From positions 372,001-436,000 of the forward strand of contig AP026138.1 of assembly GCA_030295235.1 (NCBI GenBank): 64,000 nucleotides of DNA. Reading direction: 5' to 3'. The stretch's first letter is position 1. Each line of letters begins with the position of its first letter. Below are positions 1 through 64,000 of this stretch, in pieces. Origin of the DNA: Fistulifera solaris (lineage: Eukaryota). The notes beneath the pieces are model-generated. The model was not told where the DNA came from. It ran no database searches and saw only the letters and a list, made by a program, of their open reading frames with translations. Both the position numbers and the translations under genes were made by a program.

Positions 1-435
1 TTCACCTAAGAAAATTTCTGAAAATTTCTGCGTTTTGTCTCATTGGGAAAATCCGTCCTGTTTCAACGGAAATAGGAGCATCGCCAGCTCGGATGCGCAC
101 ATTGTCTTCTATCTAATTAGTAGACTATTTAACAATCCAGACTTCCGTTGAAGACGTTGTAGAATTTGTATAGTACTTTGGAACGGTAGAGTCCACGCAT
201 TGTTAGCAAATACTCCGGGGTAGTCTTTTGCCATTTTCTCACCCACAAACGACGATGAAGGACGAGATGCATTCTACCTCGAGTATATCATTCGCAAACA
301 TCATTTCAAATCCTCCGCAGCATCTGTTTCATGCAATTAACGTCTCGAATAGGCTAGTCGAAGAAAAAGTTAAGGGAAGAGATCCTGTTGTAACGGCGGT
401 GGCAAGTTTCCATTGACTTGGGTATCGCACGGACA

Positions 436-3400
436 ATGGCTTCCCGATCCTTTCAGGAGTTTTCTCGCGAGAAGTATCACTCCAACCAAGCTGCGTGGTC
501 ACCATCTTGGTTGCCGAACGCTATCGATGGAGCATCTTATGAAAAAGACTACAGAATTCGGGATCAGAAACGAACCGATCGAGGGACTCCCAGTACGGAA
601 TTTCCCGTGACGACAGAAAGAACTCGTCATGTTATTCCCAACTCCCGCCACAAAAACTATGATGCAACAATGTACGGTTCGCCTCAAAATGAATACCCCT
701 TTCTTTATAGTGATCCTGTCGATGGAGCCAGTGTGCAAACGGGGATGAGTCAACAAGAATTGCTCCGTCAGAAAGCCAGAGAGTCCAAACAACGATACAA
801 GAAATCCAAAACATCGAAAAAGCCCGTCGTACAAATCACCGGTTTTCTTTCTTCGCGGGATAAGGTAGCGACTCGATGGGATGATCTTTCGACGGCTGAC
901 ACTACCGATTCGTCGTTGCGACCCCGTACGAAAAGCAATTCCTCGTCTCCTTTGCGCGTCGTACTCGATGGCGGTGACTTGGTTCTGACGGCGAGGCAAA
1001 GTCGATTTAGACCGGAATTTACCAAGCAGGATGATGACTTTCCTTTGCTCTCTCGAAGTGCAAGTGGTTCGTTTCAAATGGATTTTCCAAGCGAATCCTT
1101 TTCGGGGAAAGGCTACGAACTGCCAAATCCTCCCTCCATTGAGCGCGAGCGCACTGCCGTTTATCGTGACGCCCGTTTCACTAAAAACTTTTCGAATAAT
1201 TGGCCAGTACTTCGGACAAGCTCTGCTGAGCTACGAAATAATCAAAGCGTCCAGAATACTTCGTCTCGTGAGTGGCTTTTGCATTCAGCAGCAGAAGAAG
1301 AAAGGGCGGAGAAGCAACATTCCAACCGATCGGTTCAATTTCGCGATGAAATAGTTCGACCTGCATCATTTGATTCTAAGAATCACTCAAGGGAAGTGCC
1401 AAAGAACTCTGACCGACAACCCAAGTCGATCCTACGCAAATCACGGTATCAGACCCAAAGTGGCGGAGTTCGAATGAGCTCGAGTCCATCTCGATTTATG
1501 ATCCGAAAACCAGCAACACCGGAACGAAAGAATGGCCAACACTTGGTCAAGTCCCCGCGGTCCACATATTCGCCGTCCGGCGTTCTTGACGAAACTCGAC
1601 GGAATTTTTTCCCTGTTTCGCAAGACTCCGAGATAAGCGGATCATCTGCACTCTCGGATGAGAGCTATCCGGACCCTCCTCTGGATAGCATCCCTGTAAG
1701 TACGCGTCGCACTCTACCAAAAATGCCAAAACATGTCACTGATTTTTCTTCATTTCCACTTCAGATTGATGACGATGAAACAACGTTCGCCTCACGGAAG
1801 GACGATTTCCTGGAAACCGTTGCCGCGATCGTTATTCAAACAAATATTAGGCGATTTCTAGCGATACGATACGTCGATAGGTTAATGGAGCAACTTGCAA
1901 ACGAGATGCATGCCAAGTACGTAAGGCTCTACAAAAATGAGCATCAGATAAATTCGGACACGGAAAATACAATCACGCCCTCAGCAAAGTCTAGGACGCA
2001 TCGCGTCCCCGCTCAGAAAATCACCAAATCGGGTAAAGCTATCTCCACAGCGCACTGATCACGACCGAAGGTTAGAGGAAAATACGCAGCAGAAAATGAC
2101 ATACGATTTGTACAATCTTGCTGCGATTCGGATCCAAGCGGCCTTTCGTGGATTCTGGGCGCGAGATTCATTGGACGTGGATCACTTTTGCGCAACTCTG
2201 ATCCAAAGATGCGTGCGCCGATATCTGTGCGAAACGAAGTATAAATATGGACATTATCATGCTTATCCTTATGCTGTTCGAATTCAGACGATGTGGCGCG
2301 GGATATTGGCAAAGCAAAACCTGCATCGATCGATAGGGGCAGCAATTCTCATTCAAGCGTACGCCAGGGGTTTTATTGAGCGCCGACTCAATCGTGGAAG
2401 GATCTTAAACACCTCGAGGGGAAATGAATCGCCGCAGTACATGAAAACTGAGACGTTAACGACGTCTAAATCTACTGGTGACTCCTGGCAGAAAGGGCTA
2501 GCCAATGACCTTTGGCAAACACGAAAAAGCAGAATGTCTGAAAGCGACAACAAGAATGGCTTTATACCACCACAAGATAATAGCTATCTCCCAAAACACC
2601 CATTCGTTCCATCGATGTCTTCTCGCGAACAACAAAATCGATCGACGAACTTCACTCATTCACGAGAGCAGAAAACCGACAATAGTATGACTAGCGAACC
2701 GTCTCAGGCCTCTCAGGGTTCTAATGTCAAAGTAGTAGCACGTCCTTATCAGCAGCCGGCTCCATCGATACCCGCCACTTACGATCGCATGACCGCTATT
2801 AAGGTAATGGCAGCAACCAAAATTCAGGCAAGATACCGCACTCATACGTGCGAAAGAAAGCTGATTCGCTCACTCGTCGATATCCTGATCGTACAAACTG
2901 TTGCTCGACGGTGGCTTGCGAGAAGACGTGTAGCTCGCCTCCGAACCTTGAGAGATCGCTGTCGAACTATTGTGGCGAATAGAGAGCCCGAATCCAATCA
3001 ATATCAACGCGCACCTACGCCTCGACTGGTCAGCCGTTCCGAATTCTTCCAGAATCGAGTGATACCCAAGGGACTCAATAGCCACCCACAGGTTGCATCT
3101 ACACAATCCGGACCGTCTTTTGACGAGGATGACTATTATCATTCTGAGAAGGAGCGAAGAGGTACTAGACGTGACTCGTCTGTGCATAGAGTGAAATCAT
3201 TTGAAGACAACAACCGACAAAGCGTTAACTACGGTCAAAGAGCAAGAGGTTCAATTATGGAGACAAGAGACTGCCCAGTCTCGTCGCAGCCTCCTCAATG
3301 GGCCAACGTATCACTTCGATCGACCAAAAGCAAAGTTTTGAATGAACGATCGCGGACACCACCCCAACTAATGGCGAGCTCAGGATCCGAGTCTCGCGTT

Positions 3401-3535
3401 TATTCGATACCATCTTACGACTCCGAAGCAACCAACGCGGCGGTACAGAATGGGAGTTCAGCGCGGAGACAAGTTGTAGTAACGCCACCCGCTCTGCTCA
3501 AGAAGAATACCGACAGACAGGTGGTGCGACGATAG
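436..3535 (+). CDS. IQ calmodulin-binding motif protein, largely disordered (one gene split by a frameshift near 2015-2020)
   Basis: IQ motifs AAIVIQTNIRRFLA, AAIRIQAAFRGFWAR, AVRIQTMWRGILA, AAILIQAYARGFI and AATKIQARYRTH. ORFs 418-2058 and 2096-3535 join into one open frame with a 1-nt correction near 'cagaaaatcacc'. Confidence 0.75.
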
Positions 3536-4023
3536 TGCTAGTAAAGCGATAATGTCAGCAATTTTTTGTTTAGAGAATGAAGCTCTTTGCTTCTCATGTA
3601 ATCGACTAACATTTGAATGTAAAGTTGCGATCTAGATGATAGATTTAACTTTTTCGAAGAAGATTTGTCGAGCTTTTGTAGCCATAGTTTTCTTGGACTC
3701 GTAAATCATAAATAAAATGATTATACCTAGTGAAATCAAGTCAATGTCTTACAGGTAACCGTATCCTATGGTAACTATCCCGCTTTCCGTTTTTCTCGTT
3801 TCGTTCATACGAGCCCTATCGCCAGACCTGTCCGTTGTGGACCAGGCCAGTCGAACTGCAGCAAAATGCGACCATGACGGATTTGTTTCGGCGGATCATT
3901 GAAAGTGACTAACAAAAACTCGTTTCGTTCTTTCATCTGTTGCCATTTACTTTCACGAATAATAACAGAATAAGGAGACGCACGCAGCAATCCAAGAGGT
4001 TCAAGAAATTGTAATAACTGGAG

Positions 4024-5619
4024 ATGAATGGTATTCAGCATGACGATGATGATCATTCAAAGCCAAGTCCGATGAATGCCGCTGATATTATTCGGACAAT
4101 AGATTCTGCTTACGCAAAGATGAGTACGAACGTATTTAGCGCGGCCCGTGATGCCGAAGAAGCACGTGAGAACGCCAGAGTAGCTTCAGCTGTTGTTCGA
4201 AGGTATGCTTCCGAATCTCGGACACCCCCAACTCCTGCCCCTCCATCGCCTCCATTACGATCCCCCATAATACATCCAACTAGTCAACAGCATAACAAGC
4301 ACCCACCACCCACAGTATTATTCGGTACAAAGAACAGACCACCGCCGCCTCCTCCACCGCCCCGAATACAACCTAACAAAATACCAATCAACGCCGACTA
4401 TATGGAGGGTCAGGGGAGTATTTCGTATGAAAATTTGTCTATTGATAAGAGACTGAACGAGTCGTCCGCTCCACGAACGCCCATTGGTAGTTATACACCG
4501 ACGGAGCGGCTGAGCAATGCCAATGCCGAAGAGATGTTAGCGCTTTCTCTCGAGTTAGAACGGACGAAGCAAATGCTCGAACACGAAAAAACAATACACG
4601 AAGATACAAAAGCGGCACTGGAGCATTCCGAAGAGAAAAATGGCAAACTGCAGAATGAAATTGACAAACTTTTAGATGAACTGGAGACACAACGGCAGAA
4701 TCATGGATTGGCGGTCGAGTCACTGGAGCGCGATCTAGAAAAGTCTCGTCGTCGGGTTCGAGCCGCCGAAGAAGATGCCGAGTTAGCGTTAGATCTGGCG
4801 AAAGGAAACTCAGAAAGTAGAGAGCAACTGGAAGCTTGGTTACAGCGAGCTTTGTATGAAATTGAAACATTAAGAGAGCGCCTTTTGTTAACTGATGACA
4901 AGCGCGAAGATATCAATGGAACAGCCCCGCCATCCCTTTCGCCAGCACTCGAAGCTTTACATCATGCACCCAAAAGTATCAAGAAGTCTCAACCCCAGCA
5001 GCGCATGGTTCGTTTTGCCGATGACGAGGACTTTTCATCAGAAATTGTTCCATCGCCCTCGAGGCCTTCACGCAAATTAGTAGCCGCTGGACGACAAATT
5101 CTGCAACGGTCTCTGGCACCTCCAACGGATGCCTCACCGGTTCATCGAGTAGTGCCTCCGGAACTTTCCGCAGATCGTTTGCGCCAGCTACGATCGCGTT
5201 TGGCAACGATGAGTGTGTCGCGACCGCTTCCTCCTCCGCCTCCAAGGCTTGGGCCGATGCGCAAGGAAGAGCTTGTTGCCAAAGTGCAAGCAATCGATGT
5301 TTGTCGCAATACTGCTCGGATATTGAGGCAGAGTGGAAGGAAATTACAATTTACAGGAAAATGCTTTGATGCTGGATTAAGTTCTGACGTAGCAGATGAC
5401 ATTCATCTGGAGACCCTGGCAAGACAATACTGCGCAGCTGCGGAGGTGAGTTGACGATATTATTGCCGTACATTCTGGATTTTTGGACCTGAGATTCTCA
5501 CCCAACTTCTTTGTTTCATAATTCAGGTATCCATCGATCAACAAAAGAAAGAAATTATAGAGTTAACATCACTTGTGTCATTATGGGAGCAAAGTTTGCC
5601 ATTAAATACAAAGTCATAA
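4024..5619 (+). CDS. Coiled-coil and proline-rich protein of unknown function (2 exons)
   Basis: 476-aa ORF with poly-Pro tracts and a long heptad region. A GT-AG intron at about 5446-5526 leads to exon 2 VSIDQQKKEIIELTSLVSLWEQSLPLNTKS*. Confidence 0.7.
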
Positions 5620-6812
5620 CATTCTTGGGAAAGGGAAATTATCTAAAGCTGCAATTTATGGCGATGAAAGTAGTGCTGGGACTTAATGTATAATAAGGGA
5701 TAGTGCGGACTAACGTGTCGTGGTGGTACATCCTTCACTTGTGGGCGGTCCCCTTCTATTAGGCGCCACGCGATTCTCATGGAGGATGGTAGGATCCATG
5801 GGTTGCCTTTGCCTTTGATAGAAACTGAAAACCTGGGATCATCGATGCATTGACAAGATAAAGTCAACAATATCAATAACGGTTCGTTAGCATCTTTGAG
5901 TCAGAATTTCGGAACTAGATTTTCTTCACATTCATAAGCAACAAACAACTAATTATGGCGTTTAAATGAGGAGGAAATGACTTACGACGCTATCTTGTTG
6001 TGGGTATGCAAACAGTAGAAGGGGTTAGTAAGACGGTAGTCACAATCAACAGGCATCGACATTCAAACGTTCATAGCCCCGAGGGAGTATCTGGGACTGA
6101 AATCATATTCAGTCGGACTTTTCTAAAGCTCAGTGCCACGTTGATGCGCTTCTTTCGGAGAAACGAAAAAGCACAAGAGATACTCAACTTGAGCAATAAA
6201 ATTGCGTCAATAGACTTAATACGTGATAATTAGCATCAATTTCTTTGTAACAATGATAAAGCCATCGTGCTTAACTATAAAGAAGTGAAATCGATTTTAA
6301 GTCGGAGTTTTGTCCACCGATACCTTATACTTTACAGCTTTATTGAATTGCGCCGGTTCTCGGAAATTGATCCCAGCAGACAATTAGAAGCAAAACACTT
6401 CGTAAAAAACGCGAGCTTCAAACATGAAAGCTGGCTACCGGTACTGTATGTCAACGACAAACAGGAATTATCGTTACATCTCTCTCCTCCGCTAAACCGA
6501 GAGTCAGACCAGAGGTATGAAGTATTGAGGCTTTACCTCTCTAGTCTAGTAATTGGTAGCTGCAGACCTAAACTAAGAACTAAGGGAACTAGGGAGAAAA
6601 AGCTTGAGCTTTCTGCGCTCTTATTTTTCGGACAAGAATGAGAAATACAAGCCTTCAGTCTTGCCCATAATTGTTTGCACTTTGCAGCACACGCCACCCT
6701 ACAGTTTGGCTGAAAAAACCAAACCAACAGAAGTCGGTCGTACCAAAGGTTGGATTTTACTATTAGCACTTGTCCGTTGAAGTCTGTTCCTCAAGAAATT
6801 TGGTACTTGTGC

Positions 6813-7002
6813 CACGTGAAACCAAGAATCCGTCGTTTTCTCCACGAACTTCAATACTGGGATGACGGAAAGCACCACGTGGTGGACTCCAAGTTGGCTC
6901 ACAATTGACAAGCGTCAGTTTCACAGTTGACGTTCTAGATAGTAACGTAAACAAAAGCGCTCGGACATTTAGTCGCGTGCTCAGCACGTGCCGCCGCATG
7001 CG
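6813..7002. promoter_or_regulatory. Cluster of CACGTG boxes upstream of the low-iron-protein gene array; putative iron-responsive elements
   Basis: CACGTG at 6813, at 6876 (inside the 12-bp palindrome CACCACGTGGTG) and at 6985 (CACGTGCC followed by GCCGCATG). These resemble CACGTG(T/C)C-type motifs reported for diatom low-iron promoters. Confidence 0.5.
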
Positions 7003-7260
7003 ACGAAGCTTCGACGGACCGTCTGTACGCCCTCCTCAGCGTCGGAAATGAACAAGATCCACGAAAAATCTTCATCGGCTTTTTTTCCGACGCGAGGATG
7101 CGCGTGTTCACGGAATGTGTTGACAGATCTTTGTTGTTGACGGAATAAATGCGTTCTCTTGTCATCAAGGTTGAACTCTTCGCACGAACTGGTGTCATAA
7201 ATTGCATTTACCTCTCGCAGGCTGCATAACTTTGACTAATTAAAACTTCAACAATCCATC

Positions 7261-8895
7261 ATGTTGTTCACCTCTGTCGCCCTTGCTGCATTGCTCGCTG
7301 GCTGCGAAGCCAAGATCGGAGCTCGTAAGCTCTCTTACCAAAAGATCTACAAGTTCACACCCAAGACGCAAGTGACGGATCATGTAAGTTTCGGCGACCT
7401 TGCTGCTCATCCATCAAACATTCTTCAGTTCGACTCATTCTTTACGTTGCGACCTTCCTCGATCAGGCTGCTATCGATTTGGATCAGCAAGAGATTGAGA
7501 CTTTGGTGACAGACCAGTTTCTTTGGTCCGCTGCTCAAGCTGTTTACGAAAATGGTGCTCATTCCAAGTCGTACGCTGAAGTCACTCTTTCGACGCCTTT
7601 GACCACCACCTTGGCAGCAGATGTCGAGATTTCGGGAGTTGCCGCTGATGGCGCTACTATCAACGGAAAGATCATGGAGGAAGCTGCCAGTGGATCGTCG
7701 GTCATCAAAGTTCAGTACGCCACTTCGGACAAGCAAGAAAGCTATGTTGGATGCCAGGTTGGAGGAAGCTCGGAGCCTGTTACTACTGGATGTAAGTTGT
7801 TGTCATTCATTTGCTCGACCTTCCTTGTAAAGATAAGTTTTTCTGACGACCGTTTCTCTGTCAGGCTTTGCCGACACGGGTTCGCTCACTGTGTCAGGAA
7901 CGACCCTCGACTACACTGCTCTCGCCAACAAGAACGCCCGAACCATCAGGGGCTTCAGTACCAACGACGCCAGACACCGTGTAGAAAGCAACCCGGATCA
8001 GGCGTACTACAAGGACATGCAAATGTTCGTCGACTACTACGGATCTTCCGACTATGCCGACAAGTGGATCATGGCTGCCCTTGCCAACGGATCCACCGGC
8101 TACTCTGGACTTGGTGAAACCAACTTCTCTACCCTCGATGACACCGGTCGAAAGGAAGCCGTTGTCAAAGGAACTGTCTTCCTTGCTATTTTCATGTACG
8201 TCATCCGCGAGCTTGAGGATGCCATCGATGACTGCGTCGTTGAGTGCGATGCCGATACCTGCAACGACGATCCCGTGCATGCATTGGATGAGGCAGTTGC
8301 TTTCTACACTGGATCCCTCCACATCACTGAAGGAACGGACGGCAACCTTCTTTTCTCTTTGGCGGAAAAGCGTTGCGAGAACTTCCTAACCTGCGAAAAC
8401 GGAGAAGCCGCTGTCAACAACAGATTGTTCGTTCTTTTCAACCGCATGCAGAACCATTTGCAACAAGGACAATGCGAGGAGGCGGCCAAAGTCGTGTCTG
8501 ATATCACCAACCTCATGTACGTCCCCATGGTCCAGGGAACTTTCCGTTACGCCTACAAGAGTGGTGAACAGGATGATCAGACCCCCAAGTCGGAGGCTGA
8601 GGGAGCTACTTTCGCCGCCGCCGTCCTCCCCAAGGTCCACAAGTGCAACGCCGCCGACGCACAACTTATTTACGACAACATGAAGGTTGGTAACACCGAG
8701 CCCGTGGACTGGCCTGCCGTCAAGAGCGCCTTCGAGCGAAACTACCGATGCATGGGTATCACTTGTGCCGATGTTGGTGGTCAGAGCGACGGAGAACTCT
8801 ACTTTGAAGGAGCCGGTCCATGCAGTTCTAGCTTCATGACCAATGCTGGCCTAGCTCTTAGTCTTGCGGCTGCCTCTCTCATGGCCTTTTTCTAA
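7261..8895 (+). CDS. Low-iron-inducible periplasmic/FEA1-like cell-surface protein, paralog 1 (signal peptide, GPI-like C-terminus)
   Basis: Introns at 7384-7466 and 7792-7864 give MLFTSVALAALLAGCEA-KIGARKL...QVTDHAAIDLDQ...LDEAVAFYTGSL...VPMVQGTFRYAY...CMGITCADVGG, ending in a hydrophobic tail. Confidence 0.75.
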
Positions 8896-9283
8896 AGCAT
8901 ATATTTGTCAATAACTAAATGTAGTAGAGAAACAGTGATTTGCTAATCTAATATTATCTTCCTTCAGCTGCATTAAAAATACACGGTTATTCGATTCAAA
9001 ATCGAAGCCATCATTATCTTGCAATGTACTATAACCCAAAGTGTAGACGACGTTTGACCACGACTGCATTTCAGTCATGAATCATGTTTAAGTCCACAAC
9101 AAATCAAGTAGGGAGTTTAAAGTAGGATGGAATGACCGTCACAGATTACATACTATGATCCTCAAAGTAAAAACTAGGTGCAAAAAAGTCATTTCACTTT
9201 CCCATCGAGCTACCATAACACATGCAACACAAAAGAAAAACGAGCAGGGAACAAAAACCTTTTGATCAAAAGGAGAAACAAAC

Positions 9284-11147
9284 ATGGCAGAGAATGATCG
9301 TGAACTCTTTTCCCTGAGTCAAGAGACTCTGGAAGTCCCTTTATATGAGCCGGCATCCAACTGGGCCAGCGCGGTGAGTCCTAACGGCTTGTTCGTCCCG
9401 AATGCTGGTCTTGTGTTTCGCTGATTTTTTCGTTCTCTCTTCAGATGACCATCGATTTAGATATCGCCAAAATGAGTGAGCTCATGGCCAAGGGAACATT
9501 CGACGACTTTATGGAAGCGAAGCAAGTGTATGAGTTCGGTGCCTTCGCGTGGCCTTATGCAGAAATGCAAATTGACGGTGGTTCGCCGGTCGAAGTGAAA
9601 AAGGAACGCCCGTGACGGGCTATACGATGCTGAATGATCCGGTTCGTGGGTATGTATTAGAGCATGTCAAGCCGCGACAAGGGAAATTCAAAATTGAATA
9701 CGACATTGACAGTTTGTCTGAGCAATCGGCGGCTTCGCAATGTTCCGTGGGAGGGAATCCCAATCCGAATTTCCGTAATTGTAAGTTATGCTGTGAAGGG
9801 ACACAGCCAGTTGCAAAGAGATTTCTAACAAGCGATATCCGCTTATGAAGGCTTTACAGAAAAAGGTGCTATTCGAGTGGATGGAATTAAGGAGCCCTTG
9901 CATTACGAATACAACAAAGAAGTGGATAACCGAAACTATCGCACCATTCAACGTTTAAGTACACTCGCGGGCTCGAAAATGAAAATGTGTGCCAACTGTC
10001 AGTATTTTCATGACTTTAAGAAAGCCAACGACTATTTTCAACTTCCGTCGTATGCAGACGCGTGGATTACAGCGGCCCTGACGGGGACATCGGTTGGGAT
10101 TCCCGAAGGAGGAAGGGGGAGGTGCTGATTTTTCAACCTTCAGTTTCAGTTCACGCGCTCGTAAGTACAGACAACTTATTTGTTGAAGTGATAAGTGGTT
10201 CTAAGAAGCAGAACTAACGATCAACAACTTCGATTAACAGACGCGGTGGAATACGCAGCATCTTACATGGCAGTAGCCCAATTTGTCCTTCGAGAGATGG
10301 AGGAAGCTTTTAATATGTGCCAGGCTGACTGCGACAATGGCACGAAGTGTTTCGAAACCGCTTTGCATCATGTAGACACGGCCGTGGCATTTTACACAGG
10401 CTCGCTCGTCCACACCAAGGGCGAAGACAAAGGGAAACTACTGTATTCTCTCGCCAATCGAATGTGCATGAAGTTCAAAACTTGCGGAAAAAACGGAAAC
10501 AGTAATTACGGTACATCCATTGTGAACAAGCAAATCTTTGAGGAGTTCCACAAATCACAACAAGCAGCATTGCATGACCATTGTCCAACTGTTCGACAAG
10601 CAAAAGAATCGATTGCTCATAAGATTAATGTTCCCCTGATTCAGGCCACCTTGGAAGCTGCGTACAAGCGCGATTCAACGTTGGGAAAGGATACGTCCCA
10701 AGAGGAAGAAGCGATTGGTGCCACCCTGGCAGCAACGGTCGAGCCGCTAGTCGCTGCTTGTAATCAAGCGGATTCACAGCTTATTTATGACAATCTCAAA
10801 ACGGGAGCCGATAGCACGTCGTTTCTCGACGTAAAAAGGGCTTTGGAAAGAAACTACAAATGTATGGGTGTCACGTGCGAGATGATCGGTGGTTTACACA
10901 ACAGCCGGACGGGGAAGCCGTACCCGGGCGCGGAAGCGTGTGTAACGCCCAGCGAAATGAAGGAAAAGCTGAAAACTCATTTGCCGTGGGCTAGTATCAC
11001 CTTCGTGCTACTTGTAGGATTCTCTTGGTGGTCCTACAAAAGATGAAAGCGAAGTGGAACGAAAGAAAGCGTCGTCTGAAGCGTATTGATGAAATGAATG
11101 ACCTTTCCGATTCAGACGACGAAGACGAGCACATGGTCTTTACCTAA
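9284..11147 (+). CDS. Low-iron-inducible/FEA1-like protein, paralog 2 (C-terminal TM; homopolymer frameshifts)
   Basis: Introns at 9374-9444, 9781-9850 and 10161-10240. Motifs TIDLD, VDTAVAFYTGSL, VPLIQATL and CMGVTCEMIGG are shared with paralog 1. Indels near 9600, 10118 and 11040. Confidence 0.7.
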
Positions 11148-11959
11148 GTCGAAATGGAGGTTCTTCTTTGTCTTGTCAAAGACGAATTTCGAACGGCACG
11201 CGTAGTGTATCATGCCTTCATAAAACATCATTGCGAATGAATTATGTTTAGGTAACGGGTTTTTCCTATACTTAACACTGCAAATAATTACTTTGATTGC
11301 AATAAAACAAATGCTAGAGTGAGTAACACGTCTCGCACATTATTTTGTCTATAGTTCGTCTCCTGGTAGCCCTAGAAATTCGATCTACTTGCTAGCTCTA
11401 GATCAATGCATGCTGGGTTACCAATGGGAATGAACCGTGCTCATTGCGCATGTCCCCAAGCCAATGCCTGTCATACCGTAAAACGCAAACTCCTTTTTTC
11501 GTTGCGTAGCTAGACCTATCACGAATCATGACACACGATGAAAACGGCAAACTGCACTCAAGACCGAAAAGTGGGGGCAATTTTGTAACAAGCGTGCGAG
11601 TCAGTCACGCCCGAATTTCTTCGTACAATCCTGTATCTCAAAGGATCGGATCGTTATTAGGAGAAAGGTATTTGTCGAACGGATTTTATTAGAGGCTCGT
11701 GTACCAGGTCACTCTTTGCGGGTTAGTTCACGGTATTGAATTGCCTAAGTAACCATAGACAAAAATTTTTTCCAACTAAGTAATTTTGGCAGACGCACCG
11801 TAATTATGGCGTCATTTGTCTGATTGGAGGGAGTATCGTCGGAAAGTATCCGGCGGAACGACTCAACAGGGAACAAAAAGAGCAACGAAATAGTTTTTCA
11901 TTTTCTTTGCACTTCTTCACCTCTTCAGCATACCTTTTTCATTCATCATTTCGTTTACC

Positions 11960-13848
11960 ATGCAGATTGTAACATCTCTATTATTAGGCTTGTCAACGTT
12001 GGCTCACGCGAGTGCAGCAGGACAAAGGCGTCTTGAGAAGGTACGTTTTGTGGGTGAACGACGCTCGTAAAGGATCCTATGCTCACGATATCATTCCGTA
12101 GAGTATGTTGGCTGGATATCAACCTCAGACCCAAATTACAAATGAAGCTGCGCTGGATCTGGATCAGCAGATTCTAGAGGAACGCGCGGGTGTTGCCGAC
12201 TTTGATCATGCGCAGAGGATCTATTCGAACGGAGGTCACTCGGGCAGTTTTGCTCTCATCACTCTCATTGCTCCTCCCGACAACAAATCCTACAAAGCTG
12301 GTACCACCGTCATGGGTTTCACGGAACACGGCAGTGATGTGATCGCTTCCTTGAAAGAAGATACCGAATGGGGAGTCGTCAACGGCGGAAACGTCACTAT
12401 TGAAGTGCTGTATACCGTGTCGGACGAGCAGTCGCACCATGTGGACTGCATGGTAGGAGACTTGTTTGCCTTGGAAGCAGCGTACCGTGTCGGATGTAAG
12501 TAGTAGAAGTCGGCGGGAGGTGTTGAAGGTACCAGCGCTACCAGTAGCACTCATTATTGTTCTTTCAGGCTTGAAACCCTCGGGAGAAATCGAAATCATT
12601 CCGGTAACACCCTCTCAAACCATCGACAAGTATTCCTACGAATATGACGCGCGACTTGACAACATCAATTGGTTGACATTGCAGAGCCTTAGCACAAACG
12701 CCGAAACAACTATGAAAAGCTTGTCGGGTAGTTATTACAGTGACTTTCAAAAGTTTGTTGAATTTTACGGCGATACCAATTATGCCGACAAGTGGGTCCT
12801 GGGTGCTGCCAATGGTGAAGATACCGCGTTTACTAAGAACCGCGGAGACGCCAACTTCTCGGCTTTGTGGCACACGGGTGGCGGAAAAGGACGTGTCGAA
12901 GCCATGACGCATGGTGTCTGGTTGTTGAACGTATGGATGTACGTAATCCGCCAGATGGAGTATGCCATCGATTTGTGCAGCGTGGAGTGCACCGAAGCTA
13001 CCAAGGATGCCTGCGAAGACCATGCAGTCGCGGAATGGGACAAAGCGGTGGCGTATTATGCTGGGTCTTTGGCGGGTGAGAATGGTGATGGACACGGTGT
13101 TTTCCCTTATGGGTACGCCAACACCCGCGCCAAGGAGTTCAAGACGACTGGATACAACAGCGACGACGTTTCTGGAACATCCTATGTCAACTTGGAAGCC
13201 ATCTACCTACTCCAGCGAGGACAGAGCATTCTCATGGAAGACATTGGATCGGCCAGCCGTTGCGATTCGGCTAAAAATATCAAGAACTCGATCACCAATC
13301 TCATGAAGGTTCCATTGATTCAGTCAATCTACCGTTTTGCATGGATGCGAGAGTTTCAAACGAATTTTGACGAAAAACACCAAGCAACAGCAGCAACCTA
13401 CGCTGCTGCTCTCTTACCCTACGTACACGAATGCAAGGCTTCCGATTCTTCCTTCCTTTACGATCATATGAAAATCGGTGCCCATGCTGATAATGCCGAG
13501 GGTAGTTTCGCCAAAATCAAATCTCAATTGGAAGGAATCTACGATTGTCTTGGTGTAACGTGCTCACAAATCGGTGGAATCTACTCGGACGGTGAATACG
13601 CGGAAGGTGCCGAACCTTGCCAGGATGGTTCTTTCGTAATTGACCGCACTCCGGAAGGAATGCGACAAAGTGAGGGCACCCCGCAAAACGACCGCAACCC
13701 GGTAGTGACTTTGGGAGCTATCGTGGCTGTATGCGCCTTGCTAGGATTGGCGGGCGTCGTCTATTTGCGCCGAAAAGCACCCAAGGAAATCGAAGATACC
13801 CGAAACATTGCGGCAGTAACCGCCATTTCGGATGTCGATTTGGCGTAA
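11960..13848 (+). CDS. Low-iron-inducible/FEA1-like protein, paralog 3 (signal peptide, single C-terminal TM)
   Basis: MQIVTSLLLGLSTLAHASAAGQRRLEK; introns at 12041-12101 and 12496-12568; motifs AALDLDQ, WDKAVAYYAGSL, KVPLIQ and CLGVTCSQIGG; TM VVTLGAIVAVCALLGLAGVVYL followed by RRK. Confidence 0.75.
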
Positions 13849-14500
13849 ACCTTTGATATCTTCCTCTGGGGATGTCAGCGGGCTCAGGCAACACTTCACT
13901 TCTATGGATGACAAAAGCCTTTGTTGAATGAAGTCTTTTATGCATACCGTAAATTTTTCATTATACTTTAGAAAAAAAACGTTTTCCTCAACGTTGTTCT
14001 TTCGAGAGTTAGGCTGACACAAAGACAGCGATATCACCCAGAGACTATCTCCTGAGATAAATTTAGCGTCCCTAGCAACCTTAAACTTAGGGTCTAGAGA
14101 GTCTACAAGAGGTATTTGCTTCATAGAGGTGACAAGGTGGCCATTACTGTACGTGACTCGATAGTACAACATCACCGACAGTACTTTTGGTTCCCGGTCA
14201 CTACTATGCGCGGTCACAATAGTTCCCAATCAGCTCCACAACAACATTTCCGCGTCGCGGTCATGGGATGCTTTATTTTCTGTTTCACTCCCATTTTGCA
14301 TCCCATCATTACGAAGATTGCCATTAAGAAGCTACATTGCTTCTGGTAACGAGTCACAAACACGTCGAAGTAATGCAAAGAGTCCGCTGGGTCGACAGGA
14401 CTTGAGATTTTGTAACGTTTCGAACGGTTCGCTTTTTCAGAGCGAAAAGGAATTCTCGCACCCGAGAGCTTGACCGTCTACTTCTTCCGCAAAGAGCTTC

Positions 14501-17500
14501 TTGAAACGAAAAACTATGGTTTCGACGGAAAAGCTTGCAAAACCGTTCCAGCGCATGCGCAAAACAAATCGAACTTTGGAGTCACAGGATGATCTCCATA
14601 TTCTCCGCTCATCAGATACGAGCTCGTCAGCAAATGGAGTCGAACGGAAAATGGTGCGAGACGATTCTGATATTGGTAGAAATTCTCGCACGATCATCAG
14701 TGCTATGACACCCAGATTGCTCAGCTTGAAAACGACACCCAAAAGGGGATCTTCTGGACGAGCTCGACGACGGAGACGAAACACAGACGACTCGGTGGAT
14801 TCCAGCGATGGTGCTTCGATGCGCGCATCGATGATCCAACGTTTGTTTTCTCGTAAGAAAATTGGGACACCCACGTCCTCCCGCTTCAATATAGGCCGGA
14901 GTGAATCTATCAGCAGCGGGGACGGTTCTATGGATAGAGATTTTGCTCAAATGGCGGTCCAAGTGGATGGCGTTCCCGACTTGCCGCGGGGGATCCTCAA
15001 AAACTCACGCGGGCGGCAAGCTACTAGTCAGACACCGACACTACTCAACGATCCGACACATTCGCCTTATCATTTTGAGACGACTCCCGACCGGAACATG
15101 GCGGATGCTACGGAAAGCGCCGAGGATGTGCAGTACGATTACGACGAAACCGATCCTATGCCTCGGCGAACTCCCGGCGAACGTGCGCGCTACAGTGTTT
15201 ATCATGGACAAGTCAAGCGCAAAATGCGAGTCCGGCCGTATCATCTGTTCCCTCTCGACTTCAAAATGACAGAAGAAGAAATTTATGCCGATAGTATGAA
15301 GCCGTCGCAAAACTTTATCTTCCTCAAATCTTATCTGGCGCCGACTTCAAAGGAAGTAGAGAAGTTGAATGCGCCTATAGCAGTGTCTCAGCTGTTTGGA
15401 TCACCACAAGAAGACGGACGTATTGGGGCTCTCAGAGTTGAGGTGTTGGGCTGTATTGCGTTGCCACGGACAAAACCTGACATATCGGTCTATATGGTTT
15501 GCGGGGATGCTGCTTTTGCGACGGATGTTCTTTCGGGCTACCGCTCACCTATTTGGCCGTCGCTCTCTAGACGAGCCGCTGTCTTCCCGCTGCACCACGC
15601 TTTTGCTCAGCTTTATGTCGGCGTCTTCGATGTACGAGCGAATAAGAATAAAGAGAACGACATGTTCTGTGGAAGAGTTGCGCTGGACATCGCTGCCTTG
15701 AGATCAGACACAGAATATGACGTGACATTTCCTCTTCGTGCGTCCACATTCGTTTACGATAGAAGGAAACGAGGAGTTATCCGCTTACGATTCTCGGTTC
15801 ACTGGTTTAGCGAGAGGGCTGCACTTGTTTCTTATTTCAAGAAAACAAAAAGTCTGACCTCTTGTGCGCCATTGTATCACGGAAGCCCTACTATTCCCTG
15901 TGCAGACCCGAAAACTTTCCGCAATGTTGCTTTTACTGTTTACGGTCAAGATCTCCCAGGAAAGTATTCTCGAAATGCTTTCAAGTCAACAATGCGAGAA
16001 TACACTCTCTACCAGCAGAACACAACCTTGCTGGCACAAATGCTAGCTCTGGATGCAATTTTCTATGAGCGACCGCACGTCTCTTTATATCTCTTTCTCT
16101 CTGGCATGTATTGTATCTCGTCGAATTCATTCAGTCTGGTACCCGCTGTATTTGTTGGGTACATCATCATTTTGTTCATTGAAAACTACCTGCATTACAT
16201 TGACGGGACAAAATTCAATATGGGGTACAGACCTCACACCCTGCAAGAAATTCTAAATGGATTACTTGGTCATGCTTCCGGAGCTGGTGGATTCTTCGAA
16301 CCGGCGTTGGTTGAGAAGAAAACGAAAAGGAAACGTGGGTACGGGTACGACGGGAAAGACGACAAAGACGAGGTAGAAATCGAGCCATTAGATCACCGCG
16401 AGTTCCCGTTCTCTGATCGCGATGCATATCCCAAATGGTCTGTTGATGACGCTTTGGCGCCAAGTTCAAATAAGAAAGATGGTAAGTGCTTTATCAGGAG
16501 CCTTGCATGCGAAGATCAATAATTTTGTTTTAATGTCGCCACATCGGATCTACCAACAGGAGGAAACACTAGGCTTCACGGACGTCTATCGGTGTATTAC
16601 ACTGCTGCCCCACCGACAGCAGGAGACAACGCTCGGGGCGAGGACGATGACGATGCGAGTGAAGATAGCGAAAACGACGATGAAACTATTGACACAACAG
16701 ACACCATGTTCAATCTTGATTATGATGTCGATGACGATCTTGACGAATCTGAGCACGAAACTCTGCACAACGCTTACCAATACCAAGACAATCTTTTGGA
16801 TCCCACCGTAACGAAAACTCGGTACAAACTTGGTCCGCCACAGGACGTAGATAAAAGAGGGGCCAAGGTACCCCCACAACTCCAGCTGCAAAAAAACTGA
16901 ACGAAGGATGCATGACTATTCCCTCAAAATTGCGGTAGAGCCGATTTTCGCTCCTACAAATATTGAAACCGTCTTAGGCGTCGGTACAACCAAAAACTCT
17001 ACAGTAGAAAGTCGGGAGGTGATGATGTTGAACGATCAAAATTCCGCTCTGAAGAAACGCAAAGCCGTTTACGACGAGTTCGATAAACTTCTTGGTTTGA
17101 AAAGTCGCTCCGCAAATCCACTAAATCGAATCATGTCGTCATTTCTTGGACCGCTAATGCGAATGTGCCGTATCAGTCTCTATGCGTTCCGAATCTCCTA
17201 CCATACTTTCAGCTGGAGAGATCCATTCTTCTCTTTCTGGGTCTTGGTGGCGCTCTGCGTAGTCTGCCTTATTTTGATCGCCTTCCCATGGCAACAGTTC
17301 TTTTTTCTTGGTAGTGCTTGGAGCACTCGGCCCTCAGGTACGTCCGTTTGTTGACAATTATTTGAGCTTAAATACTTGTGAACGTATTCTCACTTACTGT
17401 GTTTATCACAGAATATCTTTGTCAGACGCTACCTCGAAAAAAGGCTAAAAGAAAAAAGCTTTAAAGGCCATCGAAGAAGAGGAAAATCTTTCTTTAATTG

Positions 17501-17976
17501 ATAATAAGGACAGTATGTCGAGTCGCCATCACGCATCGGCAAACGACATAACGTCAGTTGACGAAATGAGAAAAAGCGCGTGGTTCGCGACAAGTACGAA
17601 GCACAAAAAGAAGCAAAAGAACGAAGCGGAAGCTGAGCTTGTGGACGAGAGACCGCCTTTTCTTCCGAATCATCACGCCAATGCTTCGAAGAAGGTCCAG
17701 CCGCGTTCGGTTGTGATACCATACAGTCGACTGAAAAAAGATCGTTTTTACGATTGGCCTCCGGATCCTACGGTCTCCAAAGCTACTCCACTATCCTTTC
17801 GCACGGAATCTAAATCAAACACAAAATTGTTGGCTCGTTCGGATAGTAACGATTCGAAGGGATCTCTCTTTGAAGCTTCAACTCCAGATGATGACGTACT
17901 GCCAAAGGGACTTCGTCGTCGCCCACAACCAATTACTGGTATACAAAGCGAGCTTCCCATGAATCTGTACCTCTAG
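14501..17976 (+). CDS. C2-domain membrane protein (MCTP-like layout; multi-exon, frameshifted)
   Basis: C2-like segment GALRVEVLGC...LYVGVFD...FCGRVALD...GVIRLRFSVHW, followed by hydrophobic segments and SWRDPFFSFW. Introns near 16482-16559 and 17338-17411. Start codon uncertain. Confidence 0.6.
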
Positions 17977-18268
17977 CTTCTATCGAAAACGCACATATAT
18001 TGCTCGGTGTCATCAGACCTTCAAAGTTTTTAAATGTGCGCTTGAGTGCATTAGTAACATGTGCATTTGATTCAAGTTCTTTTTAGGAAGCGAATTATAA
18101 TCTAGAATTATAGACATGGCCCGTAGACCCCGACTCGTGTTTTAACTTTCATTCGTGATCTAATCACAACCATTATCGCGTCGAGCGCACATTTTCATTC
18201 GTCTCGATCATCCATCGTCCATCGCAATTTATAATAACTCTTGCCGATCATTTTTCGCGATATGTCAA

Positions 18269-19709
18269 ATGATGCTTAACATATCAGTAAGCGCTAACGG
18301 CATCCGAATGGGTTACAAAGTGTGTGCTAGGCAGACATCCAAAATTGTCACTTCCTCAATCAACAAACAATGTCGTGTATCAGCCGTCTTTCACCAGCAC
18401 CCTAAATACTTCTCCATGATTTCATCTGCTGTAGAAGGAAGATTACGGAGCATGAAGTCACGGCATGATGAGATTATGGAGGAAATGAAAAGCGCGGGGC
18501 ATACATCAGCTGCTATGGGGAAGGAGTTATCGAAATTGATGCCGGTGGTAAATTTAATGGAAAAATGGGAGGCCCTTGCTGCAGAGGAAGCTTCGCTCCG
18601 TGATTTGCTAGCGGAATTGAAAGAAGATGAACACGAGATGAAGAATGAGTGTATAGAAGAACTGGAAAAGATTCGTCAAAAACAATCAATGCTCACAGAA
18701 CTCATGATGGACGCGGCCATCCCTCAGGATGAGGATGAAAGTGACTCGGATGCCATCGTTGAGGTTCGAGCTGGAACCGGCGGAGATGAAGCGTCCCTTT
18801 TGCCGCGGAGCTCGTGGCGTGCTATGTAAATGCGGCGAAACTGTTAAGCTGGAAAGTGGAAGTTTTGAGTGAAAGCAGGACCGATATCGGTGGCTTGAGA
18901 GAAGCGTCATTATCTATAGTTGCGGGGAACGGACCACCCTATCGCCTAGCTCGGAAAAGCGATGATGAAACTCCTTTAGACGATGACTCAGAGACTTTTG
19001 CTACTCCGCTAGGTCCCTACGGCACATTCAAGTTTGAGAGTGGGGTCCATCGTGTTCAGCGCGTCCCGGTAAATGATTCAAGGATTCACACTAGTGCATG
19101 CTCCGTGGCGGTTCTACCGTCGCTACCAGATGACAACAAAGAAACAGATCTCCTGCCACTGTCGGAATTAAAAATCGAGACGATGCGAGCGTCTGGGGCT
19201 GGAGGGCAGCATGTAAACGTATGTACAATTTTTAGTGTCGTCGTTGCGATAGTCGATTGGCTGTGATGGCTGCCACCTTTATCCAGCAATGAATGTGATG
19301 TTTTTCTGCCAATACTAATACTTTTCCTTTACAGACTACAGACAGCGCCGTTCGTATTACTCATTTACCGACCAAAATTACGGCGTCCATCCAAGACGAG
19401 CGTAGTCAGCATAAGAACAAGGAAAAGGCACTTCGTCTCGTTGCTGCTCGTGTCCGTGACTTTCGAAAGTCGACAGAGGAAAAAGCACGAGGAGAGACTC
19501 GTAGTAGCCTAATGGGTGGCGGAGATCGAAGCGAACGTATTCGTACCTACAATTTTCCCCAAGACCGAGTAACGGACCATCGATCCAAGGAATCTCATTT
19601 TGGTATCAATGCTTTACTCAATACTGAAGCAAATATCGTTATGGCATTTCTTCCTTTACTTCATAAACTTCACAGAGAAGAGAAAATTGAAAGATTAGGG
19701 GAGACTTAA
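18269..19709 (+). CDS. prfA: Peptide chain release factor 1, organellar (probably mitochondrial)
   Basis: [41 protein letters not shown] (GGQ) and [20 protein letters not shown]. Intron at about 19219-19334; 1-nt deletion near 18800. Confidence 0.92.
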
Positions 19710-19842
19710 ACTAGCGCTTAATAACATTGCAACAGACTAGGGGTGGGTTGTCGCAAGCTAAACTAAATAGACGACTAAAACGGACTCACACTCAAAAAGT
19801 TCAGATATCGAAATATCCTTTAGGTTATCTGCAGCACCTTCG

Positions 19843-22132
<2,290 letters not shown>

Positions 22133-22495
22133 TTTTTTAAATGTTGATGATGTATTACCAGTATCTTTGCTAATTGATGCTTCTGCTATTGTTGTTGCCT
22201 TTCGGCTCGTTTCAGACTGCATTTTCTGCGTAAGGATGAATGGAGGAAGATCGAATGCCGAGTGTTGAGACCCGTGTGCGCACATTACTGCGCACAGGTA
22301 CCAGGTACCGGTAGGATAAGTTTGCCGCCACAAACAACGTACCGTCTGTCATGCACCCCTTCGAAAGTTACCGCTTTACTACAACCAGTTTTACCCTCGT
22401 CGATGGACATGCAACGACGAACAGATGTTACATCGTTGTGTGCTACCGAAATTGTCTTGATCGCTGTTAGTTACAAAGGAATATAAACAATCAAG

Positions 22496-23170
22496 ATGTG
22501 AGTCTATTCAATTAATCAGAAGAAGAGGATTTCTTATAGGCGACGCTACAGCCGGATACTACTTCTGTTACTGTCGATGCGCAGGAACTTTTTGAGGATG
22601 CCGCCGACCAATGTCCTTCAATGTCATGAAGTGTTGCTTGTTTGTTTTTGGTAGTTTGAGGAATTGAGAATTGATATTATTCAAAATGACGTATCTCATT
22701 TCTTTCAACTCTGTTTTTCCGCTTCGTAACAACAGGTCGACCTCGTTGATGCAAGGACCCGAGTTCCAGCACATTTTGCGTATTCTCAACACAAACGTGG
22801 AAGGAAAGCGCAATGTTGTGTTTGGTTTGACCAAAATTCCCGGTATTGGTCGCCGTTTCTCTGATTTGATCTGCAAAAGGCCGAAGTGGATGTCAACAAA
22901 CGTGCTGGTGAACTGACCGCCGATGAAATTGAAAAAGTCGTTGCCGTTATTTCGAATCCCCGTCAATTCAAGATCCCCCTCTGGTTCTTGAATCGGCAAA
23001 AGGATTTCAAGACCGGAAAATACTCGCAAGTTTTCGCTCAAAACATTGCCGCCAAATTGCGTGATGATATCGAACGCTTGAAGAAAATCCGTGCCCACCG
23101 TGGTTTGCGTCACTGGTGGAACGTTCGTGTTCGTGGACAGCACACTTGCTCCACAGGACGTCGTAAATAA
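22496..23170 (+). CDS. RPS18: 40S ribosomal protein S18 (uS13)
   Basis: [21 protein letters not shown] and [21 protein letters not shown]. The ATG is split by an intron at 22498-22735; 1-nt deletion near 22878. Confidence 0.95.
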
Positions 23171-23438
23171 ATATAATATCTTGTTGACCCATAGTCGAGC
23201 TCTGCACTCGCGCTTTAATTTCTTTAATCGTTGTTACAGCATAACATAGTTTAACGGCAAGAGGTAGTTGAATCACTCCTTATACACTACGACGAAACAA
23301 AGTACTCCGTAATGATCGATCAACTCAGTAATATGAGAGAATTTGGTCTAATTATAAACTGGTTCACTCGTTTTAACTACTGCAAACTGTAATTTCGCAC
23401 AACCCACACCGTCAAACTAACATATCCCGACTGCAAAT

Positions 23439-23834
23439 TTATTTCTTCTTCTTCGACCGAGCACCGGATCCCTTCTTGGGCGGCCCTTTCCCTTGTCGTC
23501 TCCGTTGCACTAGCTTCGCCTGTTGTCGTTCTTCTAATTCCGTCATAAATCCTGGTATGGCCTGTAAATTTGTCATGCTATGTGTGAGAAACCGACAAAT
23601 CATCTCGTAGCTCCGCCTCTGGTTGTGCTAAAAGTAACTTACCTGTCGCGCGGACTTGGCGATCGGATCTGTATAATATTGATTCAAATATACACCTGTC
23701 AATTGTTTCTTAGCGAATTGATAGCCTGTGCGTTCCTGTATTTGAGGGACATGGCCCAAAACGTCACGCTTGACTTGCGCAATGCCCTTGCGAATTGCCG
23801 GAGAAAATTGAACCAATTTGTTAACGCTACTCAT
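23439..23834 (-). CDS. Mitochondrial ribosomal protein mS33 (Rsm27)
   Basis: Two exons: ...ERTGYQFAKKQLTGVYLNQYY...SARQ | AIPGFMTELEERQQAKLVQRRRQGKGPPKKGSGARSKKKK. The GKGPPKKG C-terminus is typical of mS33. Confidence 0.8.
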
Positions 23835-23975
23835 CCGTTCAAAATTTCTTCTTTCAATACGCTTGGGTAGGAGGAACTCTGAAGGAGGCTGATTAAAATA
23901 AACGACGTTGTTTTTCGAGCTGAAATGAAACAACCTATTGCTTGGAAAAGGTTATTGCGAGTGAGAGAGTTGTTG

Positions 23976-24005
23976 CTCTCGGCTCTCGGCTCTCGGCTCT
24001 CGGCT
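23976..24005. repeat. 7-bp tandem repeat (CTCTCGG)x4
   Basis: ctctcggctctcggctctcggctctcggct, about 140 bp upstream of the mS33 start. Confidence 0.8.
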
Positions 24006-24576
24006 AGGTCTCTAGTCTCTAGTATAGAGTTGCTGTGTTGCTGTGTGCGCTTCTTTGAAATGATTTATCTCACGTCTTACCAGTACTCATTTTACATATT
24101 TTTAAACCAGCATCTACTATAAACGTATGGTACTGACGAAAGAACTCCAGAAAAGGAATTCGGCTGGAATTTGGAACTCCAATTCTTCAAGTTCAACTCC
24201 TACTAAGAAAGAGTAAAGAACGGTTATTACTGTGTCGTATCGGGTAGATGACTTAATTGACTCTACATCAGTAAGTAAAGTGCCTATTTGAAAGTAGCCA
24301 ATCAAAATGCTTACAAAATTTAAAAGGGTGGCAGATGCCTACTATCTTCTCCATTGTGGGATGTCACCTTTCAAAAAATTTTCTTGCTGATGACACCCCT
24401 TACGTCACTGCCTTCGTACTATTCCACTATAGCGATTATCGGCCCTTTTCTGCTTTTCTGTTTCCCCAAGTTCTGACGACTTCGTGCTACTCTTCATTCC
24501 ACACAACGTTGCACCTCCGCAATGACATTTTCGGCCGAGGTTAGCGAGTAGCCAGCCAATCGCCTGCAAGCGATGA

Positions 24577-25650
24577 TTGAAATCGAAGCCAGATAGGCTG
24601 TACCAAAACGCGTACAAGTGTACGCCCACAAATCCGAGCCATCGCAGATGGGCCGTTTTGACTTTTTCCAAACCCTCACTCTGTTTTTCAATCCTTCGAC
24701 CACAAGTTACGATGAAAGGATACAAAGATCACGCCAACGATACGATTACCGAGGGTCGCAATCGAGCCAACACATGGTTTGTGAATCGGCTCTTCGACAT
24801 GCTCGAGAACACTGACGCCGACGGCATCTCCGACGTTATTTCTTGGCAACCCCACGGTCGTTGCTTCATCATGCGAGATCAATCCAAATTGCAAGAAATA
24901 CTTCCCAACTTTTTCAAGCAAACGAAGACTTCTTCATTCCTCCGCCAGCTCAACATATACGGCTTTTGTCGGATTGCTCGAGGCCGAGACCGCGGTGGCT
25001 ACTATCACGAGTTGTTTTTGCAAAACAGACGCCATCTGGCACAAAAGATCACTCCCATTAAAATGAAAGCAAACGGCGTGCGTACGAAAGGACCCCAAGA
25101 GCCCAATTTTTGGGAAATGGAGTGGGTCAACTTGCCGAATAAAGTAGATGAAGTACCCCCTTCAAAGGCCATGACACGATCGATGTCAATCGTGTCACAT
25201 GACACAAAAGAGGTAGAAGACACAACTACGAGCACCGAAGAAGAGACAGAAACGTCTGAACAGGAGTGCACTCCAGTGGCTCCAACTGCCGTCAAGATCA
25301 AGAAATTTCATGAGGTGGCGTCACCTCTTTCAGCTCCCCAAGCAATTGAAGATGATATGGAAGACTTATTCGAAATGGTCGGATCGAAACCCTTTCTCCA
25401 TGAGTTTGTGTTGAATGGAAATGGTGTCTTTTTGCTGGATCACGGTATAGATTCAATGATCAATCGTGATCTCACAGCGTCGGAGCCTTCGACAAGTTCA
25501 GAAGTTGGTCATGACGACAGCGCTTACATTGTTGCTGCTCCTGAACTCAACGACAACGACTTGGAGCTTGTGATGCATGACTTTCAAGATGAGTCGGTGG
25601 GACTCGGATTCGACGCTTTTCTTCAGTCCTACGATGAAGAAAGGTATTGA
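24577..25650 (+). CDS. HSF-type DNA-binding transcription factor
   Basis: FVNRLFDML...ISWQPHGRCF...FFKQTKTSSFLRQLNIYGF...GGYYHELF with an acidic C-terminus. The true start is probably the ATG at 24712. Confidence 0.9.
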   Translation: MKSKPDRLYQNAYKCTPTNPSHRRWAVLTFSKPSLCFSILRPQVTMKGYKDHANDTITEGRNRANTWFVNRLFDMLENTDADGISDVISWQPHGRCFIMRDQSKLQEILPNFFKQTKTSSFLRQLNIYGFCRIARGRDRGGYYHELFLQNRRHLAQKITPIKMKANGVRTKGPQEPNFWEMEWVNLPNKVDEVPPSKAMTRSMSIVSHDTKEVEDTTTSTEEETETSEQECTPVAPTAVKIKKFHEVASPLSAPQAIEDDMEDLFEMVGSKPFLHEFVLNGNGVFLLDHGIDSMINRDLTASEPSTSSEVGHDDSAYIVAAPELNDNDLELVMHDFQDESVGLGFDAFLQSYDEERY

Positions 25651-26419
25651 ACGTGTACATAAAATTTTTGAAACTCTATATCAAGTAAACGATTATTGGT
25701 CGAGCGACCGAACAAGCCAGCAAACCAACCAACTGTCATCCGACTGACCTGCTGATAGCACGAAATGTTTAATTATCAGCCGCTATTAATCCGCAATATA
25801 CTAGTTGACTTCCGTACTGTAGCATCTTACTCCTGAACTTTCTTGTCTCGAAGACCACGGAGCCGCTTTCAATTGAAGGTTTCAGAAATTGAAAAACAAA
25901 TGTGATTATAGCCTGCGTAGCACATACGTCAGTAAAGAACATAATACGATGAGGTTTTGTTAGGATTTACCTGATCACTCAAGGGTATTATTTGTTATGG
26001 GGATGACGAGGCGTAGGGAAATGATCAAAGCAAACCAGAATCATTTACTCGCTACACTGAAAATAAAAAAATGAAATTAAATACGTATCTTAATAATTTT
26101 TCCAAAGCAATTTCCAATTATTTGTAAAAGCTAAATATGAGAAGAGAAGTGGACTACTTCATAATCAAATGTTGAAGACGCTAGATTAAGCCGTCCGACG
26201 CCCGACTGACACTACGAGTAACGCACTTGACGTCATCAGCCTCTGGATACATTGAAGTTGAACGTCACACAAATAATTTGCGCTCACCTCTTTCCTTGTT
26301 GTCCGCCGATGGTAGTTTTATTACTTGTTTGAAGCAATAGACGATCATTCTAACAGCCTTTCCGTTCACAGGCGGCTCGTAAATAATAGGGGAACATAGC
26401 CAGTCATCTTCGTTCAAAA

Positions 26420-27780
26420 ATGAGATGCCTCTTGCTCACCACGGTTTCGTTGGCGTACGCATTCACGCGCCCATCACTGCCGATCCGACCCACATCGGTA
26501 CGATCCAACCTTTTGCCGCCAGTCCTGAAGAAGATCTTGAAATGACAATTAAAATCATCATGGGAAGCCTCGAGAAACAGAATACTAATGACATCATCGA
26601 AACTCCTACAGCAGCTCCAGTTGTTGCTAAAACGTACAAACAACCAGCCATTGAGGAGCGTCCGCGCAATGACTTGATGATGCGTGCCGCAATGGGCGAA
26701 ACCACCGAAAAGACTCCCTTGTGGTTGTTCCGTCAAGCAGGTCGTCATTTACCAGAGTATCGTGAATACAAAGACCAGACCGGAAAGAACTTTCTCGAGT
26801 TGCTGTCGGATCCTTTGTGCGTTGCCGAATGTACCCTTCAGCCGATCCGACGTTATCCCGTAGATGCGGCCATTTTGTTTTCCGATATTCTGGTGATTGC
26901 GGAAGCGCTGGGTATTGAAGTGACAATGCCAGGTGGAGTGGGCATTCAGGTACCTCATCCCTTGAAGGACGCGAAGGAAGTCGACACTCGTCTTCCCGGT
27001 CTATCGGAAATTTCACCAGCATTCATTGAAGACAAACTAGGTCACGTCGTGGAAGCAGTCCGCGAAATTCGCCGACAAATGAAAAAAGAAGATATTTCTA
27101 TTCCGCTGATTGGCTTTTCAGCGGCTCCCTGGACGTTGTTGTTTTACATGGTAGGCGGCTCGTCCAAGAAGAACACCGAGAGCGGCGTACAGTGGCTAGA
27201 ACAAAACACGGAGGCGTCACAGAAGTTACTACAGTTGCTGACCAAAGTTGTTATTGAATACATGTCGGCCCAAGTGGAAGCGGGATGTCACATGTTGCAA
27301 ATATTCGAGGCCATGGGCATGATGATCGATGATGCAAACTTTGAAAAATTTGCTTTGCCTTGTCTGGAAGAGATGGGCCGAACACTCAAGAAACGTTTCC
27401 CCGACACACCCCTCATGGTATTCTGTCGAGGAAAGTGTTCTGCGAACGACAAAGTCGCTGCATTGGGGTATTTTGATGTAATAACGATTGACGGTTCGGT
27501 GGATCGCAAGTCCGTTCGATCGTTTGTCGGAGACAAAGTCACACTGCAAGGAAACTACGATCCTCGTGAGCTGATTCCAAACGCAGAAAACACGAAAACG
27601 CCCGAAACGGTACGGGAAACGGCTCGAGAAATGTTGGAAGCGTTGGGACCTAACAGATTGATTGCCAACCTTGGAGAGGGTCTAGGCGGAAACGAGAGTC
27701 CTGAACTTGTACAGGCGTTTGTGGACGCTATACACGAAGAAAGCGCTCTGATGATGGAAAAGAAAAAATATTTTTTCTAG
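26420..27780 (+). CDS. hemE: Uroporphyrinogen decarboxylase, plastid-targeted
   Basis: PLWLFRQAGRHLPEY, DAAILFSDILV, LIGFSAAPWTL, LQGNYDP and IANLGEG. Restoring one T near 26512 gives the bipartite presequence MRCLLLTTVSLAYA-FTRP. Confidence 0.93.
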
Positions 27781-27831
27781 AATTCCCAATCTCAATACAA
27801 CTAGTCTCATCATGGCGCTTCATTGTCGTAA

Positions 27832-29249
27832 CTATTCATCAGCGGAATTGTTGTTGGAGGTGTTGGTGTTAACGTTGTTGTCGTCATCACGGTTAATCTC
27901 TTCACGCACAACCGTCTCAATGTGTTTGTTCTCGTAGAGCCACGTGCCAAATGCAAATACACTGTGAAAAAAGGACCCCCATAGACCAAAGTAAGCATTG
28001 CTTAATCCATTGATGACCCCATCCACACCGCTATACTCCAGAATCGCCCAAAACTTTGCACCCGTAGATACAAGAATGATTATTACTTCGATCTGCCGCC
28101 ATCCGAATTCGAAACGAAACATACTTTGCTCGCGTCGAAAACGACAGGGAAAGTGCCATAGGATCAAGTACACCTCATTGAGCGCAACGGTCAGACAGCA
28201 AAGTGCGACTTCAGACCAAATCACGGAAAGAATGATAATCCAGTCTTCGTCCGTCAGGTTTAATCGCTCTCCACGAAATCGTAATCTCACGAGTTCCCTG
28301 TTGTAGTAAATGTCGGTAGCAGCACCCGCGAAAATGCTAGAGCAAATTCCAGTCCAGATCCAGTTATAAGTCGTTTCACGATGGAATTGGTTGATCATTG
28401 TTTCTGTAGTGATAAGTCCTGCTGAATCACGCCACACACCATAATTCAAAACCATAGCCGCAAAGCCGATCCATGACGTAAAGTAGACGTTAGGTTGATA
28501 TTCGCCCACCGAAAGAACACTGGTGGACACATGCAAAGCGGCTATCCAAACAACTAGCAGGAAAAGAATCCAGTTTCGTTCCGCCAAACTGCCATCTCGG
28601 AATACCGCGATCCACAACGTGGGAAAAATTACCGTGTCGAAGTGCACGAGCAAGGTTCCGAAACTCAACGCCACAGCCGCCGCCGAAAGGTAAATAGCTG
28701 CCCACAATTTCCACCGAAAGACGAGACCGGTAGCTGTACTGTAATACTTATCGGGTTCGATTCCGGATTCGGTGGCAGAAGAGGATGGGTCTAATTGTTC
28801 TATCTCGTTACGATAAAATCTGAGAAGAGACGACAAGTGAGCGATCCAGGAGATAGAGCGGAAGCTAGCCAATGCAGGTTGACTCACTGAAAAACCGAAA
28901 CTAACATGACCGCACCGGTCGTCATGGCAAAAAGGTAACCCATGAGACGCGGAGATGCTCGAATGTCATCGGAGGAGAGTCGACGCGTACTTTCGCCTGG
29001 TACAGATGCTACACTACGATCGAAATCCAGTTCATCATTGAGTTCTGCTGATGCAGCTTCTCGCAGCAAAGATGAAGGAAACGTGACAACAGAGCGCTTT
29101 CGAGATGATTTTCTCCTTGCTGTTGACAAGGACGGCCGCGTCGTTCTTGCCGAAAGTTCCTCGGACCGATCGAGAACCGCAGATCTTCGGCTAGTCGACC
29201 TAGTCGGCGTTCGAGCGGCGGCTTTATTCAACACTATCCGTGTAGGCAT
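27832..29249 (-). CDS. Multi-pass membrane protein of unknown function (2 exons)
   Basis: Disordered N-terminus followed by several hydrophobic segments. An intron at about 28887-28821 joins VSVF-Q-FYRNE. Confidence 0.7.
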
Positions 29250-29831
29250 TCTATATAGTGAGATGATGATAAGAAGAAGTGAAATACCCCGGTAGTTGAC
29301 TATAAATAATACTGGAGTACTACGTAGTTTCAAGTTTCAAATGCACTTGAATGAAACAACCGTTGTCGCACTACCGGTACGATGTTTTCTTTCTTTTTTA
29401 ATACGGGACATCTTTGAGACACGAATAGAACGTGCAATACGGTAATGCGGCGCGCCACAAAAGAACAAAGCCAAAGAACACGGTTCGCATTTTCGTGGCC
29501 TTTTTTACGCCATTTCTCCGCATCTACTTCAATTGAGTTCACATTCAGGCTGTTTGGGGGCTATAAGGCATAAGGCGCATTCTCTGTTATCGGTTATCGA
29601 ATGTGAGGAAAGCAGCGTCGCATTCTCTCTTTCTGATGTGATGCAACACAACATCATGCACGTCAGATGCATTAGCGAGAAACTAATGGCACCAATCCGA
29701 ACCAAAAGGGTTTGCTCTTTGCTCGAGGTGCTTTCGCCCGATCAATTCATAAATTTACTGTTTCTTAATAAAAAAAGCTTGTCAACAAAAATCAAACTCA
29801 CAACCAGATATACCAAGGTGCTGTCGCCACA

Positions 29832-30881
29832 ATGTGCTGCCCAACATTGATTCCATCGTCGACCAGAACCAGGTCAATAACAGATTTGGCTTCACTTTCG
29901 GATATATTCGCTCTGATTGATGAGGCCACTGATGAATTGCAACAGGCCGTCATCACCAGTAAACAAAGTCTGCCGATTATACCTACCGAGTCAAATCAAC
30001 TTCGATCAAACCCACGCCTCGTCTCCTCCGATGACGTAACGTCAGCAGTATTCTCGTCCAACAAGCGACAATGTCATCAACGCCGACGCAAGATTTCATC
30101 ACATCGTCGCAGGGAGTCTCACGAGCACGGCACTGTGCAACATTCGTATCATGACTATTCACGGATATCTCCCGAAGCACAAGACTTCTTTGCGTTACCT
30201 CTCAAAGGAGCGCACGGTGGGACCACAATTGCGTTTCCAGTCGTTCTTCACCGCTTACTCACCGACGCTGCCGAGGAAGGCTTCGAAGACATTGTAGCCT
30301 GGCAATCACACGGTCGAGCCTTTCTTGTTCATGACCACGACCGTTTTGTGGCCGAAGTCATGCCTAAATACTTCCGGCAAACTCGCTTTTCCAGTTTCCA
30401 ACGCCAGCTTAGCCTTTACGGCTTCCTTCGATTGACCAAAGGCGCCGACAGTGGTGCCTATTACAATGAATGGTTTCTTCGTGGGTTGCCTCATTTGTGT
30501 ACACACATGCAGCGAACACGAGTGAAAGGCTACGGAGTCCGCCAGTCTTCCTCACCCGAAACAGAACCGGACTTTTACGGGATGGATGCCGTGAGTGCTT
30601 CTCAACAGGGATTAAACGCAGGAACGATACCTATTATTTCGGTTCGGAGCACAGCCTTCGTGCCGGCACCGACGCTATCGTTTGAAGACTTTCCATTCGA
30701 TAGTTTTGAACCTTATCCCGCTACCTTAGATAAGACTTTCGAAGAACAAGAAGCAATGGCAGATTTTCTATCCGATGTTGACCTTGACGACGAAGACTCA
30801 TATCACTTGAGTCAGCCGTACGATGGCGAAGATAGGTTTGCCAAAATCTACAACCACGTTATACATGCACATGCCGTTTGA
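29832..30881 (+). CDS. HSF-type DNA-binding transcription factor
   Basis: FPVVLHRLL...VAWQSHGRAF...YFRQTRFSSFQRQLSLYGF...RTRVKG...PETEPDFY. Confidence 0.92.
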   Translation: MCCPTLIPSSTRTRSITDLASLSDIFALIDEATDELQQAVITSKQSLPIIPTESNQLRSNPRLVSSDDVTSAVFSSNKRQCHQRRRKISSHRRRESHEHGTVQHSYHDYSRISPEAQDFFALPLKGAHGGTTIAFPVVLHRLLTDAAEEGFEDIVAWQSHGRAFLVHDHDRFVAEVMPKYFRQTRFSSFQRQLSLYGFLRLTKGADSGAYYNEWFLRGLPHLCTHMQRTRVKGYGVRQSSSPETEPDFYGMDAVSASQQGLNAGTIPIISVRSTAFVPAPTLSFEDFPFDSFEPYPATLDKTFEEQEAMADFLSDVDLDDEDSYHLSQPYDGEDRFAKIYNHVIHAHAV

Positions 30882-31836
30882 TAATAACACTATAATTAGA
30901 ACACATTTATGCATCTTGATCATAGTTTGTCAAAGATGTCTCTCTTGTACGGGTTATGGCATGTAATGCACGGAGCACTACTTAGGTAGATTTCTTACCA
31001 GTAGCGAGATTTTCTTGCGAGCTGTGCGAAAGACTTGGACCAAAGACGATAGATGCAAGTCTCGGGCTCAAGCGTGAGTATATCGTATATCTAGCTGTAC
31101 TCTAATGGTGTTGTATATCTAGCTTTAGACTCTGTAATGACAACGATCGTATGTAGCTTTTCTTTTTGAATTCCTAGCTCATAACTCCTAACCTTAAGAC
31201 AGCTCCTTAAAAATCTGAGTATGTACTTTAGTTCAATGTGTAAGAAGTCAACTTGAAGAACGTTTTCTTCGGAACTATTTGGACATTCCACGGGTTAGGG
31301 CTATATACTTTTATTAGTCAGTCACGAGTCACGCTTCACAAATATTACAGCATCGTCAGCCCTTCACATGGAGTACAATACGCGCTATACAGAGAAGTGT
31401 GACCCGTGACTTGTTATTGTGTGCCGTGTGACTCTCAGTATGCAAAAACAAGTACTAGTCGGAGTAACGCGCTTGAGTCACCATCGTCACGTGGTCATTC
31501 CATAAATTTCTGATCAAACCGTCACCCAGACGTACTTTTTTCTATCAAACCTGACACGAACCTTCTGACGCTTCGAGCCTCCGAGTCCAAAGAGTGAACT
31601 GCAGAACACAAAACGGCAATCTGCAATTTGCAATCCCATCCTTTTGGGTTCGCGACGAGGAACGTAGAAGCTCTACTTTTTCGATATCTTTCGAGCGGAA
31701 GGTGATGATGAATGAGGATTTCGATGTTATCTTCCGGAGGCGAGTTTGAATTGTGATTTCGGTAGGTACACAATTTGACTTTTGAGTGCCATGATTTATG
31801 GAATTTTGAACAAAAGCGACATTGGCATCATTGACC

Positions 31837-32953
31837 ATGAACGAAGAATCCTTTGAAAGTATGAGCTCGCCCACAACGAGATCCTCTCGACGACGAGGAT
31901 CTATTGAGACACATCATCATCGCCATGTCAGTCCAGCTAGACGAGTGTTGGTGGATCACACTTACATCGATCACATGCATGATCCTATCGCCCCTAGTAT
32001 CGAGACGATTGATATTCATGATGGCAAGAACGCCCCCAAAAGGACCTCGCGGGGGCGTTACCGTAGCGTTTCCAGAAAAGCTTCACCAAATGTTGTCACA
32101 AATTGAAGAGGAAGGATTGTCTCATGTCGTTTCGTGGCAGCCCCACGGGCGTTGCTTTCTCGTCCACAGGAAGAGAGATTTCATCGATGATATTATGCCG
32201 AGGTGAGCAATTTTTTAACAAAGTCACATTTGGCTTATGATTTCGCGATTTCGACTCACACTGGTCGAATTTAGACATTTCAATCAGTCGAAACTGACGA
32301 GCTTTCAGCAGCAATTGAACTTATATGGCTTTGTCAGACTAACCGCAGGCCGTGATAGGGGCGGGTAAGTCTCTATTGCTGGTTGAAGCCCGATCATGAT
32401 CCCATTTCTTACGCAGGATGTTGTTTTGTTTAGATACTATCACGAGCTCTTCATCCGCGGTCGACCCGATTTGTGCCGTAGAATGGTACGGACGCGTGTA
32501 AAAGGAAACGGTATGAAAGCAGCTTCGAATCCGCAGAATGAACCCAACTTTTATGCGATGGAAGAGTGCAAGTCGACCTATGATTACGAAAACGCACCGG
32601 TTACGATGCATACGGAAAGTCTCGACGAGACTCTGCTCGATATTGACAAGCCACCGGAAATGAGTTCCCCCGTTCAAAAGCCGATTGTGACTCCTATCCA
32701 ATCGCCGCGGCAGTCACTATCTTTGGTACACAATCCCCCCGAAAGCATCATGATGCTAGAACTTGGTGAGCCCCCGAAAGTAATGGACTTTATGGACGAC
32801 ATGTTCTTGGGATCTGTTGTGAGCGAAGACAACGAGCCGCACAATGGAGACGAAATATTCTTCGAGGGGCACAAGTTTTGTTACCTTGACCATATGGAAC
32901 CGGAAGAGACGTACGACACCACGGTGCTGGGGGTTCCCGACAACATCATCTGA
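31837..32953 (+). CDS. HSF-type DNA-binding transcription factor (3 exons, frameshift near 32040)
   Basis: GPRGGVTVAFPEKLHQML...VSWQPHGRCF; middle exon FNQSKLTSFQQQLNLYGFVRLTAGRDRG; then YYHELFIRGRPDLC...RTRVKG. Confidence 0.9.
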
Positions 32954-33102
32954 GAACATGGAAGGCACTTCATCTTTGCATAGATCATACATACAGTACT
33001 TGTCGAATTAGTGATAACTTAGCGATTAATGTTATACATGTAGCAGAGCGCGTGGAGGGATAGAAAAAAATCAATAGTATTTAGTGCCCACATTTGCTAC
33101 CC

Positions 33103-33618
33103 TCACCAAGTAATTTCGAGATTGGGATTGATCGGATACTCCACTCCGATCAGCTTATCTTTGTCTACGTAATACAGTAACTCACTTTCTTCCCCGTGAG
33201 GATTCCCCGGACCCTTTCCACCGCCAACTTGACGACTCCCGTAAGCTATGCTGTTCGGATCTATTAAGGCGTGAACGATTACATCGTCTTCTGTGAGACC
33301 TGGGAACCGATGTTCTTCGTCTACAACAAACTCCACCGAGGTCCCATACACGGGCTCTTCCGACCAAGCGGAAACGGGTGCCAGCGTCCCATCCTCCTGC
33401 AAAGCTCCTATTCGTTTGCGTTCCAAATCATCCTTTTTCGAGTAAATCACCACATCCATGTCCATCAGCGAATTGAAGTCAATAGCAAAGAGATGGGGGC
33501 CGTTTTCCCGGTGATATGATGGAATTGTTATAGACTGCGTGTACCTTGCTACCGCACTAGGCCGAAATGCCGAGGCCATACAACCGAAAGATAAAATCTT
33601 CATCACAAAAACTAGCAT
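33103..33618 (-). CDS. Plastid-targeted protein of unknown function
   Basis: Signal peptide ending MASA-FRP (ASAF motif); compact domain with YGSRQVGGGKGPGNPHGEESE. Confidence 0.7.
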   Translation of the reverse strand: MLVFVMKILSFGCMASAFRPSAVARYTQSITIPSYHRENGPHLFAIDFNSLMDMDVVIYSKKDDLERKRIGALQEDGTLAPVSAWSEEPVYGTSVEFVVDEEHRFPGLTEDDVIVHALIDPNSIAYGSRQVGGGKGPGNPHGEESELLYYVDKDKLIGVEYPINPNLEITW

Positions 33619-33956
33619 TTTGCATTAGATTGTCTCAATTGGTTATTCTGTGCTCTTAAGGCTTGCTAAAGGTTGACTAATTTGAGATTAAACATGATAC
33701 GTTATGAGATATGAGCAATCCTCATCATTCTGCTTGTTTGTGGTGTTTCGTTGTGTGCTGCGCAAAGCAAACTGTAGCAAAACGTGCTCTTGTCGTAACG
33801 TAAGCTCCAAAATTTTAGGCGCATAGCGTTTCAAGGAACTGTTGACCGAGCTGTCCTCTCGTGAGAAAGTTTCATCTACCAGTTGACACACGTTTATTAT
33901 GGTATACTACTACAGGAAGTTCACAACAAAAAGAAAGCGGGCCGCACTTCACCGTT

Positions 33957-35668
33957 TCAATAAGGACGGAACGAAGTAGTGGAATACTGTGTTTCATCGA
34001 TAGACAAATCAGAGAGCTCCCGTGAGGGCTCTGATTTGCTGCGTGTCAATGCACTTCGCGTACTTGCTGCCAAGTTGCGGATCTTGGACGCAAGACCTAT
34101 GCGCTTCTTTCGTTTCTGCAAGGATTCCAAGGCTTGACTTCGCAGTTGAACATCATGCACCGAAGTCGCGGTGGATGGTACGGCTGGCATTTTCTGAAAT
34201 CCTCCAACAGCATCGACAAACGACGGTTCATTTTCGGATGTTAAAGGAGTCGACGTGCCCGCCCTCTCATCGAACGCTCCTAAAAGCATTACTACCGTAT
34301 CCGAGTCGGTTAGAACTTGATATCCTGGTTCCGGAGTTTCCATCAGAAAACGGCCTCCCAATGCGCTAGAACGGTGTCTTGCATCTGTAGCACAATTTCT
34401 TTCCTCTCTTGATGTGAGGACTTTTTATAACGTTCCATTTGCATGCTCATGTAAACATTTAGTCGATTGTTTCCTGTGTGTTGCTGCAGAGAAAATAACG
34501 TCGAATTTGGCTTACGCTGATCAACATTTTGAAAAATGACGTCGAGGGGTTCGGCCGTGGTCACCACATTGCTTCTTGGGGCTTCAAAGGAGTCTGATCG
34601 CTTCAAGAAGCTCGTAAATGAGTCATGTCTTCCCGACCTTCGTTTTTCGCGGATCGGATTTATGCTACTTTCACTCTTTGATAATATTTCGTCTAGAAAC
34701 GGATCCTCGTGTCCCAAGGACTCCTGTTCTGCCTCTAGCAGATCGAAGAAGGAAGACGAAGAGAAGGCGTTGGGATCCATGAGCGAGTGTTTTCGTAACG
34801 ATTTCTTGTGGTCGAAGTCAAAACTGTCGGTGGAATTCGCATTACTCGATAATAATGATTCCGAAGCCGAACGTCGCAGTAACGATGAGCGCCTTCGCCG
34901 TTTCTTTTCGCCATCTCCGTCAATAATGGTAATATTTTCTCCAATTGGTACTGGTTCCAGGGCCAGGAGCAGATCCTCATCGTCCTCTAAATTCAACGCG
35001 TGGGTCGCATTCACCATAGCGGGCATGCTATTGCGAAAATCGATATGGCTGGAAGTGACCGGAGTTGCGCTCACTGCGGGCAACATGTTCTGCATACTGC
35101 TTCGCATACCATAGTGCGACGAATTATAGACATGCATTTGAACCGAAGGACCGCCCACCGAGGAGTGCATATAAGTGGAAGAAGGACCCGAAGTCAGTGT
35201 TGACTGCGCCGGTGCCTGGCTCGGCGGAGGCGCCGGAGGTGATAAAATTTCTTGAATGGAAGATTTTGGTTTGTTGCCATCCATGATAGCATTCAGTTGT
35301 CGCTGCACAAACACTTTGGCATTCTCTCTCGACAAGACTATCCAACTGGAATGATTCTTGACCAGAAATCTCCCGTTGGGCACAACTTGGCGACACACAA
35401 TGTCAATGATTCGGTCGACGACCGGGTCGCTCTGCGCGCCCAATTTTACATTTTCGGCGTATTGTTTGGCGTTCATTGTTACGAGCACTTGAAAGCGGTT
35501 GTTGCCGACGTGCATTCGATCTTGCAATAGACATACATTGTGCGCACTGTCGCCGGTCAACAAGACATCGAAATTGCCTATGTTGGTGGTCGTTTCGACT
35601 CCCAGAAAATGACCGGCGTCGCTTCCGTTGCTACCAAAATCAAACGACGAAACAGCCAAGGGATTCAT
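33957..35668 (-). CDS. Protein with two DUF6824-like domains (frameshift near 34355)
   Basis: FDVLL...HVGNNRF...GRFL and LDVIF...HTGNNRL...Y...ERKEIV...WGGRFL (after restoring one G). This pattern is typical of diatom DUF6824 proteins. Confidence 0.65.
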
Positions 35669-36287
35669 CTTTTCATTATTTTAGTGAAGAAGTAAATTAG
35701 TTTGTATGCAAGCGGAAAGAAAAGACTGTTACTGGTAGGGAGTTGAGAAATAAAGGCTTCGAGCTTCAACCAGAATGCGGCGTTGTTGTGTGTCGAGCTG
35801 AAATGCCCCGAACGCGGAAGGTATTCATTCTACAGATAGAAAGTATAGTAAAAACAACAAACTTTTGGGTGTCAATAACGAAAAGTGTACGTCTAGATTG
35901 ACTGTATGATCATCTGTAGTGTCAGGATCTTAGTCATGAAATCGGGATTCGGGACTCGAATAAAGGCTCACTTCGAGCAAGCCAGTTCGTAGACTGGGAC
36001 GGGGAAACTGATATTAAATTTAATGTATTTTAATTGCAATTGGAGCGTCTTGAAGCTCGCAATGATAGTTGATCACACATCACACAAACCATTGATGCTC
36101 CATTGCGTGGTGTTTTTGGTGGGCGTTGAGAGTCCTCCAAGATCGAATATCGCACTAAAAACAAGAAGCACATCTGCCCAAAGTAGAGTTAGAATTTAGC
36201 GCCATCTATGTGTAAGCAGTTGAGATCGCAGTCATCTCGTCGTCAAAGAAAAGCTACTGATTACTCTGCTGTTCAAAATGATAACTT

Positions 36288-36359
36288 TAATCACGGGGGG
36301 ACTCGAACCCTCAACCTTTGGTTCCGAAGACCAATGCTCTACCATTGAGCCACGTGATC
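36288..36359 (-). tRNA. tRNA-Arg (anticodon TCG)
   Basis: The reverse complement GATCACGTGGCTCAATGGTAGAGCATTGGTCTTCGGAACCAAAGGTTGAGGGTTCGAGTCCCCCCGTGATTA folds into a cloverleaf: acceptor GATCACG/CGTGATT, anticodon arm TTGGT-CTTCGGA-ACCAA, T-loop GTTCGAGT. Confidence 0.95.
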
Positions 36360-36779
36360 TATGTACTTTGATAGTGGATAATATGCTACACAAAAGAGGT
36401 ATGGCTGTCGGAACACAATCGGTTTAGTTGGCTTTCCACGAACTACGGCGGTTCAAAGCTAGGTATAGGAAGAATAAGGCAAACCAAACGATCGAGAGTC
36501 TAGCTACATACCACGGAGAATGTGCCATTTACGATGGGAAAACCTTCCTTCTACTGTACTAGATCGCCCATTCAACAACAGGGCAAGTATTCTGAAGAAA
36601 TCATCTACATACGCAGAAAAGTCCCTCAACACATAACAGACAGAAAAATCCCGAAGTACGGCATGTAAAACGAAATGCAAATTGACCGTAACAAAGCACG
36701 TTTATTGACTGCAAAAGTAATATCCCCTATCCCCTATCGTTCAAAAAACCATCGTAGAACATCTTTATTCGTAAAAATC

Positions 36780-38168
36780 TCAATAGGGGCGATCACGCCG
36801 TTGAAAACGCTGATAATTCGCTCCACCGCCCCCGCGGCCTCTACCGCCGTGTGAAAATCCTCCTCGTGCCCCGCCGCCTCTACCGCCGTGCGAAAATCCT
36901 CCCCGTGCCCCGCCTCCTCTACCGCCGTGCGAAAATCCTCCTCGTCCCCCGCCGCGAAAACTACCCGAGTTTGATCGATACGCGCCATGGCCATAAGGTG
37001 CTATAGAATCCGAATGATCGTTTGTCAAGTGTCTATCATCCTGCGGGTATGCATAGTTCCGGTCGTAATCTCCCTGCCGTGAGTGATACGAAGACTCGGC
37101 AGGATACGGCTGTTGATTGTGCGAATTCTCGTAATATGCTTCCTGTCGAGCGACACTGTGTTGTTGCTGTGGATGCATATATGCTTCATTAGAATGAGTC
37201 CCTTCATAATAATCTCCCTGTTGATAATCTCCCCCCTCGTTGTACTGCCCGCCATCATAATATCCTTCGTCGTTGTTTGAATAACCCTGCTGTTCGCCGT
37301 AACCATGATGCGATTGTTGATGACTGTATTCCTGCTCGGTATACCCATGTGTGTCCTGATTGTAACCCCCGACCTCCTCGTAGGATTGCGGATAGTCCTC
37401 GTACCCTCCCGTGGGACCATAATGATCAGCGGCAGCGTATTGATCAGGATAATACTCGGCAGCCGGTGGTTCCGGTTCGTCATAATAGCCACTATCATAA
37501 CTCCGCGGATCGGACGGATAACCGTTGGGTGCATGACTATCGGGCTGAGGGTATCGTGGAGGACCACGCCGCGGAGGTGGGGGAAACGGCCCCGCCGGAT
37601 GCCCATGACGCAATCGAGGTTGATGAGAAGGTCGCACGGGCGGCAAGTCCTCCCCGTTTCGCTGAACTCCGGGAGGAAGGCGCGGAGGCCGTTCCCTCAT
37701 CGGACGGGTTCTCGTCTTGTCATTGCGCTGCAGATAAATTCTCGAAAAATTCGCAAACCGAATGCGAAAATGGTTGCGCACCGAGTATTCTTCGACGCGT
37801 CGATCGGTTTCGGCGTCCATTAAATACAAAAATCCGTATCCCATGGAAACTCCCGTCGTTCTGTTGTAAATGAGCTTCACAAAGTTCACGTTTCCGTAGG
37901 ACTAGAAGGCACAGAATGGAGTGTAAGATTTACACAAGCGTAGAACGAAAAATTCTTATTAATGACTGCTTCTCACCTCAAAGTGTCGACGCATTTCAAG
38001 GGCCGTTACGCTCGGTGGTAGATTGGCCAGAAAGAATTTATATTGTTCGTTCAATGGGCCGCGCGGATGATCCATTTGCGAATCATCGTGAGGACGCAGC
38101 GGCGGTTTCTCGACGCTTTCGGTGCGGGGGGACGCGTCCACTTCTTCTACTTTAATTGGTTGAGACAT
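36780..38168 (-). CDS. RRM RNA-binding protein with a Tyr/Gln/Gly low-complexity region and RGG repeats
   Basis: RNP2-like FFLANLPP and RNP1-like MGYGFLYL; intron at about 37977-37903; C-terminal GGRGGFSHGGRGG repeats ending RDRPY. Confidence 0.8.
36825..36960 (-). repeat. Coding tandem repeat, about 36-bp unit x3 (RGGFSHGGRGGG)
   Basis: gcctctaccgccgtg(c/t)gaaaatcctcc is repeated three times on the + strand. Confidence 0.85.
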
Positions 38169-38783
38169 AATGGATTATTTTAACATGTGATGAATGAATC
38201 TGAAATGAAAGTTCTGTTTTTTTTATAAAAGACATAGTCTTCTACAAACGGACTGAAGATACTTGTATATTATTGTCTTTGTTTTTGGGTCGCGAGTGTT
38301 GCGTGTCATGGTCATTTTCTTTTTCAAACTTTAGCGCGAGCCGAAGGAACGCGACAGAAGCGTGGGTACTGTCTGGGAGAGTCTAAACGAATTGGAAATA
38401 GTAGAACCACGTCACAGCCAGTACATACCAGCGTTACAGACAAGGTAAATTGCGTACACTGCGAAGGACACTCGTTTGAGAGAAAGGTCAAACCTCTTGT
38501 TGGCGAGGAGCAGCCGGCGGCAGACAGCGCGCAGCGTGCAGCGCAACCGTGTATTTTCAAAAGCGCCAAAATGGAACTGCTGTGCAATTCTTGCGCAACT
38601 GTGAATCAAGTGGGTCTATTGTTAACCTCAACGGAGAATTCATTTAATCCGTGTCGAATGCTGTTGAAAGTCATATCCTCTTAAAGGTGAATTATTATTT
38701 GTGAAATGAAATAAGAATTCCAACGCAGCTGCATTCGCTTTTCCTTTATTCACATACACAACAACCAGCTGCGCGGGCATATC

Positions 38784-39902
38784 ATGAATCGTCATCTCGC
38801 CGAATTGGACTTGCACGGTCTCACCAGAGAAAAGGCGATCCGTGCCGTGACCGATTTCATGGAAGACAACAAACGAAAGCACGTGCGGATCATTACGGGT
38901 ACCGGAAGTCACTCGACGCACGGTCCGGTGTTACGCACGGCGGTCGAAAGTTTGTTGACCCGCCGGAAGATGCAGTTTCAAAAAGATAGTGCGGGGAGTT
39001 TTTTGGTGAATTGTGCGTCGGGAGACACCTTTTATCCTCCGGAATCACCCCAAGATACCAAATTGCTCGTGGTCGCATCGGCCGTTCCGCCGCCCCCGCC
39101 CATTCAACGCGCGGTCTCCATTCCGCAATCGTCGTACAGCATTCCTCCCACGCGGACCCGCCGCGTCGTGTCGACGACCCGGATTCGCAATGCCGATGGG
39201 AGTATGGAGGAAACCACGTCCATGGAAGAATTGATTACGAACCAAAACGAGGAGGAGCAAGTGTACGCGGAATGCACGTACGCCGATGAGGCGTATTCGG
39301 CTCCCTGGTTGACGGCCGCAAAGCAGACGGGAGAATCCGATTATTACAAAGCATTAGAGGGTTCGTTGGAAGATTATCGCTTGCAAACCAAGACGAGTGA
39401 GCAGGATTCGGACGAACTGGATAAGGTGTTGCAATTGTCGTTAAAAGCGCACGAGGAACAAGAAATGAGACGAAAAGAGCAAGAACGAGCCGAACTGGAA
39501 AAAGCGATTCAATTATCCGAAAAGATTGCCGCAGAACAAAGGCAAAGGAATGTGATGGAGACCGACGAAGACAAACTATTCCTTATGGCGCTGGAACGCT
39601 CGAAATCGGATACCCAATACAAGTCGGTCGCTGCAGCGGAAGAGGAAGACGAAGAATTGAAGCGGATACTGGAGCTTTCGAAACAAGAAGCACAAATGCT
39701 GCCTCTGGAGCAAGACGACGAAGAGGAATTGCTGCGGAAAATTCTCGAAGAATCCAAGGCCCTGTCACGCAGCGAAACTCTTCCCGATCGCGAACTGGAA
39801 GACGCGATTCGACGTGCGATGGAACAATCACTAGAAGAAGAACGAAAGCAACGGGAAGAAGAGGAATTGTTGCAACAAGTGTTACGAATGAGTATGAGAT
39901 AG
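38784..39902 (+). CDS. Smr-domain protein with a C-terminal array of UIM-like motifs
   Basis: ELDLHGLT...VRIITGTGSHS...GPVLR (Smr), followed by repeated acidic-L-x-x-[A/V/I]-L-x-x-S helices. Confidence 0.85.
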   Translation: MNRHLAELDLHGLTREKAIRAVTDFMEDNKRKHVRIITGTGSHSTHGPVLRTAVESLLTRRKMQFQKDSAGSFLVNCASGDTFYPPESPQDTKLLVVASAVPPPPPIQRAVSIPQSSYSIPPTRTRRVVSTTRIRNADGSMEETTSMEELITNQNEEEQVYAECTYADEAYSAPWLTAAKQTGESDYYKALEGSLEDYRLQTKTSEQDSDELDKVLQLSLKAHEEQEMRRKEQERAELEKAIQLSEKIAAEQRQRNVMETDEDKLFLMALERSKSDTQYKSVAAAEEEDEELKRILELSKQEAQMLPLEQDDEEELLRKILEESKALSRSETLPDRELEDAIRRAMEQSLEEERKQREEEELLQQVLRMSMR

Positions 39903-40307
39903 TCGGAAAAAACTTTCTTTTCTTTCTTTGGGTGCTCGGCATAACCTAAATTCACTATCATTTTAGTGAATACCTAACAAATAGATATGTGTCCTTTGTT
40001 CAATATTTTATAGTCACTTCAGGTAGAGACTCATTTTGTAGTCATCCTATTGTTCTTGGTTAGCTGAAACGTCGTGCATCGATAGTTGCACCCGGTAGCC
40101 CTAGCTCTATGCACTTTTACACTTACAAAATTTCTGTGGAAACGTTTTGATGACGACGCGTATGACGACGTTATTACTCGTATACAAAACGAGAAAACAA
40201 AAAAATTAACAAAAAACAACTCATTCACAACGAAAGAAGTCAACAATACGAAAGGAAAATCTGATTAGAGTAATCATATCAATCACAAACGCCTTTTCGA
40301 CGTTCAA

Positions 40308-41620
40308 ATGGTTCGACTGAATCTTATATGTTGCACCTTGCTAGCGAATGGTCTATTCTTTCTCGGCCAAGGTTTCGCACTGGCTTTCTCTCCTTCTGTC
40401 TCCTCGATCCGCTCGAACGGTGTCGCCCTTTTCGCTACCGAAACATCGCAACAGTTGCAAAGCAGTGTTGATCAGCTGAAAAAGGTATTAGCGCGAGAAT
40501 ATGTGTCGTTCTTTAATCCAATGGAGAAACAATACTACAGCTCGGATGTCACATTCCAAGATCCGTTAACGTCGCTGGCCGGTATTGACAAATATCAAGA
40601 CAATGTCGACATGTTGTCGGGTCGAACTTTGTTAGGATCAATCTTATTCTCCGATGCCAGCATCAATTTACATTCGGTGAAAGGTGGTGACATTTCCGTG
40701 GATTCACAGGGGACCACCCAGATCTCTGACATTGTCACGCGTTGGACCTTGCGCTTTTGCTTTAAAGCTCTGCCCTGGAAGCCGACAGCACGGTTTTCGG
40801 GGATTTCCGTCTATCAAGTGCGAACTGGTGGATCCGAAGGAGTGCAGATTGTTCAACAGAACGATTATTGGGACTCCATCAACTTGCAATCCGATGGGAC
40901 GTACCGAGCAGTCGACAAATCGGTGGGCTTGTCCGATTTTTTGGATCAGCTGAAACCAAGCGATATCAATGCTCCATCGGCTGGACCGGAACTGCCGTTT
41001 GAGCTTTTGAGACGAGGCAATGGATATGAGGTACGACGATATCCGCAATATAGTGCTGCTAAACTAGCATACGAGAGACGCGATGAAGGATACAGTATTT
41101 TGGGGAGTTTTTGCAAAGGTAAGACGATCATTACCACTAGTTGTGTAGAATCTAAATTAAGGTGCTTGCCGTATTCGTGCGGTGACTCACAAGTATGCCT
41201 CTTTCGCCATTGTACATCAGGTCTTCAACCAATGGCACCAGCCATACTTACTGTTGATTCGCAAAAGGACCAAAAATCCATGATGTGGCCCCTGACGTTT
41301 GCTCGACCAGGGCAAACGTTTGAAGTCCCGCCTACGAACAATCGAGAAGGACGAGGTGTAGAGATGGTTGTGATGCCGTCATCCGTCGTTGCCGTAGCCC
41401 GGTTTTCCGATGCGAGTGTGGAACCAGTGGTACGAAAAGCGACCAACTTGCTTCGCAATGCGTGCGAACGTGACGGCTTAAAGCTGACCAGGAGTGAAGC
41501 TCTGCAGTTTTGTCAATACGATGCCATTTTTAGTATGGGAAAGCGAAGGGGTGAAGTTTGGATCCCCTCTCGATGATGACAATCCGTGGAACCAAAGCGC
41601 GGATACGTTGAAATAATAGT
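40308..41620 (+). CDS. Plastid-targeted SnoaL-like (DUF2358) plus SOUL haem-binding protein
   Basis: ALA-FSP presequence; YSSDVTFQDPL...RWTLRF...QNDYWDS; then GYEVRRYP...VAVARFS...QYD...RRGEVWIP. Intron at about 41119-41220; indel near 41570, so the 3' end is approximate. Confidence 0.75.
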
Positions 41621-41806
41621 CGTTTGAGTATTAAAAATAGGGCCAGGCAATGTTAATTAGTAGCAAACATATTGTAGAACAGGGTTGCACTCATTTTTAG
41701 CGAACAATGATCTTGATAAGTATCGAATTAGCCAATTAGTAGTGTTGACGACGCTTAAAAAACCCACCCTGAGTAGATCCACGTTTAGAGAGGCATTACT
41801 ATCCAA

Positions 41807-42526
41807 CTACCCTCGCTGAATACGAATGCTATTGACCCCTCCAATTCTCTTTGAATTCCAGGAAGACTCATTGTGCTCGTCCTCATTGTCGTATTCCTCT
41901 TCCTCTTTGTGCAGTACATTGTGCGCCACCAATAAACGAACCAAAGCCGACGTAGGAAAGTCAGGAGTCCCACCCAGCTCATCGAAACCACGAACATGAT
42001 GAACAGCTTTTCGTTTGTGAATGAGGACCAGCGTTGGCATGACAATAATGCCCAGTTTCTCCACCAAATACGAAGCCCCTATTCCATCTTCTTTGTCGCA
42101 ATCTTCCACATTTATCCGAACAAATCTGGATTCTAAGTGCTTATAAGCAATTTGTTGTAAATGCTTGTGAAAGACGTCCGACAAAGCGGTGGATGGCCGA
42201 TAGAAATGAACAATGACGCGATCCGATTCCTTTGTCACGCGGAAAAACTCTTGAGCCACGTCTCGGCTATCCTGACGCGATGCCGCCAGCTCTTCGTAAC
42301 TCCCGTGTCCAGCAGCACGCCATTGCTTCTCCTGTGAATGCTTCTGTTGAAGTTCCTGTAATCGATTGGCACGAAATTTGGAGAGCGCTTCCTCGTCATT
42401 GAGAAGGTCGTCGAATTGATCGAGCTGGTCGTCTACGGTGGATTCTTGCACCTGTGCGACTTTAAGTAAAACGGAAGCCGCTGCGCTTCCGACACGTTGA
42501 TTGGCGTTTCCGAAACCGAGATCCAT
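41807..42526 (-). CDS. TXNDC9: Phosducin-like / thioredoxin domain-containing protein 9
   Basis: GHGSYEEL, SDRVIVHFYR, YLVEKLGIIVMPTLVL and VRGFDELGG. Confidence 0.85.
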   Translation of the reverse strand: MDLGFGNANQRVGSAAASVLLKVAQVQESTVDDQLDQFDDLLNDEEALSKFRANRLQELQQKHSQEKQWRAAGHGSYEELAASRQDSRDVAQEFFRVTKESDRVIVHFYRPSTALSDVFHKHLQQIAYKHLESRFVRINVEDCDKEDGIGASYLVEKLGIIVMPTLVLIHKRKAVHHVRGFDELGGTPDFPTSALVRLLVAHNVLHKEEEEYDNEDEHNESSWNSKRIGGVNSIRIQRG

Positions 42527-43474
42527 TGTTTGTGAAAGCTCTTTGCTAAACTGTCAATGATAAGTTGTATTGAAACTTCAAACGAAATAAAAAAAATGGA
42601 ATGCGTGAAGCAGCGCAAAAACTCGTCCGCGTTTGGTTTTGGCGGTGGCAAATACGGACGGTATGGTAGCGTGTCAGACTGTCGTCGTAGCAACATTAGC
42701 AAATAACTACTTGGATACCGGTAAGATCGACATAATGTCACTTTTTCTTTCCCTTTCGGAAATTTTGAATAGTGAAGAATGGCCTGCGCGCTATGTGACA
42801 GACGGCCTGTCGTGATCTGTTGGCATTTTATTGTAGTCTGTATAGATCAGAATGTATCACAACGGCCTAAATAGAAGTTAACAATGACCATGAATGTACT
42901 TTTTCGTCCTCGTCATGGCCGCACCGCAAAAACATGATGCCCGCGGTGAATTTCGGGCGCCGCAGAGAAACTTCACCGTGACATGGAGCGCACGATCGTT
43001 CTCGAATTCCGTACCTGGTAAGCGGTTGCAAGAGATTAATAACAATCATATCATTGCAACAAATCCATTGCTTTGGTTCAAAAGGTGCTTGATTTGAACG
43101 AGAAACGGCCGGTCGTAAATTGGGAAGAATATTTTGTTTAGAGCAAAAGGTAAGCCATTTTTGTTTGAATGACTCCAGTCCTGGTTTTCTGGTGCGGCTC
43201 GTTCGGGGAGCTTTGTCACTTTGCGTAGTGCATATATTCGCTCAGTAAACAGAGATTTCCCGCAAAAGTTGAGAACGTATTTACCTTATAGTTGTAAATG
43301 CTCCTGCATTTCGGATCTGATGGAAAAAATGACAAGGGAACGTTACGTGCGGACTTTGTTGCTCTTGATGCGGTTTCGCTGTTAGATTATATCCCCGTCA
43401 CTTTCGTTCCCTGCTACTTTTTTCTAAATGCTTACTGATTTTTCTTTGTGACACAGTTTTGATTTATCTTGAAT

Positions 43475-44856
43475 ATGGAAAACACAAGTGCGCAACGACT
43501 TTTACCGACTAATTTTCCATCGCCGCAATCGTTGAGCGTTCCTGAGCTGTCTCTCAGTACTCTTATGGCGAACAACGTGCACCAACGAGATCCTTCTAGC
43601 TCGCAATTTTTCTCGCAACTAATGGCTTCGCAAACACGCACGTCGCTCCAGCGAGCGTCGTCTCTAACTTCTACGACAGGAGTCGCGCCCCTCCAGCGAG
43701 CGTCATCCTTTACGTCTGGAGTCGCGTCTCATTCGACTGTAGCTTCTTCGCCATCCACACCGCTTTCCGGCTCCTCTGGATTCAGTTCCAACCGCCTTAG
43801 TTTTGCCACACGGCAGTTGAATCAATATGGCGCATTTTCGCCCGGTGATTCTATCATCCCTTCGCCGAATGGCCTTCAAAGCTCGCTGCCCGCGCGAGGA
43901 TTACAGAATGGCTTTACGGCGTCCGCTTCTGTGAGCTCATCGACACCGCTTCGTCGGTCACGTCGATTAGCTCGCGCAGGGGACGCCCTTCCGACGAAGT
44001 TGATCATTCTCCTGTTACAAGCTTGCCTCGCAAACGCAAACCAGCAACAAGTCCCAAAAAGACGTCGTCTCGAAAGCGACAAAAAGTTTTGAAAGAACCT
44101 CCGTCAAGCTCCCCGCTTTCGCTCGACGATTTAGACAAGAAGCCTTCAGCGGTTGAGAGCACGTGCACTATTTGCCTGTGTGAACCTGACAAAGAGGAAG
44201 TCTCCGCTCTTGATGGTTGCAACCATCTGTTTTGCTTCTCTTGTATTGAAAAGTGGTCCGAACGGGAGAACTCGTGTCCCCTTTGCAAGTGCCGCTTCTC
44301 TCGTATCACGCGACTGAACCCACCGCGGCGGCGCAAAGGTGCATCCAGCCGAAATACGAAGAAAGTCAAGACACGTGATCAACGCGCCGACATGCCCACC
44401 AGCGCGGCTATAGAGGGATTGCTGGCAAGCTTGGCGCAAGGGTCCGGTTCGACTCGACTAGGGCGAATGTTTGCTACGCAACTGTCTGTTCCCGTTGTTC
44501 GAAATCGCACGTCACGCGCAAACGCCTCTACCAGTTCTGGACGGTATGGAGTGACTATGATTCATCCTTCGATGAATTTGGAAGATGATGAAGATACGAG
44601 TCTGCTTGGCTTCATGCAAGCTGTTCTTCGATCACACCGTGAAGGTCATCATGGCGACATTCCAGGCGAATTGCACGTCTTTCCTGCGGGGGGAAGTGTG
44701 TTCTCCGGCTTTGGTGTTTCAAGCTCGTCCTCTTTCGCGAGAACCGCCCGTTCCCATGCTTCAAATGCAAACGATGTTTCGGCTGGACGAGCCCCTGACA
44801 ACCCCTTGGAGATTGACGATAGCGACGACGAAGTAGAGCTAATTCATATTGCATGA
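43475..44856 (+). CDS. RING finger (C3HC4) protein, probable E3 ligase (frameshift near 44020)
   Basis: CTICL...CNHLFCFSCIEKWSERENSCPLCK, with a Ser-rich N-terminal ORF in an overlapping frame and a C-terminal PLEIDDSDDEVELI. Confidence 0.75.
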
Positions 44857-45025
44857 AGAAGGTGCTACGGTAGATGGAGTCGTGTTGCACTTTTGGGCTG
44901 GCATTCATGTGAGAGCTAGATGCGCGCGTGAGATGGGTAAAGCGGTTTGCGGTCGACGAAAGTAACACGTAATGCTATAACCCAAAGCTTTTGTTAGTTT
45001 TACTTGCACTCATTAGTTGCTTAAT

Positions 45026-46393
45026 CTAGAAAATCTTTGTGTACTGTCCTTTCTGCAAATAGGCAACTGGCTTCTGGCCTCCTGCCATGATCCATTTGTC
45101 TAACTCGATCTTCGCAACCCCGGTGCTCGCGATTTGTTCTACAACGACACCTTCTCCATACTGGGTGCTGACCTTATCTCCTACCCGCGCCCAAGCACTT
45201 CCTTTGGCGACTTGACTATGCGCGTCTGCTTCGTCAGCTGCGGCCAGAGCGTTCTGAGTGACGCCCATTTTGTCGAGAATTCCATACACAACTTTTTCGA
45301 GATTGAGAGTGTAGAAATGAAGAACGGGTGTGGTTTTCGAATCTATCAAACCTTGACACATTTCGGCACCGAATGTGACGCCGAATTCTTTCACCGCTTC
45401 CGCATCGTCTTTGATGGCTTCCATCTTTTCGTCCAAGAACTGCGGAACTCGAGTCTTGCAAAATTGTGTCATCTTTCGGAAGCCAGCATAAGCGTTGATG
45501 CACATGATCCCTGGAACAATCGGACACTGAATTCCCCATTTGCGACAGTCGGCAACGAATGTTGTAAAAATGGTGACATCAAAGAACATTTGTGTGATTA
45601 TGAAATCTGGAAGTGGGCGGGAAAATGGTGAGTGTTTCCGTATTATTGATGGACTTCAATGAAAGTGTAACGAACCTGCTCCCGCATCCACTTTCTGCTT
45701 CAAATAATCCATCTCTTTCTTGTAATCAGCTTCTAAGCAGCAGTATGTTTTCCCATCAAAATGGCTCGACCGGGCTAGTTCTTCAGGTGTCAATGTAGAC
45801 GGGTCGGCGATTTCGGTAATAGCATTGGGGTGACCTTCGGGATATCCAGCAACCGAAATACCGAAATCATCACCAAATTTCTCCCGAATAAACTTTACCA
45901 GATCCAAGGCACAGTGAAAACCTCCTTCGGCCGCTTTCCATTCAGTCTCACCGGCCGGTGGGTCTCCACGCAACGCCACAATGTTCCGGATGCCACCCTC
46001 CTTCGCCGTCTGCAACGCTTTGTAAATGGCTTCCTTTGGATCGACATTACCCAAATTGGTGCAAGTCATGTGCAGATTCGCCAAATGGCCCGTTTTCTGT
46101 GCATGCAGAGCGAGATCGAGACTGAGTTCCGCCGTACTTCCTCCGGCACCCCACGTCATATCGGTAAACGCCGGACTCAAGACATTCTTCATACGATCCA
46201 TGCGACTGTGTAGATTCTAAAGCAAAATCGTGAGAATATAATATTGTAGATAATACAGTCCGCCTATCGCCTACCCACAATGAATGATGCGACACACCTG
46301 GACACCGACATCGCTTCGCGGCGGAAAATATTCTAAGGAAATCAGAGGCTTATCACCGTCGTGGTTTGTAAGAATGTCAATAATCTTTGTCAT
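45026..46393 (-). CDS. MTHFR: Methylenetetrahydrofolate reductase (3 exons)
   Basis: ISLEYFPPRS, DMTWGAGGST, HMTC, NIVALRGDPP, VAGYPEGH, KVDAGA, FIITQMFFD and HFYTLN. Confidence 0.95.
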
Positions 46394-46768
46394 ATTTGCT
46401 TTCTGTGTTATCAGTCGGATAAGAAGCGGATGAATTTAATGCTTTTTGTCGAATGTCCAATGCCGGTAGAAAGGAAAAAATGGGGAACCGTCGCGTCTTC
46501 AATCATCTCGTCGTCATCAGTGTGTGTGCTCGCGTTATTCTGTCTTCCACTCAAAAAGTACAGTCTACAGCACTGCACGTTCTATATCAAACAACCCGGA
46601 TATTAGATCGTGAATGAATGAACCATCAGTCGTGGTTGGATCGAACTTTGCCTATACACGAATTATGAACGCGCATATATCATAGCGAACATCCCTGACA
46701 ACCAGATGATGTGTCAAGCAAAATACTGCATTTATTACTTTTAATATGAAATCTTTTATCTAAGTCTC

Positions 46769-47802
46769 TTATCTAGATTCGAACGGCAACGAGCCGTCCG
46801 ATTCTCCTAAAATGCGTGACAGTATCGCTGTTTGAACTTGATCGTAAGCATCCAACGCACCCAATGCTTCTAAATTTCGCAAGCCCTGATCATTGAGTCC
46901 TCCCGGAGTTTGTTCGGCAATGAGTTGATCGAATCCGTTCGGGTCCTTTTGTACTTGTACGGCATCCTGTACCATTGAGTCGTACAAACGACCGACGAGG
47001 AAACTCGCTTGATCGCGATCCAGGCCGTGACGCACCAAAAACTCCCGATTGTTGCGCAAAACGCCATAGAACGATCCCATCAGACATGTCGTGACCATGA
47101 GAGCCGACATTTGTTGCGCATCACGTGCCTGGACACAACCACCGAGGGCTTCGCACAGCTCCGTCAGAATCGGTGGATCTTTCTGTGTGGGAGTCAATAA
47201 CAGACATATGCCATTACATCGAGCGACAGCTGGCAAACAAATCATTTTGAACACGCGTTCGGGAGGCAACTGGGCGTCACGGCAAAGGTCTTCGATGGTG
47301 GATGTGGAAACCAGTGACACGAGTGTGTGTCGATGGGCATCGAATTTTAACTTTTGCAAGACAGATGAAGTTTGCTCCGGTAAGACACAAAGAAAAATGA
47401 TATCCGCCGTGTCGACGACTTGTTGATTGTCATCGTGAATCGACACCAAATCAGGGAACGATTTTTGCAAAGCCGAAGAACGTTTCTCGGATCTGCGCGA
47501 AACAGCCAAATAGGATATCGGTACACTTTGTTGCGTCGCTAGACCTGTAGCGATTGCGGAAGCAATCGTTCCAAAAGCCCACAAAAACCGATCCGTTGAG
47601 GTGTTAGGGAGGTGCCTAGAGAGGTGCTTTCGCTGTCGTCGGACGATGAATGATAAAGGGTTATGAATTCCGTTTCCGGAGGGGACATTATTTGTGGGCG
47701 AAGTAAGGTTCGTGTATGAATGTGAAAGGCGTCTTGTTGAGGAACGAATGATGCTAATAAAAGAGCCAGAAAAGCGTATGATGAGCTTATCAGAGGAGTC
47801 AT
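46769..47802 (-). CDS. Pyrroline-5-carboxylate reductase-like NAD(P)-dependent oxidoreductase (frameshift near 47580)
   Basis: RIGF...GTIASAI, DNQQVVDTADIIFLCVLP and EQTPGGLNDQG; the N-terminus resembles a signal/plastid presequence in the upstream frame. Confidence 0.75.
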
Positions 47803-48081
47803 GGTCGAAACGTATCGAAATCTTCTGCATTTGTTTTTCTTTTTTCGTTTTTACTCCGTATTTTTTTTTCGAGGGTTTTGGTGGAGGCGAAAAGTTGAAG
47901 TTCCGATGTCGGATACTGTCGCTCGTACCGGCACTCGACGTAGGACGTAGGAGCTATAGGTTTGTTGTTTGCTGACCTATACTACCCAGAACCTCTTTTT
48001 TAGCCAAGCAAGTATAGTGTATGGGAATTCTATTTTACAAGTTATGAGTGGCAGTTAAGATCAAAAAGACTGAAAAGCTTT

Positions 48082-49245
48082 TCAGTCTTGACTTTCCGTG
48101 AAGCGCTGGAATTCCAGCTCTTTGGGGAGCAGGCGAGCGGCTCCTCGTTCCGCTAGGTATTTGCACCAGTCGCCATACTGTGCAGGACGCGCATAGTCCA
48201 ATGGTGTGAACCCTCTCTTGTCTTTGGTGTATAATAAGTCGGGGCAAGCGTCGAGTAGCTCATCGATCACTTGAAAGTTGGGACTCGAAGTCCAGCACGC
48301 ATCGTGCAAGGAGGTTCTTCCGTAATCACAACACACTTTGCAGCTGAGACCGGCCTCCTTCAACAGAAATTGAACAATTTCCAGAGATCCTCTCCGACAC
48401 GCCGTGTGAATAATCGAATCGCCAAATTTGTTCGCACATTGCAACTGTCGACCGGCTTTGTAAAAGTCTCGCAAGGTCGGGAGATCGTTCTCGCGCAAAG
48501 CTTTTATCACATCCATTTCGTAAGCTTTGACCACATCCTCCGTGACTTCGACAAAGAAGCCTTTCATATTGAGTGCGTCAAACGTTTCGTACACGTATCC
48601 CGCCTGCTCTATCATTGTTTTGAGTACAGAATCGGGCTTGGGTGCGGTAGTTGTTGCAGCGCGAGGCGACTGGTGTATGCAGGTAAGGCCGTCGCTGATT
48701 TTGGGCATAGATGTAGTCAGTCGGGAGCTTTTGAACGCGTGTAATTTTGCGCGATGCGCTATGGCCGCAGATTCAGAAGCGAGTGAAGCAGTGGAGGCGC
48801 TGTGCATGACTTTTTGTGAGGCAAGCTCGATGGCGCGGTTCAACACGCTATGCGGTACTGCGACGCCAAAGTTGGCCTTTTTCAGAGCTCGGGACGCCAT
48901 GTTGTCGGCTTCTTCGTCAGAGCTACTGGTATCGGATTCATCGGAAAGGGAGGAACCGCACGATAAAGTATCGGCCCGAGGCTGCTTACGTCTCATGTTT
49001 TCCACTAATTGCTCGACGGCCAGCCGCCTCTTTCGCGCCGCTACGGAAGGATCCATCGCTGTACCAGTTGGCTGAAAGTCGGGTAGACTGGCATTGCGAT
49101 ACATCATCCGCGCAATATTGTGGCTAGCAGCTTTTAATGGTTCCAACAGCAATGGTGTTGCCGCCGAAGTGCGCAAGTCATGGAGTGAAACTATACGGCG
49201 TATTATTATTTCAAGACCGAATGCGAGTGGTGTGACATGTGGCAT
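48082..49245 (-). CDS. Ankyrin-repeat protein
   Basis: NKFGDSIIHTACRRG, DYGRTSLHDACW and DKRGFTPLDY. The start is probably downstream of 49245. Confidence 0.8.
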   Translation of the reverse strand: MPHVTPLAFGLEIIIRRIVSLHDLRTSAATPLLLEPLKAASHNIARMMYRNASLPDFQPTGTAMDPSVAARKRRLAVEQLVENMRRKQPRADTLSCGSSLSDESDTSSSDEEADNMASRALKKANFGVAVPHSVLNRAIELASQKVMHSASTASLASESAAIAHRAKLHAFKSSRLTTSMPKISDGLTCIHQSPRAATTTAPKPDSVLKTMIEQAGYVYETFDALNMKGFFVEVTEDVVKAYEMDVIKALRENDLPTLRDFYKAGRQLQCANKFGDSIIHTACRRGSLEIVQFLLKEAGLSCKVCCDYGRTSLHDACWTSSPNFQVIDELLDACPDLLYTKDKRGFTPLDYARPAQYGDWCKYLAERGAARLLPKELEFQRFTESQD

Positions 49246-50102
49246 GGAACACGTAGCTCACAAACTATCGAACTATCGTTTGAACTGTACGGAAAACGTT
49301 TGGCCTTTCCTTTTGTTGCTGGATCGACCGCCGAACCAACCGAACGCCGACAAACCCATCGGCAGATGGTTGTTATACACTGTAACTTATAGCTCAATTC
49401 TGACTATGCAAGAGATAGAGAAAATTGCATGCCGAAAGATGGAAGCCATCCGAACAGATGTAAGACCGATGTTAAAGTTCCCTACGAAACGTTCCGAACT
49501 TTATCTATAGGTCTACAGTCAGCCATCAGTAGTAATACGAGACCCGAGAGAAAAGCTAATCGATGCAGCGTATCATCTATTGCCCTCGGGCTGTAAGACG
49601 GATGACGACGAGCACGTCAAACTTCGGGAGGGCCATAATCCAGGAAGCGAAGTTTCCCACGTAAGCACGTAAGCAAGCTTTCTTTGTTGCGGATCGTAGA
49701 TTGGTCTGACGTCGACCAAGCAGATGACCAACAAGCAGAAGCAGGATTCCTCCGCGATGCGAACGAGCGAATGCCGATGGGAGGGATAATACTCCGTTTA
49801 GGGTTATAAGACGGAACGTTCACGACGAAAAACTAGGATGGCTGGTCTAGAGACTTTAGACCAAATTGCAAAGATAATTACTCAGTCTTTTAAGTTACAG
49901 TCGAGCGTAGCATTTGATGCTCCGAATAACTCACAATGTAAATAGAGTACCAGAAGGGAAAAGAAACAGCTAGGCAAGTGATGTAACTCATGTTACACTG
50001 CTCTTTAGTCGTTTGCGTTAAACACTAGACTACGAAGACTATCGATTGCGTTTTTTAGAGAAATCTTCTCTAATAATCATGACGTGGAAGACGAAGCGCT
50101 TA

Positions 50103-50756
50103 CTAACCGGCAAAGGTGCGACGACTCCAGCCAACGTTGGCGCGCGGCATATCGAAAAAGTTGATGTAAATTCGAGCTTCGTCCACGCCGAACGGCGCCA
50201 AGAGATCTGTGACAGCGGCCGTAATTTGTCCGTTGGATTCCATGCCAATGGCACCGATGCTATAGAGACATCCTAAAGCAGTGGGTGCATCCGATCCTCC
50301 AAAGATGACATCGGCCTTGTCGGTGATCGAAACGGCTGCAAGGCAGTACAAAGAGGATGGACGATTGTGAAGCCATAAATAAATTGTATCATTTACTAGA
50401 AAAGGCTGAAATAAACTTACCGATGTAAGACTCGGGCTTTCCAGTGCTGGCGCAAATGGCTTTTGAACATGCTGTAACGAAGAGACCAAGCGATGAGAGG
50501 TGAACACAAAAGGGAAAATAGCAGATTCTTTATTAATCTCACCTTTCATAATTTCCATCTTCTTATCCCCAAGGTCAACATTAGTGGTCAAAATGAGCGA
50601 AGGGTCTCCTGGAAGTAAGCAGAACGGATGAGGTTCGTTGCAGCTTGAAGGATCCATGGCGAAAGACGTAGAATATTCTTGGACGGCGTTTACAATGAAG
50701 GAATGAGCGTTTATAAAAGTTAATGCAAGAAAGAGAAGTGATTGCCAAGCCAACAT
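50103..50756 (-). CDS. Macrophage migration inhibitory factor (MIF)/tautomerase-family protein with N-terminal signal peptide (3 exons)
   Basis: Spliced product PSLILTTNV...ACSKAICASTGKPESYI...FGGSDAPTA...SIGAI...RIYINFFDMPRANVGW. Confidence 0.85.
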   Translation of the reverse strand: MLAWQSLLFLALTFINAHSFIVNAVQEYSTSFAMDPSSCNEPHPFCLLPGDPSLILTTNVDLGDKKMEIMKGEINKESAIFPFVFTSHRLVSSLQHVQKPFAPALESPSLTSVSLFQPFLVNDTIYLWLHNRPSSLYCLAAVSITDKADVIFGGSDAPTALGCLYSIGAIGMESNGQITAAVTDLLAPFGVDEARIYINFFDMPRANVGWSRRTFAG

Positions 50757-51071
50757 ACTGGAAATGTCTCTCTCGGGCCTCGTCGAAGCTTGTGAATGGC
50801 GTGTGAAAAGATCTGAAAATCTTTCGATCTTTGACAAGTAACTATAGCCAATAATAGTATGGATGCTTTGTCGCAGCGAATAGTTGCAATCGTACGTATT
50901 CATGACTCAAAGTAAGGTGAAGCTGAAGCTCAAAAGAAATAGTTGCGCACATATGAGATATCATTATTTGTAAACTGAATATTACACTATAGCGCTTTCC
51001 CAAAATAAAGCGGCATAAGATGAGTTACGAGGCGTTTATGAGCTGTCATGATAAACCCAAATCACGCTGGT

Positions 51072-52762
51072 TCAACCAAAGACAGGAGCCTCTCCAATAC
51101 CATTGCACAGGCGAAACACAATTTCGGCGGCTTTCGTTGCTAGCTGATCCGCCAAAGTGCGAGTGGGGGCTTCGGCATACACGCGGACGACATCTTCCGT
51201 TCCACTGGGACGAATGAATGCACGGCCCTTGACTTCCGCCATGGCGATATCGAGTTCTTCTTGTACTTGAACCGGTGATAAGCACTTGGTCTCGTTTTCA
51301 TTCGTCTGTATCATATTGCGGTCTTTGACCAAGACTTTGCCCTGACGCGATGGCAAGTCCGTGTAGATGGCATCCCACTCGGATGGTGACATCCCCTGGA
51401 TTTGCAAAATGGCATCGACAAGGAGCAAATCGGACAAGGCGTCGCCGACGGCTTGGTTGACCAACGCTGGTAAAACGGACAATCGCTGCAATGCCACGGA
51501 GCCGCGGCATCTCTTTCCTCGCAACGCAGCATCTGCTTGAGCCATACATTGATAAAAGGCCGGTCCAAACAGGACAGTGCCGTGTCCATTCGCTTCAAAG
51601 TAGACACCGACATCAAAGTGTTCCGCGGCCGCGTGGTGCACGTATTTGACTCCCGTTTTGGCAATCACAATTCCCTCCGGACCCAGGACTTGTTCCAAGT
51701 AGTGTGTCGAAGCTCCGTTGGCATACGCGGTTTGAACGACACCCAAGCGAATCGGAGGAAGACTCGGTGCATCGGCTCGCAGGGCCTGATACTCCGCTTG
51801 CAAGAATCGACACAATAGACAAGCAATTTTGTCGCCATCTTGTAGCCGCATTTGACCGTCCGTGACGCTAAAAAAGACAATCCGATCGGCATCTCCATCC
51901 AACGAGGCACAGTACTGCGTCGGTAGATCGGCAGGGGCATCGTAAAAAGTCGGCGGTTGTAAGGCTTTCTGCACATGCTCCGAGCCGCACTTTTCATTGA
52001 GTGGACCGGTTCCCGGTGCATTGACGACAAGAATTGGTCGATGGGTGGGATCGAGTTCTTGAATGGCTTGGTGCAAGGTTTGCGCGTGGGCGTATCCGAC
52101 ACCGCAGGCGGCGTCGACCACCAAGGGCGCACGGCGGTCTCCGTCGGACGAATGAGTGGCCAAGAGAGCGTGGTACGATTGTGCCAACAACGAAAAGTAA
52201 CCGGCGGGACGTGGAGGAATCAAGAGTGGTAAATACTCTCGATTCCCGTGCAAAACGGCATGATGGAGCATGGGGGTGGTGATGATGCCGTGATCGATTA
52301 TAGCACTGCCCAGCGCCCGCGCAGTTTGCACCACCAAATCACAAAGTGCGGGAGAATGTTTTCGTGTATCGCGTCCCACATGAATGATGGGAACAAAGTC
52401 ACTCTTGAAGGGTTCAATTTTCTGCAACAGCCGTTGAATATCGCGTTCATTCGCCATTTCGACGGCCAACGTTTCACCGTCACTGGCCATCATCCCTCCG
52501 TCCGGATCCGCTATTTTGACGCCGTTATAGGACTCGTCATTGTGCGACGCCGTCACCATGACTCCCACCGGAGCTTGTTTTTGCCAGGAACGCAATGTGG
52601 CGACGATTCCGACACGCACCATAATGGGCGGCAGAATCGAGGCATCGTAGCGGAATCCGGCCGTTCCGTAATTCAAAAGGTATCACCGGAAGGGTGTTCC
52701 TGCAGGAGTTGTAGAAGCTTTTCGGGGGATGGTTCGGGTGCTAGCTTTGTAGGAAGGTGCAT
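51072..52762 (-). CDS. PGM3: Phosphoacetylglucosamine mutase
   Basis: YGTAGFR, MVTASHN, DGDADR, VQTAYANG, YFEANGHGT and RPSGTEDVVRVYAEA. The ATG at 52762 joins via an indel near 52676. Confidence 0.93.
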
Positions 52763-53216
52763 GTTAATATTGCTTTATTAATAGAAGCAAGAGAATCTTT
52801 TGAAGTCGTCCCCGAAATGAGCAGGAAAAGCCACATGAACTTACATTTGCGGACGAGCGAAAAGATGCGAGGCATAAAAAGATCGAAATGACCAAGTACT
52901 GGAGAGACATCATATTTCTACTGTTTGGCTCAGTTTTCATTCCCGCCAAATGACCCTTTGCTGGCGCGGGCTTGCATCTTGAATGAATCACGAACGAGCG
53001 TGACCGTCTACTTTTTCCAGCACAATAACAGAACATCCCCTGCATCGATCTCTGTTGCGACGCAAAAGGAAGGCTTCAAGCTTCAAGTTCCTTGTATATT
53101 ATTTTCGCTTCCTACCATCTCCTTTGAATGCTTGGAATGACATGAGAGCACTGTTGCTTTAGGAAAAAAACACAACAACTATTGTTTCGTAGGCGAAAGG
53201 GCTTGCGGCGGAAACA

Positions 53217-56200
53217 ATGATCAAAAATTTGCAGGGCATGCTCAGCCCCTCCAAAAAGAAGCGTTCGTTTCAACCCGACCAGCATTCCGTCGTCGATGAA
53301 TATTCGCGAGCCAGTGTTACCACGACACCGAAAGATGGAAAGAACGGGAGATTAATGAACGTTCTGAAATCACCTCCGATCGACGATGATGCGAAGGAGT
53401 CGTCGCCCGGGGTATTATTTGCGAGGAGACGGAGATCCATCACGGGGGACGAGCCGCAAATATCACCGTCGTATGAAGATGCGGAAAAGAAAGCTGGATT
53501 GAATATTCGTGGCTTTTTTTACGCGAAGGAAATCCATGTCGAAAAAGGAAAGTGAAGAAATGATGGTGCATTCACCCAGCAACGTTGTGGAGGACGATGA
53601 TAGTGAAAACGATATCGAACAAAGTTATCTTGAAGAGATTTTCAAACGGAAACAAGCCGCCATGCAGGAGGAAATATCGGAGAGTCAATACAGTGCGGCG
53701 GAAAGTAATGTCGTGGGCGACAACAAGTCACGGCGCGGAAGGAGAAGGTCGGTGACCAAGTTGATGGCCGAATCACGCCGGCGTGACGAAGAAAAAAAGT
53801 GCGGGTGTTTCCCCTGGCGGTGGGTTACCGGTCGTATTAGACAATATATCACGGAGACGTCGAAGATCATTGCATGCTAGACCATTGGACGCACCTTCTA
53901 GGAGAGAGGATACGGACGCGATGGATGAAAGAAGGGAGCCGAATTTGGTGCGACAACACAGGGCTAGCGTTTCGTCTGTAGAGAATGCTACCGCAGAAGT
54001 CACTGAGAAGAGGACGTACAAGGAGCGTGGATCAGCAGACGTTCAGGCAAGTCCTAATCGAAATAGTCATAAGAAAGAAGATGTTGACGACAGAAGAAGG
54101 ATGAGAGGGCGTGAATCGCAAATTAGCCGCAGTGACATTGAAAATGATCTATTAAAGAACGACAGGAGGAAAAGTCATAGTCAAAAAAATAATGCGAGAT
54201 CCTGGTGACAAGTACTCATACTCTGAAAGCGAAGCGGATAGAAAATCGCATGTAGCACGCAATACAGAACAGCAAACGATTTCTGCTGGAGACAAACGGA
54301 GCAGTGACAATTTCACGAAATCCCGTGGCGGTGGGCATGACCAAAGACGGAACAGTGTTGTCAGTGATAAAGGAAAAATGAGAGACCGTCATACAAGGGA
54401 CCGCTCACGGAGCCCGCCTTCTGGACCGATAGGTCGTTCACGATCGAAGAGTCGAAATCATGCCAAGTCACCAACACGCCATAGATCCAAGAGTAGAAGA
54501 AGGAGGTCGGAGTTAGAAGAGTCTCGCGAGAGAAGGCGATCAAAAAGTAGACATCGTTCTTTACTGGTTTCCCCGAAAAGCAATGATGATGAACATAGGC
54601 GGCAGGGAAGTAGCAGCAATATGCATAGAGACCCAGATCGTGCCAGGGAACGAGAAACTGTGGAGAGAGTGAAGATAGAGCGTGATATTCACAATGTCAG
54701 GGAGGGCTCAAAAGGGAAAGATTATGATCGACAGCGTGAAAGAGATCGTGAAGAAAATAGAAGGAGACGCTACAAGGATAACCACATTCCGAGAGATCCG
54801 CGTAATAGGGAGTCAGGAAAGGGGGCCAGACGGTCTCGCCGAGCCAACGATGACCACTCCTCTGCGCGTTCCTTCTTATCGGATTCTGCGTCTTCATTTG
54901 ACTCTTTTTCGCAGCAAAGTAGGACTGGGTCGACGTCTAGCACTAGGGAGGAAACACTAAGGGGCGGGCACGCATCACCACATGGCAAGATGTCAAAAAG
55001 CAAGGACAAGCTGAAAAGCTACCTTCCTTCTGATGAGAGGGCTAGATCCAAGCAGAGCCTCGATATGAGATCACCGTCCACTATCAGCAGCAAACAAAAG
55101 ATTGACCTTCGCAAATTTAGAACTGAGGGCAGCGGGAAGCATATGAATCCGTGGACAGAGAAGGATTTGCCTGAGGTACAAAGTCATCACTCCCGCAATT
55201 CTGATGCATGTCACGAATCATTTTCAAATGAAATTGCTGCTATTGTGGCGAAAAATGAGGTTGGCCCCGAAAAGACCTACGACGAGAGTAACAATTCATC
55301 ATCCAATGCGAAAATAACTGCGACTGCGGATCGTTCTGCGGAGACTGGCCGTACAATTGCCCAAGATAAAAATGGGACGATACGCGGAGGAGAAAAGCTC
55401 AATAATGAACACTCTATATCTGGTCCCGATCCTCCGTCAGATGGGAAGCGCTCGCGTAATCGACGTGTTGCGCTTGCCTCAATTCTTGACAGCGACGTTG
55501 GAGGGGAGCGAGAAGCGGACATACTTTCTCTTTGTTCATCTTACAGCAAACCTTTGGTTACTGCACGAACCTTGTATCACTCTGAACTGCTGGTGAAGGT
55601 ACCTGACGATCGCGGGGGCCTGTTGAGTTCAGACCGGTATAAGGTACTTTCCGCTGATAGTGGGACAAGAGATCCTTTGTTGCACCACTCGATGCAAGAT
55701 GTGCCAGATTCTGCTATTGACAAGCCACAAGAATCTTGCAATACTGCAAATGGCTCGTCGTCATCGCTTAATCACGAGGTAACTGACACAAAGCAGTTGA
55801 TTGAGACCGATCATAACAGTGAAATAAACTGTAATGACGATGAAAACGTTACGGTGGCGGAGCATGCGGTTTGTTGTGAACCAGCCCTTTTGCTGTTGCT
55901 AATGGTGAGGCCGAAGAAAATTTCCTTCGAGATAGCAGATCAATCAAGCTATTACAGTCACACGATATCGATCTGCAACCAACGCAATATGATTTTGAGA
56001 ACGACAAACTGAGTGCTGAGTTAGGAAAATTTAATGATGCATTGTCGATGGGTGGCGAGGAAACTCTGCCAGCCACGAAAGAAACAGAGCAAAGAACTTT
56101 GACAGCATCTTCAAAGAAGAACAAATCTGAAGATTTTCAATCTAGCACGAGCGCTCCTCCGTCATACTTCTGTGCGGATAAAGATATGGAAAAGCCGCTC

Positions 56201-57060
56201 GACTCAGAAAAGATGCAACAGAATGCTCGTAATGTCGACTTTGGTAGCCAAATAAATCCAGACAAGACAAATCGCACTGCACATGATGATAATTCAGAAA
56301 AGTCACTTGAGCTTGAGTTGCTATCGGAGACAAATGTTAGACCTGAGGGTCCGGGTGATAGTATCCAGGGCGTCTCCTCGACAAGAGATGTTAGCACGGC
56401 GTTTAGTTCTACCCACCCTTCTAAGCAATACAATTTGGCGACAACAACTATCGAGCCAGCAAATCAAGGGTTGACGCCCATTGTAGAGTTGTCTCGCGAC
56501 AAAAGTCACGAGGCCGCTGAAGCCAGGATCAGCCTCGAAGCACTATCCAGCGAGCCATCTCAGAATTCTATTTTGTCTTCTCCCGTGTCTAGCCGAGGTC
56601 GCGACAGATCGAGGAAGTCGGTGAAGGGTGCGTCAAAGAAGGGCGACAAATATGGGCGAACAAATTTACAAAGTAAAGACATCTACCACGATAGTTCCGA
56701 CAATCGTAGTCTCTCACCCAAACGACGAAGCTCGGAAAACAAAGTTTCCAGTGATGCCAGTTCACGTGATAGTAAAACTTCTTCGTGGAGACCCCCAAAC
56801 CAAATGAGAGAGGTACCGATGAAAGCAACAAAACATCACAGATGCGAAGGAGGCGCTCATCTCGCCGAATGGACAGTCACCGCGAAGTAAATAAGAACGA
56901 CGCAACCTCTGTTGAGTATAACGAAGAGGATGTTTTCACGCTGTACAAATGGTCAGGGACTAGGCAAGCTGAAAGTAAAGTTCGAGGAGAGAGACTTGCT
57001 TTGAGAAAGTCGATAAAGGCGCTGTCCTTTCTACGCGCTTTCGAGACCGTTGGTATTTAA
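53217..57060 (+). CDS. Large low-complexity Ser/Arg/charged protein, probably one gene broken by several frameshifts
   Basis: Overlapping ORFs 53217-53555, 53509-53880, 53783-54208, 54192-56012, 56042-56890 and 56785-57060 have similar composition; several junctions lie at homopolymer runs. Confidence 0.5.
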
Positions 57061-57151
57061 ATGAATAAGACTACAGTACTAAACGTGCACCAGATATTGA
57101 CCTTTAATTTCTCCCTTGTACCTAGGTTACACTTATAGTATTACTCCGTAT

Positions 57152-59305
57152 TCAGTTTTCCAGCATTACATCGTCACCGTTGTTTTCGCTACTCGGTTCG
57201 TCACATAATCCAAAGATCCCACCACCGCTACTACTTGACCTCATAAAACTAGCATGAGCAGCTGTAAAAAAGCTCCGCTTCTTTCTTGTGTCCGATTTCA
57301 GCATTAATTCTAAACCGTCGCTACTAAAACTCCGTTGAACGTCACGAAGCTTGCGACCAATTTGATTGAACCGGGATTTTATCCCGTGTTCCTGCCGAAC
57401 TTGCCGATTCCGATCGGCCGCGTCGTCCTCGTTTTCCAAGTTACCAGGATCAGAATCTTCGAAGTCTATTGCTGCACTTTCATCTAGATCATACGCTGGT
57501 AAGTGCGGGACATCGCTTTCTGCTACAGCTCTTGCCAATCTTAAGGTGCTTTCGCTTTCGACATTATGATCCTTAGACAACTCTTGGACGAATCCCTTCT
57601 CATTCAACGTAAACTGCATGAACGTGGCAGCGACCGCATTTGTGTCGTGTGAGGAGGTATCAGAAGCTGAGCTCAGCGATTTTCGTGATGCGCCATAGTC
57701 CAGCGCCGATGCATCGGTGGAACCACTTCTGTTAAGATGAGACCTCTTGGATCGAGGCGAAACTCTTGCTTTATGAGCCCTACTAGTCGTAGGCGGGGCC
57801 TTATTTGCATGATTTCTTCGCCCCCGTCTCGTGGGTCTTACTTCCAGACCGGAATCTTCCGAAATTCGACTTTCAGCAAGACTAACTTGCGCGGAACCTA
57901 AAGTACGTCGGTGTATAGAATCATCAATGGCCCTCGGAAGGAAGTTCGCTAGAGGATCGATGCTAAAGTCGTCGCTATTGCTAAGTACCGCATTCGCAGG
58001 TGGAACATTGCCGATGCTATTATCGTCGTCGCCACTCCGTTCCGAGTCGGAATTAGACCTTGTAAAATAGCGATCCGTCGAATCACTGGGACCATTCCTC
58101 GACTGCTTGACAGGTTCATTCTTATTCTTTTTCTCTCCAGAAACTCGACGTGGTGTAACACTGTCACTTTTGCTGTTGTTATGAGATTGATGGCCCGCTT
58201 CGCCATCATGTCGTCGCGGAGCACCGTCAATTTTGCTGCTATTATTGAAATGACTTTTTTCGCCCGAGGTCCGTCGTGAGGTAGCTCCCTGTTCGCGGGT
58301 TTTATCGCCAGAGGTCCGCCGCGGCGTGGTACTCTCACTTTTGTTGTTTTTCAAAGTATTCTTTTCTCCCGAGGTCCGTCGTGGCGCAGCAGTCTCCGTT
58401 TTACTCGTGTTGTTCTTTTCTCCTGAGGTCCGCCGCGGAGCGCTCATCTCAGTTTTGCTGTTACCTACATTCTTCTTTTCTCCCGAAATTCGTCGCGGAG
58501 CCGGGTTCTCGGTTTTGCTATTATTCTTTTCTCCCGAGGTCCGCCGCGGCTCCTTTTCTCCGGACGTACGTCGTGGGGCTGCTTGCTCTCGTTGAGTGCT
58601 GATGCCATTGTTTTCTCCCGAATGCACCGCTGCATCATTGTTTCGATCCGCGTTTTCTCCCGAACTACGTCGTTTCGTTGGGCTAGTTTCGCTACGTTTT
58701 TTTATTCGTTCTGGCATGGCGGATACATTATCTTTCATAGTTACATCCTGCGTGGAATCCGTCGGAACGACTGTTCCCTCATCCATCGTTTCAATACCCG
58801 TGACGATATTCATTCTCTCCTTCCCATGACTGAAGGGAGTATCGAAGACAATGGTCCACGTAATACCGGCCCGTTCCCCTTGCAAAGACTTTCGTATATT
58901 CCGCGAAGGAGGAGACGCCGCTGCCGGGCGTTTTACTGCCTTGGCAGCAGCTGGTGGATCCTCCGACAATTTGGTGGGTCGACTGTCATCGCGGCTTCGG
59001 GAGCGTCGCCGTGGAGAAGCTCGCAGATCGCTTTTGCTGCGTCGTGGCGGAGAAGCCCTTGCGACTCTCCGCCGTCGTCCGGGGGTGACAGGAGAGCCTG
59101 TGTATGGATTCGACTCTCTCATGGTGTTCATGGCACGACAATTGAAACTATAAATAATTCTCTTTCTTTCATCTTCATGCTCCAGTTGTTCATCGAGGTT
59201 ATTTCGTCCGGAAGCTTTATTGCGTCTTGTTGCTGGCACACTCTCTCTATGGTCGGTTCGTGACTTGCGAGTCAGGTAAGTAATAGGGTCGTGGGTCATG
59301 GTCAT
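57152..59305 (-). CDS. Disordered basic protein with tandem PRRTSGEK repeats
   Basis: 717-aa uninterrupted ORF with about 9 RR[TISV]SG[ED] units; start codon uncertain. Confidence 0.7.
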   Translation of the reverse strand: MTMTHDPITYLTRKSRTDHRESVPATRRNKASGRNNLDEQLEHEDERKRIIYSFNCRAMNTMRESNPYTGSPVTPGRRRRVARASPPRRSKSDLRASPRRRSRSRDDSRPTKLSEDPPAAAKAVKRPAAASPPSRNIRKSLQGERAGITWTIVFDTPFSHGKERMNIVTGIETMDEGTVVPTDSTQDVTMKDNVSAMPERIKKRSETSPTKRRSSGENADRNNDAAVHSGENNGISTQREQAAPRRTSGEKEPRRTSGEKNNSKTENPAPRRISGEKKNVGNSKTEMSAPRRTSGEKNNTSKTETAAPRRTSGEKNTLKNNKSESTTPRRTSGDKTREQGATSRRTSGEKSHFNNSSKIDGAPRRHDGEAGHQSHNNSKSDSVTPRRVSGEKKNKNEPVKQSRNGPSDSTDRYFTRSNSDSERSGDDDNSIGNVPPANAVLSNSDDFSIDPLANFLPRAIDDSIHRRTLGSAQVSLAESRISEDSGLEVRPTRRGRRNHANKAPPTTSRAHKARVSPRSKRSHLNRSGSTDASALDYGASRKSLSSASDTSSHDTNAVAATFMQFTLNEKGFVQELSKDHNVESESTLRLARAVAESDVPHLPAYDLDESAAIDFEDSDPGNLENEDDAADRNRQVRQEHGIKSRFNQIGRKLRDVQRSFSSDGLELMLKSDTRKKRSFFTAAHASFMRSSSSGGGIFGLCDEPSSENNGDDVMLEN

Positions 59306-59676
59306 AGAACGTTCTATAAGTCATAGAGTTTCTTGCTACTGCATGTCTTCTGTAGACTACAGTAGTGCTCTTTACCGAAACCAATAAGGCCTTCAGAACA
59401 CGTTTTTTGCAATCTGGGCTTTGTCCTCCCGCAACTCTTTTTGACTCGACCATGGACAAGATTGTACTCCGGTGTAGATCACATTGTGTTGGTGATTAGA
59501 AACTCGAAAATTCTAAGCCAGGCATTTTACAGACATTTCTCTCACACACACGATGTATTTTTGTAGTGCCAACAACGACGCATCAACATCAAACACTCCA
59601 TTCGAAATACATTATTGTTTTGATCATTATTTCTGAATTTCTTTTCGTTCACAAGTCTTGACGTTATCTGCCACAA

Positions 59677-60731
59677 TGATCGGGGACACGCCAAATGATT
59701 CTCACCCACCGAAAAGGACGAAACGAAGGACTATCTTCATTTCGCTGTTCGCGATAGCCGCTTTCTCGTCGTGCCGGTTACGAGGCGCTTTTACCCGTGG
59801 GAACTTCGACTTTTTACTCGAAACAGGAAACAAACGATACCCTTTCTGGGGAGCTTTCCCGAATGTCGAAACTGTCGAGCGACTCCTCAATTTCACCGAT
59901 CTATCCGATCTCGTACAACTACATAATCTGCCCGTCCCTCGCAATCTCAATATTCTTTTCATGGGAGACTCATTGTCTCGGTATCAGTACCTGGATCTGG
60001 TTTATTTCTTATCCCACAATGGCACATGGCCATCGCCGGACGAGACGCCGAATATGGTGCTGGAGAATACGCACAAACACGGCTGGGTCCAATTCTTCAA
60101 CTTCACGAATGCAGCGTTACGACCGTACGAACAGTGCGATTGTTTTCGTCTTCACTCGGCCATCAAAGCTGTCGAGAATCGCTACTTTTATGATGCGGAA
60201 CGCAACAACTCTGTTACATATTTGCAAAAGTTTGGAATGTATCCGTTCAAAAGTTCATGGAATGTCACGGATGTATACAACGAACATGAGCTGGTACAAC
60301 TTCCATCGGGATTGTCGTTTGTTCACAAAGACTTGGACTGGGCGGACGCCATTCGGGATTTTGTTTGTCGCATGTCTCCCAAACCGTCGGTATTCATTTT
60401 TAATGCGGGCATATGGGCCGACCACGATTTAGTCAACGTGGAAATGCAACAAAGGATTGTCGATGCGCTCCAGGAATGTCAAATTGTGAGCATGTACAAG
60501 ACCACAACCAAAATGACCGACCAGCGCAATCAGACTTGGGACGAGTACGAGCAACAATTGTGCAAACTCACAGACCATTGCATGGACTTGAGATGGACGG
60601 CAATCGTTCCTGAGGAACACTATTGGGATACGAAGCATTTTCGTGAACCTATATATTCGATGATGAACGTTCAGTTGCTATCGCTGCTAACTTCCAGCAA
60701 CCTTATCGAAACCTATGAAACAATATCATGA
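59677..60731 (+). CDS. SGNH/PC-esterase-like protein with N-terminal membrane anchor
   Basis: Basic stretch then hydrophobic segment; ILFMGDSLSRYQY (GDS), IFNAGIW and C-terminal DTKH (DxxH). Confidence 0.65.
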
Positions 60732-61071
60732 AACAGCGGTGTCGCTCTTTTTCTACTCCGAATAAACAACATAAACCTAGTCTACAACAATAAGAAACCA
60801 AATCATGTCCGGGACTCAAATCATCTTAAAGAGTCACGTTTCGAGACAATAGCTGAAACTGAAAAGTGTTGTGTCGCAACGTTCAGGAAGACGTTTCATT
60901 ACAACGTTCCAAGTGGAACGTTTCTTCGACGATGACAATAACCGCTCGCGTTGATAACAATAAATAATTAAGGAGTACCGGTACCGTACCAGGTAAAGCC
61001 GATGCACTTCCTATCGACCGTCAAAGCGGTAAATAAGCGCGAAAGAAGTCAATTAACAACAAAAATAGAAT

Positions 61072-61923
61072 ATGAAGAGGTCAATAAACTGTTGCGTCTT
61101 GATTGTAGCGAGTCTCTTGGTATCCAGCTCTGCTTTTTCGACGCCGCAACGTCCTATCGGCGTGTTTTCCGCACAGCAAACACGTCGTTCTCATCTCTTT
61201 GCCAAACAATACATAAAAGAGCGTCCAAAACTATTCTCTCGTGTCTCTAAATCGTTCCGGCGGCGATGCAAACTGACGGGGGCTTCTCTGTTGTTCGCGG
61301 CCAGTGTCTTTTTGGCTCCACCCAAGCCGGCTCACGCATCGGCAGCACCATCCGCCGTACTAGAGAGTATCTTGGAAAAGACTTCGCCTTCTCTGGATAC
61401 CATCATTGATCGTTATGTGAAGGAACACATGTTCAACGACGATACGTACGATCCCATCGAATCGGCCTACCGCGAAGCGTACGATGATGCCGTTCACGGA
61501 ACGTATCCCCAAGCCTTGCGCGAAGTCACTGGAGTCGGCGCCGCATCCACGGAAACACCCACGAACAGTAATCCTGTCTCCAACGTGCTTTCCAAGATTG
61601 ATCTCGGTGCCATGTTGACGTCAATGTTGACGTTCATTAAAAACAAATTGCAATTGAACGAAACGTCCGCCATTATGGTGTTGGCCGCCATTTTCGTCGT
61701 CGGTGGACCGTTCGCTTTTTTGTTCACGGGGATGGTAATTGGGGGCATGTCCAAACGCAACATGAATCGTTTGATGAAGAAACGTTACGGAGATTCGTAC
61801 ACGTTGGATGCCACCATGAAAACAGAAGAGACGGTCGAAGCACCCGATGACGATGATGACGACGAAGAAGAAGGCGAGAATGATAGCGCAAACGACGACG
61901 AGGATGATGAAGACGATGAATAA
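61072..61923 (+). CDS. Plastid-targeted membrane protein with acidic tail, unknown function
   Basis: SSA-FST presequence, second hydrophobic stretch ending AHA, TM region IMVLAAIFVVGGPFAFLFTGMVIGG, and a poly-Asp/Glu end. Confidence 0.7.
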   Translation: MKRSINCCVLIVASLLVSSSAFSTPQRPIGVFSAQQTRRSHLFAKQYIKERPKLFSRVSKSFRRRCKLTGASLLFAASVFLAPPKPAHASAAPSAVLESILEKTSPSLDTIIDRYVKEHMFNDDTYDPIESAYREAYDDAVHGTYPQALREVTGVGAASTETPTNSNPVSNVLSKIDLGAMLTSMLTFIKNKLQLNETSAIMVLAAIFVVGGPFAFLFTGMVIGGMSKRNMNRLMKKRYGDSYTLDATMKTEETVEAPDDDDDDEEEGENDSANDDEDDEDDE

Positions 61924-62086
61924 GACATTCAATTGCTGTGTTCGAAACAAACAAATGGAGCGCTGTGTTATTGCAAGATAAACGAATGAATAATGTACTC
62001 AATTATGACAAAAAAAACAGTAGTGAAAAAAGGCAAGAGTTCCTCATCGCTGACGTGCCTCTAGTGGAACCTCAGCGGACCATTAT

Positions 62087-63196
62087 TTAAAGACCCGCAG
62101 CTTTTTTCAGGTTCTCCATCAAATCATCGACATCGGATTTCGAATTCTTGGTATATCGACCTTCTGTAAAGAAAGGCCCGGCCATATGCTTGGGCTGCGT
62201 CTTTCGGTCCAAATAGAATTCTCCACTTTGAATGTTTTCTCGCTTGGTACCGACGAGCCACGCCACACCTTCGGCTCCTTGCCAGGGTTCTCGCAAGGGA
62301 TGTAAATACTTTTTCATGTCACCAAACGCTTCGTCGACAGCAGGAGTATCGGACCAACCGGGATGGGCCGTCACCCATTGCACGGCGGGTTCCGTCTCCG
62401 TCAAGCGTTCGGCCAAGAGCACTTGGGCCCGTTTCGCGTACGCGTACACATTGACGCCGTTGTACTTCTCACCGGGGGCACTGGTGAGAACCTTCCACGA
62501 TGGTAATTTGAAATTGTACATGCCACCGGATGTCACAAAGATGCAGCGTCCTTGGGCTGCTTTCAGCTGCGGTAATAACAATTGACTCAACAAGTAGCTT
62601 CCTCCCAACAAGTGACTCGCAAAGGTTGCTTCATTGCCTTCACTGGTGTCGTTTCGTTCATTCAACAACACCCCCGCGTTACAAACCAAAGCATCGACTT
62701 TTGTTTCTTGTTGTTGCAATTGTTGAACCGCGTCTCGAACTTGTTGAAGCTCGGCGACATCGACCAATACAATGTTCAAACGATCGCGCAAGGATGACGA
62801 TGACGACGAGTCGTACGTTTCAATCTGTTTGATCATTTCGTCCTTGGCGGTAGCCGCACGTTCCTGACTCCGACACAACATGTAAACTTTGGCTCCTTTG
62901 GCGGCCGCGTAGGTCGCAATTTCTTTCCGAGACCAGAATTGGCACCTGTCACGACCACGACTTTTTGCCGTAAATCTGTATTATCGGCATCAGCGTGTCC
63001 GGACGGAATGGCCGCGGCTTTCTGCACGGGGTCTTGGTATTCCTGAATGTGTCGCAAATAGCCCGTTCTATTGAGAAGTGGAAGAATGAGAAGGCAGTGC
63101 AATAAGACACGTCGATACATTCATTCGCTGCACGTACTGTGTGAAATGTTTCTTTCCGTAAAGAAAGAATTGCGTGGAAGAGATTGTTTGACCCAT
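62087..63196 (-). CDS. DHRS12: Short-chain dehydrogenase/reductase DHRS12-like
   Basis: VTGANSGLG, LVCNAG, YAYAK (YxxxK) and HPGWSDTP; intron at about 63136-63070; indel near 62925; MGQTISS start. Confidence 0.85.
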
Positions 63197-63442
63197 ATTG
63201 ATGACACAAGAACAAACGACGAAGGAATGAAACAGGAGAAGCAAGTTGAAGATAGAGTTTGACGGTTTTGCAGTGAATGGATTCGAGAGGTTCTGGATCA
63301 AGAACATGAATAAGCACAGAGATGCATTATTTGATGATGATTCATCTCAACAGCAACCTGTTGTACTTTCCGAAGTCGCTGGAACAAAAGGTGTGTGCTC
63401 GCGTTGCGTGTTCTTGTTTTTTTAATCTGCATAACAAACAGG

Positions 63443-63466
63443 AGTGACTCAGTGAGCTGAGTCACT
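63443..63466. repeat. Perfect inverted repeat with paired AP-1-like sites
   Basis: AGTGACTCAG-tgag-CTGAGTCACT, between divergent DHRS12 and hemD. Confidence 0.8.
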
Positions 63467-63707
63467 AGCGGAAGTCAATCGTAATTCCACTTCATCTCGC
63501 ACCGGTACCCGACCCGACGTCCGACGCACGGTCGATCGTTGAAGTCGCGATGGATCCGCGTAAATAGCGAAAAAAACATTTTCAGTTTCATTTTCTCCTT
63601 CACTATCTCCTCTCGCAACATAACGGTGAAGGCGTTCATTGTTTTATAGATTCTCTAATAGACACGTCGTTATTCTTTGGTCCAGTGACAAGCAGAACGC
63701 GCCTACG

Positions 63708-64000
63708 ATGCATGCTTTGTGCCATACGCTTCTTTGTTTCCTAGGGACATTCCACATTGCCGAGTCGTGGATTTCAACGACAAAATCACATCATCATCAT
63801 CACGCCACACCGTTGTTCAGTAGTTCCCAAGCATCCGAACAGTCCATAGTGGTAGCGGCGACACGGGAGCAGGGAAAGAATGAACAATTAATGAAAGGCA
63901 TACGCGGCATTCATTTGCATCCAGTCGAACTACCGTGCATTGCGCATGCCGACGGACCGGATTTTTCCTCGTTACAAGAAACCTTACAAAACAATCACTG
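63708..64000 (+). CDS. hemD: Uroporphyrinogen-III synthase, plastid-targeted (5' part; runs off the window)
   Basis: Own translation: MHALCHTLLCFLGTFHIAES-WIST...IVVAATREQGKNEQLMKGIRG...ELPCIAHADGPDF, matching the plant/algal UROS pattern VVTRExGKN...ELPxIxHAxGPD. Confidence 0.8.
   Translation, partial: MHALCHTLLCFLGTFHIAESWISTTKSHHHHHATPLFSSSQASEQSIVVAATREQGKNEQLMKGIRGIHLHPVELPCIAHADGPDFSSLQETLQNNH

What the first reader, a model, noticed from the sequence alone, without database searches (positions are those of the whole stretch)
38784..39902. Smr nuclease fused to an array of about 7 ubiquitin-interacting motifs: candidate UIM-based no-go-decay endonuclease
Seen: an N-terminal Smr domain with intact LDLHG and IITGxGxHS motifs, a Pro/Thr linker, then DELDKVLQLSLK, ELEKAIQLSEK, KLFLMALERSKS, EELKRILELSKQE, ELLRKILEESKA, DAIRRAMEQSLEE and ELLQQVLRMSMR. 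Known: yeast Cue2 and C. elegans NONU-1 couple ubiquitin-binding CUE domains to a C-terminal Smr domain to cut mRNA on ubiquitylated collided ribosomes. Inference: this protein reverses the order and uses a multivalent UIM array suited to reading polyubiquitin chains, which would be a convergent solution. I do not know of a characterised protein with this architecture.
Basis: partly seen in the sequence, partly recalled or inferred. Interest (0 to 1): 0.75.

Follow-up and report, generated by a model that had tools for sequence, protein, structure and literature searches.

The report
Diatom Smr nuclease with UIM array
A diatom gene encodes a small RNA/DNA-cutting Smr domain followed by a long helical rod with seven or eight ubiquitin-binding motifs. 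It is probably a diatom version of the nuclease that cuts mRNA on ubiquitin-marked stalled ribosomes, a kind of fusion already noted in print but never tested.

Summary
ORF 38784..39902 (+) encodes 372 aa. It has an N-terminal Smr domain (Pfam 43 bits; LDLHG and ITGTGSHS present; the model's best fold match is the human N4BP2 Smr domain), a disordered Pro-rich linker, and seven UIM-like motifs every 21-28 residues, plus an eighth candidate upstream.

Evidence that the motifs are UIMs:
- 7 motifs were found against 0.31 expected in shuffles.
- A profile of the seven repeats finds only solved UIM chains as its 11 best PDB hits.
- The last two motifs, scanned alone, pass Pfam's UIM cut-off.
- Motif core positions are conserved far above the linkers.

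The whole protein does not reach Pfam's UIM cut-off, and four motifs carry V or I at the Ala position.

The gene belongs to a large family: 217 cluster representatives, and 141 of 158 examined proteins have at least 3 motifs. Every named member is a diatom.

A ubiquitin-guided, Cue2/NONU-1-like endonuclease is the best reading, but ubiquitin binding, nuclease activity and ribosome association are all inferred. The architecture is not unknown: two papers already list UIM among the domains fused to eukaryotic Smr proteins, and my searches found no paper that tests such a protein. Verdict: a new member of a known kind, of moderate interest.

The parts
38784..39902 (+). Complete single-exon coding sequence, 372 aa plus stop (protein P0001)
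   Evidence: ORF list and translation. Homologues of 56-84% identity are colinear from the first residues to the last. Contigs of four runs lie colinear on it with no joint inside the ORF.
38805..39023 (+). Smr domain, residues 8-80 (beta-alpha-beta-alpha-beta-beta)
   Evidence: Pfam PF01713 43 bits. AF2 model pLDDT about 90. Foldseek best hits are the N4BP2 Smr domain (2d9i, E 4.4e-5; also 3fau, 2vkc), then the MutS2 Smr domain (4och, 2zqe). phmmer against PDB gives N4BP2, E 0.015.
38805..38819 (+). LDLHG (DxH motif), residues 8-12
   Evidence: Seen in the sequence. D9, L10, H11 and G12 are invariant in 20 homologues. The motif aligns with LDLHG of N4BP2.
38889..38915 (+). IITGTGSHS (GxG motif), residues 36-44
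   Evidence: Seen in the sequence. T38, G39, G41, H43 and S44 are invariant in 20 homologues. [TS]GxGxHS occurs in 131 of 139 family members. The x is S or T in 113 of 133, where N4BP2 has R.
39054..39062 (+). Conserved D-T-K motif, residues 91-93, about 10 residues past the Smr fold, in a stretch modelled as disordered
   Evidence: D91, T92 and K93 are invariant or at least 90% conserved. D[TS][KR] is found in 110 of 139 family members. pLDDT is below 50 from residue 87. Function unknown.
39036..39323 (+). Pro/Thr/Ser-rich linker, residues 85-180
   Evidence: pLDDT is below 50 for residues 87-129 and 147-180; a weakly supported beta-hairpin lies at 130-146. The stretch is conserved only among the closest homologues.
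39330..39377 (+). Candidate UIM 0, residues 183-198 (A190, S194)
   Evidence: A190 and S194 are at least 90% conserved in 20 homologues. It lies at the start of the long helix 180-303, 25 residues before motif 1. No Pfam hit.
39399..39452 (+). UIM-like motif 1, residues 206-223 (V215, S219)
   Evidence: S219 is invariant in 20 homologues. No Pfam UIM hit.
39477..39530 (+). UIM-like motif 2, residues 232-249 (A241, S245)
   Evidence: Canonical Ala and Ser. UIM_2 15.1 bits in a 51-aa piece.
39561..39614 (+). UIM-like motif 3, residues 260-277 (A269, S273)
   Evidence: Canonical Ala and Ser. No Pfam hit. Aligned only in the closer homologues.
39639..39692 (+). UIM-like motif 4, residues 286-303 (I295, S299)
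   Evidence: Pfam UIM 16.6 bits and UIM_2 15.4 bits as a 24-aa piece. S299 is invariant in 20 homologues. It aligns without gaps with RAP80 UIM1.
39714..39767 (+). UIM-like motif 5, residues 311-328 (I320, S324)
   Evidence: RAP80_UIM 13 bits; 17.3 bits together with motif 4. It aligns with RAP80 UIM2. It forms a separate helix, 312-329.
39789..39842 (+). UIM-like motif 6, residues 336-353 (A345, S349)
   Evidence: Pfam UIM 16.6 bits. Together with motif 7 it scores 26.2 bits, above the 21-bit cut-off.
39852..39899 (+). UIM-like motif 7, residues 357-372 (V366, S370), at the C-terminus
   Evidence: Pfam UIM 19.3 bits; 26.2 bits together with motif 6.
38706..40003 (+). Span covered by contigs of three runs whose kind is only guessed to be RNA (possible transcript extent)
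   Evidence: pieces of X2 (38706-39283, 39254-40003), X3 (38714-39126, 39254-39960) and X4 (38873-39114, 39254-39686, 39657-40003). This is a weak hint only: the kind of library is not on record.

Best explanation
This is a real, intronless nuclear gene of a pennate diatom; the closest named relative is Fistulifera solaris. It encodes a soluble protein with no room for a targeting peptide before the Smr domain. The protein has two working parts. One is an N-terminal Smr (IF3-C-fold) nuclease domain that keeps the DxH and GxG motifs. The other is a C-terminal rod of long alpha-helices with seven or eight ubiquitin-interacting motifs spaced 21-28 residues apart. A flexible Pro-rich linker joins the two. 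Proposed mechanism (inferred): the UIM array binds several ubiquitins of a chain, or of a multiply ubiquitylated particle, with avidity. The most likely target is ribosomal proteins ubiquitylated on collided ribosomes. The array thereby tethers the Smr domain, which then cuts the mRNA at the stalled ribosomes. That would make it a functional analogue of yeast Cue2 and worm NONU-1, with the ubiquitin reader built from UIMs instead of CUE/UBA domains and placed after the nuclease. Shown here: the domain identities, the fold, motif conservation, family size and restriction of the named members to diatoms. Inferred: ubiquitin binding, RNA cleavage, and the ribosome as the site of action.
For: Smr domain: Pfam 43 bits. 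The model's best PDB fold matches are the N4BP2 Smr domain, E 4.4e-5, TM 0.68-0.79 by target. N4BP2 is also the best sequence match, E 0.015. D9, H11, G39, G41, H43, S44, R51 and R61 are invariant in 20 homologues. [TS]GxGxHS is present in 131 of 139 family members.

UIM array: 7 motifs against 0.31 expected, with 0 of 10,000 shuffles reaching 7. A profile made only from the seven repeats, searched against 177,635 PDB sequences, listed 17 hits at E<=10. The best 11 are all UIM chains: Vps27 (1q0w, E 1.8e-4), ataxin-3, ANKRD13D, ZFAND2B, RAP80 and USP25. The ANKRD13D chain has Ile at the Ala position, as motifs 4 and 5 do. The 173-aa tail hits the RAP80 tandem UIM without gaps, E 0.007. The piece holding motifs 6 and 7 scores 26.2 bits against Pfam's 21-bit cut-off. 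Relatives P0112 (UIM 22.3) and P0086 (UIM_2 24.4) pass the cut-off, and P0086 has precomputed PF23625+PF01713.

Family logo of 817 repeats: positions the regex did not fix match the UIM consensus. E is 57% at -11, D/E 62% at -10 and D/E 53% at +3, against a tail background of E 14% and D 6%. At -4, which the regex limits to A, V, I, L, M or T, Ala makes up 62%. Core motif positions are 54% identical across 20 homologues against 28% for the rest of the tail; 0 of 10,000 random position sets reached that.

Structure and family: AF2 puts the motifs on long helices, 180-303, 312-329 and 334-371. In relative P0012, 12 motifs lie on helices 228-384, 389-451 and 456-519. 141 of 158 examined family proteins have at least 3 motifs after the Smr domain; the 14 with none are all 240 aa or shorter. 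The median N-terminal extension before the Smr domain is 18 residues.

Literature: Cue2 couples ubiquitin binding to an Smr nuclease in no-go decay, and D348, H350 and R402 matter for cleavage (PMC6598757, passages; PMC9841427, abstract; review PMC11806357, passages). Two papers say that eukaryotic Smr proteins are fused to UIMs.
Against: Pfam does not call UIM on the whole protein (9 bits against 21). None of the 19 homologues scanned whole reaches the cut-off either. Motifs 0, 1 and 3 give no Pfam UIM-type hit. Four of the seven motifs have V or I at the Ala position that packs on ubiquitin.

The x of GxG is Thr here, and S or T in 113 of 133 family members, where N4BP2 has Arg. The review words Cue2 R402 as belonging to the GxG motif, and R402A weakens cleavage while R402K does not. 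The diatom enzyme may therefore lack a basic residue that matters, unless invariant R51 or R61 substitutes. I could not place R402 in an alignment.

An Smr domain can act on collided ribosomes without cutting, as B. subtilis MutS2 does (review). Smr domains of MutS2 and N4BP2 are also linked to DNA (entry titles; in vitro nicking is recalled). No data here bear on localisation, ribosome binding or the presence of a Hel2/ZNF598 ligase. The family is well separated from other Smr clades: phmmer against 1.84 billion representatives gave only 217 hits at E<=0.001, and those examined are nearly all of this architecture. Orthology to Cue2/NONU-1 is therefore unproven.
Confidence: 0.55

Rival explanations
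1. A ubiquitin-guided nuclease that acts on DNA or chromatin rather than on ribosomes. The UIM rod would read K63-type ubiquitin marks at damaged chromatin, as the RAP80 tandem UIM does, and the Smr domain would nick DNA.
For: The best sequence match of the tail in PDB is the RAP80 tandem UIM, ungapped and with the same 25-residue Ser-to-Ser spacing. Three of the seven intervals are exactly 25 residues, which equals 37.5 A. That is the distance given for the RAP80 ruler (PMC2735176, whole text). Smr domains also occur in MutS2. DNA-nicking activity of N4BP2 and MutS2 Smr domains is recalled, not checked here.
Against: Current work places eukaryotic Smr proteins (Cue2, NONU-1) and bacterial SmrB and MutS2 on collided ribosomes. 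One relative in the family (P0070) carries a KH RNA-binding domain. No DNA-binding domain or obvious nuclear signal was found by Pfam. RAP80_UIM stays below its cut-off: 17.3 bits against 27.3.
Confidence: 0.12
2. The UIMs work mainly in cis or in another ubiquitin pathway. They might promote the protein's own (coupled) ubiquitylation and so switch the nuclease on or off. Or they might dock it to proteasomal, endosomal or autophagic ubiquitin or ATG8 signals, with RNA or DNA cleavage unrelated to ribosome collisions.
For: A Leishmania Smr protein is reported by title to have its RNA endonuclease activity modulated by ubiquitination (Bhandari 2011; reference lists only; paper not read). An abstract seen in the listing (PMC2951365) states that UIMs promote ubiquitination as well as binding ubiquitin. 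The best single PDB hits are endosomal or proteasome-linked UIMs: Vps27, ANKRD13D, ZFAND2B.
Against: Arrays of 4-12 motifs at regular spacing on rigid helices look built for avidity towards chains or multiply marked particles. One or two UIMs would be enough for a cis switch.
Confidence: 0.13
3. The Smr domain is a non-cutting ribosome or RNA-binding module, as in B. subtilis MutS2. The protein would then be a ubiquitin-dependent adaptor or sensor rather than a nuclease.
For: MutS2 binds collided ribosomes through its Smr domain without cleaving mRNA (review PMC11806357). The GxG middle residue is S or T in 113 of 133 members rather than the Arg of N4BP2.
Against: According to the review, Firmicute MutS2 lacks the DxH residues wholly or partly. 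Here D9 and H11 are invariant in 20 homologues, which points to retained chemistry.
Confidence: 0.1
4. The helices do not bind ubiquitin. They would be a charged single alpha-helix or coiled-coil spacer whose E/L/S periodicity merely resembles UIMs.
For: The tail is 22% Glu and rich in L, R, K and Q. The whole protein scores 9 bits for UIM. Four motifs lack Ala. My regex also matched once inside the Smr domain (residue 49), so the pattern alone is not specific.
Against: The Ser is invariant or nearly so in six of the eight motifs across homologues of 29-88% identity. Core positions are conserved well above the linkers. The profile search returns only UIM chains at the top. The unforced acidic positions match the UIM consensus. 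One piece and two relatives pass Pfam's cut-off.
Confidence: 0.08

Closest known systems
Yeast Cue2 (CUE x3, UBA, C-terminal Smr), the no-go-decay endonuclease
   Same: It pairs a ubiquitin-binding module with an Smr domain that has the DxH and GxG motifs. This is the expected logic of recruitment to ubiquitylated collided ribosomes.
   Different: The diatom protein has no CUE or UBA domain. Its Smr domain is N-terminal. Its reader is an array of 7-8 short helical UIMs. Its GxG middle residue is Thr. Orthology is not shown.
C. elegans NONU-1 and human N4BP2 (PNK-like kinase, CUE, Smr)
   Same: The N4BP2 Smr domain is the nearest solved structure, both by sequence (E 0.015) and by fold (E 4.4e-5). 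Glover et al. state that NONU-1 homologues occur fused to UIM domains.
   Different: The diatom protein has no kinase domain and no CUE, and the domain order is reversed. It is much smaller, at 372 aa. The sequence similarity is weak.
RAP80 (UIMC1) tandem UIM 'molecular ruler'
   Same: The alignment of motifs 4-5 is ungapped, with the identical 25-residue (37.5 A) spacing. The motifs are embedded in long helices.
   Different: RAP80 has two UIMs; this protein has 7-8, and relatives have up to 12. Only one of the three 25-residue intervals (UIM 0-1) lies in an uninterrupted predicted helix; the other two contain Pro-linked breaks. The family's modal spacing is 22 residues, not 25. RAP80_UIM stays below Pfam's cut-off. 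RAP80 has no nuclease.
E. coli SmrB / B. subtilis MutS2 (bacterial Smr collision factors)
   Same: Both use an Smr domain as the module that acts at collided ribosomes. The DxH and GxG motifs are shared with SmrB. MutS2 Smr domains are among the fold hits.
   Different: The bacterial proteins find collisions directly, through an N-terminal hook or KOW and clamp domains, without ubiquitin.
DUF1771-Smr proteins (Ypl199c-like)
   Same: They are small eukaryotic Smr proteins, and they are among the nearest Atlas structure clusters. Glover et al. describe a variable-length charged region in that clade.
   Different: No DUF1771 hit appears even at E<=10. In the diatom protein the charged region is a regular UIM array placed after the Smr domain.

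Membership tests
Smr domain (Pfam PF01713) | Profile score above the curated cut-off | tested here: met
   43 bits against 25.7, E 5.1e-11, residues 8-62.
Smr domain (Pfam PF01713) | DxH motif (LDLHG) and GxG motif (TGxGxHS) | tested here: met
   L8-G12 and T38-S44 are present, invariant in 20 homologues, and aligned to the same motifs of N4BP2.
Smr domain (Pfam PF01713) | IF3-C-like alpha/beta fold | tested here: met
   AF2 pLDDT is about 90 over residues 10-80. The best Foldseek hits are N4BP2 and MutS2 Smr domains; IF3-C (1tig) appears lower in the list.
Smr domain (Pfam PF01713) | Endonuclease activity | not testable with these tools
   Needs a biochemical assay.
UIM (Pfam PF02809 / PF23625) | Profile score above the curated cut-off (21 bits) on the whole protein | tested here: not met
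   9 bits. 0 of the 19 homologues scanned whole reach it. 2 of 20 longer relatives do: P0112 at 22.3 and P0086 (UIM_2) at 24.4.
UIM (Pfam PF02809 / PF23625) | Profile score above the cut-off on isolated motif pieces | tested here: inconclusive
   The 41-aa piece with motifs 6 and 7 scores 26.2 bits. Single motifs score 13-19.3 bits, and motifs 0, 1 and 3 give none.
UIM (Pfam PF02809 / PF23625) | Consensus: acidic run, Phi-x-x-Ala-Phi-x-x-Ser-x-x-acidic (consensus recalled) | tested here: inconclusive
   Ser is present in 8 of 8 motifs. Ala is present in 4 of 8 (motifs 0, 2, 3, 6) and V or I in the other 4. In the family logo Ala is 62%, V 19% and I 11%, and the acidic flanks are strongly enriched. 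The solved ANKRD13D UIM chain has Ile at this position.
UIM (Pfam PF02809 / PF23625) | Similarity to experimentally solved UIMs | tested here: met
   The repeat profile's best 11 of 17 PDB hits are all UIM chains; the best E is 1.8e-4.
UIM (Pfam PF02809 / PF23625) | Binds the Ile44 patch of ubiquitin | not testable with these tools
   No usable computational answer was obtained (see Tried and rejected). Needs a binding assay.
Cue2 / NONU-1 / N4BP2 no-go-decay endonucleases | CUE (and UBA) ubiquitin-binding domains N-terminal to a C-terminal Smr domain | tested here: not met
   Pfam finds no CUE or UBA hit at E<=10, and the Smr domain is at residues 8-80.
Cue2 / NONU-1 / N4BP2 no-go-decay endonucleases | Smr domain orthologous to that of Cue2/NONU-1 | tested here: inconclusive
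   N4BP2 is the nearest solved Smr domain, but only weakly (E 0.015; fold E 4.4e-5).
Cue2 / NONU-1 / N4BP2 no-go-decay endonucleases | Hel2/ZNF598-dependent cleavage of mRNA at collided ribosomes | not testable with these tools
   Needs genetics and biochemistry. No genome is held for this window, so even the presence of the ligase could not be checked.
RAP80-type tandem UIM (Pfam PF18282) | Profile score above the cut-off (27.3 bits) | tested here: not met
   17.3 bits for motifs 4-5. Relatives score 15.0 and 18.1.
RAP80-type tandem UIM (Pfam PF18282) | Two UIMs 37.5 A apart on one contiguous helix, facing the same way | tested here: inconclusive
   A spacing of 25 residues (37.5 A, phase -20 degrees) occurs in 3 of 7 intervals. 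Only UIM 0-1 lies in an unbroken predicted helix.

The most novel reading that the evidence does not exclude
Diatoms have replaced, or supplemented, the CUE-based reader of the no-go-decay nuclease with a rigid helical 'ruler' that carries 4-12 UIMs at fixed 22- or 25-residue steps. These would be the longest natural UIM arrays I know of (from memory). The nuclease would then fire only on long chains of a particular linkage, or on arrays of ubiquitylated ribosomes, with K63 chains suggested by the RAP80-like 37.5 A step. In effect the protein would measure chain length or collision-queue length before committing an mRNA to decay.
Probability: 0.22. Interest if true: 0.65.

Novelty: new member of a known kind. 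Interest (0 to 1): 0.4.

Why it matters
No-go decay and ribosome quality control have been studied almost only in yeast, worms and mammals, where the nuclease reads ubiquitin through CUE/UBA domains. This gene shows that a major algal lineage carries a conserved nuclease of the same logic built from a different, highly multivalent reader.

If the function holds, it offers three things:
- an entry point to translation surveillance in diatoms, where my searches found no paper on this protein family;
- a natural test of how UIM number and spacing set ubiquitin-chain length and linkage preference;
- a compact (about 190 aa), all-helical polyubiquitin binder that could serve as a reagent.

It also shows that Pfam under-calls UIM arrays in Glu-rich tails. 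That is why the family members whose source names I saw are labelled only 'Smr domain-containing' or 'hypothetical protein'.

Tried and rejected
1. Complex prediction of the tail (residues 180-372) with a canonical ubiquitin (P0164, Pfam ubiquitin 114.6 bits). The score was 0.00 against a mark of 0.34, the controls were not run, and the alignment I supplied was not used. This gives no verdict and is not evidence either way.

2. Expression. No listed holder is on record as RNA. Four runs from a single study hold the stretch, and their kind is guessed. X2-X4 contigs lie on 38706-40003 with nothing laid between 38156 and 38523 or from 40180 to 40363.

3. Whole-genome questions: other Smr paralogues, a CUE-Smr gene, Hel2/ZNF598, the organism's own ubiquitin. 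No genome is held. A ubiquitin motif pattern found nothing in the window.

4. A search with the Smr region alone (residues 1-100) returned only 12 proteins, all of the same family, and no named outgroup. The 'longer' search returned one protein, P0086. This is weak evidence that larger fused forms are rare.

5. Protein Atlas. There was no usable hit by features. Structure rows were Smr clusters with DUF1771, CUE or KH, or bacterial ones, all at low TM and none with UIM.

6. Earlier findings of this scan: nothing by place, words or sequence.

7. Antisense ORFs 39509..39961 and 39583..39942 (-) are Ser-rich mirror images of the Glu-rich frame. I rejected them as genes.

8. The neighbour ORFs 36780..37889 and 37959..38168 (-) looked to me like two halves of an RRM. 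Pfam gave no hit at E<=1 on either piece.

9. My first regex also matched inside the Smr helix (residue 49). Later counts were restricted to the tail.

10. Literature. Searches found no experimental paper on an Smr-UIM protein or on a diatom Smr protein of this kind. Figures, including Glover's Fig. S3C, which shows in which lineage the UIM fusion was seen, are not held. bioRxiv supplements are closed.
Full report
**What is in the sequence.**
The window has about 47% G+C. Its ORFs carry eukaryotic domains: HSF, URO-D, SOUL, RING, ankyrin and MIF. The closest named relative of the protein in question is a hypothetical protein of the diatom Fistulifera solaris, at 84% identity.

Homologues of 56-84% identity start and end at the same places. 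Contigs of four public runs lie on it colinearly with no joint inside the ORF. I therefore take it as a complete single-exon gene. No whole genome is held for this window, so paralogues and pathway partners could not be examined.

**The Smr domain.**
- Pfam Smr scores 43 bits against a 25.7-bit cut-off, over residues 8-62.
- LDLHG (residues 8-12) and IITGTGSHS (36-44) are present. D9, L10, H11, G12, T38, G39, G41, H43, S44, R51 and R61 are invariant in an alignment of 20 homologues.
- Across the wider family, [TS]GxGxHS occurs in 131 of 139 proteins that have the DxHG motif and enough sequence after it.
- An AlphaFold2 model built on that alignment gives a confident beta-alpha-beta-alpha-beta-beta domain for residues 1-80.
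- Its best PDB fold matches are the Smr domain of human N4BP2 (2d9i, E 4.4e-5; also 3fau, 2vkc), followed by MutS2 Smr domains. N4BP2 is also the only solved protein found by sequence, at E 0.015.
- One difference may matter. The middle residue of GxG is Thr here, and Ser or Thr in 113 of 133 family members, where N4BP2 has Arg. A review describes Cue2 R402 as part of the GxG motif (PMC11806357). R402A weakens cleavage and R402K does not (PMC6598757). I could not align Cue2 itself, so the equivalence is not established.

**The linker.**
Residues 85-180 are Pro/Ser/Thr-rich and modelled with pLDDT below 50, apart from a weak hairpin at 130-146. A short D-T-K motif (residues 91-93) just past the domain is conserved in 110 of 139 family members as D[TS][KR]. 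Its role is unknown.

**The repeats.**
- The pattern Phi-x-x-[AVILM]-Phi-x-x-S occurs 7 times in residues 190-372, against a mean of 0.31 in 10,000 shuffles. None of the shuffles reached 7.
- An eighth candidate (residues 183-198; A190 and S194 at least 90% conserved) precedes them by 25 residues.
- Pfam is equivocal. The whole protein scores 9 bits against a 21-bit cut-off.
- As 24-aa pieces, motifs 4, 6 and 7 score 16.6, 16.6 and 19.3 bits, motif 5 scores 13 bits for RAP80_UIM, and motifs 1-3 give no UIM hit.
- In a longer piece, motif 2 scores 15.1 bits for UIM_2. The 41-residue piece with motifs 6 and 7 scores 26.2 bits, E 6e-6, above the cut-off. Motif 0 scores nothing.

Stronger evidence comes from four tests:
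- A profile built only from the seven repeats and searched against all 177,635 distinct PDB sequences listed 17 hits at E<=10. The best 11 are all solved UIM chains: Vps27 (E 1.8e-4), ataxin-3, ANKRD13D, ZFAND2B, RAP80 and USP25. The ANKRD13D chain has Ile at the 'Ala' position, like motifs 4 and 5.
- The 173-residue tail alone finds the RAP80 tandem UIM at E 0.007, in a 41-residue ungapped alignment that covers motifs 4 and 5.
- Across 20 homologues, the four core positions of the eight motifs are 54% identical against 28% for the rest of the tail. None of 10,000 random position sets reached that.
- In 817 repeats collected from 158 family proteins, positions my regex did not constrain reproduce the UIM consensus, which I give from memory. 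E is 57% at -11, D/E 62% at -10 and D/E 53% at +3, against a tail background of 14% E and 6% D. At -4, which the regex limits to A, V, I, L, M or T, Ala makes up 62%, V 19% and I 11%.

I conclude that these are UIM-type motifs. Pfam under-calls them in a Glu-rich context.

**Shape of the array.**
The model puts motifs 0-4 on one 124-residue helix (180-303; pLDDT above 90 for 190-260), motif 5 on helix 312-329, and motifs 6-7 on helix 334-371. The breaks fall at Pro-containing linkers.

A distant relative with 12 motifs (P0012) is modelled as three long helices, 228-384, 389-451 and 456-519.

Ser-to-Ser spacings here are 25, 26, 28, 26, 25, 25 and 21 residues. The family mode is 22 residues (176 intervals), followed by 25-26 (138 intervals). 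Twenty-five residues of helix equal 37.5 A, the distance named for the RAP80 'molecular ruler' that selects K63-linked chains (PMC2735176, whole text). Only the 0-1 interval combines that spacing with an unbroken predicted helix, so a K63 preference is a lead and no more.

**The family.**
- phmmer of the protein against 1.84 billion cluster representatives gave 217 hits at E<=0.001, of which 108 were at E<=1e-10.
- Of the 158 proteins in hand (20 plus the listed representatives), 143 have the DxHG motif and 141 have at least 3 UIM-like motifs after the Smr domain. The 14 with none are all 240 aa or shorter and look like fragments.
- The Smr domain is N-terminal throughout, with a median of 18 residues before it. 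This leaves no room for a targeting peptide in most members.
- Every member that carries a species name is a diatom, pennate or centric: Fistulifera, Epithemia, Amphora, Cylindrotheca, Chaetoceros (two species), Gedaniella, Thalassiosira (two species), Cyclotella and Stephanocyclus. One further name is cut off at 'Helico'. That all these genera are diatoms is partly from my own knowledge.
- Several members come from MMETSP records. I recall these as transcriptomes, which would mean the family is expressed.
- Two of 20 longer relatives pass Pfam's UIM or UIM_2 cut-off. One has a KH domain and one a UvrD-helicase fragment.

**Function.**
The best-supported reading is a ubiquitin-guided Smr endonuclease. 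The background is as follows:
- Cue2 and NONU-1 pair ubiquitin-binding domains with an Smr nuclease to cut mRNA at collided, Hel2-ubiquitylated ribosomes.
- Bacterial SmrB does the same job without ubiquitin.
- Hel2 builds K63-linked chains on uS10 (review).

The diatom protein keeps the catalytic motifs under selection and carries a multivalent reader that suits chains or multiply marked particles. Binding, cleavage and the ribosome as target are all inferred. I put this reading at 0.55.

The rivals are a chromatin- or DNA-directed nuclease (0.12), a cis-regulatory or other ubiquitin-pathway role (0.13), a non-cutting Smr adaptor like MutS2 (0.10), and helices that do not bind ubiquitin (0.08).

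**Comparison and novelty.**
By architecture the protein is not a member of the Cue2/NONU-1/N4BP2 group. It has no CUE or UBA domain and the domain order is reversed. It may still work like them.

The fusion of Smr with UIMs has already been mentioned twice in print, as a list item in comparative analyses. I could not see the figure that shows in which lineage. Five literature searches found no experimental work on such a protein, or on diatom proteins of this family.

I therefore rate it a new member of a known kind. What is added here is the size and regularity of the array, its rod-like prediction, the RAP80-like step, and the apparent diatom-wide distribution. Interest is moderate, at 0.4.

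Noticed in passing
window 39054-39062 (residues 91-93): A D-T-K motif about 10 residues past the Smr fold is conserved in 110 of 139 family members (as D[TS][KR]), although the stretch is modelled as disordered. It may be a short docking motif, comparable in role to the ribosome-binding extensions of other Smr proteins.
   Followed up: partly
window 39254-39283: Contigs of all four runs break here with a 30-base overlap. In X2-X4 the depth rises about five-fold from this point to the 3' end (about 21 to 106), but in X1 it does not. This could be a shared word with a second (homeologous) gene copy, or 3'-biased RNA coverage. It is not resolved.
   Followed up: no
window 36780-37889 (-) and 37959-38168 (-): This is a divergently oriented neighbour. 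It has a Tyr/Gln/Gly-rich low-complexity protein that ends in RGG repeats. An upstream small ORF and the start of the large one looked to me like the two halves of an RRM split by an intron. Pfam found nothing on either piece.
   Followed up: partly
window 40308-41576 (+): The downstream neighbour encodes a DUF2358 plus SOUL haem-binding domain protein.
   Followed up: no
window 24577-25650 (+) and 29832-30881 (+): Two HSF-type DNA-binding domain genes lie within 6 kb of each other.
   Followed up: no
relatives P0070 and P0046: One family member carries a KH_1 RNA-binding domain after the Smr domain, which fits an RNA substrate. Another carries a UvrD-helicase N-terminal fragment; this may be a gene-call fusion on a metagenome contig.
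   Followed up: no
window 38217-38567: One X1 contig differs from the window by four small indels in the intergenic region upstream of the gene: 1 base left out at 38217, G put in behind 38342, CAG behind 38524, and A behind 38567. This suggests allelic or homeologous variation.
   Followed up: no
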